IMG/VR virus record: IMGVR_UViG_2609459801_000016
Reading direction: 5' to 3' (one strand)
Source: a virus
Lineage: Duplodnaviria; Heunggongvirae; Uroviricota; Caudoviricetes
DNA length: 10,666 bases
Shown: in pieces, positions 1 through 10,666 of the stretch
How positions within the stretch are numbered: the first letter of the stretch is position 1
How the letters are laid out: every line of letters starts with the position of its first letter
Program-made: the position numbers and the translations under genes
The notes under the pieces: model-generated
What the model saw: only the letters and a program-made list of their open reading frames with translations
Told to the model about the DNA's origin: nothing
The model's database searches: none

Positions 1-1113
1 ATGAATTACTCTCACGATAACTGGTCAGCAATTCTGGCCCATATTGGTAAGCCCGAAGAACTGGATACTTCGGCACGTAATGCCGGGGCTCTACCCCGCC
101 GCCGCGAAATTCGTGATGCTGCAACTCTGCTACGTCTGGGGCTGGCTTACGGCCCCGGGGGGATGTCATTACGTGAAGTCACTGCATGGGCTCAGCTCCA
201 TGACGTTGCAACATTATCTGACGTGGCTCTCCTGAAGCGGCTGCGGAATGCCGCCGACTGGTTTGGCATACTTGCCGCACAAACACTTGCTGTACGCGCC
301 GCAGTTACGGGTTGTACAAGCGGAAAGAGATTGCGTCTTGTCGATGGAACAGCAATCAGTGCGCCCGGGGGCGGCAGCGCTGAATGGCGACTACATATGG
401 GATATGATCCTCATACCTGTCAGTTCACTGATTTTGAGCTAACCGACAGCAGAGACGCTGAACGGCTGGACCGATTTGCGCAAACGGCAGACGAGATACG
501 CATTGCTGACCGGGGATTCGGTTCGCGTCCCGAATGTATCCGCTCACTTGCTTTTGGAGAAGCTGATTATATCGTCCGGGTTCACTGGCGAGGATTGCGC
601 TGGTTAACTGCAGAAGGAATGCGCTTTGACATGATGGGTTTTCTGCGCGGGCTGGATTGCGGTAAGAACGGTGAAACCACTGTAATGATAGGCAATTCAG
701 GTAATAAAAAAGCCGGAGCTCCCTTTCCGGCACGTCTCATTGCCGTATCACTTCCTCCCGAAAAAGCATTAATCAGTAAAACCCGACTGCTCAGCGAGAA
801 TCGTCGAAAAGGACGAGTAGTTCAGGCGGAAACGCTGGAAGCAGCGGGCCATGTGCTATTGCTAACATCATTACCGGAAGATGAATATTCAGCAGAGCAA
901 GTGGCTGATTGTTACCGTCTGCGATGGCAAATTGAACTGGCTTTTAAGCGGCTCAAAAGTTTGCTGCACCTGGATGCTTTGCGTGCAAAGGAACCTGAAC
1001 TCGCGAAAGCGTGGATATTTGCTAATCTACTCGCCGCATTTTTAATTGACGACATAATCCAGCCATCGCTGGATTTCCCCCCCAGAAGTGCCGGATCCGA
1101 AAAGAAGAACTAA
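1..1113 (+). CDS. insL: IS4-family DDE transposase, IS186/IS421-type (InsL-like), 370 aa
   Basis: Uninterrupted 370-codon ORF starting with ATG at window position 1. C-terminal YRLRWQIELAFKRLK matches the Y-2-R-3-E-6-K signature of IS4-family transposases. Length and N-terminus (MNYSHDNW...) match my recollection of E. coli IS186 InsL; not verified by search. Confidence 0.85.
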   Translation: MNYSHDNWSAILAHIGKPEELDTSARNAGALPRRREIRDAATLLRLGLAYGPGGMSLREVTAWAQLHDVATLSDVALLKRLRNAADWFGILAAQTLAVRAAVTGCTSGKRLRLVDGTAISAPGGGSAEWRLHMGYDPHTCQFTDFELTDSRDAERLDRFAQTADEIRIADRGFGSRPECIRSLAFGEADYIVRVHWRGLRWLTAEGMRFDMMGFLRGLDCGKNGETTVMIGNSGNKKAGAPFPARLIAVSLPPEKALISKTRLLSENRRKGRVVQAETLEAAGHVLLLTSLPEDEYSAEQVADCYRLRWQIELAFKRLKSLLHLDALRAKEPELAKAWIFANLLAAFLIDDIIQPSLDFPPRSAGSEKKN

Positions 1114-1283
1114 CTCGTTGTGGAGAATAACAAAAATGGTCATCTGGAGCTTACAGGTGGCCATTCGTGGGACAGTATCCCTGACAGCCTACAAAGCGCA
1201 ATTGAAGAACGCGAGGCATCGTCTTAACGAGGCACCGAGGCGTCGCATTCTTCAGATGGTTCAACCCTTAAGTTAGCGCTTAT
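1..1283 (+). mobile_element. IS186-like insertion sequence, partial (left end lies upstream of the window); right end inferred near 1280-1284
   Basis: Transposase ORF plus about 170 bp of 3' non-coding sequence ending in the palindrome-rich ...CAACCCTTAAGTTAGCGCTTATG (1262-1283), which I recall as the IS186 terminus. It is followed by a G/C-rich flank (GGGGTGCCGGTGGGG), consistent with the known GC-rich target preference of IS186. The other end is not in the window, so inverted repeat and target duplication cannot be confirmed. Confidence 0.55.
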
Positions 1284-1426
1284 GGGGTGCCGGTGGGGTC
1301 GAGATACGTGGTGTTTTCTTTCCCTTCCCAGTAGCCGGTGTAGTGCGTGGCAATAGTGAACGTCCCGGCTCCGGCCAGAACAAGGGCAATCAGCTTTTTA
1401 CGCAGTGGCGCGGGGAGTTTTGGCAT
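1280..1426 (-). pseudogene. 5' fragment (48 codons) of a SAR-type lysozyme endolysin, truncated by the IS insertion
   Basis: ATG at 1426..1424, translation MPKLPAPLRKKLIALVLAGAGTFTIATHYTGYWEGKENTTYLDPTGTP then TAA at 1282..1280 inside the putative IS terminus. Lys-rich N-terminus plus Gly/Ala-rich weakly hydrophobic segment resembles a signal-anchor-release domain. E34-G35...Y41-L42-D43...G46 fits the start of the E-8aa-D-5aa-T catalytic motif of T4-lysozyme-like (GH24) endolysins; the reading frame is cut just before the expected Thr. Confidence 0.5.
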
Positions 1427-1497
1427 TGTTACGCTGTCTCATGGTGTTCTCTGAGCCAGCGTAACCGTGGGAAAAAGGGGGCAGGATTTGCGGAATA

Positions 1498-1920
1498 TCA
1501 GAAAAGCCGGGGCTGCGTGCGCTCCTGATGCAGGCGACGCTGGTTGCGGATAACGGAGTAAATCTGCGTCTCTGACATCTGGTAATGGCGGCGCAGGGTT
1601 TCAATTTTTTCGCCCTGGCTCCAGCGGGAAAAAATTTCATTATTGCGCAGTTCGGTGAAAAGGGATTCACCGACCGGGAGATAATAACCACGCCCGCCCA
1701 TGTACCCGGCCTGTGCGGCTGCAACCTTACGGGCAAGCATTCCCGCCTGAGCAGGTTCAATCCCCTGACGGTGCAGTTCAGCACTGATCACATCAACCAG
1801 GTCCCGCAGCGTGCCGGGCCAGTTCTTTTTCAGCTCATCATCAGGAATATCATCCAGACGGTCAATCAGCGCGTGCAGCTGTTCGCTGTCACCAAACATG
1901 CTCATCTGTGTTTCAGCCAT
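1498..1920 (-). CDS. mor: Mor/C-family transcriptional activator (Mor-like), 140 aa
   Basis: ATG at 1920 preceded by GGAGG 5 nt upstream. The translation aligns by eye along its length with phage Mu Mor as I recall it (FGD near N-terminus, central GG..Y.P.G, C-terminal HTH-like ...IYSVIRNQRRL...QP.L). Position directly after gemA matches Mu gene order. Confidence 0.75.
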   Translation of the reverse strand: MAETQMSMFGDSEQLHALIDRLDDIPDDELKKNWPGTLRDLVDVISAELHRQGIEPAQAGMLARKVAAAQAGYMGGRGYYLPVGESLFTELRNNEIFSRWSQGEKIETLRRHYQMSETQIYSVIRNQRRLHQERTQPRLF

Positions 1921-1950
1921 ACCCGCCTCCGGTCATCATTACACAGGGCA

Positions 1951-1986
1951 AGTTTAAAATAAAAATCCCGCGCTGTGGCGGGATTT
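1951..1986 (-). terminator. Putative Rho-independent terminator/attenuator between gemA-like and mor-like genes
   Basis: On the minus-strand transcript: 9-bp stem AAAUCCCGC / GCGGGAUUU (plus coordinates 1963-1971 and 1978-1986) with a 6-nt loop, followed immediately by UUAUUUUAAACU (1951-1962). It begins 4 nt after the gemA-like stop codon. Confidence 0.5.
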
Positions 1987-1990
1987 GGGG

Positions 1991-2503
1991 TTAAAAGGGG
2001 GAGGATTCTTCATACAGCCTGCAAACGCGCTCATAACTCATCACTGTACGCGCTGACATCCCCAGCACATCCAGCATCTTGCGGCGGTGCCAGCGTTTGA
2101 GACGCTCCAGCACATCAGAGGCCAGCGCGGGGTGTTGTTCCAGCCACTGCCAGTTAGCCACACCTTCGCCGCCGTTCTGAGCGACCGTCTGCGATTTCAC
2201 CCAGCGGTTAAGGGCTGTTTCCCCGCCATCAGAGATAAAGCCCTGCCGGTGCATCACCTTCCAGATGGCGCGAATTTTGGCGGTCACCGTACCCGGTTTT
2301 AAGGCCCGGTTAACCGGCTTCTGACGCACTTTAAAACCGCGTTTTTTGAAAACATCCAGCACGCGGGATAACTCATCCGGTGACATATCCCGGCAACTGG
2401 GTTTGCCGGTGGCTGCCAGTAGTACGGATGTGTAGGTCTCATGGTCAAGCTGTAGATCGCGTTTTGCGACATGTATTAAGGTAATCAGGGAAGCGCGATT
2501 CAT
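1991..2503 (-). CDS. gemA: GemA-like protein (phage Mu gp16 / DUF1018 family), 170 aa
   Basis: ATG at 2503 with GGAGA 7 nt upstream. N-terminal LITLIHVAKRDLQLDHETYTSVLLAATGKPSCRDMSPDELSRVLDVFKKRGFK fits the GemA/DUF1018 pattern as I remember it. Lies directly upstream of the mor-like gene, as in Mu. Confidence 0.7.
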   Translation of the reverse strand: MNRASLITLIHVAKRDLQLDHETYTSVLLAATGKPSCRDMSPDELSRVLDVFKKRGFKVRQKPVNRALKPGTVTAKIRAIWKVMHRQGFISDGGETALNRWVKSQTVAQNGGEGVANWQWLEQHPALASDVLERLKRWHRRKMLDVLGMSARTVMSYERVCRLYEESSPF

Positions 2504-2567
2504 TATCGTGTCTCCGTAACAACAGGCGGCATGGCAACGCCGCCCGGATAAAACTAAAGGTATCGAT

Positions 2568-2915
2568 ATGAAAATAGATTACGATGAAGTATTAAGTATT
2601 CTCACAACTTTTCAGGATGCTGAAACACCTTTCCTTACACTACAGGATCTGGGCATGGCTGAGGCAGAAGGAGAGGAAAAGGATAAAAAAGTTTTTCATC
2701 TTATGCTTCTCGCTGATAATGGCTCAATTGTTAATGGTGATATGCAGTCAGAAACACCCAAATATATTGGTTTCTTTTTCCATTCTCTGGGCGTTGGTTT
2801 CAGAAACACGCCCATTATGCTTACCCAGCAGGGGCATGATTTAGCTAACGCCCTGAGAAAAAACCAATCCTTGAAAGAATCAAAAAGGAGTTTACAGACG
2901 CACCATTTGATCTAA
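2568..2915 (+). CDS. Hypothetical 115-aa protein on the opposite strand to the early operon; possibly DUF2513-like
   Basis: ATG at 2568 with AAAGG 7 nt upstream; no competing minus-strand ORF of 60 aa or more. Visibly more AT-rich than the flanking genes. MKIDYDEVLSIL..., FHLMLLADNGSIV and LTQQGHDLANAL loosely resemble the remembered DUF2513 pattern (MKRDxDLIRxIL...HLxLLxEAGLI...LTWxGHDFLD); this assignment is tentative. Confidence 0.55.
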   Translation: MKIDYDEVLSILTTFQDAETPFLTLQDLGMAEAEGEEKDKKVFHLMLLADNGSIVNGDMQSETPKYIGFFFHSLGVGFRNTPIMLTQQGHDLANALRKNQSLKESKRSLQTHHLI

Positions 2916-2938
2916 TTAAAGAAGTTACCAAATCAATG

Positions 2939-3247
2939 TTAACCAGGTTCGTCAAAGAACGTATTGGGATTGACTGAACAACTTAATTCAGCCAGTAATC
3001 GCAGGGCGGCGACAGCCGCCTGCTTGTCACTTCTTTTAGCTATTTCCGCAAGAGTATGCACAATCCATAACGGACTTAACGCCACGGCTGAATCCAGAAT
3101 CATGTCATCCATAATAATTTCTGGCATATCCCGCTTGTCACATTCTTTATCCATAAAAGAAACGAATTTCTCTGCATCTTCCGGTTTCATGCCTCCGGCG
3201 ATAAGGATTTTGCGATATTCATAAGACGATCTTAATTCAATACTCAT
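2939..3247 (-). CDS. Hypothetical protein, 102 aa (last gene of the gam-to-gemA cassette)
   Basis: ATG at 3247 with AGGTGA 3 nt upstream; 15-bp gap from the upstream gene. No family recognised. Confidence 0.55.
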   Translation of the reverse strand: MSIELRSSYEYRKILIAGGMKPEDAEKFVSFMDKECDKRDMPEIIMDDMILDSAVALSPLWIVHTLAEIAKRSDKQAAVAALRLLAELSCSVNPNTFFDEPG

Positions 3248-3262
3248 TATTCACCTGCCTGC

Positions 3263-3613
3263 TTAATCTGTTTCCAGTGCTTTGCTACGGGCTATAGCCT
3301 CACATTCAAAAAATACCGACTCCGGCACGCGCTCTTTTAATTCACGAACAAGGAAATCATTAACGCGTTCATGACGTCTTATATTTCTTTCCTTTTCCTC
3401 CTGGCGCAATACAGCAAGGCGGTATTCAACAGCCCGGCGTTGTTTCTGAAAGACAGCCAGTGCTTTTCTGGCAGCATTACGCCATGCATCATCGCCACAT
3501 GGTGCGTATTCAAGCTGAAATTTAATCTCTTCAATAGTTTCTTTGATTTTTGCCAGCAAGCTAAGACAGTCGCTTATTGTCTCCAGCTTTTCATTATCAA
3601 TATAACTTCTCAC
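3263..3613 (-). CDS. Hypothetical charged, probably helical protein, about 116 aa
   Basis: The ORF track begins at a GTG at 3655. I prefer the in-frame GTG at 3613..3611 because it is preceded by GGGAGGTG with 6-nt spacing and overlaps the upstream stop as GTGA. Lys/Arg/Glu-rich sequence; no family recognised. Confidence 0.5.
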   Translation of the reverse strand: MRSYIDNEKLETISDCLSLLAKIKETIEEIKFQLEYAPCGDDAWRNAARKALAVFQKQRRAVEYRLAVLRQEEKERNIRRHERVNDFLVRELKERVPESVFFECEAIARSKALETD

Positions 3614-3939
3614 GCATTCACCTCCCGTAATTCCGGTAAAGCCGAAATATGACACCAGTGCGTCACCTGTCCGTCTTCATCTTCAAGGCAGGCTCCGGTT
3701 TCTTCATCAACAAAAAAGCCTTCATACCCCATATGGCCGATGCGCAGCTCCTGACGGTGACCATACTGAACAATCAGCACGACAGCCTCCATATCAGGTG
3801 GGAAAGTATCATTCAGTGAATGCCAGGGATAACCGCGTAAATCCCCGAAATAAACACCGGTCAGCGTTCCGCCACAGAGCGGCATTCCGGCGGCACACAC
3901 AAGAGGTTCATCTGATTCAACAAATAAGGTCGTTATCAT
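3610..3939 (-). CDS. Hypothetical protein, 109 aa; C-terminal VTHW...LPE motif reminiscent of DUF551 phage proteins
   Basis: ATG at 3939 overlaps the upstream stop as ATGA, with GGGAG 8 nt upstream. The C-terminal GQVTHWCHISALPE resembles the conserved C-terminal motif of DUF551 proteins as I recall them; weak assignment. Confidence 0.55.
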   Translation of the reverse strand: MITTLFVESDEPLVCAAGMPLCGGTLTGVYFGDLRGYPWHSLNDTFPPDMEAVVLIVQYGHRQELRIGHMGYEGFFVDEETGACLEDEDGQVTHWCHISALPELREVNA

Positions 3940-4487
3940 GGCGTTAACTCCCGTAATACAGCGTCCTCGGCAGTCCGGCGACGGTAATAAACTGCGTGAG
4001 CAGAATGTTCAGATATTCCAAACTTTTCGCCAATTTCCCGGAATGACAGACGGCGTGGGTAATCGGAATCACGCAGCGCACGTATAAGACGTACATCATC
4101 ATCAGATATGCGCGTGCCGGGGCGTAACTCTCCGCACTTTGTTAATCCAGCACCAATCATTCCTGCCCGACATCTGACAGAATCTTTATTACGTCCGAGA
4201 TATTCTCCCATTTGCTGGCAGGTCATTGTTCTGGCATTTTTTCGAATAAACTTATCTTCATCAGGTGTAAATCTTGGGTGTTTATATTTCAGTAACTCCG
4301 GGTATGAACTGCGCAATACACCAGTCCGGTTATATACAGCCCAGACAGTTCTTTTTATTCTGGCAGCAATATCCTTAACCGGGGTGGATGAATAAAGCGC
4401 AATCAGCAGCGCATCTTCTTCAGGTGTCCACGGACGGACATGAGCGGGGGCGCGACCTTTTAGTCCCATGGGTTGTAATTTCATCAT
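3936..4487 (-). CDS. Predicted DNA-binding protein with two Myb/GcrA-like HTH repeats and a third C-terminal HTH, 183 aa
   Basis: ATG at 4487 with GGGGGTGA upstream. Repeat 1 WTPEEDALLIALYSSTPVKDIAARIKRTVWAVYNRTGVL and repeat 2 FTPDEDKFIRKNARTMTCQQMGEYLGRNKDSVRCRAGMIG both follow the W/F-T-x-E/D-E-D...I/M-A/G...R..AV pattern of GcrA-N/Myb-like HTH domains. The C-terminal LSFREIGEKFGISEHSAHAVYYRR looks like a further HTH. Confidence 0.6.
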   Translation of the reverse strand: MMKLQPMGLKGRAPAHVRPWTPEEDALLIALYSSTPVKDIAARIKRTVWAVYNRTGVLRSSYPELLKYKHPRFTPDEDKFIRKNARTMTCQQMGEYLGRNKDSVRCRAGMIGAGLTKCGELRPGTRISDDDVRLIRALRDSDYPRRLSFREIGEKFGISEHSAHAVYYRRRTAEDAVLRELTP

Positions 4488-4490
4488 GCA

Positions 4491-5006
4491 TCACCCCCTG
4501 ACTCGCTTTTCAGCAGCATAAAACTCATCAGACAGTATTTCGGTCATTTTCTGTTTTGCGGGTTTTACGCCGCACTGAAGGTAAATCACATCGTCAACGC
4601 AGAACCACTTCACAGGGCCAAACAGGATTGCCGAGAAATCAATACCCAGCCAGAACAACAGCGCATCGGTTCTGGCATACGTGACGGGCGAATATTCACG
4701 CCACAGACTGTTCAGTTCATCAGAGGCAACACGCAGGGTTTTAGGGATACGTGATGTGCGCGGTGTGCAGCTCCAGCCATTCGACGCAGTCGGTTTTCGC
4801 CATAAGTCGCGATGAAAAGGATATTTGTCCTCCGTAAAACGCAGTCCCTTAAAGCAAAATCCACTGATACCGGATACAAATACCGACCGGCACGCAACAT
4901 TCAGCACGGCCTCAAGGCGTTTTGCCTCATCCTTAACTTTCTGGCAGTCCTGCTGGTATTTTTGCCACGCAGCCAGCGCGGAAGGGTTTGATGTTTTAAA
5001 GAACAT
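4491..5006 (-). CDS. Hypothetical protein, 171 aa
   Basis: ATG at 5006 with GGAGGTG 5 nt upstream; start overlaps the upstream stop as TAATG. No family recognised. Confidence 0.6.
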   Translation of the reverse strand: MFFKTSNPSALAAWQKYQQDCQKVKDEAKRLEAVLNVACRSVFVSGISGFCFKGLRFTEDKYPFHRDLWRKPTASNGWSCTPRTSRIPKTLRVASDELNSLWREYSPVTYARTDALLFWLGIDFSAILFGPVKWFCVDDVIYLQCGVKPAKQKMTEILSDEFYAAEKRVRG

Positions 5007-5539
5007 TACGCCACCTCCGCAGATATCCCGGCAGGCGCTGCTGTCCGGTCAACAATCAGGTAGCGCAGAACATGTTCAGTGATATTCCAGCCGCTTAAAC
5101 CGCAGATAATGACGCCCAGGCGTATGTCGATATACGCCATCACAAACTGGGGCACGCCTTCTTTCATGGCCTGCTCATCAACTTCAGCCACCACATAAAC
5201 GGTTTCACAGGTCAGAACGCCCTGAGCAAATTCCCACGCCATCGACGGAATATCATGCCCCTCAATCCATGGCAGGGATTTTCTGAAGCCGCACCACTGA
5301 ACATCATCAGCCGCAGATTCCTGGCTGCATTTGCGACGAACCGGCTGCACCGGGCGGGGGCGCGGAATATCATAAAAACCGTTACATTCCGTCAGCACGC
5401 CTGCATCAACCGCATCACGCAGAAAATAAACCATGGAGGATGGCGGCATATTCATTTTTTCAGCCAGTACACCGCAGGTCAGGCGGCCATAAATACGCAG
5501 CCAGTTTTTAACCCCTTCAAGCACTTTTGCATCAATCAT
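5006..5539 (-). CDS. Hypothetical protein with N-terminal winged-HTH-like segment, 177 aa (first gene after the post-gam leader)
   Basis: ATG at 5539 preceded by GGTGGGGAAA. The N-terminal NWLRIYGRLTCGVLAEKMNMPPSSMVYFLRDAVDAGVLTE resembles Lrp/AsnC- or MarR-like wHTH spacing. The C-terminal domain is not recognised. Confidence 0.6.
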   Translation of the reverse strand: MIDAKVLEGVKNWLRIYGRLTCGVLAEKMNMPPSSMVYFLRDAVDAGVLTECNGFYDIPRPRPVQPVRRKCSQESAADDVQWCGFRKSLPWIEGHDIPSMAWEFAQGVLTCETVYVVAEVDEQAMKEGVPQFVMAYIDIRLGVIICGLSGWNITEHVLRYLIVDRTAAPAGISAEVA

Positions 5540-5684
5540 GATTTATTTCCCCACCACATTATTAATGACGATATAAACGTATTTCATATTTCTTAACCCT
5601 TATTTTCTGTTTTCAGGCGCAAGCAGTCCCCTGACGCGAGCGCCATAATTAAAATGAAGTGATATTTAATTGATTAATGCGGTG
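5540..5684 (-). promoter_or_regulatory. AT-rich 145-bp leader between gam and the downstream cassette; candidate internal promoter/operator
   Basis: Only long non-coding gap inside the otherwise tightly packed early operon. Contains the 11-bp perfect palindrome CATTATTAATG (5557-5567) about 18 nt upstream of the ATG and several -10/-35-like hexamers (TTAAGA, TATATC). No promoter could be assigned confidently by eye. Confidence 0.3.
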
Positions 5685-6215
5685 TTATTTATTCAGTCCG
5701 GCGTCCTGTTCAAAAGGCTCGACATAAAAACTTTCAGCGCCTTTATTCACCTTGATACCGGCAATGCCTTTCACAGCATCCGGCTCCGCCAGGACGGCTT
5801 CCTTGTTCACTTCCTCTTTCGTGCGGATGAAACGCTCAAGCCCCATACGGCGCAGCATTTCAATCACACCTTCCACATCACGGCTGACGCTGCATGATGG
5901 CGTTCCCAGCCGCCATGACACCGTTCCGGTGGTCAGATTGGCTGTTTTGGTTTTGCCGCCGTTCGTCAGCTCATCACGGTTGGTTTTGCACCAGTCCTGA
6001 ATCCCTTTAAAAAGCACTTTGATTTGCTTTTTAAGATTTTCAATCTGCGGCGTATAACGGGCGGTGATTTCTGCCACTTCGTCATTCATCGCCGTTTCCA
6101 GGCGCAGCGCCTCTCGCTGAATATCTCCCAGGGTGCGGATATCACGGCTGACTTCTTCCCGGGTCTGCGGTGCCGCCTCGGCTGCGGCCTTTAATTTTGT
6201 AACGCGTTTAGCCAT
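5685..6215 (-). CDS. gam: Host-nuclease inhibitor protein Gam (Mu Gam family), 176 aa
   Basis: ATG at 6215 with AAGGA upstream. The translation aligns along its whole length with Mu Gam as I recall it (e.g. ...WCKTNRDELTNGGKTKTANLTTGTVSWRL...RFIRTKEEVNKEAVL...PFEQDAGL). Confidence 0.9.
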   Translation of the reverse strand: MAKRVTKLKAAAEAAPQTREEVSRDIRTLGDIQREALRLETAMNDEVAEITARYTPQIENLKKQIKVLFKGIQDWCKTNRDELTNGGKTKTANLTTGTVSWRLGTPSCSVSRDVEGVIEMLRRMGLERFIRTKEEVNKEAVLAEPDAVKGIAGIKVNKGAESFYVEPFEQDAGLNK

Positions 6216-6226
6216 TTTGTTTTTCC

Positions 6227-6520
6227 TTATTGCAGTGTGCCTGATGCTTTATGCACGCGGTGGCGTTTAATGATGGCATCCGCTCCAAAAGACTGTGCAG
6301 ATGCCTGAAATTCCGCTGAGAGAAACTGAATAATTGCAGGACTGTGATACTGGAGAATACTTGCATAAACGTCACAGAGTGACGTCGGCCTGTTATCCGT
6401 ATCACGTTCTGTTTTCACATCCACTCCAATCTTTTCATGCACTTCAACACAGTCATTGCCTGCCAACTTTTCGTCATGCGAAACATGATTAAATTCAAAA
6501 ATAACGCGTACTTTGCTCAT
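6227..6520 (-). CDS. Hypothetical small protein, 97 aa; paralog of the adjacent upstream gene
   Basis: The track ORF starts at 6547, but the ATG at 6520 is preceded by AGGGG 7 nt upstream and lies just after the upstream stop. The N-terminus MSKVRVIFEF closely matches MSKVVRIIFEY of the 6525-6797 protein, and the start regions are also similar at the DNA level. Confidence 0.6.
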   Translation of the reverse strand: MSKVRVIFEFNHVSHDEKLAGNDCVEVHEKIGVDVKTERDTDNRPTSLCDVYASILQYHSPAIIQFLSAEFQASAQSFGADAIIKRHRVHKASGTLQ

Positions 6521-6524
6521 GGAA

Positions 6525-6797
6525 TTACCCCTGTTGATTAAATTCATTACCGTTAATAACCCCGGAAGCCATGCCTCTGTCTTTCATGAATGCACTGGCT
6601 TTCATTGCCACAAACTCTGCGAAGTTTCTGCTTTCTGCCAGCATAACCACCCCAAAAATCATGGCGGGTCCATTATCTTTCTTCTTTATTCCGGTTGAAC
6701 GTATATCCAGACTTACCCCTCTGTGCGTGCTGCCATCAGAGTTTTTGCAGATAACATCTTCCTTGTATTCGAAAATAATGCGTACGACTTTACTCAT
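6525..6797 (-). CDS. Hypothetical small protein, 90 aa; paralog of the adjacent downstream gene
   Basis: ATG at 6797 overlapping the upstream stop as ATGA, with GAGGA upstream. Shares N-terminal and scattered internal similarity with the 6227-6520 product. Confidence 0.6.
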   Translation of the reverse strand: MSKVVRIIFEYKEDVICKNSDGSTHRGVSLDIRSTGIKKKDNGPAMIFGVVMLAESRNFAEFVAMKASAFMKDRGMASGVINGNEFNQQG

Positions 6798-7075
6798 CCT
6801 CTGGTCCTCGTTCTGTTTGGATAACTGACCCGGCGTCTAACCTCACGGCAGAACCGAATCATGGCATTAAAGGCTTCTTCCTCCGTCACCGCTTCCGGTA
6901 TCCCCGGAACCAGTAACTGCTCCTGTTCATCACGTCCATGACGCGCCATAACCTCAATCACATACCGTACCGTGGCAGGCTTTCCGGCAACTATCGGCAA
7001 TGCACCTTCCGGCAGGACGTAACCAAACTCAATAAGACCACTCGACCACGCCCATGCAATGAGATTTTTTTTCAC
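6794..7075 (-). CDS. Hypothetical protein, 93 aa (GTG start)
   Basis: GTG at 7075 preceded by GGGAGG with about 6-nt spacing, directly after the upstream TGA. No family recognised. Confidence 0.5.
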   Translation of the reverse strand: MKKNLIAWAWSSGLIEFGYVLPEGALPIVAGKPATVRYVIEVMARHGRDEQEQLLVPGIPEAVTEEEAFNAMIRFCREVRRRVSYPNRTRTRG

Positions 7076-7076
7076 C

Positions 7077-7331
7077 TCACACCTCCCAGTAAACCGTGCA
7101 GCCGCTGATGCGGGTGGCCTTCACACGGCGGCGCAGGCCGTTGGTCTGTATGGTGATTTCAATTTCACCGGTTCCCTGCACGTTGCCTACCGGCGGCGTG
7201 GTTTTCAGTGCAAAACGTTGCGGATAGCGCTTACTGCGTTCCAGTACCGCACCGGCAAGTTCGGTCAGACGGCGCGCGCTGTTCAGGGAGTCGAATAAAT
7301 TCATTTTGTTACCGCAGGATTGCATATTCAT
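7077..7331 (-). CDS. Hypothetical protein, about 84 aa
   Basis: The track ORF starts at ATG 7343. I prefer the ATG at 7331 (or 7325) because AGGTG lies 4-10 nt upstream, whereas the first ATG has no SD. No family recognised. Confidence 0.5.
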   Translation of the reverse strand: MNMQSCGNKMNLFDSLNSARRLTELAGAVLERSKRYPQRFALKTTPPVGNVQGTGEIEITIQTNGLRRRVKATRISGCTVYWEV

Positions 7332-7343
7332 ATAACACCTCAT

Positions 7344-7565
7344 TTAGCTGACTTGTTTCGCACCAACAGAACGGCATATTCCGCTGTAAACTTCTGTCGC
7401 ACCTTCGCGATCAAGTCCGGCAGATATCACCATTCGTGTGCGGTCATTAAATTCAAAAAGTAAATCGCCACATTCTTTATTTTCGGCCAGTGAAATCACC
7501 TTCACGTTATCGAAATTAACCAGGTAAAAGCGTCCGTAAATATCAGGAATATTAAATACCGCCAT
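7344..7565 (-). CDS. Hypothetical early protein, 73 aa, in the position occupied by kil in phage Mu
   Basis: ATG at 7565 with AGGTG (inside the end of the B gene) 5 nt upstream; the track's GTG at 7571 overlaps the B stop. Positional analogy to Mu kil only; I cannot confirm sequence homology. Confidence 0.5.
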   Translation of the reverse strand: MAVFNIPDIYGRFYLVNFDNVKVISLAENKECGDLLFEFNDRTRMVISAGLDREGATEVYSGICRSVGAKQVS

Positions 7566-7567
7566 AA

Positions 7568-8500
7568 TCACACCTGTGAGAGTAATTCAGGGTTGGTATA
7601 AACCTCTTTAAAGGCCGCATTAATATGTTTTTCTGTCAGCGCCGCGCCTTCACCGCTGGCGGTGAGCCACGCCTGGTTAAGCGTATGTGTCAGAACGCGT
7701 AACGCTCCCGGCTTTTCAGCGATAGCCTGCATGACGGCCAGCTCGGCCTCACCACTGATCCCCCACGCCATGGCAATGGCCAGCACATCCGCCTTTTTGG
7801 CCTTGCGAAGTTGTTTTGTACGGGCAAGACGGCTGAACAGGCGCGATAAATCATCAAAGGCGCGGCGTCCACCTTTAAACAATCCGCGCGGGTTACCAAT
7901 AAGCACCATCCCGATCCCCGTGGCGTCCTGAATTGCCCGGAGTTGCTCCAGACCGTCAATACCAAGATGATCCGCCTCATCCACAATCACCAGTCCACGC
8001 GTTCCCATCAGGCGACGGCGGATGGCGCGGGATAATGCCCCTTTGTTCGCGCGGGTGTAATCAATCCCCAGCGCATCGGCCAGCTCCAGCAGACACTCCG
8101 TGACGCTGGAGTGCGCGGGTGACAGGGTGATCATCCAGGTGTTTGGTTGCTCCTGGCAGTAATTACGGGCAGTGGCCGTTTTACCCACACCCGGTACGCC
8201 CACAATAACGTTAATACAGCCCATCAGGCGAACCGCCTGAAACAGTGCGCGCAGCTCCTGGACTGTCTGAGTTTCCACAAACTGCGGCGGTTCCGGCAGT
8301 GCGCTTTGTTTATTCCAGTTCTCATACCAGGAGCGCAGGGAAGCAGCCACAGCGGCGTTATCGCCTTTATATTTCCCCTTGCGGAAAGCCGATAATGTGC
8401 CGTCGGAAATTCCCGCCTCTCTGGCGATGGCATACTGCGTCAGCACGCCGCCATCAATAAGTTCATCAATGGTCTTGATTACATCGTTTATATCGGTCAT
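7568..8500 (-). CDS. B: MuB-like transposition ATPase / target DNA activator, 310 aa
   Basis: ATG at 8500 with GAGGT upstream. Walker A GVPGVGKT, Walker B-like LVIVDEADHL, and end-to-end similarity to Mu B as I recall it (ETQTV..., KPGALRVL...). Lies directly downstream of the transposase. Confidence 0.9.
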   Translation of the reverse strand: MTDINDVIKTIDELIDGGVLTQYAIAREAGISDGTLSAFRKGKYKGDNAAVAASLRSWYENWNKQSALPEPPQFVETQTVQELRALFQAVRLMGCINVIVGVPGVGKTATARNYCQEQPNTWMITLSPAHSSVTECLLELADALGIDYTRANKGALSRAIRRRLMGTRGLVIVDEADHLGIDGLEQLRAIQDATGIGMVLIGNPRGLFKGGRRAFDDLSRLFSRLARTKQLRKAKKADVLAIAMAWGISGEAELAVMQAIAEKPGALRVLTHTLNQAWLTASGEGAALTEKHINAAFKEVYTNPELLSQV

Positions 8501-8539
8501 ATTATTACCTCGCGTTTGTGTAGTTCCTTTGTTTAATCA

Positions 8540-8580
8540 AATAACCTGAGTCGCCGCTCGGGTTATTTTTTTATTTCAGG
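8540..8580. other. Stem-loop with T/A-rich flanks in the A-B intergenic region
   Basis: AATAACCTGAG (8540-8550) / CTCGGGTTATT (8557-8567): 11-bp stem with one G-U pair and a 6-nt loop. Followed on the plus strand by TTTTTTATTT, and on the minus-strand mRNA by UUGAUUAAAC before the B ribosome-binding site. Confidence 0.4.
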
Positions 8581-10666
8581 CCAGAGGGTCATTTTCTTTT
8601 AATTTCGCTTCAAGCAGCTGCAATCCCCGCTGGAAATTACGCTCGTATTCTTCATCAGGTTCATCGTCAGCGACCGGTTGCTGAACGATCACCGTATTAC
8701 CCACAGGGCGGTATATATTTTCCAGCCACGGCTCCTGTGGCTTGTGCTCCAGCACGTTGACAATCTCATCCTCGGCATCACGGATTTTTTCCTCTGCGCG
8801 TTTACGCATGCCTTTAAGGCGCTGCTGCTGTTTGTGGTATTCCGCGCTGACCGGGAAGGCTTCGCGTTTATTGCCGTCCCATACCGCCTCGCAAATCACG
8901 CTGCCATCCAGGCGACGTACGGTAATTCGTTCGGCATCATGAATGTCATAGCTGATAAGCACCTTACGACCATGCTCGTCACGCAGCTCGGGCGCGTAGT
9001 AAATATTATTCAGCCAGCGTATTTCACAGCGTCTTACAGGGCGTTCCACCATCGGCCGGAACATATCCCGCAGCTCAACATCGGACAGCCATTCAATTTC
9101 CGTGTCCTCTTCCGCCAGGCGTTTTTTTCTGAACTCCGCCGGGCTGTAATGCTTGCCGTTCGGCTTCACCGGTAATTCATCGTGCGGCCGGTTGTTGTAC
9201 CACTCAACACCATCACGAATGGCATCAATCAGTTCAGCCCAGGACGGTGAATCACGCATCGCTGACTGCTGCCGGGCGTTCAGCCGTTTGCCCTGTTGCA
9301 GGGCAGTAAATGCCGAGCGTAAATCGCGGTTGGTTTTGCGTAACGTCTCGCGATCTGCACCTTTCCCGAAATAGGTGCGGTATTTACGGGCTATGCGCAT
9401 CGGTAATGTGCGGTTAAGCCGTTCGATAATGCCTCGTCCCTGCGGATTACCGGCAATCCCGGTCGGGTGATTAATCCCCAGTCGCGGCAGTATCCCCACA
9501 ACCTCCTTATCCAGGATGTCGGCGGTTTCCCCGGAGCCGTTATCCGAGTAATACAGAAACGGTTTGCCGTGATGGCGAATGCCGTGCTGTATGGCACCGG
9601 CTACGGCGAAAACATTTTCAGCCAGGTCAAGGCTCCAGCCCACCACAAAGCGCGTGCCACCGTCGATAACAAAGGTCACTTCCGGTGCAAATGGCCGACC
9701 GTGAACCGGGTGTGCGCATTTCAGCTTCATGCCGTGACCGTCACCAATCCAGACATAATTCACCGGCATTCTGGACCAGTCGCGGCGCGTGAATCCCTCA
9801 AGCTGGCGGTATTCACTGCCGGTCACCCGGCCTTTTTGTTTCACCACTTCCGGCAGTTTCTTCATTGCGCGGCGAATGGTGTCATAAGACGGCATGATAT
9901 CGAGCATATAAGGCTCATCAGCGTGCCGGTGCTGCCATTCAGCGACAAAATCCTCGTAAGCCTCGGTCATTGGTCGGCCGTTTGACTGGCGATACTGCGC
10001 CAGAAATTCGGGCAGCCAGTTAATATCTTCGGCTTTTATTTCCTGGCGCTTACCCGGTGCCAGTAAAAGCAGGCGTTCAGCGGCGTTCTGCGCCTTGTTA
10101 AAGGCCGCAATCCAGCGTTTCAGCGTGATTTCACTTAACGCGCGGCTGTTTCCCTTTTTGGCGTTCGCCGTCTCAACCATTGCCACAATGCGCTCGTCCA
10201 GCTGCGAACGTGCCAGGTTGTCAACGATAAACCGGATAGCCTTCGCACAGCTGAAACCAGGTTGTTGCGCGACTTTCAGAACTTCGCTGACGATCGCGAT
10301 TCGTGCATCAGCCACCTGGCGCTGGTTTTCAGTCAGGGCATTAAGGCGTTCGACCATCAGTTGTGGTGATCCGCGATATGCCTCCACCGCATCAACCACG
10401 GCAGGCGAGCGTCTGGCCTTTGTCACCACTGGAGCCGGTGATTCATCGACTTTTTGAGTCATCAGTTGCAGGGCGTAGCGTTCACGTAATGCCTGCTGCG
10501 TCACTTCAGGTAAACAGTCGATGCTGTATTCAGTTGCTTTAGAGCCTGAGCGACGACGGGAACAACAGCTTTTCCCTTGTACGTAACGTTGTAATGCCTG
10601 GCGAATACCTTTTGTTGTAGCAGGCATTCCGGGCGCACCAATCAGTTCTTTTGCAATGACATACAT
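8576..10666 (-). CDS. A: MuA-like DDE transposase, 696 aa
   Basis: ATG at the window edge (10666..10664); the true start could be a codon or two upstream but the N-terminus (YVIAKELIGAPGMP) aligns with the Mu A N-terminus as I recall it. Central catalytic region (...WIGDGHGMKL..., ...YYSDNGSGE...) and C-terminal RPVGNT...DDEPDEEYER tail also resemble Mu A. Confidence 0.9.
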   Translation of the reverse strand: MYVIAKELIGAPGMPATTKGIRQALQRYVQGKSCCSRRRSGSKATEYSIDCLPEVTQQALRERYALQLMTQKVDESPAPVVTKARRSPAVVDAVEAYRGSPQLMVERLNALTENQRQVADARIAIVSEVLKVAQQPGFSCAKAIRFIVDNLARSQLDERIVAMVETANAKKGNSRALSEITLKRWIAAFNKAQNAAERLLLLAPGKRQEIKAEDINWLPEFLAQYRQSNGRPMTEAYEDFVAEWQHRHADEPYMLDIMPSYDTIRRAMKKLPEVVKQKGRVTGSEYRQLEGFTRRDWSRMPVNYVWIGDGHGMKLKCAHPVHGRPFAPEVTFVIDGGTRFVVGWSLDLAENVFAVAGAIQHGIRHHGKPFLYYSDNGSGETADILDKEVVGILPRLGINHPTGIAGNPQGRGIIERLNRTLPMRIARKYRTYFGKGADRETLRKTNRDLRSAFTALQQGKRLNARQQSAMRDSPSWAELIDAIRDGVEWYNNRPHDELPVKPNGKHYSPAEFRKKRLAEEDTEIEWLSDVELRDMFRPMVERPVRRCEIRWLNNIYYAPELRDEHGRKVLISYDIHDAERITVRRLDGSVICEAVWDGNKREAFPVSAEYHKQQQRLKGMRKRAEEKIRDAEDEIVNVLEHKPQEPWLENIYRPVGNTVIVQQPVADDEPDEEYERNFQRGLQLLEAKLKENDPLA

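Follow-up and report, generated by a model that had tools for sequence, protein, structure and literature searches.

The window analysed here (10,666 nt of a Caudoviricetes genome, IMG/VR record IMGVR_UViG_2609459801_000016) begins with a transposase gene and, on the opposite strand, a short reading frame that looks like the start of a phage endolysin. The question raised by this arrangement is whether an insertion sequence has broken the lysis gene of the prophage and, if so, what remains of its ability to leave the host. The original prediction assumed an IS186-like element in the endolysin gene (lys). The coordinates of the features discussed are compiled in Table 1.

Table 1. Features at the IS186/lys junction and in the adjoining late-promoter region of the window.
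Feature	Position	Strand	Evidence
IS186 copy A, part within the window	1..1284	+	2 differences in 1319 nt from K-12 IS186A
insL transposase gene, 370 aa, intact, DDE type	1..1113	+	PF01609 DDE_Tnp_1, E 1.6e-26
Right terminal inverted repeat of IS186 copy A, 23 bp, CAACCCTTAAGTTAGCGCTTATG	1262..1284	+	Exact match to the K-12 IS186A terminus
Truncated endolysin ORF, 48 codons	1280..1426	-	Homology to intact lys; stop supplied by the IS186 end
Right copy of the predicted 10-bp target-site duplication of insertion A, GGGTGCCGGT	1285..1294	+	Exact predicted chimeric protein found
Intergenic region from Mu C-like activator gene to lys, presumed late (Plys-like) promoter region	1427..1497	-	Syntenic with Mu C-Plys-lys
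Late-gene activator, Mu C orthologue, 140 aa	1498..1920	-	PF08765 Mor family, E 6.7e-31

The first 1284 positions of the window represent a genuine IS186, a member of the IS4 family with the DDE transposase InsL. When the 35 nt that precede the window in the contig are added, they deviate from IS186A of E. coli K-12 at only two of 1319 positions (99.8% nucleotide identity), namely in one amino-acid change and one non-coding SNP. The former (T32P) is the sole substitution in a full-length comparison with K-12 InsL (InsL1), and the expected transposase gene on the strand opposite to lys is borne out by its Pfam match (Tab. 1). Just 27 index blocks contain the exact T32P allele, and most of them are draft assemblies whose accession numbers resemble each other; identical copies carry the PGAP name “IS4-like element IS421 family transposase”. 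Position 1 is the ATG of the transposase and the far side of the element lies outside the window. IS186 copy A starts 55 bp further upstream, and these are the only bases of it that the window lacks: the source contig covers 35 bp of them, and the first 20 bp are missing from the assembly. The contig begins 20 nt into the left copy of the terminal repeat CATAAGCGCTAACTTAAGGGTTG; the final 3 nt of this repeat and the 32 nt next to them are visible and identical to K-12. As reconstructed, the element would comprise 1339 bp with perfect 23-bp inverted repeats. The segment 1114-1283, which had been proposed as IS terminus, indeed matches IS186, but comparison of the repeat with that of K-12 IS186A places the end at 1284 rather than 1283. 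An Rfam scan of the window gave no match, and its sigma-70 and terminator scans, whose counts were no higher than in shuffled sequences, were not relied on; a terminator-like hairpin within the element (731-712, minus strand) matches the consensus, with a frequency no higher than in shuffles.

Homology to uninterrupted prophages starts precisely at 1284/1285, the edge of the IS terminal repeat. In the best uninterrupted relative, E. coli AF39 (99.9% identity over the 1.3 kb adjoining the junction), the same ORF runs on to 166 aa and matches Phage_lysozyme (PF00959, E 6.8e-36), whereas the 48-aa remnant alone has no significant PF00959 match, as one would expect of a truncated protein. Codons 1-47 are authentic and proline 48 is recoded from CCC to CCA at the junction. 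The TAA stop (1282-1280) is provided by the right repeat one codon before the catalytic T49; read outward, the same repeat ends in ATG. The predicted hallmarks of a SAR lysozyme were all recovered in the remnant, i.e., a basic N-terminal tail (MPKLPAPLRKK), a stretch from residue 12 to 33 (LIALVLAGAGTFTIATHYTGYW) without any charged residue and with 50% Gly/Ala/Ser/Thr, and the residues E34 and D43. Intact lys encodes the complete catalytic triad E34-X8-D43-X5-T49, of which the remnant lacks T49 together with the whole globular domain. The SAR endolysin R21 of phage 21 (PDB 3HDE; phmmer E 4e-26) can be aligned from residue 5 onward, including the SAR region and E34/D43/T49. By these signatures, intact lys is a SAR GH24 lysozyme of the phage 21 R21/Mu gp22 type with predicted membrane tethering, release and activation, properties of the kind that were addressed for Mu gp22 by fractionation and lysis assays (PMC9239132).

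The contig ends in a multicopy repeat and contigs of this assembly run into IS186 by default, which could raise the suspicion that a collapsed IS repeat was wrongly joined to phage DNA. Such an assembly chimera is hardly conceivable. Independent assemblies and pipelines (NCBI, ENA, Logan) contain the exact, junction-specific 48-aa product on a total of 54 contigs, corresponding to 79 index blocks, the break falls precisely at the IS terminal repeat, and a reciprocal junction with proper target duplication exists. The IS186/lys junction is thus neither a chance pattern nor an assembly artefact.

The reciprocal junction of this insertion (insertion A) was recovered by predicting the chimeric ORFs for each length of the target-site duplication (TSD), followed by exact-protein look-ups. 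Only TSDs of 7, 10 and 13 bp put the IS-supplied ATG in frame at site A; lengths of 8, 9, 11, 12 and 14 bp yield no junction-specific product and are hence not separately excluded. The 123-aa product for 10 bp, M-TGTP-TICHG...LPKV (P0015 = KEN31270.1), is present in public assemblies, while those for 7 and 13 bp are absent from the protein collection by exact look-up. P0015 stems from strain 7-233-03_S3_C2, which also possesses the 48-aa fragment (KEN22581.1), and it documents the anticipated continuation of the lysozyme frame beyond the element. These look-ups, on which the left junction rests, indicate that insertion A duplicated 10 bp of the intact target, which reads GGGGGTGCCGGTGGGG in the uninterrupted relative; counting the terminal G at 1284, whose assignment is ambiguous, extends the duplication to 11 bp. 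For comparison, the direct repeats around two reference copies measure 10 bp (K-12 IS186A) and 11 bp. In a genome with insertion A only, the far side is predicted to read ...GGGTGCCGGT followed directly by CATAAGCGC.... The missing C-terminal part of lys, used as protein query, retrieved nothing but cluster representatives and unrelated partial proteins at contig ends, and none of these begins at the junction. The predicted left junction with variable TSD had no match in viral, metagenome and species-representative genome collections, and the site-A truncation products of two other lys alleles were absent in exact look-ups.

The insertion itself is real, but the original assumption of a single IS186 copy did not hold for the source strain. 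Contig JNRZ01000088.1 of the source assembly (GCA_000704965.1; 11,162 bp) starts with the right end of an IS186 that is directly followed by GGTAAAACTCCCC..., corresponding to lys codons 142/143-166. Past the 3' end of lys it continues into genes for spanin, DUF2730, portal and capsid proteins, differing from the intact relative at 7 of 8718 nt, and ends inside the late region. By elimination, this assembly probably belongs to E. coli strain 3-073-06_S4_C1 or 3-073-06_S4_C3. The breakpoint (site B) has an 11-bp TSD according to an exact chimeric-protein match; the products for 10, 12 and 13 bp are absent from the protein collection by exact look-up. The middle piece of lys predicted from both insertions is a protein of 103 aa that was found exactly (P0044 = KDU22577.1/KDZ75107.1). 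In this single molecule the N-terminus bears the junction of insertion A and the C-terminus the stop of insertion B. It is located on a contig of 2,984 bp, close to the 2,982 bp that two IS copies with 304 bp between them would give. This contig is predicted to read IS186 (reverse complement), ACCGGCACCC...GGTAAAACTCC, IS186, with GGTAAAACTCC as the site-B duplication. Based on the exact-protein look-ups and the size of the middle contig, on which the middle piece and the left junction of insertion A rest, two IS186 copies in inverted orientation very likely divide lys of the source strain into three pieces. The order would be early genes, lys codons 1-48, IS186 A, lys codons 45-146, IS186 B, lys codons 143-166, spanins and late genes, with IS186 B inserted in opposite orientation to A and 284 bp further into lys, at a perfect GGGG(N7)CCCC and with an 11-bp duplication. 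The window junction, the sister-contig junction and the left junction of site B in both orientations were absent from 5,426 complete E. coli genomes, so that the two-IS architecture is not seen in any finished sequence.

The same contigs could be read differently, with a single insertion A in the window genome and the codon-142 junction contributed by a second prophage copy, each carrying one IS. Mu-like phages transpose, several prophage copies are therefore possible, alleles with only A or only B occur in other genomes, and the short JNRZ01000088.1, which stops in the late region, could reflect a break caused by duplicated prophage sequence. This scenario is nevertheless improbable, given that P0044 joins both junctions on one molecule, sits on a contig of the expected size and originates from strains in which the 48-aa fragment is encoded as well; moreover, the early-region contig (47,974 bp) runs unbroken into host DNA, which speaks against the presence of another, identical early region. 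Even less probable is that IS186 marks the boundary of a deletion or rearrangement, and that the rest of lys and the late genes were lost or moved, leaving a remnant rather than an insertion mutant. IS copies are common substrates of recombination, the window and its contig end inside IS186 with a far side that is not directly visible, and other assemblies with the same InsL allele exhibit rearrangement-like, IS186-associated arrangements around hok genes. Yet the same assembly holds the 3' end of lys, the spanins and the DUF2730, terminase-region, portal, protease and capsid genes with 99.9% identity to the intact relative, and both duplicated target sequences are matched by exact predicted products. 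The preferred explanation is accordingly an insertion mutant, in which a cut-and-paste IS186 (InsL) would have entered the G-rich sequence at codon 48 of the sole endolysin gene of a Mu-like prophage, with a 10-bp target duplication and a truncated product that would keep the membrane anchor and two catalytic residues but lose the fold.

The gene next to lys encodes a late-gene activator that is 40% identical to Mu C across 136 aa (E 2e-37), a context that marks lys as the first of the late genes. An imperfect 24-nt dyad (1418-1441/1452-1475) falls largely into the intergenic region between both genes. A scan of this region for the sigma-70 consensus found no match, as expected for the presumed activator-dependent promoter. 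On JNRZ01000088.1 the fourth gene after lys encodes a DUF2730 protein (PF10805, E 1.2e-22) with 33% identity to Mu gp25. A candidate o-spanin (LysC/Rz1-like PF23793, E 1.5e-11) is preceded by a 116-aa gene with a precomputed DUF2570 match and no Pfam match in our scans. The isolated phage collection contains no close relative, its sole DNA matches being Mu-like inserts within Stx phages.

Only one lysozyme is annotated in the about 38 kb of the intact relative, and extensive screens of nonsense mutants in Mu yielded no lysis gene other than gp22, for which E37A serves as catalytic knockout (PMC9239132). The truncated product is not expected to degrade peptidoglycan, because T49 and the entire fold are lost. 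In agreement with the original expectation for a prophage with a single endolysin, the prophage very probably cannot lyse its host, although endolysins of co-resident prophages may rescue it in trans. As lys is the first gene after the C-like activator, about 3 kb of IS DNA would now lie between the presumed late promoter and the genes for spanins, releasin, terminase and portal, and the insertions probably exert polarity on these genes. The further proposal that a lysis defect would stabilize the early-region cargo in the host is doubtful. The transposition genes A and B and the gene kil have the same lengths as in the intact relative, and induction should hence still kill the cell. Wild-type repressors of the Mu type are not classically SOS-inducible, and a mitomycin C test may thus be uninformative. 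The prophage is therefore best classed as defective in lysis and probably also in packaging, with early-region genes that would be inherited vertically only. The practical effect is small and corresponds to ordinary prophage decay instead of a new kind of system.

The published target of IS186 is GGGG(N6/N7)CCCC (PMC6925257, citing saiSree 2001). Site A (GGGG-N7-GGGG) is a half match to this consensus and site B (GGGG-TAAAACT-CCCC) a full match, the sole motif of this kind in 19.3 kb of the intact prophage (average of 0.67 in shuffles). Genomes with A only, B only and both insertions all exist, and the B-only product occurs in two lys alleles (P0043, P0045). This pattern, which requires at least three insertion events including the B-type truncation in a second allele, could also reflect positive selection for lysis-defective prophages, i.e., domestication beyond target preference, and many other partial lysozyme fragments of this family are found in draft assemblies. 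We regard such selection as unlikely. Most of these fragments probably arose as artefacts at contig ends. Among the 5,426 complete E. coli genomes, about 230 harbor this prophage family and have no IS at site A, and an IS186 junction at A or B is absent from the whole set. Upon induction, a prophage of the Mu type in which A and B are intact remains lethal, and a selective gain from the loss of lysis alone is questionable. Since the perfect target motif lies within lys, mutational bias is sufficient and we infer that target preference explains the recurrence; selection need not be invoked. Slightly less likely still is the stronger proposal that lys represents a recurrent IS186 landing site with selected inactivation, which, if true, would be a repeatable, sequence-programmed route to ground a transposable prophage without silencing its early region, or that the inverted IS186 pair around the 304-bp segment forms a composite or invertible unit. 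Independent of this possibility, the perfect IS186 target in the one endolysin gene that this common family of Mu-like prophages possesses would provide a recurrent and predictable route of inactivation, seen in at least two lys alleles and, in the source strain, twice within the same gene. The approach itself, the search for predicted chimeric ORFs as exact sequences, offers a way to reconstruct IS insertions that interrupt draft assemblies.

IS186A, IS186B and IS186C of E. coli K-12 (IS4 family in ISfinder) have the same 370-aa InsL and the perfect 23-bp terminal repeats that are predicted for the reconstructed element, and IS186 TSDs measure 10-11 bp in G/C-rich targets, as deduced for the lys sites A and B. 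A parallel to the recurrence is the IS186 hot spot at the lon promoter of E. coli B as reported by saiSree et al. (2001, cited in PMC6925257), which is likewise sequence-directed, inactivating and located at GGGG(N6/7)CCCC. The target at lon is a host promoter, whereas lys is a prophage coding sequence with two inverted copies within 284 bp. The SAR endolysins R21 of phage 21 and RrrD of DLP12 (PDB 3HDE/3HDF, 4ZPU) share with lys the GH24 fold family and a homologous N-terminal SAR segment. R21 is only a distant relative and acts under pinholin control, in contrast to the Mu-like lys cassette with its DUF2730 releasin; of the lys product, just the first 48 residues survive in the window. The lysis cassette of phage Mu (C, Plys, gp22 as SAR endolysin, gp23/23.1 as spanins, gp25 as releasin; Chamblee et al. 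2022, PMC9239132) has the same gene order as the window prophage, and both contain a gene for an Rz1-like LysC lipoprotein that overlaps the preceding gene. Along its entire length the lys product shares 40% identity with Mu gp22, with a basic N-terminal tail in both proteins (RKK in lys, KK in gp22). Unlike Mu, the window prophage has no homologues of gp18-20 between gemA and the C-like gene, harbors a TraR/DksA gene in the cassette and carries an endolysin gene that is broken by IS186.

A megablast search of 5,426 complete E. coli genomes places the start of homology to Mu-like prophages exactly at window position 1284/1285. About 230 of these genomes have the region without interruption, and the junction of the window is absent from all of them. 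The window sequence is identical to part of the NCBI draft contig JNRZ01000037.1 (assembly GCA_000704965.1), which reaches 35 nt beyond the window start on the upstream side and then ends. Between the contig start and window position 1284, only two of 1319 positions differ from IS186A of K-12, one resulting in T32P in the transposase InsL and the other being non-coding. Together with the terminal repeat (see table), this identifies the element, which PGAP labels 'IS421 family', as a genuine IS186. Of this element, the window lacks only the first 55 bp and the contig the first 20 bp, which is the usual break of a draft assembly at a repeat. Both IS186 termini (window 1281-1284 and the left end beyond the window) read ...TTATG outward, so every insertion brings in two potential start codons, one at each end.

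Features of the window around the interrupted endolysin gene (lys)
Feature	Position	Strand	Remark
370-aa DDE transposase (InsL)	1-1113	+	PF01609, E 1.6e-26
Terminator-like hairpin	731-712		in IS DNA
23-bp terminal repeat CAACCCTTAAGTTAGCGCTTATG	1262-1284		match to IS186 terminus
Truncated lys ORF	1426->1280	-	codons 1-47 equal to AF39 lysozyme
Imperfect 24-nt inverted repeat	1418-1441 / 1452-1475		79% complementary
Presumed late promoter region	1427-1497		
Strong terminator-like hairpin + T-run	1986-1963	-	between gemA and C-like gene
115-aa gene	2568-2915	+	opposite strand from every neighbouring prophage gene

The best relative is the uninterrupted prophage of E. coli AF39, with 99.9% identity across the 1.3 kb adjoining the junction and 99.3% across all 9.4 kb of prophage in the window. 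In AF39, gemA is followed by a Mor/C-family activator, lysozyme (lys, 166 aa), spanins and further genes. In the window, lys codon 48 is changed from CCC to CCA at the junction and followed by TAA from the IS terminus. The intact protein belongs to Phage_lysozyme (PF00959, E 6.8e-36), and its closest solved structures are the SAR endolysin R21 of phage 21 (3HDE, E 4e-26) and RrrD of DLP12 (4ZPU). The alignment with R21 starts at residue 5 and thus includes the N-terminal SAR segment; residues 12-33 are uncharged with 50% Gly/Ala/Ser/Thr and follow the basic tail MPKLPAPLRKK, and E34/D43/T49 match the catalytic residues of R21. The disruption falls before the third of these, and this prophage type has no other annotated lysozyme gene. 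The original prediction of an IS186 insertion into the endolysin gene is confirmed and its interpretation supported, and the description of the minus-strand ORF as SAR lysozyme-type was right throughout, as documented by the lysozyme family, the R21 alignment and the homology to Mu gp22.

For the far side of this insertion (site A), the gene-caller product beyond the IS was predicted for each possible length of the target-site duplication (TSD) and looked up as an exact protein. A TSD of 10 bp (GGGTGCCGGT) puts the IS-supplied ATG into the reading frame of lys at codon 45, and the corresponding 123-aa protein (M-TGTP-TICHG...LPKV) is present exactly in the protein collection as P0015. This entry, KEN31270.1 of E. 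coli 7-233-03_S3_C2, bears the name 'phage lysozyme family protein' and is recorded on 12 contigs, the longest of 122 kb. Neither of the remaining in-frame TSD lengths (7 and 13 bp) has its product in this collection. The same strain also has the 48-aa fragment KEN22581.1. The lysozyme frame does continue beyond the IS, as the original prediction required, and insertion A is, judged by these exact matches, evidently a simple insertion.

An exact look-up of the InsL allele of the window retrieved JNRZ01000088.1, a further contig of assembly GCA_000704965.1, with the same IS sequence. After the IS it reads ...GCGCTTATG/GGTAAAACTCCCCGG..., in frame on to VKLPGLEARRSADEWLCRYDLPKV and a stop codon, and then runs through spanin, TraR, DUF2730, gp27, portal, MuF, protease and capsid genes with 7 mismatches to AF39 in 8718 nt. 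The right end of this second IS186 is located at lys codon 142 (site B), 284 bp from the first and in opposite orientation. Homologous recombination among IS copies cannot swap the IS end of a flank, and the site-B junction therefore needs its own transposition event. Intact site B (GGGGGTAAAACTCCCC) fully matches the published IS186 target GGGG(N6/N7)CCCC (PMC6925257), and no further motif of this kind occurs in 19.3 kb of intact prophage (shuffles average 0.67). For the middle piece between the two IS ends, only the product predicted with an 11-bp TSD (GGTAAAACTCC) exists, a protein of 103 aa (M-TGTP...KGVKLP and stop) identical to P0044 (KDU22577.1 / KDZ75107.1) from E. coli 3-073-06_S4_C3 and _C1, whose contig comprises 2,984 bp. 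The in-silico reconstruction yields the 48-, 103-, 123- and 146-aa products exactly and 2,982 bp for IS + 304 bp + IS. One of the two 3-073-06_S4 isolates is, by elimination, the source of the window. This exact agreement in sequence and length indicates that lys is split into three pieces in the strain of the window, and the second, inverted IS186 copy at a consensus hot spot is a finding additional to the original prediction. The 123-aa and 103-aa ORFs starting from the IS-supplied ATG at site A are both annotated as 'phage lysozyme family protein'; a Shine-Dalgarno-like sequence was not found ahead of this ATG.

Genomes with insertion B only encode a 146-aa product with an intact N-terminus and a stop at the site-B IS end, which is found with the lys allele of the window (P0043) and in an allele with five residue differences (P0045, WP_071702110.1; 17 contigs). 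The existence of A-only, B-only and A+B genomes thus calls for at least three insertion events, unless recombination is invoked. Exact look-ups for two alleles revealed no site-A products in other lys alleles, and neither insertion is present in any of the 5,426 finished genomes. Selection for the loss of lysis is a possible but unsupported explanation of the recurrence, since the consensus motif of site B suffices for it.

Two further lys variants were observed. P0050 (142 aa, 5.3-Mb contig), called 'lysozyme, partial' by PGAP and belonging to a different allele, stops exactly at the site-B boundary, codon 142 (...RWIYSKG); complete RefSeq genomes harbor no IS186 at this boundary in either orientation. 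In P0011, a 196-aa protein on a 21.9-kb Logan contig, lys residues 1-125 are fused to the C-terminal part of the LysC/Rz1-like protein, implying that another lineage has lost the 3' end of lys together with most of the i-spanin gene by deletion, a different route to the loss of the same cassette. The rare InsL T32P allele also occurs in two other draft assemblies (JNQU01000093.1, 3,194 bp; JNML01000001.1) with another inverted IS186 pair around a hok gene, and one of them shows the order hok-IS186-hok adjoining cysH. This suggests that IS186 is unusually active, or mediates inversions, in this strain group.

Based on the Mu literature, endolysin activity and hence lysis should be lacking. lys comes first after the C-like activator, and genes for the spanins, the releasin, a small-terminase-like protein (gp27), the portal and MuF follow it on the same strand. 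IS DNA of about 3 kb, partly antisense to insL and with a terminator-like hairpin (weak evidence), now separates the presumed late promoter from the spanin-to-MuF genes, and this gene order makes polarity on the packaging genes likely. Mu A (696 aa), B (310 aa), kil and the other early genes equal those of the intact relative in length, and derepression should thus still set off replicative transposition and be lethal to the cell. The proposed stabilization of early-region cargo by the lysis defect accordingly does not follow: horizontal spread would be lost and lethality kept.

The inverted repeat (core GTTACGCTG...CAGCGTAAC) extends over the start codon of lys and the intergenic region that follows the C-like gene; it could represent the binding dyad of the activator or a hairpin in the RNA that covers the ribosome-binding site of lys. 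The hairpin upstream of the C-like gene resembles the early-operon terminator ahead of the Mu middle/late regulator. The 115-aa gene matches DUF2513 only below threshold (23.8 bits, cut-off 29.6) and has no PADLOC match. It is restricted to the six closest relatives, and the homology of other relatives stops near the gemA 5' end, thus indicating a variable, moron-like slot. Beyond the window, the AF39 prophage contains a PGAP 'tRNA-OTHER' between virion-morphogenesis and MuF-like head genes (stretch L001, 1673-1752). At its mom-proximal end (stretch L015, 3733-6832), genes for DUF826, DUF1378 and a 684-aa DUF6645 protein lie between the invertible tail-fibre segment and com/mom and look like accessory cargo of the prophage right end.

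The lysis cassette is syntenic with that of phage Mu: its activator shares 40% identity with Mu C, lys 40% with gp22 over the full length and the downstream DUF2730 protein 33% with the releasin gp25, and it also contains an Rz1-like LysC gene. Mu gp22 is a SAR endolysin, the sole lysis gene recovered from nonsense screens, and depends on gp25; E37A served as its catalytic knockout (Chamblee et al., PMC9239132). The event itself, the inactivation of a prophage gene by an IS, is of a well-understood kind, and both the IS and the endolysin type are known.

Follow-up and report, generated by a model that had tools for sequence, protein, structure and literature searches.

The junction between gemA and the lysis gene described here is a gene-control region in its normal form, from a Mu-like prophage that is common in E. 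coli, and the lineage that carries it appears to run on a single C-type activator in place of the Mor-then-C pair of phage Mu. The picture that we consider probable is a single-activator switch from early to late transcription, in which a conventional terminator stands before the activator gene and an activator-dependent promoter of the lysis gene lies behind it.

The window (the whole stretch of 10,666 nucleotides that was analyzed) contains the left third of a Mu-like transposable prophage, encoded on the minus strand, as judged from its open reading frames (ORFs) and Pfam matches. Transposase A (10666-8576), the B ATPase (8500-7568), and gam (6215-5685) are found on this strand, and several small early genes in series are also present in the prophage segment. 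The last gene ahead of the terminator is gemA (1991-2503, minus strand; Pfam GemA, 99.7 bits), a gp16-family gene whose counterpart in relatives is annotated as 'gp16 family protein'. Its TAA stop codon occupies 1993-1991, and CCCC follows (1990-1987). Together with the prophage annotation, these genes give a single-activator Mu-like layout of A/B, gam, gemA, and one Mor/C gene with lys adjoining.

The lysis gene itself is interrupted. An insertion sequence (IS) of the IS421/IS186 type (IS4 family), recognized by its Pfam DDE_Tnp_1 domain, occupies positions 1-1283 on the plus strand, with its transposase at 1-1113 and its right terminal repeat, CATAAGCGCTAACTTAAGGGTTG, ending at 1283/1284. 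It is 99.7% identical to copies annotated as 'IS4-like element IS421 family transposase' in 2217 E. coli genomes. In an intact, 99.9%-identical prophage (NZ_OZ547136.1) the homology with the window starts exactly at 1284. Therefore only the first 143 nt (1284-1426, minus strand) of the SAR-endolysin/lysozyme gene (lys) are left, and this remnant matches, at 99.9% identity, the 5′ end of a gene in locus L001 that is annotated as a lysozyme of 166 aa. An earlier note on this DNA had placed the endolysin start downstream of the activator gene; the start is indeed found at 1426, but what follows is a 48-codon N-terminal stub (1426-1284) cut by the IS. The insertion is the sole abnormal feature of the junction, and with lys disrupted the prophage of this strain is probably unable to lyse its host.

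The activator gene (1498-1920, minus strand) encodes a 140-aa protein and is preceded by a GGAGG Shine-Dalgarno sequence at 1930-1926, with the ATG at 1920. The protein matches the Pfam Mor profile (PF08765) at 106.9 bits, against a gathering cut-off of 24.9, and residues 33-139 align to positions 2-107 of the 107 in the profile. Mor/C proteins are about 100-150 aa long, are acidic in their N-terminal and basic in their C-terminal half, and carry a conserved GG linker motif (PMC2582627). All of these family features, profile match, size, charge halves, and GG motif, are present in the 140-aa protein. Its N-terminal half contains 13 D+E vs 7 K+R and its C-terminal half 7 D+E vs 11 K+R, and the segment YMGGRGYYLP aligns with FLGGRQFYIP of Mu C and HLGGGQVYIP of Mu Mor.

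Within the family the protein is of the C type: it is nearer to Mu C (AF083977; likewise 140 aa) at 40% identity and 111 bits than to Mu Mor at 28% identity and 59 bits, its gene lies directly upstream of lys, and a late promoter is predicted in the spacer between them. The bias of C over Mor, about two-fold, is common to the 84%-, 67%-, and 50%-identity relatives (L033, L041, and L044). Further analysis covered an intact relative (L006). This prophage is inserted in dcyD and extends over about 39 kb, from the repressor gene to com-mom. Its six-frame ORFs of at least 35 aa were searched by phmmer with speed filters off, using Mu Mor, Mu C, and the window protein as queries. Exactly one Mor/C ORF was recovered from the whole of L006, whereas the same search of Mu, the positive control, recovered both Mor and C; a second Mor/C ORF that could serve a Mor-dependent middle promoter was therefore not found by six-frame phmmer anywhere in L006. 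With one Mor/C ORF that resembles C, the genes of Mu that have no counterpart here are mor and gp18-20, and not C.

In Mu the gene order is gemA, mor, terminator/Pm, gp18-20, C, terminator/Plys, and lys (AF083977), so the statement in the earlier note that C and other genes lie between mor and lys agrees with the annotation. Its suggestion that this lineage uses a single Mor/C-family activator is likewise borne out. Its description of the layout as mor without a separate C-like gene holds in part, in that only one Mor/C gene is present; the gene itself, however, is the C-like one. As in the C/Plys region of Mu, a Mor/C-family protein is encoded immediately upstream of lys, albeit with only 40% identity to Mu C. 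Unlike in Mu, no Mor, Pm, or gp18-20 lies upstream of the activator, and the activator gene and lys are not separated by a terminator.

The spacer between the activator gene and lys is 71 bp long (1427-1497), as the earlier note had stated, and is predicted to hold an activator-dependent late promoter of lys, read from the minus strand. The putative activator-binding box, TTTCTGATATTCCGCAAA (1487-1504), overlaps the activator stop codon and was assigned from its conservation and recurrence. It is followed by a variable spacer of 23 nt (1464-1486) and by the −10 hexamer TACGCT (1458-1463), which is invariant in relatives. A −35 hexamer is absent from this promoter. The motif CTGCCCCCTTTTTCC, highlighted in the earlier note, is present at 1484-1470 within the variable spacer; the stretch between box and −10 is, however, the least conserved part of the 71 bp among relatives, and the conserved parts are the box and the −10.

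The same element recurs in L006. The regions ahead of lys and of the head protease gene, and the one that directly follows a gin-like invertase gene, were compared in this locus; they correspond in position to Mu Plys, PI, and Pmom, respectively. They share TTTYTGA-N4-CCGCAAA followed after 22-23 nt by TACGCT, TATGCT, or TATTCT, with TACGCT in the same register as the hexamers of the two other boxes. When the 43-kb L006 locus was scanned for the box plus −10 at up to three mismatches, exactly these three late-operon starts were returned. In resampled sequence, 0 matches are expected at up to one mismatch and 0.3 at up to three, a count that is partly circular, as the consensus was derived from the same three sites. 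Without the −10 requirement, four further matches at two to three mismatches appeared in L006, which is within chance. Neither a fourth late promoter equivalent to Mu PP nor a box upstream of com-mom was found in the L006 scan, and no canonical box with a correctly spaced −10 lies upstream of the activator gene at up to four mismatches.

Independently of this count, the box and GTTACGCTG, which contains the −10 at 1463-1458, are invariant across the groups with 100% and 84% protein identity. Lineages with 50-65% activator identity retain recognizable boxes (TTACTGAGTCGCCGCAAA, TTACTGAACTACCGCAAA, and TTTCTAAGTTACCGCAAT; variants seen in L044, L062, and L067), each with TACTCT 22-23 nt downstream. 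At the three late-operon starts the center of the dyad lies at about −44.5 from the inferred start, and its right half lies at −42, the register of the conserved CCATAAYCCC of Mu (about 42 bp upstream). C and Mor sites have been described as imperfect dyads in the region −52 to −34, centered at −43.5 (PMC2582627; PMC4390567), and the geometry predicted here fits these published sites. From the conserved imperfect dyad, the 140-aa protein is predicted to activate promoters that lack a −35 element.

The resemblance to Mu thus extends to a −35-less promoter in a short spacer, an imperfect dyad near −44, and a TAnnnT −10, as at Plys, and to the two additional sites, ahead of the head protease gene and directly behind the invertase gene, which correspond to PI and Pmom. 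The box differs, being TTTYTGA-N4-CCGCAAA here and TTAT...ATAA/CCATAAYCCC in Mu. The regulon differs as well, in that a PP-like site was not found and the post-invertase site precedes a DUF6645 gene and not com-mom.

On the other side of the activator gene, a hairpin, AAATCCCGC-CACAGC-GCGGGATTT (1963-1986, minus strand), starts 4 nt past the gemA stop codon. With the remainder of the U-tract (1953-1962) it spans 1986-1953, ahead of the activator ribosome-binding site, and the position given for it in the earlier note was confirmed, on the minus strand. It consists of nine pairs (five of them G-C) and a 6-nt loop, and its T-run TTTTTATTTT (1965-1956; U at nine of ten positions) begins in the last three bases of the 3′ arm. 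These are the formal features of an intrinsic terminator downstream of a stop codon, and in stem, loop, and tail it is like generic intrinsic terminators. By itself the hairpin has a folding energy of −12.9 kcal/mol, close to the −14.0 kcal/mol of a 55-nt context around the annotated Mu terminator (9179-9200), and an 80-nt context of the hairpin has a folding z-score of −2.5 vs shuffles. A terminator scan returned exactly one site, at the hairpin; as shuffled sequence gives a mean of 1.7 per 1.5 kb, the evidence lies in conservation and not in counting.

This conservation is pronounced. The stems are invariant in all sampled related lineages that carry the hairpin, except for a single T-to-C change (three loci), and T-richness of the tail is kept in every copy. 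The T-to-C variant is uncompensated, and compensatory changes in the stem were not seen among the sampled lineages. As the stems are invariant, covariation is uninformative, and the structure is argued from thermodynamics and analogy. In the Salmonella relative (L041) the hairpin forms an island of 96% identity between flanks that are about 30-55% identical. In the 50%-identity relative (L044) no clean hairpin is found at the equivalent position.

Further evidence came from a scan for AAATCCCGCCACANNGCGGGATTT in one genome per species across 185,579 species. It was found in 47 places, one being a Citrobacter Mu-like prophage and the other 46 unrelated genomes across many phyla, where it follows stop codons and mostly has an A-run before it and a T-run after it. 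This recurrence of the 24-mer in unrelated phyla speaks for termination. It weakens the idea, suggested by the strict conservation, of a palindrome recognized by a specific protein, since the sequence is an ordinary terminator in those 46 genomes. Most of the unrelated copies have a 10-bp stem and a 4-nt loop, unlike the one described here. The hairpin also departs from generic terminators in that its stem sequence is frozen across phage lineages with diverged flanks and its copies bracket accessory genes. Searches of Rfam yielded two matches only, both sub-threshold and taken as chance: sR28 at 20.1 bits (cut-off 39) and Trp_leader at 19 bits (cut-off 41). A conventional intrinsic terminator that would act as such in vivo is a credible reading of the hairpin.

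The bracketing of accessory genes is seen with two unrelated opposite-strand cassettes (645 and 720 bp), each flanked by two hairpin copies. Variants that carry a cassette have two hairpin copies in series between gemA and the activator gene; one copy is always kept beside the activator gene, and the copies at gene 3′ ends keep T-rich tails. For the accessory ORFs within the inserts, neither Pfam nor PADLOC suggested a function. One locus (L017), in which the 5′ arm is absent, was considered as a natural hairpin-less variant and rejected, as an IS is inserted in the loop.

The Mu annotation places the terminator at 9179-9200 inside the Pm region (9163-9233). This early-operon terminator overlapping Pm is called t9.2 in the Howe laboratory literature. 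Both arrangements read stop codon, AAA-GC-stem hairpin, T-run, −10-like hexamer, about 30 nt, and ATG, and the hairpin here, like that of Mu, would mark the end of early transcription just before the unit that encodes the C-type protein. The terminator follows mor in Mu and gemA here.

These elements suggest how the switch may operate. Early transcription from the repressor-controlled promoter would proceed leftward in the window through A, B, gam, and gemA and then meet the terminator at 1986-1953, the positional counterpart of the Mu early-operon terminator. The terminator most likely holds the activator level low early on. It would also limit premature expression of the lysis gene: because the window contains no terminator between the activator gene and lys, the hairpin would shield lys from early transcription. 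Once made, the activator would bind TTTYTGA-N4-CCGCAAA, centered about 44 bp upstream of the starts of the −35-less promoters, and turn on the late operons. The first of these promoters would fill the spacer before lys; of the other two, one would precede the head protease gene and one would directly follow the invertase gene.

Within this overall picture, the route of activator expression that we prefer is leaky read-through past the terminator, to which we give slightly less than an even chance. The activator would then build up only through such read-through, which would provide the delay that Mu gets from its Mor-to-C cascade. Moreover, read-through would arise from repressor-controlled transcripts only, so the activator would automatically be off in lysogens. 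Against this route, a strong hairpin with a U-run of nine in ten should terminate efficiently and leave a thin supply of activator. In the cassette variants, with two hairpins in series, the supply would be thinner still, which favors a promoter near the activator gene.

Such a promoter is the basis of a second possibility, rather less likely, in which terminator and promoter are combined in the hairpin region, as they are at Mu t9.2/Pm. Most transcription of the activator gene would then start at a weak promoter of its own, switched on by a non-Mor early phage protein or by a palindrome-bound state, and read-through would be minor. A candidate −10, TAAACT (1951-1956, minus strand), and a −35-like GCCACA (1979-1974, minus strand), 17 bp upstream of it, would form a speculative promoter overlapping the terminator. 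A TAnnnT hexamer (TAAACT, TATAGT, or TATATT) follows the stem in every activator-proximal copy, at 6 nt, or at 5 nt in the L028/L070 variant with its T-run one T shorter, and is absent from the gemA-proximal copies. Further, of the six loop bases only the last two vary, and the invariant CACA before them completes GCCACA; a hairpin copy stays beside the activator gene despite cassette insertion, and the architecture from stop codon to ATG is the same as at Mu Pm. However, the hexamers fall below the threshold of a sigma-70 scan, their register is backed by two or three independent variants only, possibly of shared descent, and a T-rich tail easily gives TAnnnT by chance. A repressor-independent promoter would also have to stay off in lysogens; an early regulator that could do this, or a logic of binding sites for it, was not identified, nor did the box scan find an activator site there. 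Mu Pm requires Mor bound at −43.5 (PMC4390567), whereas here there is no Mor, and the promoter at the hairpin is only a candidate.

An extended −10 nearer the ATG, TGtAATGAT (about 1934-1942), which resembles the Mu CCTGTGATGAATAACCG leader, was rejected as the activator promoter because the 84%-identity group replaces the whole stretch.

A broader version, which we regard as doubtful, joins the promoter idea to the cassettes. The hairpin would be the core of a one-activator element of the t9.2/Pm type, read by an early factor and timing the late switch, and would at the same time serve as a short-homology boundary for cassette swapping.

Positive autoregulation is more doubtful still and in our view improbable. 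The C-like activator would bind the 5′ arm of the hairpin and activate its own gene after a read-through trigger. In a motif search of L006, CCCCAAATCCCGCCAC (1990-1975) was found to match CCGCAAATCCTGCCCC of the lys promoter at 13 of 16 positions. The distance from this match to a downstream TATTTT is 22 nt, the spacing of the invertase-proximal late promoter. This is a right half-site only, though, and the full dyad has more than four mismatches at the hairpin. The stretch with most of the 13 matching positions lacks conservation among the three late promoters, other lineages have ACCCAAA and not CCCCAAA, and the 16-mer at three mismatches also matches four more sites in L006, none of them evidently tied to the start of a late operon.

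Whichever of these routes supplies the activator, the layout around it is common. The 1.28-kb segment of gemA, activator gene, and lys is present in 231 of 5426 complete E. coli genomes (about 4%). In the best 30 of the 231 records, the annotation reads gp16 family, Mor family, and lysozyme in that order, and intact examples continue downstream with spanins, a TraR/DksA gene, and terminase genes. The same order was found in 29 IMG/VR contigs, in relatives with activator identities of 67% (a Salmonella contig), about 66%, and 50%, and in two further lineages reached via the hairpin sequence. A related-locus search of genome contigs with the activator protein alone gave no match.

Among sequenced phages, tblastn showed two Mor/C matches only in Mu, D108, SfMu, and the other close Mu relatives listed, all of which have the C match at 39.7% identity. 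Another 22 phage records (Pasteurella, Pseudoalteromonas, Shewanella, Vibrio, Burkholderia BcepMu, and others) have one match each. In Pmp9 the activator gene adjoins the lysis gene, and in Vibrio phage martha 12B12 and Shewanella MuM16-1 the single activator gene comes directly after gemA. A mor gene adjoining lys without C has been published for SuMu and two Mannheimia phages (Niu et al., PMC4553209). The prophage described here is thus like SuMu, 3927AP2, and phiMhaMu2 (Pasteurellaceae), Pmp9, martha 12B12, and MuM16-1, with one Mor/C gene after gemA, the lysis gene next, and no separate C. It differs from them in host and in an activator identity of only about 28-39%. In MuM16-1 and HS6, unlike here, the activator gene overlaps the preceding gene (gemA in MuM16-1) and there is no terminator, and Mannheimia phage 3927AP2 lacks com-mom (PMC4553209), which this lineage has.

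The layout is therefore neither unusual, as the earlier note had called it, nor rearranged, as it had offered as an alternative. The one real lesion in the window (the IS in lys) might speak for a Mu-type cascade with two activators that was recently rearranged or deleted in this strain. Such an origin is so improbable as to be refuted: 231 complete genomes, and lineages whose activators are as little as 50% identical, have the same genes in the same order with no IS among them, and in the tblastn search every sequenced phage with a Mor/C match outside Mu and its closest relatives shows just one. This adjacency in intact relatives is also what the earlier note had itself named as an observation that would count against its reading.

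Automated or by-eye annotation labels the gene 'Mor', from which a reader could wrongly conclude that the prophage lacks C or has suffered damage in this region. The phage search instead suggests that Mu-like phages are usually built with a single C-like activator beside the lysis genes, as had already been described for some of them, and that only Mu and its closest relatives use the two steps from Mor to C. This raises the question of whether a terminator could act as a timing device in place of an extra activator tier. At the level of hypothesis, the terminator as a timer or as a composite promoter, and its duplication around inserted cassettes, are curiosities of this lineage. For a prophage present in about 4% of complete E. 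coli genomes, the shared element TTTYTGA-N4-CCGCAAA with TAYKCT would define a testable regulon of three operon starts.

In several relatives of the prophage (L004, L005, L021, L027, and L043), the interval between gemA and the activator gene, a single C-like gene of the Mor/C family, is a site at which two unrelated accessory cassettes, encoded on the opposite strand, are found. With the activator gene placed on the plus strand, the region concerned is 1986-2730 in L004 and 1989-2658 in L005. A copy of the 24-nt terminator hairpin stands at either end of each cassette, with 645 and 720 bp between the copies for the two cassettes; the loop is CACAGT in the copy nearer gemA and CACAGC in the one nearer the activator gene. 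The cassette ORFs (113 and 140 aa) had no match in Pfam or PADLOC. Short homology may make the gemA-activator site a hot spot at which cassettes are exchanged.

Insertion sequences are also found here. In the IMG/VR contig L017 (IMGVR_UViG_646311913_000007), the hairpin has lost its 5' arm to an IS4-family element inserted in the loop, some 60 nt ahead of the activator start codon. This regulatory region has been hit by an IS twice, independently; the other case is that of the window, an IS421/IS186-type element (1-1283, plus strand; junction 1283/1284) whose transposase ATG is the first position of the window. The latter element interrupts the lysozyme gene 143 nt in, and the prophage of this strain is probably lysis-defective. 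The remainder of lys, if present, lies outside the window.

Just upstream of gemA, an opposite-strand DUF2513-like ORF (2568-2915, plus) interrupts the early operon, and early transcripts must traverse it in antisense on their way to gemA. The ORF is probably truncated in the window, since it encodes 115 aa as opposed to 136 aa in the relative L002. A GC-rich hairpin, GGCGGC-N8-GCCGCC (2525-2544), precedes the gemA start codon by roughly 20 nt. Phage Mu has a similar hairpin at the equivalent place (GGCGGTG-N6-CACCGCC, 8193-8212), which falls within its annotated semi-early promoter region.

Another early gene (3936-4487, minus strand) encodes a 183-aa product with weak Myb/SANT and HTH matches, for which RefSeq gives the annotation SANT/Myb-like DNA-binding protein. 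This product may be an early regulator, and Mu has no named counterpart of it. Substitutions relative to the intact prophage L001, which is otherwise 99.9% identical, cluster densely at 6614-6781; judged by this comparison, the stretch is a short mosaic piece among the early genes. In L001 and L002, RefSeq places a 'tRNA-OTHER' (1673-1752 and 1671-1750, respectively, both plus) between genes G (virion morphogenesis) and F (minor head), on the strand opposite the prophage genes.

In the intact relative L006, the predicted -10 (TATGCT) of the predicted protease-gene late promoter (22825-22878, minus) ends just 6 nt ahead of the annotated ATG. Because the protease lines up with Mu protein I at its N-terminus, the transcript would have no leader, or almost none. 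A third predicted late-promoter box (6896-6913, minus) follows the gin-like invertase gene; the gene downstream encodes a 684-aa DUF6645 protein, whereas in Mu this place is taken by com-mom. Since the 289-bp region upstream of com in L006 (3444-3732) contains no recognisable late-promoter box, control of mom may differ in this lineage.

Follow-up and report, generated by a model that had tools for sequence, protein, structure and literature searches.

A frameshifted DUF2513-like winged-helix gene antisense to the early operon of an E. coli Mu-like prophage

Related families and the setting of the locus

The families PF10711 (DUF2513) and PHROG 585 comprise prophage proteins of unknown function. 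The protein described here resembles them in length (about 130 to 145 residues), in matching the whole model and in its RefSeq name, but the copy in our window scores below the Pfam gathering threshold, with positions 1-96 of the 100 in the model covered. Its branch of DUF2513 is further set apart by a conserved convergent partner and a fixed antisense position in Mu-like elements, which appear in no family description. In the literature on DUF2513/PF10711 and on genes antisense to gemA in Mu-like phages, no description of a function was found. The gene adds a new, divergent member to a family that is known but has no assigned function, and the conserved convergent pairing is its only mildly unusual aspect.

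By fold, the protein can be compared with the PadR, MarR and HxlR regulators (and TubR), with which it shares the winged helix and the 'LL.D.GLI ... RLT..GHDF' motifs at helix 3 and the wing. Small PadR proteins dimerise through a C-terminal helical extension, and the DUF2513-like protein also carries such an extension. It differs from these regulators in having a variable acidic loop in place of helix 2, in belonging to an acidic family whose helix at the recognition position is net negative, and in the absence of a Pfam match; the PadR, MarR and HxlR families gave no sequence match at E values up to 1.

In gene order, the locus recalls prophage genes expressed in the lysogen. The lambda rexAB genes follow cI, and P22 sieA lies beside mnt. 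Like these morons, the DUF2513-like gene stands against lytic operons or right after a repressor gene, is present or absent among close relatives and has a GC content below the phage average. It differs in that its product lacks a membrane segment and does not resemble Rex or Sie proteins, and in that the gene is stable at one position throughout a clade and is part of a convergent pair.

The neighborhood itself is that of the 'semi-essential' early region of phage Mu, from gam to gemA, with which it shares gam, gp11, gp12, gemA and mor as well as the presence of small dispensable genes. Mu, however, lacks the DUF2513-like gene, and we know of no opposite-strand gene in its gam-gemA region. 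The window, by which we mean the whole stretch of 10,666 nucleotides that was analyzed, is the early region of an E. coli Mu-like prophage, read from the minus strand and containing the following features.

1-1283: IS186, with its transposase ORF at 1-1113 on the plus strand
1284-1426, minus strand: first 47 codons of the prophage lysozyme gene
1498-1920, minus-strand reading: mor
1991-2503, minus strand: gemA (gp16 family), divergent from the DUF2513-like gene
5685-6215, minus-strand reading: Gam
7568-8500, minus-strand reading: MuB
8576-10666, minus-strand reading: transposase A
Also in the early region, minus-strand reading: gp11-like, gp12-like and SANT/Myb-like genes

An earlier note on this DNA had singled out one gene as reading against the early operon. 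This holds: in the RefSeq annotation of an identical stretch, the DUF2513-like ORF is the sole plus-strand CDS of the phage part, among minus-strand early genes. From position 838 onwards, the window aligns with the IMG/VR contig L019, which differs from it at 2 of 9,137 nucleotides. The lysozyme gene, which is intact (501 nucleotides) in the relatives L001 and L002, is split by IS186, so the prophage is probably lysis-defective. It is decaying by this insertion as well as by the frameshift described below. In some near-identical relatives an extra 180-aa gene lies between the gp11-like gene and gam (L002, 6095-6637); the window (about 5540-5684) and L001 lack it, which marks another variable slot of the early region.

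A frameshift allele of a conserved winged-helix gene

The gene, its ribosome-binding site and its convergent neighbor are laid out as follows.

2557-2560, plus strand: AAGG Shine-Dalgarno sequence, 7 nucleotides 5' of the ATG
2568-2915, plus strand: 115-codon ORF; codons 1-98 are the authentic winged-helix part, codons 99-115 are out of frame
2858-2863, plus strand: A6 homopolymer, the frameshift site (A7 in intact relatives)
2864-2977, plus strand: remainder of the ancestral gene, ..PILERIKKEFTDAPFDLIKEVTKSMLTRFVKERIGID, now in the third frame, with its stop TGA at 2975-2977
2939-2977: tail-to-tail overlap of the intact gene and the partner, 39 nucleotides, codon against codon
2939-3247, minus strand: partner gene, 102 aa, PHROG 1988, acidic

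The ORF is present as it had been described, as is its own ribosome-binding site, and homologs carry AAGGA at the equivalent place. The intact gene that the description implied is not there. The 115-aa ORF is a -1 frameshift allele of a 136-codon gene, and its last 17 residues are out of frame. Five of the six near-identical complete E. coli genomes have A7, one base longer than the A6 of the window, and in the A7 genomes the gene is annotated in RefSeq as a 136-aa 'DUF2513 domain-containing protein'. The intact gene ends at 2977, inside the convergent 102-aa gene. The gap of 23 nucleotides between the two stop codons, which had been read as the layout of the genes, is real in the window and is a by-product of the frameshift. 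The annotation is corrected accordingly, from an intact 115-aa moron to a truncated allele of an overlapping 136-aa gene. The allele is real: 125 contigs from several sources encode the identical 115-aa protein, and at least 1000 contigs encode the identical intact one.

The resemblance to DUF2513, which had been suggested earlier, was borne out by profile searches with a limit on its strength. PF10711 matched the 115-aa protein at E = 5.8e-5 with 23.8 bits over model positions 1-95 of 100; the intact 136-aa protein scored 23.6 bits and P0001 22.2 bits, all below the curated gathering threshold of 29.6 bits. Among the full-length homologs from an exhaustive phmmer search, 45 of 75 matched PF10711 at E <= 1e-3, the best at 9.2e-15, and PF10711 is the precomputed Pfam match of P0002. 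The sub-threshold score, taken together with the matches of the homologs, identifies a divergent DUF2513 relative rather than a threshold-passing member. PHROG 585 gave a full-length match (E = 7.1e-18, residues 1-134 against profile positions 1-126 of 128). An exhaustive HMMER search recovered 113 representatives, nearly all of 130 to 146 aa, aligned from residue 1 to about 133. Since they align end to end, the C-terminus lost in the window allele belongs to the core of the family.

Structure prediction, which had been proposed as a check, yielded a very confident AlphaFold model (pLDDT 96.8, pTM 0.89) with a winged helix of the PadR/MarR type up to residue 96, followed by C-terminal helices at 99-108 and 114-133. 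The frameshift falls between the winged helix and these helices and removes exactly the latter, which are conserved; residues 99-133 of the intact protein are encoded by 2864-2977. The two or three C-terminal helices (99-133) probably mediate dimerisation or partner binding. Without them, the truncated 115-aa product is most likely inactive.

The product belongs to a divergent branch of DUF2513 and is small, acidic and cytoplasmic. The median pI of the family is 5.3, and the mean net charge is -2.5 on the helix at the recognition position (35-50), +0.35 on the wing and about +2 on the last helix. An acidic family with a negative helix at this position speaks against classical DNA binding, which is therefore not a given. 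For pairs at 70-77% identity dN/dS is approximately 0.1, which indicates a selected protein under purifying selection; close pairs with few substitutions gave values of 0.05 to 0.47. Searches of NCBIfam, of PDB sequences and of a viral structure library returned no informative match to the DUF2513-like protein.

These data also bear on whether the ORF is a gene at all. A chance ORF, or an antisense shadow in the gemA leader, could be suspected from the sub-threshold Pfam score and from the failure to find a consensus promoter (see below). For the gene family we consider this exceedingly improbable. Full-length homologs fall into more than 100 clusters, the Shine-Dalgarno sequence is conserved and a competing ORF on the other strand is absent; the homologs, the model and the dN/dS values refute it for the family, and it holds only as the probable inactivity of the window allele.

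The A-run raises a different possibility, namely that it is a programmed slippage or phase-variation site from which either the full-length protein or the winged helix by itself is made. Besides the window allele, a second frameshift allele, P0169, has lost a C beside an intact A7, so that P0163 and P0169 represent independent -1 events at the same spot leading to the same 115-aa frame. This coincidence, the frequency of the allele among contigs and the position of the break exactly between the two parts of the fold would all suit a programmed site. However, A7 is confined to one E. coli lineage, with 2 to 5 A at the site in the others, and the out-of-frame tail is conserved nowhere else. A third frameshift allele, P0004, has shifted in a different homopolymer and destroys the fold. 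A mutational hotspot in a dispensable gene would suit this pattern, and because the A-run is lineage-specific we reject programmed frameshifting, which we rate as very unlikely. Judged by its distribution among lineages, the A-run appears to be a mutational hotspot and not a conserved slippery site.

In the record IMGVR_UViG_2740892236_000004 (L020, L021 and L047), the DUF2513-like gene lies in three overlapping pieces about 10 nucleotides apart. This arrangement could be a scaffolding artefact or a rearrangement.

A replaceable antisense slot and a convergent partner

Comparison with O157-type Mu-like prophages delimits the segment in which the gene resides.

2489-3002: replacement cassette relative to O157-type Mu-like prophages, bounded by homology breakpoints

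The left breakpoint (about 2489) lies inside the first gemA codons and the right one (about 3002) just past the AAVAAL motif of the partner. Six complete E. coli genomes carry the gene. Related Mu-like prophages without it at this position, which the earlier note had suggested looking for, are found in approximately 218 E. coli genomes, which match the window only from about 3003 rightwards and carry two unrelated genes instead. This alternative cassette (2437-2920 in L004/L005) holds co-directional genes of PHROG 17269 (98 aa) and PHROG 2358 (65 aa). The breakpoints and the alternative cassette show that the slot is replaceable, and the alternative cassette together with the frameshift alleles shows that the gene is dispensable in nature.

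Homologs of 34-54% identity occupy the slot in Mu-like elements of Citrobacter, Edwardsiella, E. coli and Salmonella and in metagenomes, divergent from gemA and convergent with the early genes. The GemA and MuB proteins encoded around it show comparable divergence. On this comparison, the gene is a long-standing resident of the slot in a whole clade of Mu-like phages and not a recent or sporadic insertion. The view of the gene as a moron therefore stood in part: the slot is replaceable and the gene is under selection, but the copy in the window is truncated, the gene has long been resident and it is paired with the 102-aa gene.

Like Mu, other deposited phages lack the gene; the only matches among 50,697 phage records were two distant ones in Klebsiella phages. 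In one Klebsiella phage the homolog, 30% identical, lies between lysis genes and the terminase gene and is co-directional with the late genes. A 111-aa gene convergent with it was considered as a homolog of the partner and was rejected. Other homologs are found near repressor genes. In L033 the gene lies downstream of the gene for a CI-like repressor (HTH + S24), and in L032 downstream of an Arc-like gene; both loci are immI-like regions in which the gene is convergent with tail genes and has no partner. In L045, where the partner is present, it directly follows Arc/Mnt-like repressor genes beside an anti-repressor gene.

Where the DUF2513-like gene has a convergent partner, this is always of the same protein family as the 102-aa protein of the window, and almost every locus pairs the gene with such a homolog. 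The partner family has 44 clusters, all from Enterobacterales and all annotated as 'hypothetical'. Five helices and a disordered C-tail are predicted for the 102-aa protein. Its fold was uninformative, and a search of PADLOC-DB 2.0 gave a match at chance level only (E = 0.068). The tail-to-tail overlap measures 39 nucleotides in most lineages (45-54% identity) and 33, 30, 18, 15, 0 or -3 nucleotides elsewhere. The C-tail of the partner is absent where the overlap is absent. This absence and the predicted disorder suggest that the tail passively overprints the lysine-rich helix at the C-terminus of the DUF2513-like protein.

The pair also occurs outside its usual slot. L042 has it in the gap between gemA and mor. 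Erwinia and Providencia have it within a myovirus baseplate operon, where it is flanked by the spike and sheath-initiator genes and the DUF2513-like gene is again antisense. The Providencia partner begins with 4 nucleotides (5001-5004) that are shared with the end of the spike gene, and the partner may thus be translationally coupled to it. The comparative value of the locus lies here: this DUF2513 branch is kept antisense to lytic operons throughout a clade of Mu-like phages, travels with one small gene and, in other prophages, sits behind lysogeny repressors.

Given this linkage, the convergent pair could be a functional unit, in which an effector or sensor made in the lysogen would be switched off by binding the 102-aa partner from the lytic operon. 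The partner would thus confer self-immunity while the phage itself grows lytically, and phages with the partner only would escape by means of it. The linkage persists in no fewer than four settings: the site upstream of gemA, the gemA-mor gap, the baseplate operon and an immI-like region. The partner always reads with the host operon and the DUF2513-like gene against it, and coupling to the spike gene in Providencia would fit as well. O157-type prophages carry a homolog of the partner alone, with a different, longer C-tail. Against such a unit, the DUF2513-like gene occurs without the partner in L032 and L033, the overlapping tail looks passive, and shared 3' ends could by themselves explain the linkage. 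We regard a functional pair of this kind as unlikely.

A broader form of the idea would make the two genes a mobile prophage module, not previously described, composed of an antisense winged-helix anti-phage protein and a neutralising partner within the operon. Such a module would insert into lytic operons of unrelated kinds or next to immunity genes; in the lysogen, the winged-helix protein would act on incoming phages, the partner would neutralise it upon lytic growth of the resident phage, and phages with the partner only would use it as a counter-measure. We consider such a module quite unlikely.

Two further observations concern the loci with the pair. In the Providencia baseplate clusters (L067-L069), a second antisense gene lies between the hub and spike genes at 3841-4191 and matches PF03526, a colicin/microcin immunity family, so this tail cluster collects opposite-strand accessory genes. 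In L064-L066, a widespread E. coli Mu-like lineage with the DUF2513-partner pair, there are two Mor-family genes (6269-6658 and 8018-8428), one directly after gemA and the other about 1.4 kb further on.

Expression and candidate roles

The following features lie between the gene and gemA.

2504-2567: divergent intergenic region, 64 nucleotides from the gemA start to the DUF2513 start
2523-2546, minus strand: GC-rich hairpin directly before the gemA ribosome-binding site, on the early-operon strand

Base composition had been cited as a mark of the gene, visibly more AT-rich than its neighbors. A check of GC and GC3 showed the contrast to be marked on one side only. The ORF has the lowest values in the window (GC 0.39, GC3 0.37), well below gemA and mor (0.55) and below the phage average (0.51), but the neighbors on the other side lie at 0.42-0.43. 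As several other small early genes are also at approximately 0.42, the AT-richness is only partly distinctive.

Its orientation against the early operon means that the gene needs its own promoter, and its placement always against lytic operons or behind lysogeny repressors leads to the same conclusion. The divergent spacer, which ranges from 30 to 71 nucleotides among Mu-like loci, is in the window (64 nucleotides) too short for an obvious promoter. Two scans, one of them across 19 loci, gave no consistent sigma-70 site: the best upstream matches to the consensus in the window and in most Mu-like loci reached 7-8 of 12 positions; candidates with 9-10 of 12 were found only in baseplate-type loci. 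An Rfam search of 1900-3700 gave no match.

The identity of the gene, its frameshift, its fold, its purifying selection, its antisense slot beside gemA, its pairing and its presence/absence polymorphism are established. The antisense orientation in several settings, the placement next to repressors and the presence/absence pattern point to an accessory gene that is transcribed independently and expressed in the lysogen. Our preferred explanation, held with moderate confidence, is that the window carries a frameshift-truncated allele of a 136-aa winged-helix accessory gene that would be expressed in the lysogen from its own promoter and would benefit the lysogen. A putative promoter at or inside the 5' end of gemA would drive transcription, mainly in the lysogen if gene order is a guide. 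Its winged helix and probable dimerisation helices suggest an adaptor that would bind either DNA or a protein, and its acidity favors a protein target. The lysogen might profit through immunity to other phages or their exclusion, or through a finer control of lysogeny. After induction, antisense transcription of the early operon through the gene would shut it off.

The earlier note had gone further and proposed superinfection exclusion or defence. The defence models of PADLOC-DB 2.0 gave no match to the DUF2513-like protein, and such a role remains a guess. The result does not open a long-standing question, nor does it indicate a defence function. What it offers a family of unknown function is a testable setting: lysogen expression, a candidate partner protein and, to serve as a control, an allele that has lost its function naturally.

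The position of the gene next to gemA also suggests a built-in developmental regulator. In such a scheme, a winged-helix dimer would bind the short spacer between the divergent genes and, jointly with convergent transcription and the hairpin preceding gemA, would gate read-through from the early operon into gemA and mor and so set the early-to-middle switch. The fixed place directly upstream of gemA, or in the gemA-mor gap, in many Mu-like lineages is in keeping with this, as are start codons of the gene and gemA only 30-70 nucleotides apart and a fold of the MarR/PadR type. The hairpin at 2523-2546 is terminator-like, and although its T-run is degenerate in the window, the T-run before the gemA ribosome-binding site is clear in the homologs L007, L009 and L022; in L009 and L022 the hairpin is followed by T6-T8 and resembles a true terminator. 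Yet the DUF2513-like gene also occurs in the baseplate operon and in immI-like regions without gemA or mor, nearly identical prophages lack it and frameshift alleles circulate. Its product is acidic, with a negative helix at the recognition position, and no conserved operator-like repeat was found beyond the gemA coding sequence. Palindrome-like DNA in the first gemA codons was considered as an operator and rejected, being explained by conserved LIxLIH coding. A developmental regulator is, in our judgment, improbable, and the lysogen-expressed accessory gene remains our preferred reading.

On the early transcript, approximately 480 nucleotides of untranslated antisense sequence precede the hairpin at 2523-2546. 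A second hairpin, at 3006-3021, lies 29 nucleotides past the stop of the intact gene and is followed by a weak T tail; the stop itself falls within the partner gene. Its stem of 6-7 bp is formed by the codons of the conserved AAVAA motif of the 102-aa gene. The AAVAA hairpin motif also occurs in L004-L010, L022, L025, L034 and L064, and in 9 of 11 Mu-like loci its wobble positions can pair, with G:C/A:T covariation. It was considered as part of the DUF2513 feature and rejected, as it occurs in prophages without a DUF2513-like gene. Further along the operon, a strong intrinsic terminator (1963-1986, minus strand) with a 9-bp stem and a T-run lies between the gemA stop and the mor start, so that mor must rely on read-through or on a promoter in the next 40 or so nucleotides.

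Follow-up and report, generated by a model that had tools for sequence, protein, structure and literature searches.

In silico analysis of the window, the whole stretch of 10,666 nucleotides of viral DNA examined here, indicates that positions 2939-5684 probably come from a transposable Mu-family prophage of Escherichia coli belonging to the Sp18 group, of whose semi-essential early region they form the distal half. The six minus-strand genes encoded there, designated c1 to c6, are real yet ordinary and constitute the accessory part of a Mu-like early operon. As judged by sequence comparison, the first two genes are orthologues of Mu gp11 (c1) and Mu gp12 (c2), whereas c3 to c6 are interchangeable accessory genes, which differ between prophages. 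The 145-nt gap between gam and c1 can be divided on the same basis into two parts, a conserved intercistronic module of about 95 nt and a scar of about 45 nt left by a deleted gene.

The genes in the window are arranged in the order: MuA, MuB, a kil-family gene, gam, c1 to c6, gemA and mor (Table 1). Annotated E. coli prophages match the DNA of the window at 99% identity and Sp18 of O157:H7 Sakai matches it at about 90%; of 5426 complete E. coli genomes, 232 (about 4%) contain the region, O157:H7 being among them. Sp18 (ECs_4953 to ECs_4959) is a member of the same prophage family and carries homologues of c1, c2, c3 and c6, but it lacks c4 and c5, carries a gene of 180 aa at the site between gam and c1 that holds just the 14-codon scar in the window, and possesses two small coupled genes in place of the DUF2513-like gene. 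The corresponding part of the semi-essential early region of phage Mu, which also lies between gam and gemA in the early operon, comprises genes 11-14 (formerly E10-E15). Mu too has this stem-loop spacer after gam, and gp11 and gp12 come first in the same order; in contrast, Mu carries gp13, gp14 and the debated opposite-strand gp15 where the prophage has c3 to c6 and the DUF2513-like gene. The genes described here are further members of this long-known region, and the map of conserved (gp11-gp12) versus exchangeable genes indicates which of them to test for core and which for host-specific roles.

Table 1. Features of the early region and its flanks, with positions in the window
Feature	Position	Strand	Description
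gemA	1991..2503	-	downstream boundary of the interval; Pfam GemA 2.8e-28; 47% identity to Mu GemA
DUF2513-like gene	2568..2915	+	opposite strand, convergent with c6; Pfam DUF2513 5.8e-05 (below the curated cut-off); phrog_585
c6	2939-3247	-	102 aa
c5	3263-3613	-	116 aa from GTG 3613
c4	3610-3939	-	109 aa
c3	3936-4487	-	183 aa
c2	4491-5006	-	171 aa
c1	5006-5539	-	177 aa
14-codon mini-ORF	5543..5587	-	MKYVYIVINNVVGK; apparent remnant of a deleted phrog_2260 (ORF180/DUF5420-type) gene
11-bp palindrome	5557..5567		CATTAATAATG; inside the scar, outside the conserved module
Conserved intercistronic module	5590..5684	-	CCGCATTAAT, AT-rich stretch, stem-loop, TGAA, Shine-Dalgarno site (TAAGGG)
Stem-loop	5616..5644	-	GGCGC-TCGCGTCAGGGGACTGCTT-GCGCC; -14.4 kcal/mol; small inner helix
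gam (host-nuclease inhibitor)	5685..6215	-	context gene upstream; Pfam Phage_Mu_Gam 5.5e-42; 57% identity to Mu Gam

All six ORFs, which an earlier note on this DNA had judged very likely real, appear as genes in the annotation of near-identical E. coli genomes, all have a PHROG family, and their dN/dS values lie between 0.06 and 0.3; the dN/dS values and family matches rule out chance ORFs. The stop/start junctions are exactly as that note had read them, with overlaps of one nucleotide at c1/c2 (TAATG, -1 nt) and of four nucleotides at c3/c4 (ATGA) and c4/c5 (GTGA), and the remaining junctions are spaced by +3 nt (c2/c3) and +15 nt (c5/c6). Each of the six starts is preceded by a purine-rich stretch resembling a Shine-Dalgarno sequence, as had also been claimed. 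A translationally coupled operon is characterized by genes on the same strand, stop and start codons overlapping or a few nucleotides apart, and ribosome-binding sites inside the upstream gene, and the spacing of the junctions (-1, +3, -4, -4, +15 nt) is that of such an operon. On this spacing the six ORFs are very probably tightly coupled, co-expressed early genes. The early operon is interrupted ahead of gemA by the plus-strand DUF2513-like gene, which has a GC content of 0.40-0.42 and co-occurs with genes of the c6 family in near and far relatives. The 435 nt between c6 and gemA (2504-2938) also contain no minus-strand ORF, so the gap upstream of c1 is, contrary to what had been stated, not the only sizeable one in the early operon; because these 435 nt run antisense to the plus-strand gene, read-through into gemA is uncertain.

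The description of the six products as unrecognised proteins is only partly true, given the Pfam match of c1, the Pfam family carried by relatives of c2 and a PHROG family for every one of them. Membership in the Mu gp11 and gp12 families was assigned from a match to the family model, full-length similarity to the Mu protein, and position, which is after gam for gp11 and directly after gp11 for gp12. The c1 protein shares 69% identity with Mu gp11 over 177 aa and matches PF25754 (Gp11_C) at 5.8e-41, with 139 bits against a cut-off of 27, and phrog_1949 at 8e-106; its dN/dS is about 0.1. It is composed of three N-terminal helices, a possible winged helix, followed by the C-terminal Gp11_C domain. 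An HTH_20 match was obtained for just 3 of 27 c1 relatives (E 0.012), and the structure model of c1 (pLDDT 53.6) was too poor for a fold search. The c2 protein is 54% identical to Mu gp12 over 169 aa and matches phrog_2314 at 1e-84. PF26885 is carried by all 46 homologues (46/46), while c2 itself has no match in the local Pfam copy; a protein 100% identical to c2 is annotated as 'Mu-Gp12 family protein'. The order of c1 and c2 and their place directly after gam are the same as in Mu. Sequence searches with c2 gave no relative of the gp12 fold among solved structures, and the alignment of gp12 with the DUF5420/ORF180 family, although collinear end to end, received an hhalign probability of 1% (E 0.049). 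Literature searches for Mu gp11 and gp12, the Mup locus tags and PF25754/PF26885 returned nothing relevant.

The earlier note had left open whether these genes are Mu core or lineage-specific cargo, and the answer is mixed: c1 and c2 correspond to Mu gp11 and gp12, while c3, c4 and c5 have no counterpart in the gam-gemA interval of Mu. The gp11-gemA interval of Mu-like phages was compared in about 59 distinct versions, which showed approximately 30 different gene orders. In every interval gp11 stands first and gp12 is usually next, whereas c3 to c6 come and go. The six genes do not travel together among the intervals of relatives, and on this comparison they are not one evolutionary cassette, contrary to the first description.

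The accessory genes differ in how far their products can be recognised. From its sequence c3 is a probable Myb-like/HTH DNA binder (phrog_323, 2e-52), with a predicted layout of two Myb-like repeats and a C-terminal HTH similar to region 4 of sigma-70. Its Pfam Myb_DNA-binding score is 20.7 bits, the gathering cut-off being 24.4, and the NCBI annotation calls it SANT/Myb-like; a profile of 6 relatives searched against solved structures retrieved the R2R3 repeats of B-Myb/c-Myb over residues 19-105 (E 0.004), and Sigma70_r4 is matched by c3 relatives at 7.7e-07. Two alleles of c3, about 72% identical to each other, occur in E. coli prophages. The gene is not found in Mu at the corresponding position, the phrog_323 protein of Mu being gp9, which is encoded upstream of gam. 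The small c4 protein (phrog_6925, 9e-51) is strongly constrained (dN/dS 0.06) and 82-85% identical in Mu-like phages of Salmonella and Citrobacter, whose c1 is only about 62% identical. Matches to c4 fall into just 15 clusters among 1.84 billion representatives, and tblastn against GenBank phages retrieved only two Stx phages, each carrying an inserted Mu-like element. The protein shares the motif W...P...VTHW..P (C-terminal VTHW..P..P) with DUF551, a resemblance only: c4 gave no match to DUF551 (PF04448) up to E 10, and 2 of 6 relatives matched it at E 0.025. The earlier suggestion of Myb-like/HTH features is supported for c3, and the DUF551-like C-terminus of c4 is weak. The alignment of c5 with phrog_6158 (1e-54) begins at residue 15 of a 130-aa ORF, which supports the GTG start, and the NCBI annotation of a 100%-identical locus places the start there too. 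Judged helical from sequence, c5 is a variable accessory gene present in only some relatives, with dN/dS of 0.10-0.27 against alleles differing at the amino-acid level. The c6 protein (phrog_1988, 1e-38) is 36% identical (E 5e-11) to the protein encoded at the gp14 position of a related locus and has no similarity to Mu gp14 itself; in some Muvirus genomes the gp14 slot is occupied by a member of its family. A helical-repeat-like structure is suggested for c6 by weak matches to designed helical repeat proteins. These matches and the Myb hint for c3 were all that searches of solved structures yielded, the queries being the sequences of c1, c2, c3, c4 and c6 plus profiles for c1 and c3.

The proteins probably serve early functions that the phage can do without, acting on DNA or on host factors to favour lytic growth. 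A more specific proposal, in which c3 to c6 and the DUF5420-type gene of the relatives are anti-defence, host-takeover or superinfection-exclusion genes forming an arms-race island, is compatible with the main reading, as it concerns function only, but is rather unlikely. It draws on the mosaic presence and absence of genes inside a conserved frame, on early expression, and on the very strong constraint on c4, as expected of a protein fitting a conserved host target; moreover, early-operon genes of a Mu-like Pseudomonas phage give exclusion (PMC9936078). However, PADLOC models searched against the six proteins and the DUF2513 protein gave no match with an E value of 0.01 or less, none of the proteins resembles a characterised inhibitor, and gp11 and gp12 are conserved, not variable. 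Literature searches for the Pfam families and for DUF2513/DUF5420 likewise gave nothing relevant, and the Sakai locus tags ECs4952-4957 occur in a single paper, which deals with an unrelated topic.

The gap between gam and c1 is AT-rich, as first described, with a GC content of 0.36 against 0.51 for the window. Its description as a leader belonging to the six genes is not supported: the first 95 nt or so form an intercistronic element conserved in Mu and relatives, where it stands before at least 10 unrelated genes, and the rest is scar. This module aligns with the gam-gp11 spacer of Mu and with the spacers of the Sp18 family. A covariance model of the module matches 5603-5656 with 74.5 bits, finds one copy in the window and one in the whole Mu genome, and detects the module in Mu-like contigs only. 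Identity to Mu is about 80% across the stem-loop versus 63% for gam. The stem-loop has the consensus GGCG(C/T)-N19-(G/A)CGCC, and its outer helix is paired in 36 of 36 distinct sequences, with a fifth pair that is C-G in 25 and U-A in 11, a compensatory change; these counts come from an alignment fitted to the model, and the covariation is that of a single pair, perhaps reflecting no more than one or two evolutionary events. The core of the stem is nearly invariant and is extended differently by clade, with a stability between -13.6 and -21.8 kcal/mol throughout. Reading frame plays no part in the conservation, and small ORFs starting at the ATG of the module are not conserved: a small peptide read from the conserved ATG of the stem (MALASGDCLRLK...) was rejected, the Mu version being in another frame and several relatives having no ATG. 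One distant Mu-like relative carries three copies of the module and two others carry two each, all of them intergenic and every copy followed by a different gene, and divergence between genomes begins just 3' of the stem. On these comparisons the spacer after gam is a conserved, structured and sometimes reiterated element at gene-exchange breakpoints. No Rfam covariance model matched the leader with an E value of 1 or less, the only hit in the window being snoRNA sR28 at 1864-1943, outside the leader (E 0.1, below the gathering score), and no description of the module for Mu was found in the literature.

The remainder of the gap holds the mini-ORF listed in Table 1. Its 5' end resembles a gene of a related locus (15 identities in the first 20 nt; MKYAYFK versus MKYVYI), its 3' end is like the end of ORF180 of Sp18, and relatives carry a full gene of 180-192 aa at this position. 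A gene of this family has also left its final codons (ITEE-stop) in Mu, before gp11. The stop codon of the scar lies 3 nt ahead of the c1 start, and therefore coupling to c1 is kept. The 11-bp palindrome CATTAATAATG, which had been pointed out as a feature of the leader, does exist, but it is at chance level, with an equally good one in 29% of leader shuffles, and lies in the non-conserved part; it was rejected as a signal on both grounds.

In Mu, a single transcript made from the promoter Pe extends from ner to C and crosses the 'largely uncharacterized' SE region (PMC3820752). By homology, the region studied here would be read within the long early transcript from Pe upstream of ner/A/B, no transcript would start in the leader, and the six genes would be translated by close coupling and not as an autonomous cassette. 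The contrary reading, that a promoter within the leader makes c1 to c6 a transcription unit of their own with the stem-loop as the stabilising 5' end of its transcript, is improbable. An AT-rich stretch does lie just upstream of the stem in every copy, and the internal early promoter Pe* offers a precedent in Mu (PMC3820752). Nevertheless, a search for -35/-10 hexamers spaced by 16-18 nt and conserved in relatives disclosed no convincing sigma-70 promoter in the leader: the one promoter-like match (9/12, at 5587-5558) falls within the non-conserved scar, no hexamer pair at conserved spacing exists in the AT-rich part of the module, and the would-be -10 element there varies between copies (TAATTA, TAAAAA, TTATTT). 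Promoter-like sites in the region as a whole are fewer than in shuffled sequences (3 versus 6.5 +/- 2.8). Inspection of the aligned copies by eye gave no consistent consensus for an IHF site or a sigma-70 promoter in the AT-rich part. A scan of 5540-5684 for intrinsic terminators, defined as a GC-rich stem-loop with a U-tract at once after it on the transcribed strand, found none; the stem is present but is followed by UGAAAACAG, without a U-tract. Least probable is a role of the stem-loop as a DNA site, either a binding site or a cruciform, to be recognised by a host or phage protein (a recombinase, a nucleoid protein, or c1 or c3 as HTH proteins, for example): the 'loop' GCGTCAGGGGAYTGC is conserved beyond the need of a mere spacer and two HTH proteins are encoded alongside, but the element keeps a constant orientation to the operon, is always followed closely by a ribosome-binding site, scores 74.5 bits in sense orientation versus 12.6 on the opposite strand, and has stem extensions that vary while pairing is kept, which fits a transcript. 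Taken by themselves, the sequence data are compatible with both an RNA and a DNA role of the module.

The preferred reading is that the module acts on RNA, probably as punctuation on the early mRNA. If the AU-rich stretch were cleaved, the stem-loop would remain as a protecting end and thereby set the stability of the flanking cistrons; the module would also be the homologous joint for the insertion, replacement or loss of accessory genes. A close parallel is found in the PeSLs (promoter-early stem-loops) of T4-like phages, composite terminator/promoter motifs (PMC2839356, PMC4122927). The module shares with them a short conserved intergenic stem-loop, reiterated in some genomes, which borders variable genes of unknown function and is located at breakpoints of indels and replacements; it is PeSL-like in being a reiterated, conserved intergenic stem-loop at points of gene gain and loss. 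Unlike the PeSLs it shows no promoter consensus or U-tract of a combined early promoter and terminator, it occurs as one copy each in the window and in Mu, and the phage family is unrelated. Tentatively, the module of about 90 nt may be regarded as the Mu-family counterpart of the T4 PeSLs, a portable punctuation of the early operon that sets mRNA processing and stability around each accessory gene and supplies homology for the exchange of accessory genes, possibly anti-defence genes, at its 3' edge. Such an element would give a simple handle on early-gene shuffling and on expression tuning within one long operon of transposable phages. The malE-malF REP and papB-papA elements are intercistronic stem-loops that stabilise or process polycistronic mRNAs. 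The module resembles them, in anatomy only, in having a stable GC stem without a U-tract between cistrons and an adjoining AU-rich single-stranded stretch.

The gene order and the matches to known prophage DNA place c1-c6, the six ORFs between gam and gemA, in the early operon of a Mu-like transposable prophage. From position 1284 onward the DNA shares 99.3% identity with a prophage of E. coli AF39 (NCBI annotation, gene by gene) and about 90% with Sp18, the Mu-like prophage of O157:H7 Sakai. The interval 2504-5684 is matched in 232 of 5426 complete E. coli genomes. The lysozyme gene is cut after 48 codons by an IS4-family element, which probably makes this prophage copy lysis-defective. As all matches in complete E. 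coli genomes begin at 1283/1284, this insertion was not seen in any of them.

Features of the early region and its surroundings
Feature	Position	Strand	Remarks
IS4-family insertion sequence	1 to about 1283		370-aa transposase at 1-1113
Lysozyme gene	1280-1426		first 48 codons only; beyond mor
mor	1498-1920	-	
gemA	1991-2503	-	
Stem-loop	2508-2547	-	GGGCGGCG-UUGCCAUG-CCGCCUG, then UUGUUA; -18.2 kcal/mol
DUF2513-like gene	2568-2915	+	convergent with c6; GC 0.40-0.42
c6	2939-3247	-	
c5	3263-3613	-	
c4	3610-3939	-	
c3	3936-4487	-	
c2	4491-5006	-	
c1	5006-5539	-	
14-codon ORF	5587-5543	-	replaces phrog_2260-type gene; served by the element's own ribosome-binding site
Stem-loop core	5616-5644	-	GGCGC-N19-GCGCC
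gam	5685-6215	-	
93-aa ORF	6794-7075	-	upstream of gam; phrog_1518 'host nuclease inhibitor', 2e-42
Five small ORFs	between MuB and gam	-	including a Kil-family protein
MuB	7568-8500	-	
MuA	8576-10666	-	

The six minus-strand ORFs and their stop/start junctions are exactly as the earlier note described them: c1/c2 overlap by 1 nt (TAATG), c3/c4 and c4/c5 by 4 nt (ATGA and GTGA, respectively), and c2/c3 and c5/c6 are spaced by 3 and 15 nt. A purine-rich, Shine-Dalgarno-like stretch precedes every one of the six starts. The start of c5 is GTG at 3613, giving 116 residues, and is backed by the PHROG alignment and the NCBI annotation. All six ORFs are under purifying selection (dN/dS 0.06-0.3), similar to gam and gemA. 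No match of the c1-c6 proteins to any PADLOC or NCBIfam model was obtained. These genes are fresh members of a known, uncharacterised kind.

Judged by sequence, c1 and c2 are the orthologues of Mu gp11 (full-length identity 69%; Pfam Gp11_C, 5.8e-41; phrog_1949) and Mu gp12 (54% identity; phrog_2314; PF26885 in c2 homologues), respectively, and they follow gam in the Mu order. At the sensitivity used, both families were found in E. coli, Salmonella and Citrobacter only. The structure model of c1 is of poor quality; that of c2 is matched by a 194-aa viral protein (TM 0.77). The gp12 protein aligns end to end with the ORF180/DUF5420 family (ORF180 being a 180-aa gene of Sp18; L003 4573-5115), with common FFK/YFK N-terminal and EI..EF.A C-terminal motifs, but hhalign gives a probability of just 1% (E 0.049); these adjoining genes may be remote paralogues.

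The c3 protein belongs to phrog_323 and possesses two Myb-like repeats and, at the C-terminus, an HTH of sigma-70 region 4 type. The Mu member of this family is gp9, encoded upstream of gam, and no pairwise similarity between gp9 and c3 was detected. The c4 family is narrow (15 clusters among 1.84 billion representatives), with a C-terminal DUF551-like motif below significance. No other gene in the region is as strongly constrained as c4 (dN/dS 0.06), which is 82-85% identical in Salmonella/Citrobacter prophages that show about 62% identity in gp11. The c5 product is a small protein without an assigned function, and c6 has a helical-repeat resemblance. The latter is 36% identical to a protein filling the gp14 slot in some Muvirus contigs and has no similarity to Mu gp14 itself.

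The comparison of gene order covered 59 distinct gp11-gemA intervals, drawn from Mu, from prophages of E. coli and from IMG/VR contigs. While gp11 comes first in all 59 and gp12 is usually next, about 30 gene orders occur, and that of the window is found in only a few. Downstream, c3, c4 and c5 may each be present or absent, c4 often being accompanied by a Mu gp13 homologue; c6 may have the convergent DUF2513 gene beside it or lack it, and other small genes also occur. The question of Mu core or lineage-specific cargo, left undecided by the earlier note, thus receives a mixed answer: c1-c2 are Mu core and c3-c6 exchangeable cargo. What the earlier note observed is largely correct, but the reading as an autonomous cassette that has a leader to itself is not borne out, given the mosaic gene content and the conservation of the leader's module in Mu itself. 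The six proteins probably serve dispensable early functions, predicted to bind DNA (c1, c3) or host factors (c4), and a putative anti-defence or exclusion role of the variable genes is plausible. Exclusion genes within the early operon have been described for a Mu-like Pseudomonas phage (PMC9936078).

The gap between gam and c1 is indeed AT-rich (145 nt, GC 0.36). It is not the sole stretch lacking a minus-strand gene, as 2504-2938 (435 nt) has a plus-strand gene, the DUF2513-like one, instead. The 11-bp palindrome exists (5557-5567) but is unremarkable: one occurs in 29% of shuffled leaders, and that part of the gap is not conserved. The approximately 95 nt after the gam stop, in turn, can be aligned with the spacer between gam and gp11 in Mu and with those of all Sp18-type prophages. 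This element consists successively of an AT-rich stretch, a stem-loop, TGAA, a Shine-Dalgarno site and ATG, and its stem-loop is about 80% identical to that of Mu, compared with 63% for gam. Searches with a covariance model of 17 variants revealed one element in the window, one in the whole Mu genome, where the stem lies at 6371-6400, and the element in every examined Mu-like group having an intergenic gap at that position, including Salmonella/Citrobacter prophages without gam. The outer helix is paired in all 36 distinct sequences, its fifth pair being C-G in 25 and U-A in 11; the stem is lengthened differently by clade, and the predicted stability stays at -13.6 to -21.8 kcal/mol. Coding was rejected as the cause of this conservation because the small ORFs starting at the element's ATG are not conserved.

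Multiple copies are present in L132 (three), L049 and L133 (two each), all Mu-like comparison loci, and every copy occupies a gap that precedes a different gene. Taking all copies together, the element is followed by at least 10 unrelated genes, with divergence setting in immediately 3' of the stem. When 2.9 million viral contigs were scanned for the exact pattern, 77 contained it, and all 72 of those new to the comparison set encode Mu core proteins. The element had no match in Rfam, and neither a U-tract nor conserved promoter hexamers were found in it. This conserved intercistronic element is the one feature for which no published description was found, and it merits modest follow-up.

By inference from Mu, the region would be transcribed from the early promoter Pe within one long early transcript; in Mu this transcript runs through a semi-essential region with functions 'largely unknown' (PMC3820752). 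The anatomy of the element suggests that it could act on the mRNA, as an AU-rich cleavage site beside a protective stem, and could provide short homology for swapping accessory genes, much like the exchange role of PeSL motifs in T4-like phages (PMC2839356, PMC4122927).

In L132, a distant Mu-like contig, the copies occupy successive intergenic gaps (3421-3514, 3905-3972, 4352-4427). In copies 1 and 3 the loop differs (CCCGCCGGGGCUGG), and these two resemble antisense terminators because TTTTT follows them on the opposite strand. The Salmonella/Citrobacter loci L009 and L050-L058 have no detectable gam, carrying a 212-aa ORF instead (about 4700-5340), and nevertheless keep the stem-loop module, DUF5420 gene, gp11, gp12 and c4.

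In most Sp18-type prophages a gene of 180-192 aa (phrog_2260, ORF180 or DUF5420) lies between the element and c1. In the window its place is taken by the 14-codon ORF, whose start, MKYVY, matches that of the phrog_2260-type gene (MKYAYFK in L056; 15 of the first 20 nt), whose last codons resemble the end of that gene, and whose stop lies 3 nt ahead of the c1 start. Only the last codons (ITEE-stop) of that family are kept before gp11 in Mu. The two cases therefore look like independent deletions of the gene. L056 (4862-5988) carries two paralogues in tandem between the module and gp11, one ORF180-like and the other DUF5420-like, indicating that the family duplicates as well as being lost.

The DUF2513-like gene is found together with c6-family genes in Mu-like loci, both closely and distantly related. 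It differs from a 92%-identical allele in L017 by 15 non-synonymous and 2 synonymous changes (dN/dS about 2), which, at such small counts, hints at diversifying selection. The stem-loop preceding gemA is located just upstream of its ribosome-binding site, follows 435 nt of antisense RNA that is not translated, and might weaken early read-through into gemA-mor; the annotation of Mu places a separate 'semi-early' promoter upstream of gemA. Finally, the phrog_1518 match of the 93-aa ORF points to a possible second nuclease inhibitor in this prophage, in addition to Gam.

Follow-up and report, generated by a model that had tools for sequence, protein, structure and literature searches.

We found that the gene at positions 3936 to 4487 of the window, the 10,666-nucleotide stretch of DNA analyzed here, encodes a small basic protein built from three helix-turn-helix (HTH) modules and remotely homologous to D5 of phage T5. 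We propose, with a probability of roughly 0.6, that it is an accessory early double-stranded DNA (dsDNA)-binding protein of a Mu-like prophage, belonging to the D5-like family and modulating replication and/or the transcription switch. The protein is already cataloged, in RefSeq as a "SANT/Myb-like DNA-binding domain-containing protein" and in PHROG 323 as a "transcriptional regulator, D5-like." Beyond its value for annotation and as a lead to the biology of D5-like proteins, this is an ordinary finding: an accessory phage gene whose DNA-binding architecture had been correctly recognized.

The gene lies in the early operon of an Escherichia coli Mu-like prophage (Table 1); a place in a phage early operon had been put forward in an earlier note made from the sequence alone. 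The genes for MuA, MuB, Gam, gp12, GemA, and Mor share its strand. The prophage copy in the window is unable to lyse its host, its endolysin gene being disrupted by an insertion sequence, whereas strain AF39 carries an intact copy. The 183-aa open reading frame is a real gene, translationally coupled within this operon: only 3 nt separate the stop codon of the gp12-family gene (TGA, 4491 to 4493) from its ATG, and its own stop codon shares the sequence ATGA, at 3936 to 3939, with the start codon of the following gene. In a scan of the operon region, neither promoter-like nor terminator-like sites were in excess. The encoded protein has a mass of 21 kDa, a pI of 9.96, and a net charge of +13, with 35 lysines and arginines versus 22 aspartates and glutamates. 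What the analysis shows directly is the structure of the gene, its place in the operon, the domain layout of the protein, and its homologies.

Table 1. Features of the D5-like gene and of its surroundings (positions are those of the window)
Feature	Position	Strand	Remarks
Whole gene	3936..4487	-	183 aa + stop; D5-like triple-HTH protein, RefSeq WP_000977058.1
Shine-Dalgarno AGGGGG	4494..4499	-	6 nt upstream of ATG; within last codons of gp12-family gene
Upstream neighbor, same operon	4491..5006	-	Mu gp12-family protein, PHROG 2314
Downstream neighbor	3610..3939	-	109-aa protein, PHROG 6925; start overlaps stop of D5-like gene
N-terminal tail, residues 1-18	4434..4487	-	MxLxPMGxxGxxPAHVR; conserved in family, without confident model structure
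Repeat 1, residues 19-62	4302..4433	-	Short Myb/GcrA-DBD-like three-helix HTH; invariant W20
Repeat 2, residues 72-115	4143..4274	-	Myb/GcrA-DBD-like HTH
Linker repeat 2-HTH 3, residues 116-128	4104..4142	-	Low model confidence
Third HTH, residues 129-170	3978..4103	-	Distant relation to repeat 2
C-terminal helix and tail, residues 171-183	3939..3977	-	Conserved R-T-A-x-D-A-x-x-R-E-L-x-P

The earlier note had described two consecutive segments resembling the Myb/GcrA-type DNA-binding domain (DBD), followed by a third HTH, and this architecture was borne out. The first motif, W20-T-P-E-E-D ... DIAARIKRTVWAV, and the second one, F73-T-P-D-E-D ... QMGEYLGRNKDSV, are both present and belong to tandem repeats of about 45 aa each (residues 19 to 62 and 72 to 115), which are supported by profiles. 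The HTH-like stretch quoted for the C terminus, LSFREIGEKFGIS, is present at residues 147 to 159, and the corresponding third HTH was confirmed at residues 129 to 170, although it has diverged more than repeats 1 and 2. Judged from this one sequence, repeats 1 and 2 show only a weak likeness (p of about 0.02 in a local-alignment shuffle); with family profiles the likeness is significant, hhalign giving 97.7% (E = 2e-12) with profiles of 12 sequences and 98.9% (E = 3e-17) with profiles of 30 sequences. Comparing repeat 2 with the third module by hhalign gave 91.7% (E = 8e-7). The putative recognition helix of repeat 1 comprises residues 48 to 59 and that of repeat 2 residues 101 to 111, where the family varies most. 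The linker preceding the third HTH harbors an invariant K117 and G119, forming a K-C-G-D/E motif, as well as a nearly invariant T125. The third HTH itself consists of helix 1 (D129xDVxLIRxLRD), helix 2 (FREIGEKF), and helix 3 (residues 160 to 169) and resembles generic HTHs of the AsnC and sigma region 4 types.

The AlphaFold2 model of the 183-aa protein (mean pLDDT of 79.5, pTM of 0.44) shows three separate three-helix bundles, with helices at residues 22 to 31, 37 to 43, and 48 to 59 in the first bundle, 75 to 83, 90 to 97, and 101 to 111 in the second, and 129 to 140, 149 to 156, and 160 to 169 in the third, which is followed by an extra helix (173 to 181). The model thereby displays a feature of Myb/SANT domains, a three-helix bundle whose helices 2 and 3 form the HTH. 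Model confidence is low for residues 1 to 16 and 118 to 124. A Foldseek search of the whole model against the PDB returned no match at an E value of ≤0.001; flexible linkage of the modules weakens fold searches made with the whole model. Searching PDB sequences with the single sequence likewise gave insignificant matches only, and a 30-sequence profile was needed to reach significance. The family profile then matched the R2R3 repeats of c-Myb (1H88_C; E = 3.7e-8), with query residues 19 to 105 aligned to Myb residues 60 to 149 and the repeats in register, and the multi-HTH binder Cbp1 of Sulfolobus (2LVS; E = 4.4e-6). The Pfam Myb models scored below their curated cutoffs on the single protein (PF00249, 20.7 versus 24.4 bits; PF13921, 17.3 versus 22.9 bits). 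Pfam Myb matches were obtained for 9 of 12 family members (E ≤ 0.01), and a multi-repeat relative, P0023, reached 140 bits.

The PHROG 323 profile covers nearly the entire protein, residues 2 to 182 matching profile positions 80 to 256 (E = 2e-52, 179.7 bits), and D5 of T5 (T5.118, YP_006946.1, 255 aa) matches the same profile with an E value of 1e-71. The link to D5 is remote and visible by profile methods alone. According to its T5 record, D5 is a [quoted passage not shown] Because the homologous D5 is annotated as a DNA-binding protein, DNA binding by the prophage protein is a reasonable inference, and we likewise infer its binding mode, targets, and effect. DNA binding by D5 is reportedly the subject of a 1979 paper by McCorquodale et al. 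(J Virol 29:322), which is cited in PMC12630848.

In the earlier note, the protein was not recognized as a standard Mu protein. This view has to be revised, since gp9 (E8) of Mu is a two-module homolog and proteins of this kind are thus present in Mu. BLASTP between Mu gp9 and the prophage protein was not significant (E = 1.7), and their relation emerged only with profiles. Homologs in P2-like phages are located in the early or replication regions, just upstream of gpA. Mu itself has no gene at the corresponding position after gp12, and the Mu region holding this position has been described as semi-essential (PMC4553209), whereas D5 is essential in a virulent phage. Literature searches on Myb-like phage proteins and on the semi-essential Mu region yielded general context only. 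In view of these differences in position and essentiality, the function of the prophage protein may differ from that of D5.

For the accessory dsDNA-binding protein that we favor, we propose the following mode of action. It would be expressed from the early (Pe) transcript together with the transposase A, B, Gam, and GemA, as a flexible chain of two short Myb/SANT/GcrA-DBD-type repeats, a diverged HTH, and a conserved C-terminal helix. A single protein chain would bind dsDNA by docking its third helices, one per module, into consecutive major grooves in the manner of c-Myb R2R3, the bipartite domain of Tc3, and Cbp1 of Sulfolobus. Extra backbone or minor-groove contacts could come from the N-terminal tail, which is basic, and from the linker with its invariant K-C-G-D/E motif. 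Sequence entropy is highest in helix 3 of each module (2.26, 2.70, and 2.52 bits) and lowest in the linker (1.62 bits), helices 1 and 2 of module 3 (1.06 and 1.23 bits), and the tail (1.47 bits). The common function would accordingly reside in a conserved scaffold made of the tail, the linker, helices 1 and 2 of module 3, and the C-terminal helix. Because variability peaks in the three recognition helices, these probably set target choice, which would then differ between phage lineages. By analogy with T5 D5, the protein probably modulates phage DNA replication and/or the switch of the transcription program during lytic growth, and its overproduction might be toxic to the host.

Alternatively, in line with the earlier note, which saw in it a plausible regulator of host or phage transcription, the protein could be a sequence-specific transcription factor that recognizes a composite site of about 15 to 25 bp at phage or host promoters, activates or represses them, and plays no role in replication. 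We regard this as possible but doubtful. Tandem repeats of the Myb R2R3 type are typically sequence specific, and sites peculiar to each phage would be expected to make the recognition helices vary most across lineages; however, no candidate binding site was identified, and a repeated candidate operator was not found in the window. PHROG 323 is filed under "transcription regulation," but this category goes back to T5 D5, the one characterized relative, which has a recorded role in replication as well as in late transcription, and Mu-type phages already possess the dedicated regulators Ner, Mor, and C. This explanation and that of an accessory dsDNA-binding protein overlap.

It is also conceivable, though improbable in our view, that the HTHs act mainly on a host or defense protein or nucleic acid and not on promoter DNA, for example by mimicking sigma region 4 toward RNA polymerase or by binding retron msDNA, which D5 is reported to do. 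In that case, the gene would encode a host takeover or counterdefense factor or simply a defense trigger. In eukaryotes, SANT-type modules often have proteins and not DNA as their ligands, a point against the explanation that we favor. Sigma70_r4 matches were found in 8 of 12 family members (best E = 9.5e-8), but they reflect a generic HTH likeness and fall below the cutoff for the prophage protein. The PADLOC defense system models gave no family at an E value of ≤0.01 for the D5-like protein, which argues against such a role. A 2026 preprint (bioRxiv 10.64898/2026.07.11.737809) describes D5 as an HTH nucleic acid binder that is toxic when expressed alone in E. coli and that triggers a type IX retron via an HTH mimicking the winged-helix protein of the retron, an HTH of D5 being predicted to bind retron msdDNA. 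The DRT4 paper turned out to be irrelevant, as the trigger there is ORF55 and not D5.

Two further observations would fit such a role: the most conserved parts of the protein are not the recognition helices, and two deeply diverged alleles, the type present in the window and a 72% "AsnC" type, occur among otherwise near-identical E. coli prophages. Between the two allele clades, omega amounts to 0.26 to 0.31, compared to 0.10 to 0.16 for neighbor genes (a value of 1.68 for repeat 1 rests on few changes and was not relied on). The excess divergence extends to synonymous sites, with a dS between clades of 0.63 versus 0.21. Within clades, the ratios of synonymous to nonsynonymous polymorphisms (8:9 and 40:37) resemble that of the neighboring gp12 gene (49:41), so that an arms race leaves no clear sign, and we rejected it on the basis of both observations. 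Taken together, the synonymous excess and the gp12-like polymorphism point to an allelic cassette of long standing that recombination has moved, and not to demonstrable positive selection. It would be a long shot to generalize that the D5-like proteins of temperate phages are three-headed, single-chain nucleic acid binders that either neutralize defense systems or are sensed by them, in the way that a type IX retron reportedly senses T5 D5 through binding of the msDNA hairpin. If this were true, the variable recognition helices and swapped alleles would reflect selection from that interaction instead of promoter recognition.

A very unlikely reading is that repeat 1, repeat 2, or both act as GcrA-like sensors of adenine methylation, either by Dam (GATC) or directed by the phage, and couple the methylation state to phage gene expression. 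Both repeats match the GcrA DBD (hhalign, 94% for each), and W20 and Y32 of repeat 1 retain the spacing of GcrA W3 and W15. From the Myb/GcrA-like assignment of the earlier note, the DBD-type fold is thus retained and membership in the GcrA family is not: the protein lacks the sigma70 region 2-interacting domain, its three HTH modules fill the 183 aa, and Pfam GcrA (PF07750) gave no match to it even at an E value of ≤10. Moreover, the methyl-adenine pocket, formed in GcrA by R33, N34, I37, and G38 (PMC5887438), is not kept, the aligned residues being V48/W49/Y52/N53 in repeat 1 and K101/D102/R105/C106 in repeat 2. Methyltransferase genes (Dam-type, C5) do lie next to the homolog in some P2-like phages, and mycobacteriophage matches overlap methylase-annotated genes; however, this neighborhood was checked and confirmed in two P2-like loci only (L005 and L051), a methyltransferase is suggested in three more (L050, L053, and L054) by nothing but the size of a similar ORF upstream, and no such neighbor is present in Mu-like loci.

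Finally, an AsnC/Lrp-family regulator, as public databases label alleles with 58 to 74% identity and most homologs ("AsnC family protein"), can practically be discounted on architecture, since the HTH_AsnC-type matches, although found in 12 of 12 family members, are confined in the prophage protein to a subthreshold hit at the C-terminal end (19.1 bits versus a cutoff of 27; residues 130 to 164, 42-residue HTH model), the model is all-helical without an alpha/beta RAM domain, no match to the AsnC/Lrp ligand-binding domain was listed by Pfam even at an E value of ≤10, and the remainder of the protein is Myb-like.

The present analysis thus provides a concrete domain model for these genes, which often occur in E. 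coli, Salmonella, Klebsiella, Raoultella, and Citrobacter prophages and are widely mislabeled. It also ties T5 D5, Mu gp9/E8, and the early gene of Mu-like and P2-like phages together through the same short Myb/GcrA-type module. These three are not usually mentioned together. The T5 transcription switch is described as not understood in PMC7472727, and with a small, nonessential relative from a temperate phage it would be easy to address the question of what such modules bind.

Among known systems, Cbp1 and the bipartite domain of Tc3 transposase (1U78/1TC3) share with the prophage protein the arrangement of several small HTHs on one chain with short linkers. Their roles, CRISPR repeat binding and transposon end binding, are unrelated, and the likeness concerns module type and arrangement only. 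The repeats of c-Myb and SANT proteins likewise fold into three helices, of which the third is probably the one that reads the DNA, and have a helix 1 that opens with W-T-x-E-E-D. However, the prophage repeats are shorter (about 44 versus about 52 residues) and, of the three tryptophans typical of Myb, retain just the first (invariant W20, replaced by F73 in repeat 2), the positions of the second and third ones not being aromatic in the family alignment. The bacterial-virus context and the third, non-Myb HTH set them further apart. The N-terminal DBD of Caulobacter GcrA (PDB 5YIU/5YIV) belongs to the same length class, and its W15 is aligned with Y32, but GcrA combines a single DBD with a C-terminal sigma70-binding domain that the prophage protein does not have.

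Closer counterparts are found among phage proteins. Mu gp9 (Mup09, formerly E8; 99 aa) also belongs to PHROG 323 (E = 5e-29, profile positions 142 to 244), matches repeat 2 and the third HTH (residues 65 to 168; hhalign, 98.3%, E = 1.6e-14), and is likewise an early-region product of a Mu-type phage. Unlike the prophage protein, it has two modules only, and its gene lies upstream of gam and not after gp12. T5 D5 shares all three modules in the same order: in an hhalign run from the 30-sequence family profile, its residues 71 to 251 matched residues 17 to 183 (97%, E = 1.3e-10), with W74 of D5 paired with the family-invariant W20, although identity over the aligned columns is about 24%. The prophage protein lacks the N-terminal 70 residues of D5 and carries an 18-residue tail instead. 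Both proteins are expressed before the late genes, D5 as an essential protein of a virulent phage and its relative from the accessory part of the early region in a temperate phage that is transposable.

The gene lies in the early region of an E. coli Mu-like prophage, whose genes are read from the minus strand (table below). A strong Shine-Dalgarno sequence (AGGGGG) precedes its ATG by 6 nt, the ATG itself lies 3 nt past the stop of the gp12-family gene, and at the other end its TGA overlaps the start codon (ATG) of the gene that follows. It therefore belongs to the early operon and is translationally coupled within it. A scan for promoter-like and terminator-like sites revealed no excess interrupting this operon.

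Features of the prophage early region, in operon order, with further elements at their positions
Feature	Position (nt)	Strand
Transposase A	8576-10666	minus
B	7568-8500	minus
Several small genes	between B and Gam	minus
93-aa early protein	6794-7075	minus
Gam	5685-6215	minus
177-aa gene	between Gam and the gp12-family gene	minus
Mu gp12-family gene	4491-5006	minus
Gene under study (183-aa ORF)	3936-4487	minus
Three small genes	between the gene under study and GemA/gp16	
DUF2513 gene	2568-2915	plus
GemA/gp16	1991-2503	minus
Terminator-like hairpin	1963-1986	minus
Mor	1498-1920	minus
Endolysin remnant	1280-1426	
Insertion sequence	1-1283	
Transposase ORF of the insertion sequence (370 aa)	1-1113	plus

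Several other elements of the region were recorded. The hairpin between gemA/gp16 and mor (9-bp stem, 5 G-C pairs, T-rich tail) is a good terminator-like structure within the expected single early transcript, where it could control how much Mor is made. The DUF2513 gene (115 aa, PHROG 585), carried mid-operon on the opposite strand, separates gemA from a small early gene and looks like an inserted accessory gene; in the other of the two E. coli lineages compared (L004), two different small genes take its place. The 93-aa protein matched PHROG 1518, "host nuclease inhibitor" (E 2e-42), so that, together with Gam, two nuclease-inhibitor-type genes may share the early operon. Finally, the endolysin gene is interrupted by an insertion sequence, presumably IS186, an IS4-family element. 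Similarity to the intact prophage of E. coli AF39 starts only at position 1284, within the lysozyme CDS, and since the lysozyme remnant amounts to some 47 N-terminal codons, this prophage copy can probably no longer lyse its host.

The earlier note had described two tandem Myb/GcrA-like HTH repeats followed by a third HTH, and the motifs it quoted were found at residues 20-25, 73-78, and 147-159. Within this one protein, repeats 1 and 2 resemble each other weakly (shuffle p about 0.02); family profiles bore the tandem arrangement out, with hhalign values of 97.7% (E 2e-12) for 12-sequence profiles and 98.9% (E 3e-17) for 30-sequence profiles. The third module is related to repeat 2 (91.7%, E 8e-7). 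AlphaFold2, the modelling suggested in the earlier note, was run with the family alignment (mean pLDDT 79.5) and gave three separate three-helix bundles (residues 22-59, 75-111, and 129-169) and a final helix (173-181), with low confidence at residues 1-16 and 118-124. The pTM of this model (0.44) indicates that the modules would be flexibly linked, to which we attribute the low TM-scores in BFVD, where several phage proteins of 100 to 180 aa matched significantly (10 with E <= 0.001, the best near 1e-5). The description of a small three-HTH protein was correct and its domain reading good: the 183-aa ORF is an early-operon gene with three tandem HTH modules and homology to phage T5 D5, Mu gp9, Myb, and the GcrA DNA-binding domain.

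The closest characterised relative is D5 (T5.118, 255 aa). Our protein falls into PHROG 323, "transcriptional regulator, D5-like" (E 2e-52), which D5 itself matches with an E of 1e-71, and residues 71-251 of D5 align with residues 17-183, all three modules being in order (hhalign 97%, E 1.3e-10). The D5 record reads [quoted passage not shown]; the classical paper on D5, McCorquodale et al. 1979, is among the references of PMC12630848. We favor, with a probability of roughly 60%, a one-chain binder of double-stranded DNA that, like D5, would modulate phage replication and/or the transcription programme during lytic growth. Its three reading heads would sit in successive major grooves, and the conserved tail and the K-C-G-D/E linker may assist binding. 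The protein would probably be dispensable and possibly toxic when overproduced. That it acts purely as a sequence-specific transcription factor is possible and, in our view, rather unlikely. A July 2026 preprint (bioRxiv 10.64898/2026.07.11.737809) reports that D5 alone is toxic in E. coli and triggers the type IX retron-Kva2, an HTH of D5 being the predicted binder of the retron msdDNA; our protein gave no match to known defence proteins, and we regard a protein-directed or defence-directed role as improbable.

Several sequence features bear on the preferred reading as a DNA binder. The protein is basic (pI 9.96; 35 K+R versus 22 D+E), and W20, K117, G119, and D129 are invariant in a 30-sequence alignment. 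Variability peaks in helix 3 of each module (entropy 2.26, 2.70, and 2.52 bits); the tail at the N terminus (1.70), the linker joining repeat 2 to module 3 (1.62), helices 1 and 2 of module 3 (1.06 and 1.23), and the C-terminal tail (1.47) are all much better conserved. Although no proof of binding, this pattern would be expected for a DNA binder whose reading heads diverged with the phage on a common scaffold.

The gene also exists as two deeply diverged alleles, with about 70% protein identity and a dS of about 0.6 (window versus L004 and L008-L047, related loci). Between the two E. coli prophage lineages compared, the protein is 69% identical (dN 0.18, dS 0.59) and the flanking genes are 94 to 97% identical (dS 0.15-0.22); between clades A and B, the two alleles (37 copies), dN and dS were 0.16 and 0.63, versus 0.035 and 0.21 for gp12. 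High synonymous divergence begins inside the gene, after repeat 1, which points to an old allele brought in by recombination. Within clades, the synonymous and nonsynonymous polymorphism counts are similar to those of gp12, and we therefore make no claim of positive selection. Nonsynonymous polymorphisms of the second clade cluster at residues 98-118, spanning helix 3 of repeat 2.

Positions 3000-6500 are identical to a stretch of AF39, where the protein is annotated as a "SANT/Myb-like DNA-binding domain-containing protein" (WP_000977058.1). This stretch was matched in 232 of 5426 complete E. coli genomes, 139 of them carrying at least 80% of it, and many E. coli copies of the protein are labelled "AsnC family protein" or "DNA-binding protein." A word-indexed search recovered close relatives only, from E. 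coli and Salmonella; an exhaustive profile search returned 9774 proteins at E <= 0.001, of which 102 reached E <= 1e-30. The three-module plan recurs in about 30 of the top-scoring ones (170 to 195 aa; Salmonella, Klebsiella, Raoultella, and others), most of which carry the name "AsnC family protein." Many of the other hits are long proteins containing 5 to 14 copies of the repeat. Among the latter, P0023, P0026, P0029, P0031, and many more are metagenomic, with tandem Myb/GcrA-like repeats of about 45 aa. P0026 exceeds the Pfam GcrA cut-off (38.2 versus 26.9 bits), and in P0023 (807 aa) the repeats are fused to a ResIII/Helicase_C helicase, much as in T5.108 ("replication origin binding"), whose record annotates SANT/Myb and helicase domains. 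Viral contigs carry the three-module gene in two settings: in Mu-like prophages, always after gp12, and in P2-like phages, a short distance upstream of the replication gene A. Some of these P2-like homologues, just upstream of gene A, lie between a D12-class (Dam-type) adenine methyltransferase with DUF4406 and a C5 cytosine methyltransferase (L051, 2719-5673; L005, 759-2577; possibly L050, L053, and L054). In mycobacteriophages, matches to the repeat overlap genes whose annotation is DNA methylase or HNH endonuclease.

The Myb/GcrA-like label is fair for fold and distant homology, as judged from profile matches, repeat length, and aromatic positions. The 30-member profile matched c-Myb R2R3 (1H88_C; E 3.7e-8) with both repeats in register, as well as the three-HTH CRISPR-repeat-binding protein Cbp1 (2LVS; E 4.4e-6), and each repeat matched the GcrA DNA-binding domain with about 94% probability (hhalign). 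The repeats span about 44 residues, as in GcrA and shorter than in Myb; of the Myb tryptophans, only the first is retained (W20, invariant across the family), and at the position of GcrA W15, repeat 1 has the aromatic Y32. Membership of the GcrA family did not stand: Pfam GcrA gave no match in the protein, and the sigma70-binding domain is absent. Furthermore, the GcrA methyl-adenine pocket, R33/N34/I37/G38 (PMC5887438), aligns with V48/W49/Y52/N53 in repeat 1 and K101/D102/R105/C106 in repeat 2, and with these residues replaced, a methylation reader is very improbable. In Pfam, the protein alone stayed below the curated cut-offs (Myb, 20.7 versus 24.4 bits; HTH_AsnC-type, 19.1 versus 27), and of 12 family members, 9 matched Myb, all 12 HTH_AsnC-type, and 8 Sigma70_r4. 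An AsnC/Lrp-type regulator can be dismissed almost entirely, the sole match being a subthreshold one to a 42-residue HTH model at the C-terminal end and the AlphaFold2 model being all helical, without a ligand-binding domain.

The protein is an uncharacterised new member of an already catalogued family; as added value, the analysis ties it explicitly to T5 D5 and Mu gp9, supplies the three-module model, and corrects the "AsnC" label. The earlier note had not recognised it as a standard Mu protein. Canonical Mu lacks such a gene after gp12 and has there the small gp13 and gp14, and gp15 on the opposite strand. A two-module homologue nevertheless exists in Mu: gp9 (99 aa, earlier called E8), encoded just upstream of gam, is a member of PHROG 323 (E 5e-29, profile positions 142-244) and aligns with repeat 2 and the third HTH (98.3%, E 1.6e-14). 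The Mu repertoire thus includes this type of module, as a pair and at another position of the early region, which has been described as semi-essential and poorly conserved among Mu-like phages (PMC4553209).

Follow-up and report, generated by a model that had tools for sequence, protein, structure and literature searches.

Two small genes with closely similar first residues stand side by side in the early region of a Mu-like prophage, and the questions they raise are whether they are related beyond that shared start, how the pair came about, and what its divergence means. An earlier note on this DNA had read them as paralogs that arose by duplication and then diverged, a pattern taken to suggest diversifying selection of the kind seen for proteins that target variable host factors.

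The gene pair and its early operon

The window, by which we mean the whole stretch of 10,666 nucleotides analyzed, is the left-end early region of an Escherichia coli Mu-like transposable prophage, read on the minus strand; from position 1284 onward it is 94–99% identical to prophages of many E. coli genomes, O157:H7 included. In minus-strand order, the gene for transposase A (8576–10666) is followed by that for a MuB-like ATPase (MuB, 7568–8500), a 75-aa ORF, and a Kil-like gene (7077–7343, minus strand) that matches phrog_2679 (E = 7.8e-46), has orthologs with PF26843 matches in related loci, and serves as the left landmark of the variable region. A 93-aa ORF (orf93; 6794–7075, minus strand; phrog_1518), the two genes at issue, and gam, encoding a Mu Gam-like DNA-end binding protein (5685–6215, minus strand; PF07352, E = 5.5e-42), come next. 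The latter is the right landmark, beyond which lie, in order, gp11-like and gp12-like genes, a gene for a Myb/SANT protein, a GemA-like gene and mor.

The pair is thus placed between kil/orf93 and gam. Gene 1 (6525–6797, minus strand), directly downstream of orf93, encodes 90 aa beginning MSKVVRIIFEY, with a pI of 9.25; gene 2 (6227–6520, minus strand, ATG at 6520), directly upstream of gam, encodes 97 aa beginning MSKVRVIFEF, with a pI of 6.27. The coordinates and lengths previously given for these tandem genes between B and gam, with their MSKV(V)R(V/I)IFE starts, proved exact. The ATG of gene 1 overlaps the stop codon of orf93 (ATGA at 6794–6797), and the two would therefore be translationally coupled. 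Only 4 nt separate the gene 1 stop from the gene 2 start, and 11 nt, including a Shine-Dalgarno-like GGA, separate the gene 2 stop from the start of gam. Promoter- and terminator-like sites in the interval 5500–7700 were no more frequent than in shuffled sequence, with none on the minus strand inside the pair, and Rfam yielded no match anywhere in the window.

Gene 1 falls in phrog_4107 (HMM E = 1.7e-54, residues 1–90) and gene 2 in phrog_2230 (HMM E = 1.8e-38, residues 3–97), which PHROGs keeps as separate families under the same label, "unknown function"; RefSeq calls both genes "hypothetical protein". Gene 1 did not match phrog_2230 at E ≤ 0.1. Of 5426 complete E. coli genomes, 232 carried the two-gene region, and in 226 of these 232 a single match spanned at least 80% of the query.

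Homology between gene 1 and gene 2

Direct comparison of the two proteins gave a BLASTP match of E = 6e-4 with 22% identity over 76 aa. Their Smith-Waterman alignment was significant against 5000 shuffles at full length (p = 2e-4), but marginal once the first 10–11 residues were removed (p = 0.046), and identity outside the first 12 residues was about 11%. Pairwise alignment, the check that the earlier note had proposed, therefore speaks for relatedness at full length and only marginally so past the N-terminus. The 5′ ends are recognizably similar at the DNA level, as had been noticed, with 24 of 30 aligned bases matching and one codon gap; of the six mismatches, four fall at third codon positions and are silent, a pattern that speaks for constraint on the protein and not for gene conversion in recent times. 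Residues 1–12 are also the most conserved part of the alignment (column entropy 0.7 bits, compared with 1.5–2.2 elsewhere). In gene 1 the conserved 5′ coding segment, defined by column entropy, covers 6765–6797 (minus strand; MSKVVRIIFEY) and corresponds to beta-strand 1.

Word-indexed searches returned close E. coli relatives of each gene only. Distant relatives came to light when a profile of the gene 2 family was searched exhaustively and the remote matches it returned were used to seed a second search; they comprise proteins of 96–99 aa, mainly from Salmonella enterica and also from Klebsiella oxytoca and Serratia. Two subtypes can be distinguished among them, "type 1" (MSNKVQVIFTFE...NIH) and "type 2" (MSNKVQVIFTAECE...QTH).

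An HMM built from the Salmonella relatives, with no E. coli sequence included, was run against 4702 ORFs from 83 loci. It matched gene 2 at E = 2e-15 (residues 3–92) and gene 1 at E = 4e-6 (residues 1–80), and beyond the family nothing among the 4702 ORFs fell under E of about 1. After removal of its 12 N-terminal columns the HMM still matched gene 2 (E = 7e-12) and gene 1 (E = 1.2e-4; 5e-5 for the type 2 HMM on gene 1), and all 38 of 38 gene 1 orthologs outranked every unrelated ORF. Because the truncated HMM retains both genes, the homology is not limited to the N-terminal motif. Reciprocally, the best non-self match of each family's HMM among the 4702 ORFs was the other family. Profile-profile alignment with hhalign gave 85% probability (E = 6e-6) for the two shallow families over 42 columns, within columns 1–45, and this alignment grew to 64–75 columns after intermediates were added, with the gene 1 link at a moderate 82–86%. 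Against the Salmonella relatives, the gene 1 family aligned over 75 of 90 columns (86%, E = 5e-6) and the gene 2 family reached 99.3%.

These results bear on the view that the proteins have just an N-terminal motif in common, which convergence, a partial gene conversion at the 5′ end or a translation signal would have produced, and are otherwise unrelated. The drop to p = 0.046 without the first residues, the confinement of the first hhalign result to columns 1–45, and the placement of the genes in different PHROG families would all suit such a view. The match of the 12-column-truncated HMM to gene 1, the rank of all its orthologs above unrelated ORFs, the extension of the hhalign alignment with intermediates, and the same order of predicted secondary-structure elements in the model of gene 2 and the low-confidence model of gene 1 argue against it, and we consider it very unlikely. 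On the evidence of these profiles, gene 1 and gene 2 are homologous, if diverged, along most of their sequence and belong to one superfamily, so that the shared ancestry beyond the start motif claimed for them is borne out. By the same comparisons, phrog_4107 and phrog_2230 are one family, a new point of the present analysis.

Relatives and their genomic slot

All 35 of the 35 sampled members from Salmonella, Klebsiella and Serratia matched phrog_2230. Salmonella alone contains at least 95 clusters at 90% identity, and protein length is kept across five genera. A first scan of species-representative genomes found no locus, and a second scan found one, in Citrobacter braakii. Prophages of Salmonella, Klebsiella, Serratia and Citrobacter carry a single member in the slot, as do E. 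coli CI5 and the viral contig L013. In each case the slot comes after kil, with or without a homolog of orf93 (91–93 aa), and directly before gam or a DUF3164 gene. These loci show that the family always fills the position just upstream of gam/DUF3164 and downstream of kil in the early operon, and that, as far as we searched, it is limited to Mu-like transposable prophages of Enterobacterales, where it consists of proteins of about 10 kDa.

The gene after the family member (about 4303–4941 or 5303–5941; L083/L084/L088 versus L086/L087/L090) encodes either Gam (PF07352, about 175 aa) or a DUF3164 protein (PF11363, 212 aa). Both choices were seen in Salmonella, Klebsiella and Serratia prophages, and type 1 and type 2 members each occur with either. 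Gam and DUF3164 thus look like alternative occupants of one position.

Direct orthology to genes of phage Mu itself was considered and rejected: a tblastn search of 50,697 phage records with both proteins returned only two Stx phages with an inserted Mu-like element, and not Mu.

Origin of the tandem pair

We then compared each gene with the two subtypes found in other genera. The type 1 HMM matched gene 2 at E = 2e-17 versus 0.017 for gene 1, whereas the type 2 HMM matched gene 1 at E = 1.4e-5 versus about 1 for gene 2. Gene 2 falls inside the type 1 clade, and gene 1, the diverged member of the family, lies nearest to type 2. In neighbor-joining trees, the grouping of gene 1 with type 2 and of gene 2 with type 1 had 80% bootstrap support, compared with 18% for the grouping of gene 1 with gene 2 apart from the types; the association of gene 1 with type 2 could be due to long-branch attraction. 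Each gene is nearer to a different Salmonella class, and the family is single-copy in the slot elsewhere, so the pair is probably not a recent in-place duplication.

If the E. coli lineage of this prophage had recently undergone a tandem duplication and the copies had then diverged fast under positive selection, such a history would account readily for the adjacency of the genes, their similar length, their common start motif and the 24 of 30 matching 5′ bases, as well as for dN/dS ratios that are the highest in the region (see below). It would leave unexplained that each copy is nearer to a different Salmonella allele class than to its neighbor, that the two genes group together in 18% of bootstraps as against 80% for the alternative, and that identity outside the N-terminus is about 11%. 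Nor does any dN/dS window lie convincingly above 1, and the sequences upstream of gene 1 and gene 2 have no homology, so that no duplicated flank survives. We regard a recent duplication as improbable, and duplication followed by divergence in this lineage, as first suggested for these genes, is not the best reading of the pair. Instead, the comparisons indicate that the pair probably reflects an old split, whether as two old allele classes joined in tandem or as an ancient duplication lost differentially.

The possibility that the C-terminal tail of gene 1 and the gene 1–gene 2 junction derive from a remnant of the orf93 3′ end was likewise discarded, as alignments of the upstream regions were not significant.

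Exchange of diverged alleles at the slot

The body of gene 2 has 58–60% protein identity in other E. coli prophages versus 94–100% for the flanks. In CI5, the proteins of the surrounding genes are nearly the same as those of the window (MuB 98%, 75-aa ORF 99%, Kil 94%, Gam 99%), and the single family member shares 60% identity with gene 2; CI5 lacks gene 1 as well as the body of orf93, and about 70 nt homologous to the 3′ end of orf93 lie directly upstream of the family gene. At the DNA level, the CI5 gene is 100% identical to gene 2 over its first ~30 bases and then 60–77% identical up to the stop codon, from which identity returns to about 97% into gam.

The same pattern was found in six E. 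coli contigs (L022, L024, L036, L012, L019 and L027) in which an "allele B" with 58% protein identity replaces gene 2, while gene 1 and orf93, or the replacement of the latter, are nearly unchanged. Compared with these contigs, the variable body of gene 2, which constitutes the allelic cassette (6232–6500, minus strand), has 12–26 of 30 bases identical, and from 6230 onward the count is again 27–30 of 30, giving sharp bounds at about 6500 and about 6232. The conserved 5′ coding segment of gene 2 (6488–6520, minus strand; MSKVRVIFEFN), delimited by its 100% identity to both CI5 and the allele-B contigs over about 30 nt, forms the left boundary of this cassette.

The maximum dS was 1.23 for gene 2 compared with 0.29 for gam; such high synonymous divergence points therefore to import of old alleles by recombination rather than to rapid change in place. 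Across genera the contrast persists, with flanking proteins 52–79% identical and family members 27–30%. Together, these alignments show that deeply diverged allele classes replace one another by recombination, with exchange junctions in the conserved first ~30 nt of the gene and at the stop codon together with the gam ribosome-binding site. That the pair is, judged from these patterns of identity, a tandem of two old allele classes exchanged as recombination cassettes is the second new point of this analysis.

Variation within gene 1 is patchy. Among E. coli prophages, 19–26 of 30 bases are identical at 6740–6770 (codons ~10–20) and 27–30 of 30 elsewhere. In its C-terminal tail (about 6530–6590), the alternative blocks ASAFMKDRGMAS and VNAFMKCSGMSS recombine among alleles, a distribution that suggests mosaicism inside gene 1.

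The neighboring orf93 also varies. L036, L012 and L027 have unrelated sequence in its place, and CI5 and L013 have lost its body but for a 3′ remnant of ~70 nt. Homologs 49–56% identical to it occur in some Salmonella and Citrobacter prophages and are missing from others. From its distribution, orf93 is itself a swappable or deletable module; PHROGs labels phrog_1518 "host nuclease inhibitor".

Selection on the pair

To quantify constraint, dN/dS was determined in 41 E. coli viral contigs for 10 genes of the early region. The highest of the ten values were those of gene 1 (0.29) and gene 2 (0.36), the other eight ranging from 0.10 to 0.24. Sliding windows along gene 1 gave 0.08–0.10 at codons 1–15, 46–60 and 51–65, and 0.7–0.9 in windows spanning codons 16–35 and 71–90. 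In gene 2 allele A, a few windows exceeded 1, each on very few substitutions.

Ratios well below 1 also confirm that these are real coding genes. This bears on the suggestion that a defective prophage carries these ORFs as filler, in decay or without function, for which one might cite the frameshifted or fused variants found in databases (P0030, P0051, P0052, P0061 and P0063) and the IS element in the lysis region of this prophage. Given the low dN/dS overall and in gene 1 codon windows 1–15 and 46–65, the conservation of length across five genera, and the intact state of the two genes in 38 of 40 informative viral contigs of E. coli, we consider this suggestion extremely unlikely. These observations show both genes to be real and protein-coding and, with their tight spacing and no promoter- or terminator-like site on the minus strand inside the pair, co-transcribed.

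Positive selection on the pair is possible; we did not adopt it as an explanation, since dN/dS over whole genes never exceeded 1 and few changes underlie the windows that did. The diversifying selection proposed earlier for these genes is thus suggested, by the highest ratios of the ten genes and the strong allele replacement, rather than shown. The allele replacement would fit selection, diversifying or balancing, that acts at the level of populations on a protein with a variable partner. The allele diversity could instead come from relaxed constraint together with recombination, and then involve no conflict.

Predicted structure and database searches

An AlphaFold model of gene 2, made with a 116-sequence alignment of the superfamily, had a pLDDT of 83.7 and a pTM of 0.70. 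It consists of a long beta-hairpin (strands 4–20 and 24–39), two helices (48–58 and 60–77) and a disordered tail. The model of gene 1, made from a shallow alignment, was poor (pLDDT 53.7), with two long strands followed by a helix, in an order like that of gene 2; with a pLDDT of 54, it was left out of fold searches. Foldseek searches of BFVD and PDB gave no match at E ≤ 0.001, and a profile search of PDB chain sequences returned nothing meaningful. Neither protein matched Pfam or NCBIfam, where the 35 relatives gave only scattered sub-threshold matches, and there was no match to the anti-phage defense proteins of PADLOC-DB at E ≤ 1. In the searchable literature, we found no paper that mentions the RefSeq accessions of these proteins; what it offered was general, about the semi-essential region of Mu and hotspots of accessory genes.

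A toxin-antitoxin pair was considered and rejected, as the two proteins are homologs of each other and the family is single-copy in other genera, in CI5 and in L013.

Possible function

The predicted fold, a beta-hairpin and two helices with no catalytic motif and no membrane segment, would be that of a soluble single-domain binder. Such proteins would be expressed with Kil and Gam from the early transcript and, in the early phase of infection or induction, would bind stoichiometrically to a variable component of the host or of a competitor, most plausibly a host defense or host factor. Specificity would differ from one allele class to the next, and a tandem pair would widen the range. The host-directed functions of the adjoining genes, Kil and Gam, were counted in favor of a binding role. 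We put forward early-acting, class-specific binders, with a tandem arrangement that broadens their range, as a tentative proposal drawn from the model and the context, in which we place less than even confidence. The account as a whole, in which one family supplies old allele classes that are recombined, two of which would stand in tandem here and act as binders, is our best explanation, and we judge it to lie slightly on the probable side.

In a more specific form, the proteins would be polymorphic specificity proteins, either counter-defense inhibitors or prophage exclusion factors, with classes kept by frequency-dependent selection and shuffled as cassettes through the first ~30 nt of the gene; the tandem would then be a two-specificity arrangement. 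We regard this form as possible, if rather doubtful.

The main rival to a binding role directed outward is a phage-internal one, for example as an accessory to Gam/DUF3164, to MuB or to transposition-replication, with the variability explained by co-evolution with a phage partner or by weak constraint. The invariable place directly upstream of gam/DUF3164 in a tightly packed operon would be expected under such a role, as would the conservation of the N-terminal strand in all classes. However, an allele can be 60% identical while the neighboring Gam is 99% and MuB 98% identical, and swaps are therefore independent of the neighbors; moreover, type 1 and type 2 members each occur with Gam or with DUF3164, and phage Mu has no ortholog detectable by tblastn. 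A phage-internal role is, in our assessment, unlikely.

Should the binding role hold, the family would be a compact and easily cloned one, with a natural allele series (E. coli A, B and gene 1; Salmonella types 1 and 2) that lends itself well to mapping the factors which a transposable phage has to neutralize or exclude early in infection. It would also provide the first function for part of the Mu "semi-essential" region, which is still largely uncharacterized (PMC3820752).

Comparison with known systems

Early phage inhibitors of host nucleases or defenses, such as Mu or lambda Gam and T7 Ocr-type proteins, are small early proteins without enzymatic motifs. By analogy, the pair may work like these inhibitors, being likewise small, early, free of enzymatic motifs and encoded beside gam and kil; they differ in having no sequence or fold similarity to them and in not being strongly acidic. 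The median pI of the Salmonella members is 5.6–5.8, gene 1 is basic and gene 2 mildly acidic, and a DNA-mimic mechanism is therefore not indicated.

Within phage Mu, the closest counterparts are the semi-essential ORFs E5–E8 (gp6–gp9), especially gp7/E6, which resemble the pair in their operon, their place between kil and gam, their size and their lack of an assigned function. Genes of the Mu semi-essential region are weakly expressed in lysogens, and their function is largely unknown (PMC3820752). Mu gp7 (E6, 87 aa; AF083977 = L002, 4784–5047) starts MAKVIIEIKN and matches phrog_2230 along its whole length at E = 0.009. Outside the family, it is the best match of the type 2 HMM (E = 0.33–0.64), and it belongs to its own PHROG family, phrog_10252. 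In hhalign, a 15-sequence gp7 family reached 5% probability (E = 0.007) with the type 2 family and lower values with the remaining ones, and gp7, unlike gene 2, does not adjoin gam. On these similarities, Mu gp7 may be a very distant relative of the family.

Transposable phages of Pseudomonas have short ORFs with no assigned function at fixed loci between core genes, and these differ among similar phages (PMC4378225). The slot in the window behaves like these accessory hotspots, a known feature of Mu-like phages (PMC4378225), being variable between conserved core genes, and differs in holding diverged alleles of one family rather than unrelated genes, and in another host clade. The feature is thus of an ordinary kind for phages, a hypervariable accessory slot, here filled by one uncharacterized family, in a pattern often met where phages keep accessory genes. 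The analysis unites two PHROG families, describes a hypervariable slot beside gam with boundaries set by recombination, and amends the view that the duplication was recent; it is useful for annotation and will not surprise phage specialists.

Natural variants and other features of the window

The E. coli variant P0030 (window ~6285–6797) is a natural in-frame deletion that joins gene 1 residues 1–49 (...PAMIFG) to gene 2 residues 79–97 (GADAIIKRHRVHKASGTLQ). The join sits at a shared "FG" and is out of register with the homology between the two genes. This fusion and the frameshifted versions of gene 2 (the other four variants named above) may be pseudogenes or sequencing errors.

At the left end of the window lies an IS4-family element (1–1283) with a transposase ORF at 1–1113 (plus strand; NF033592, E = 6e-38). 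Prophage homology begins at 1284, inside a gene that bears the annotation "lysozyme" in the closest E. coli match, and a 48-codon N-terminal fragment (1280–1426, minus strand) is all that remains of this gene. The insertion thus falls in the lysis region of the prophage, and by this comparison the endolysin gene appears to have been disrupted by the element. Finally, a 115-aa ORF (2568–2915, plus strand), whose RefSeq counterpart is labeled a DUF2513 domain protein, lies on the strand opposite to the early operon, between the GemA-like gene and upstream small ORFs, and looks like a moron, an inserted accessory gene with transcription of its own.
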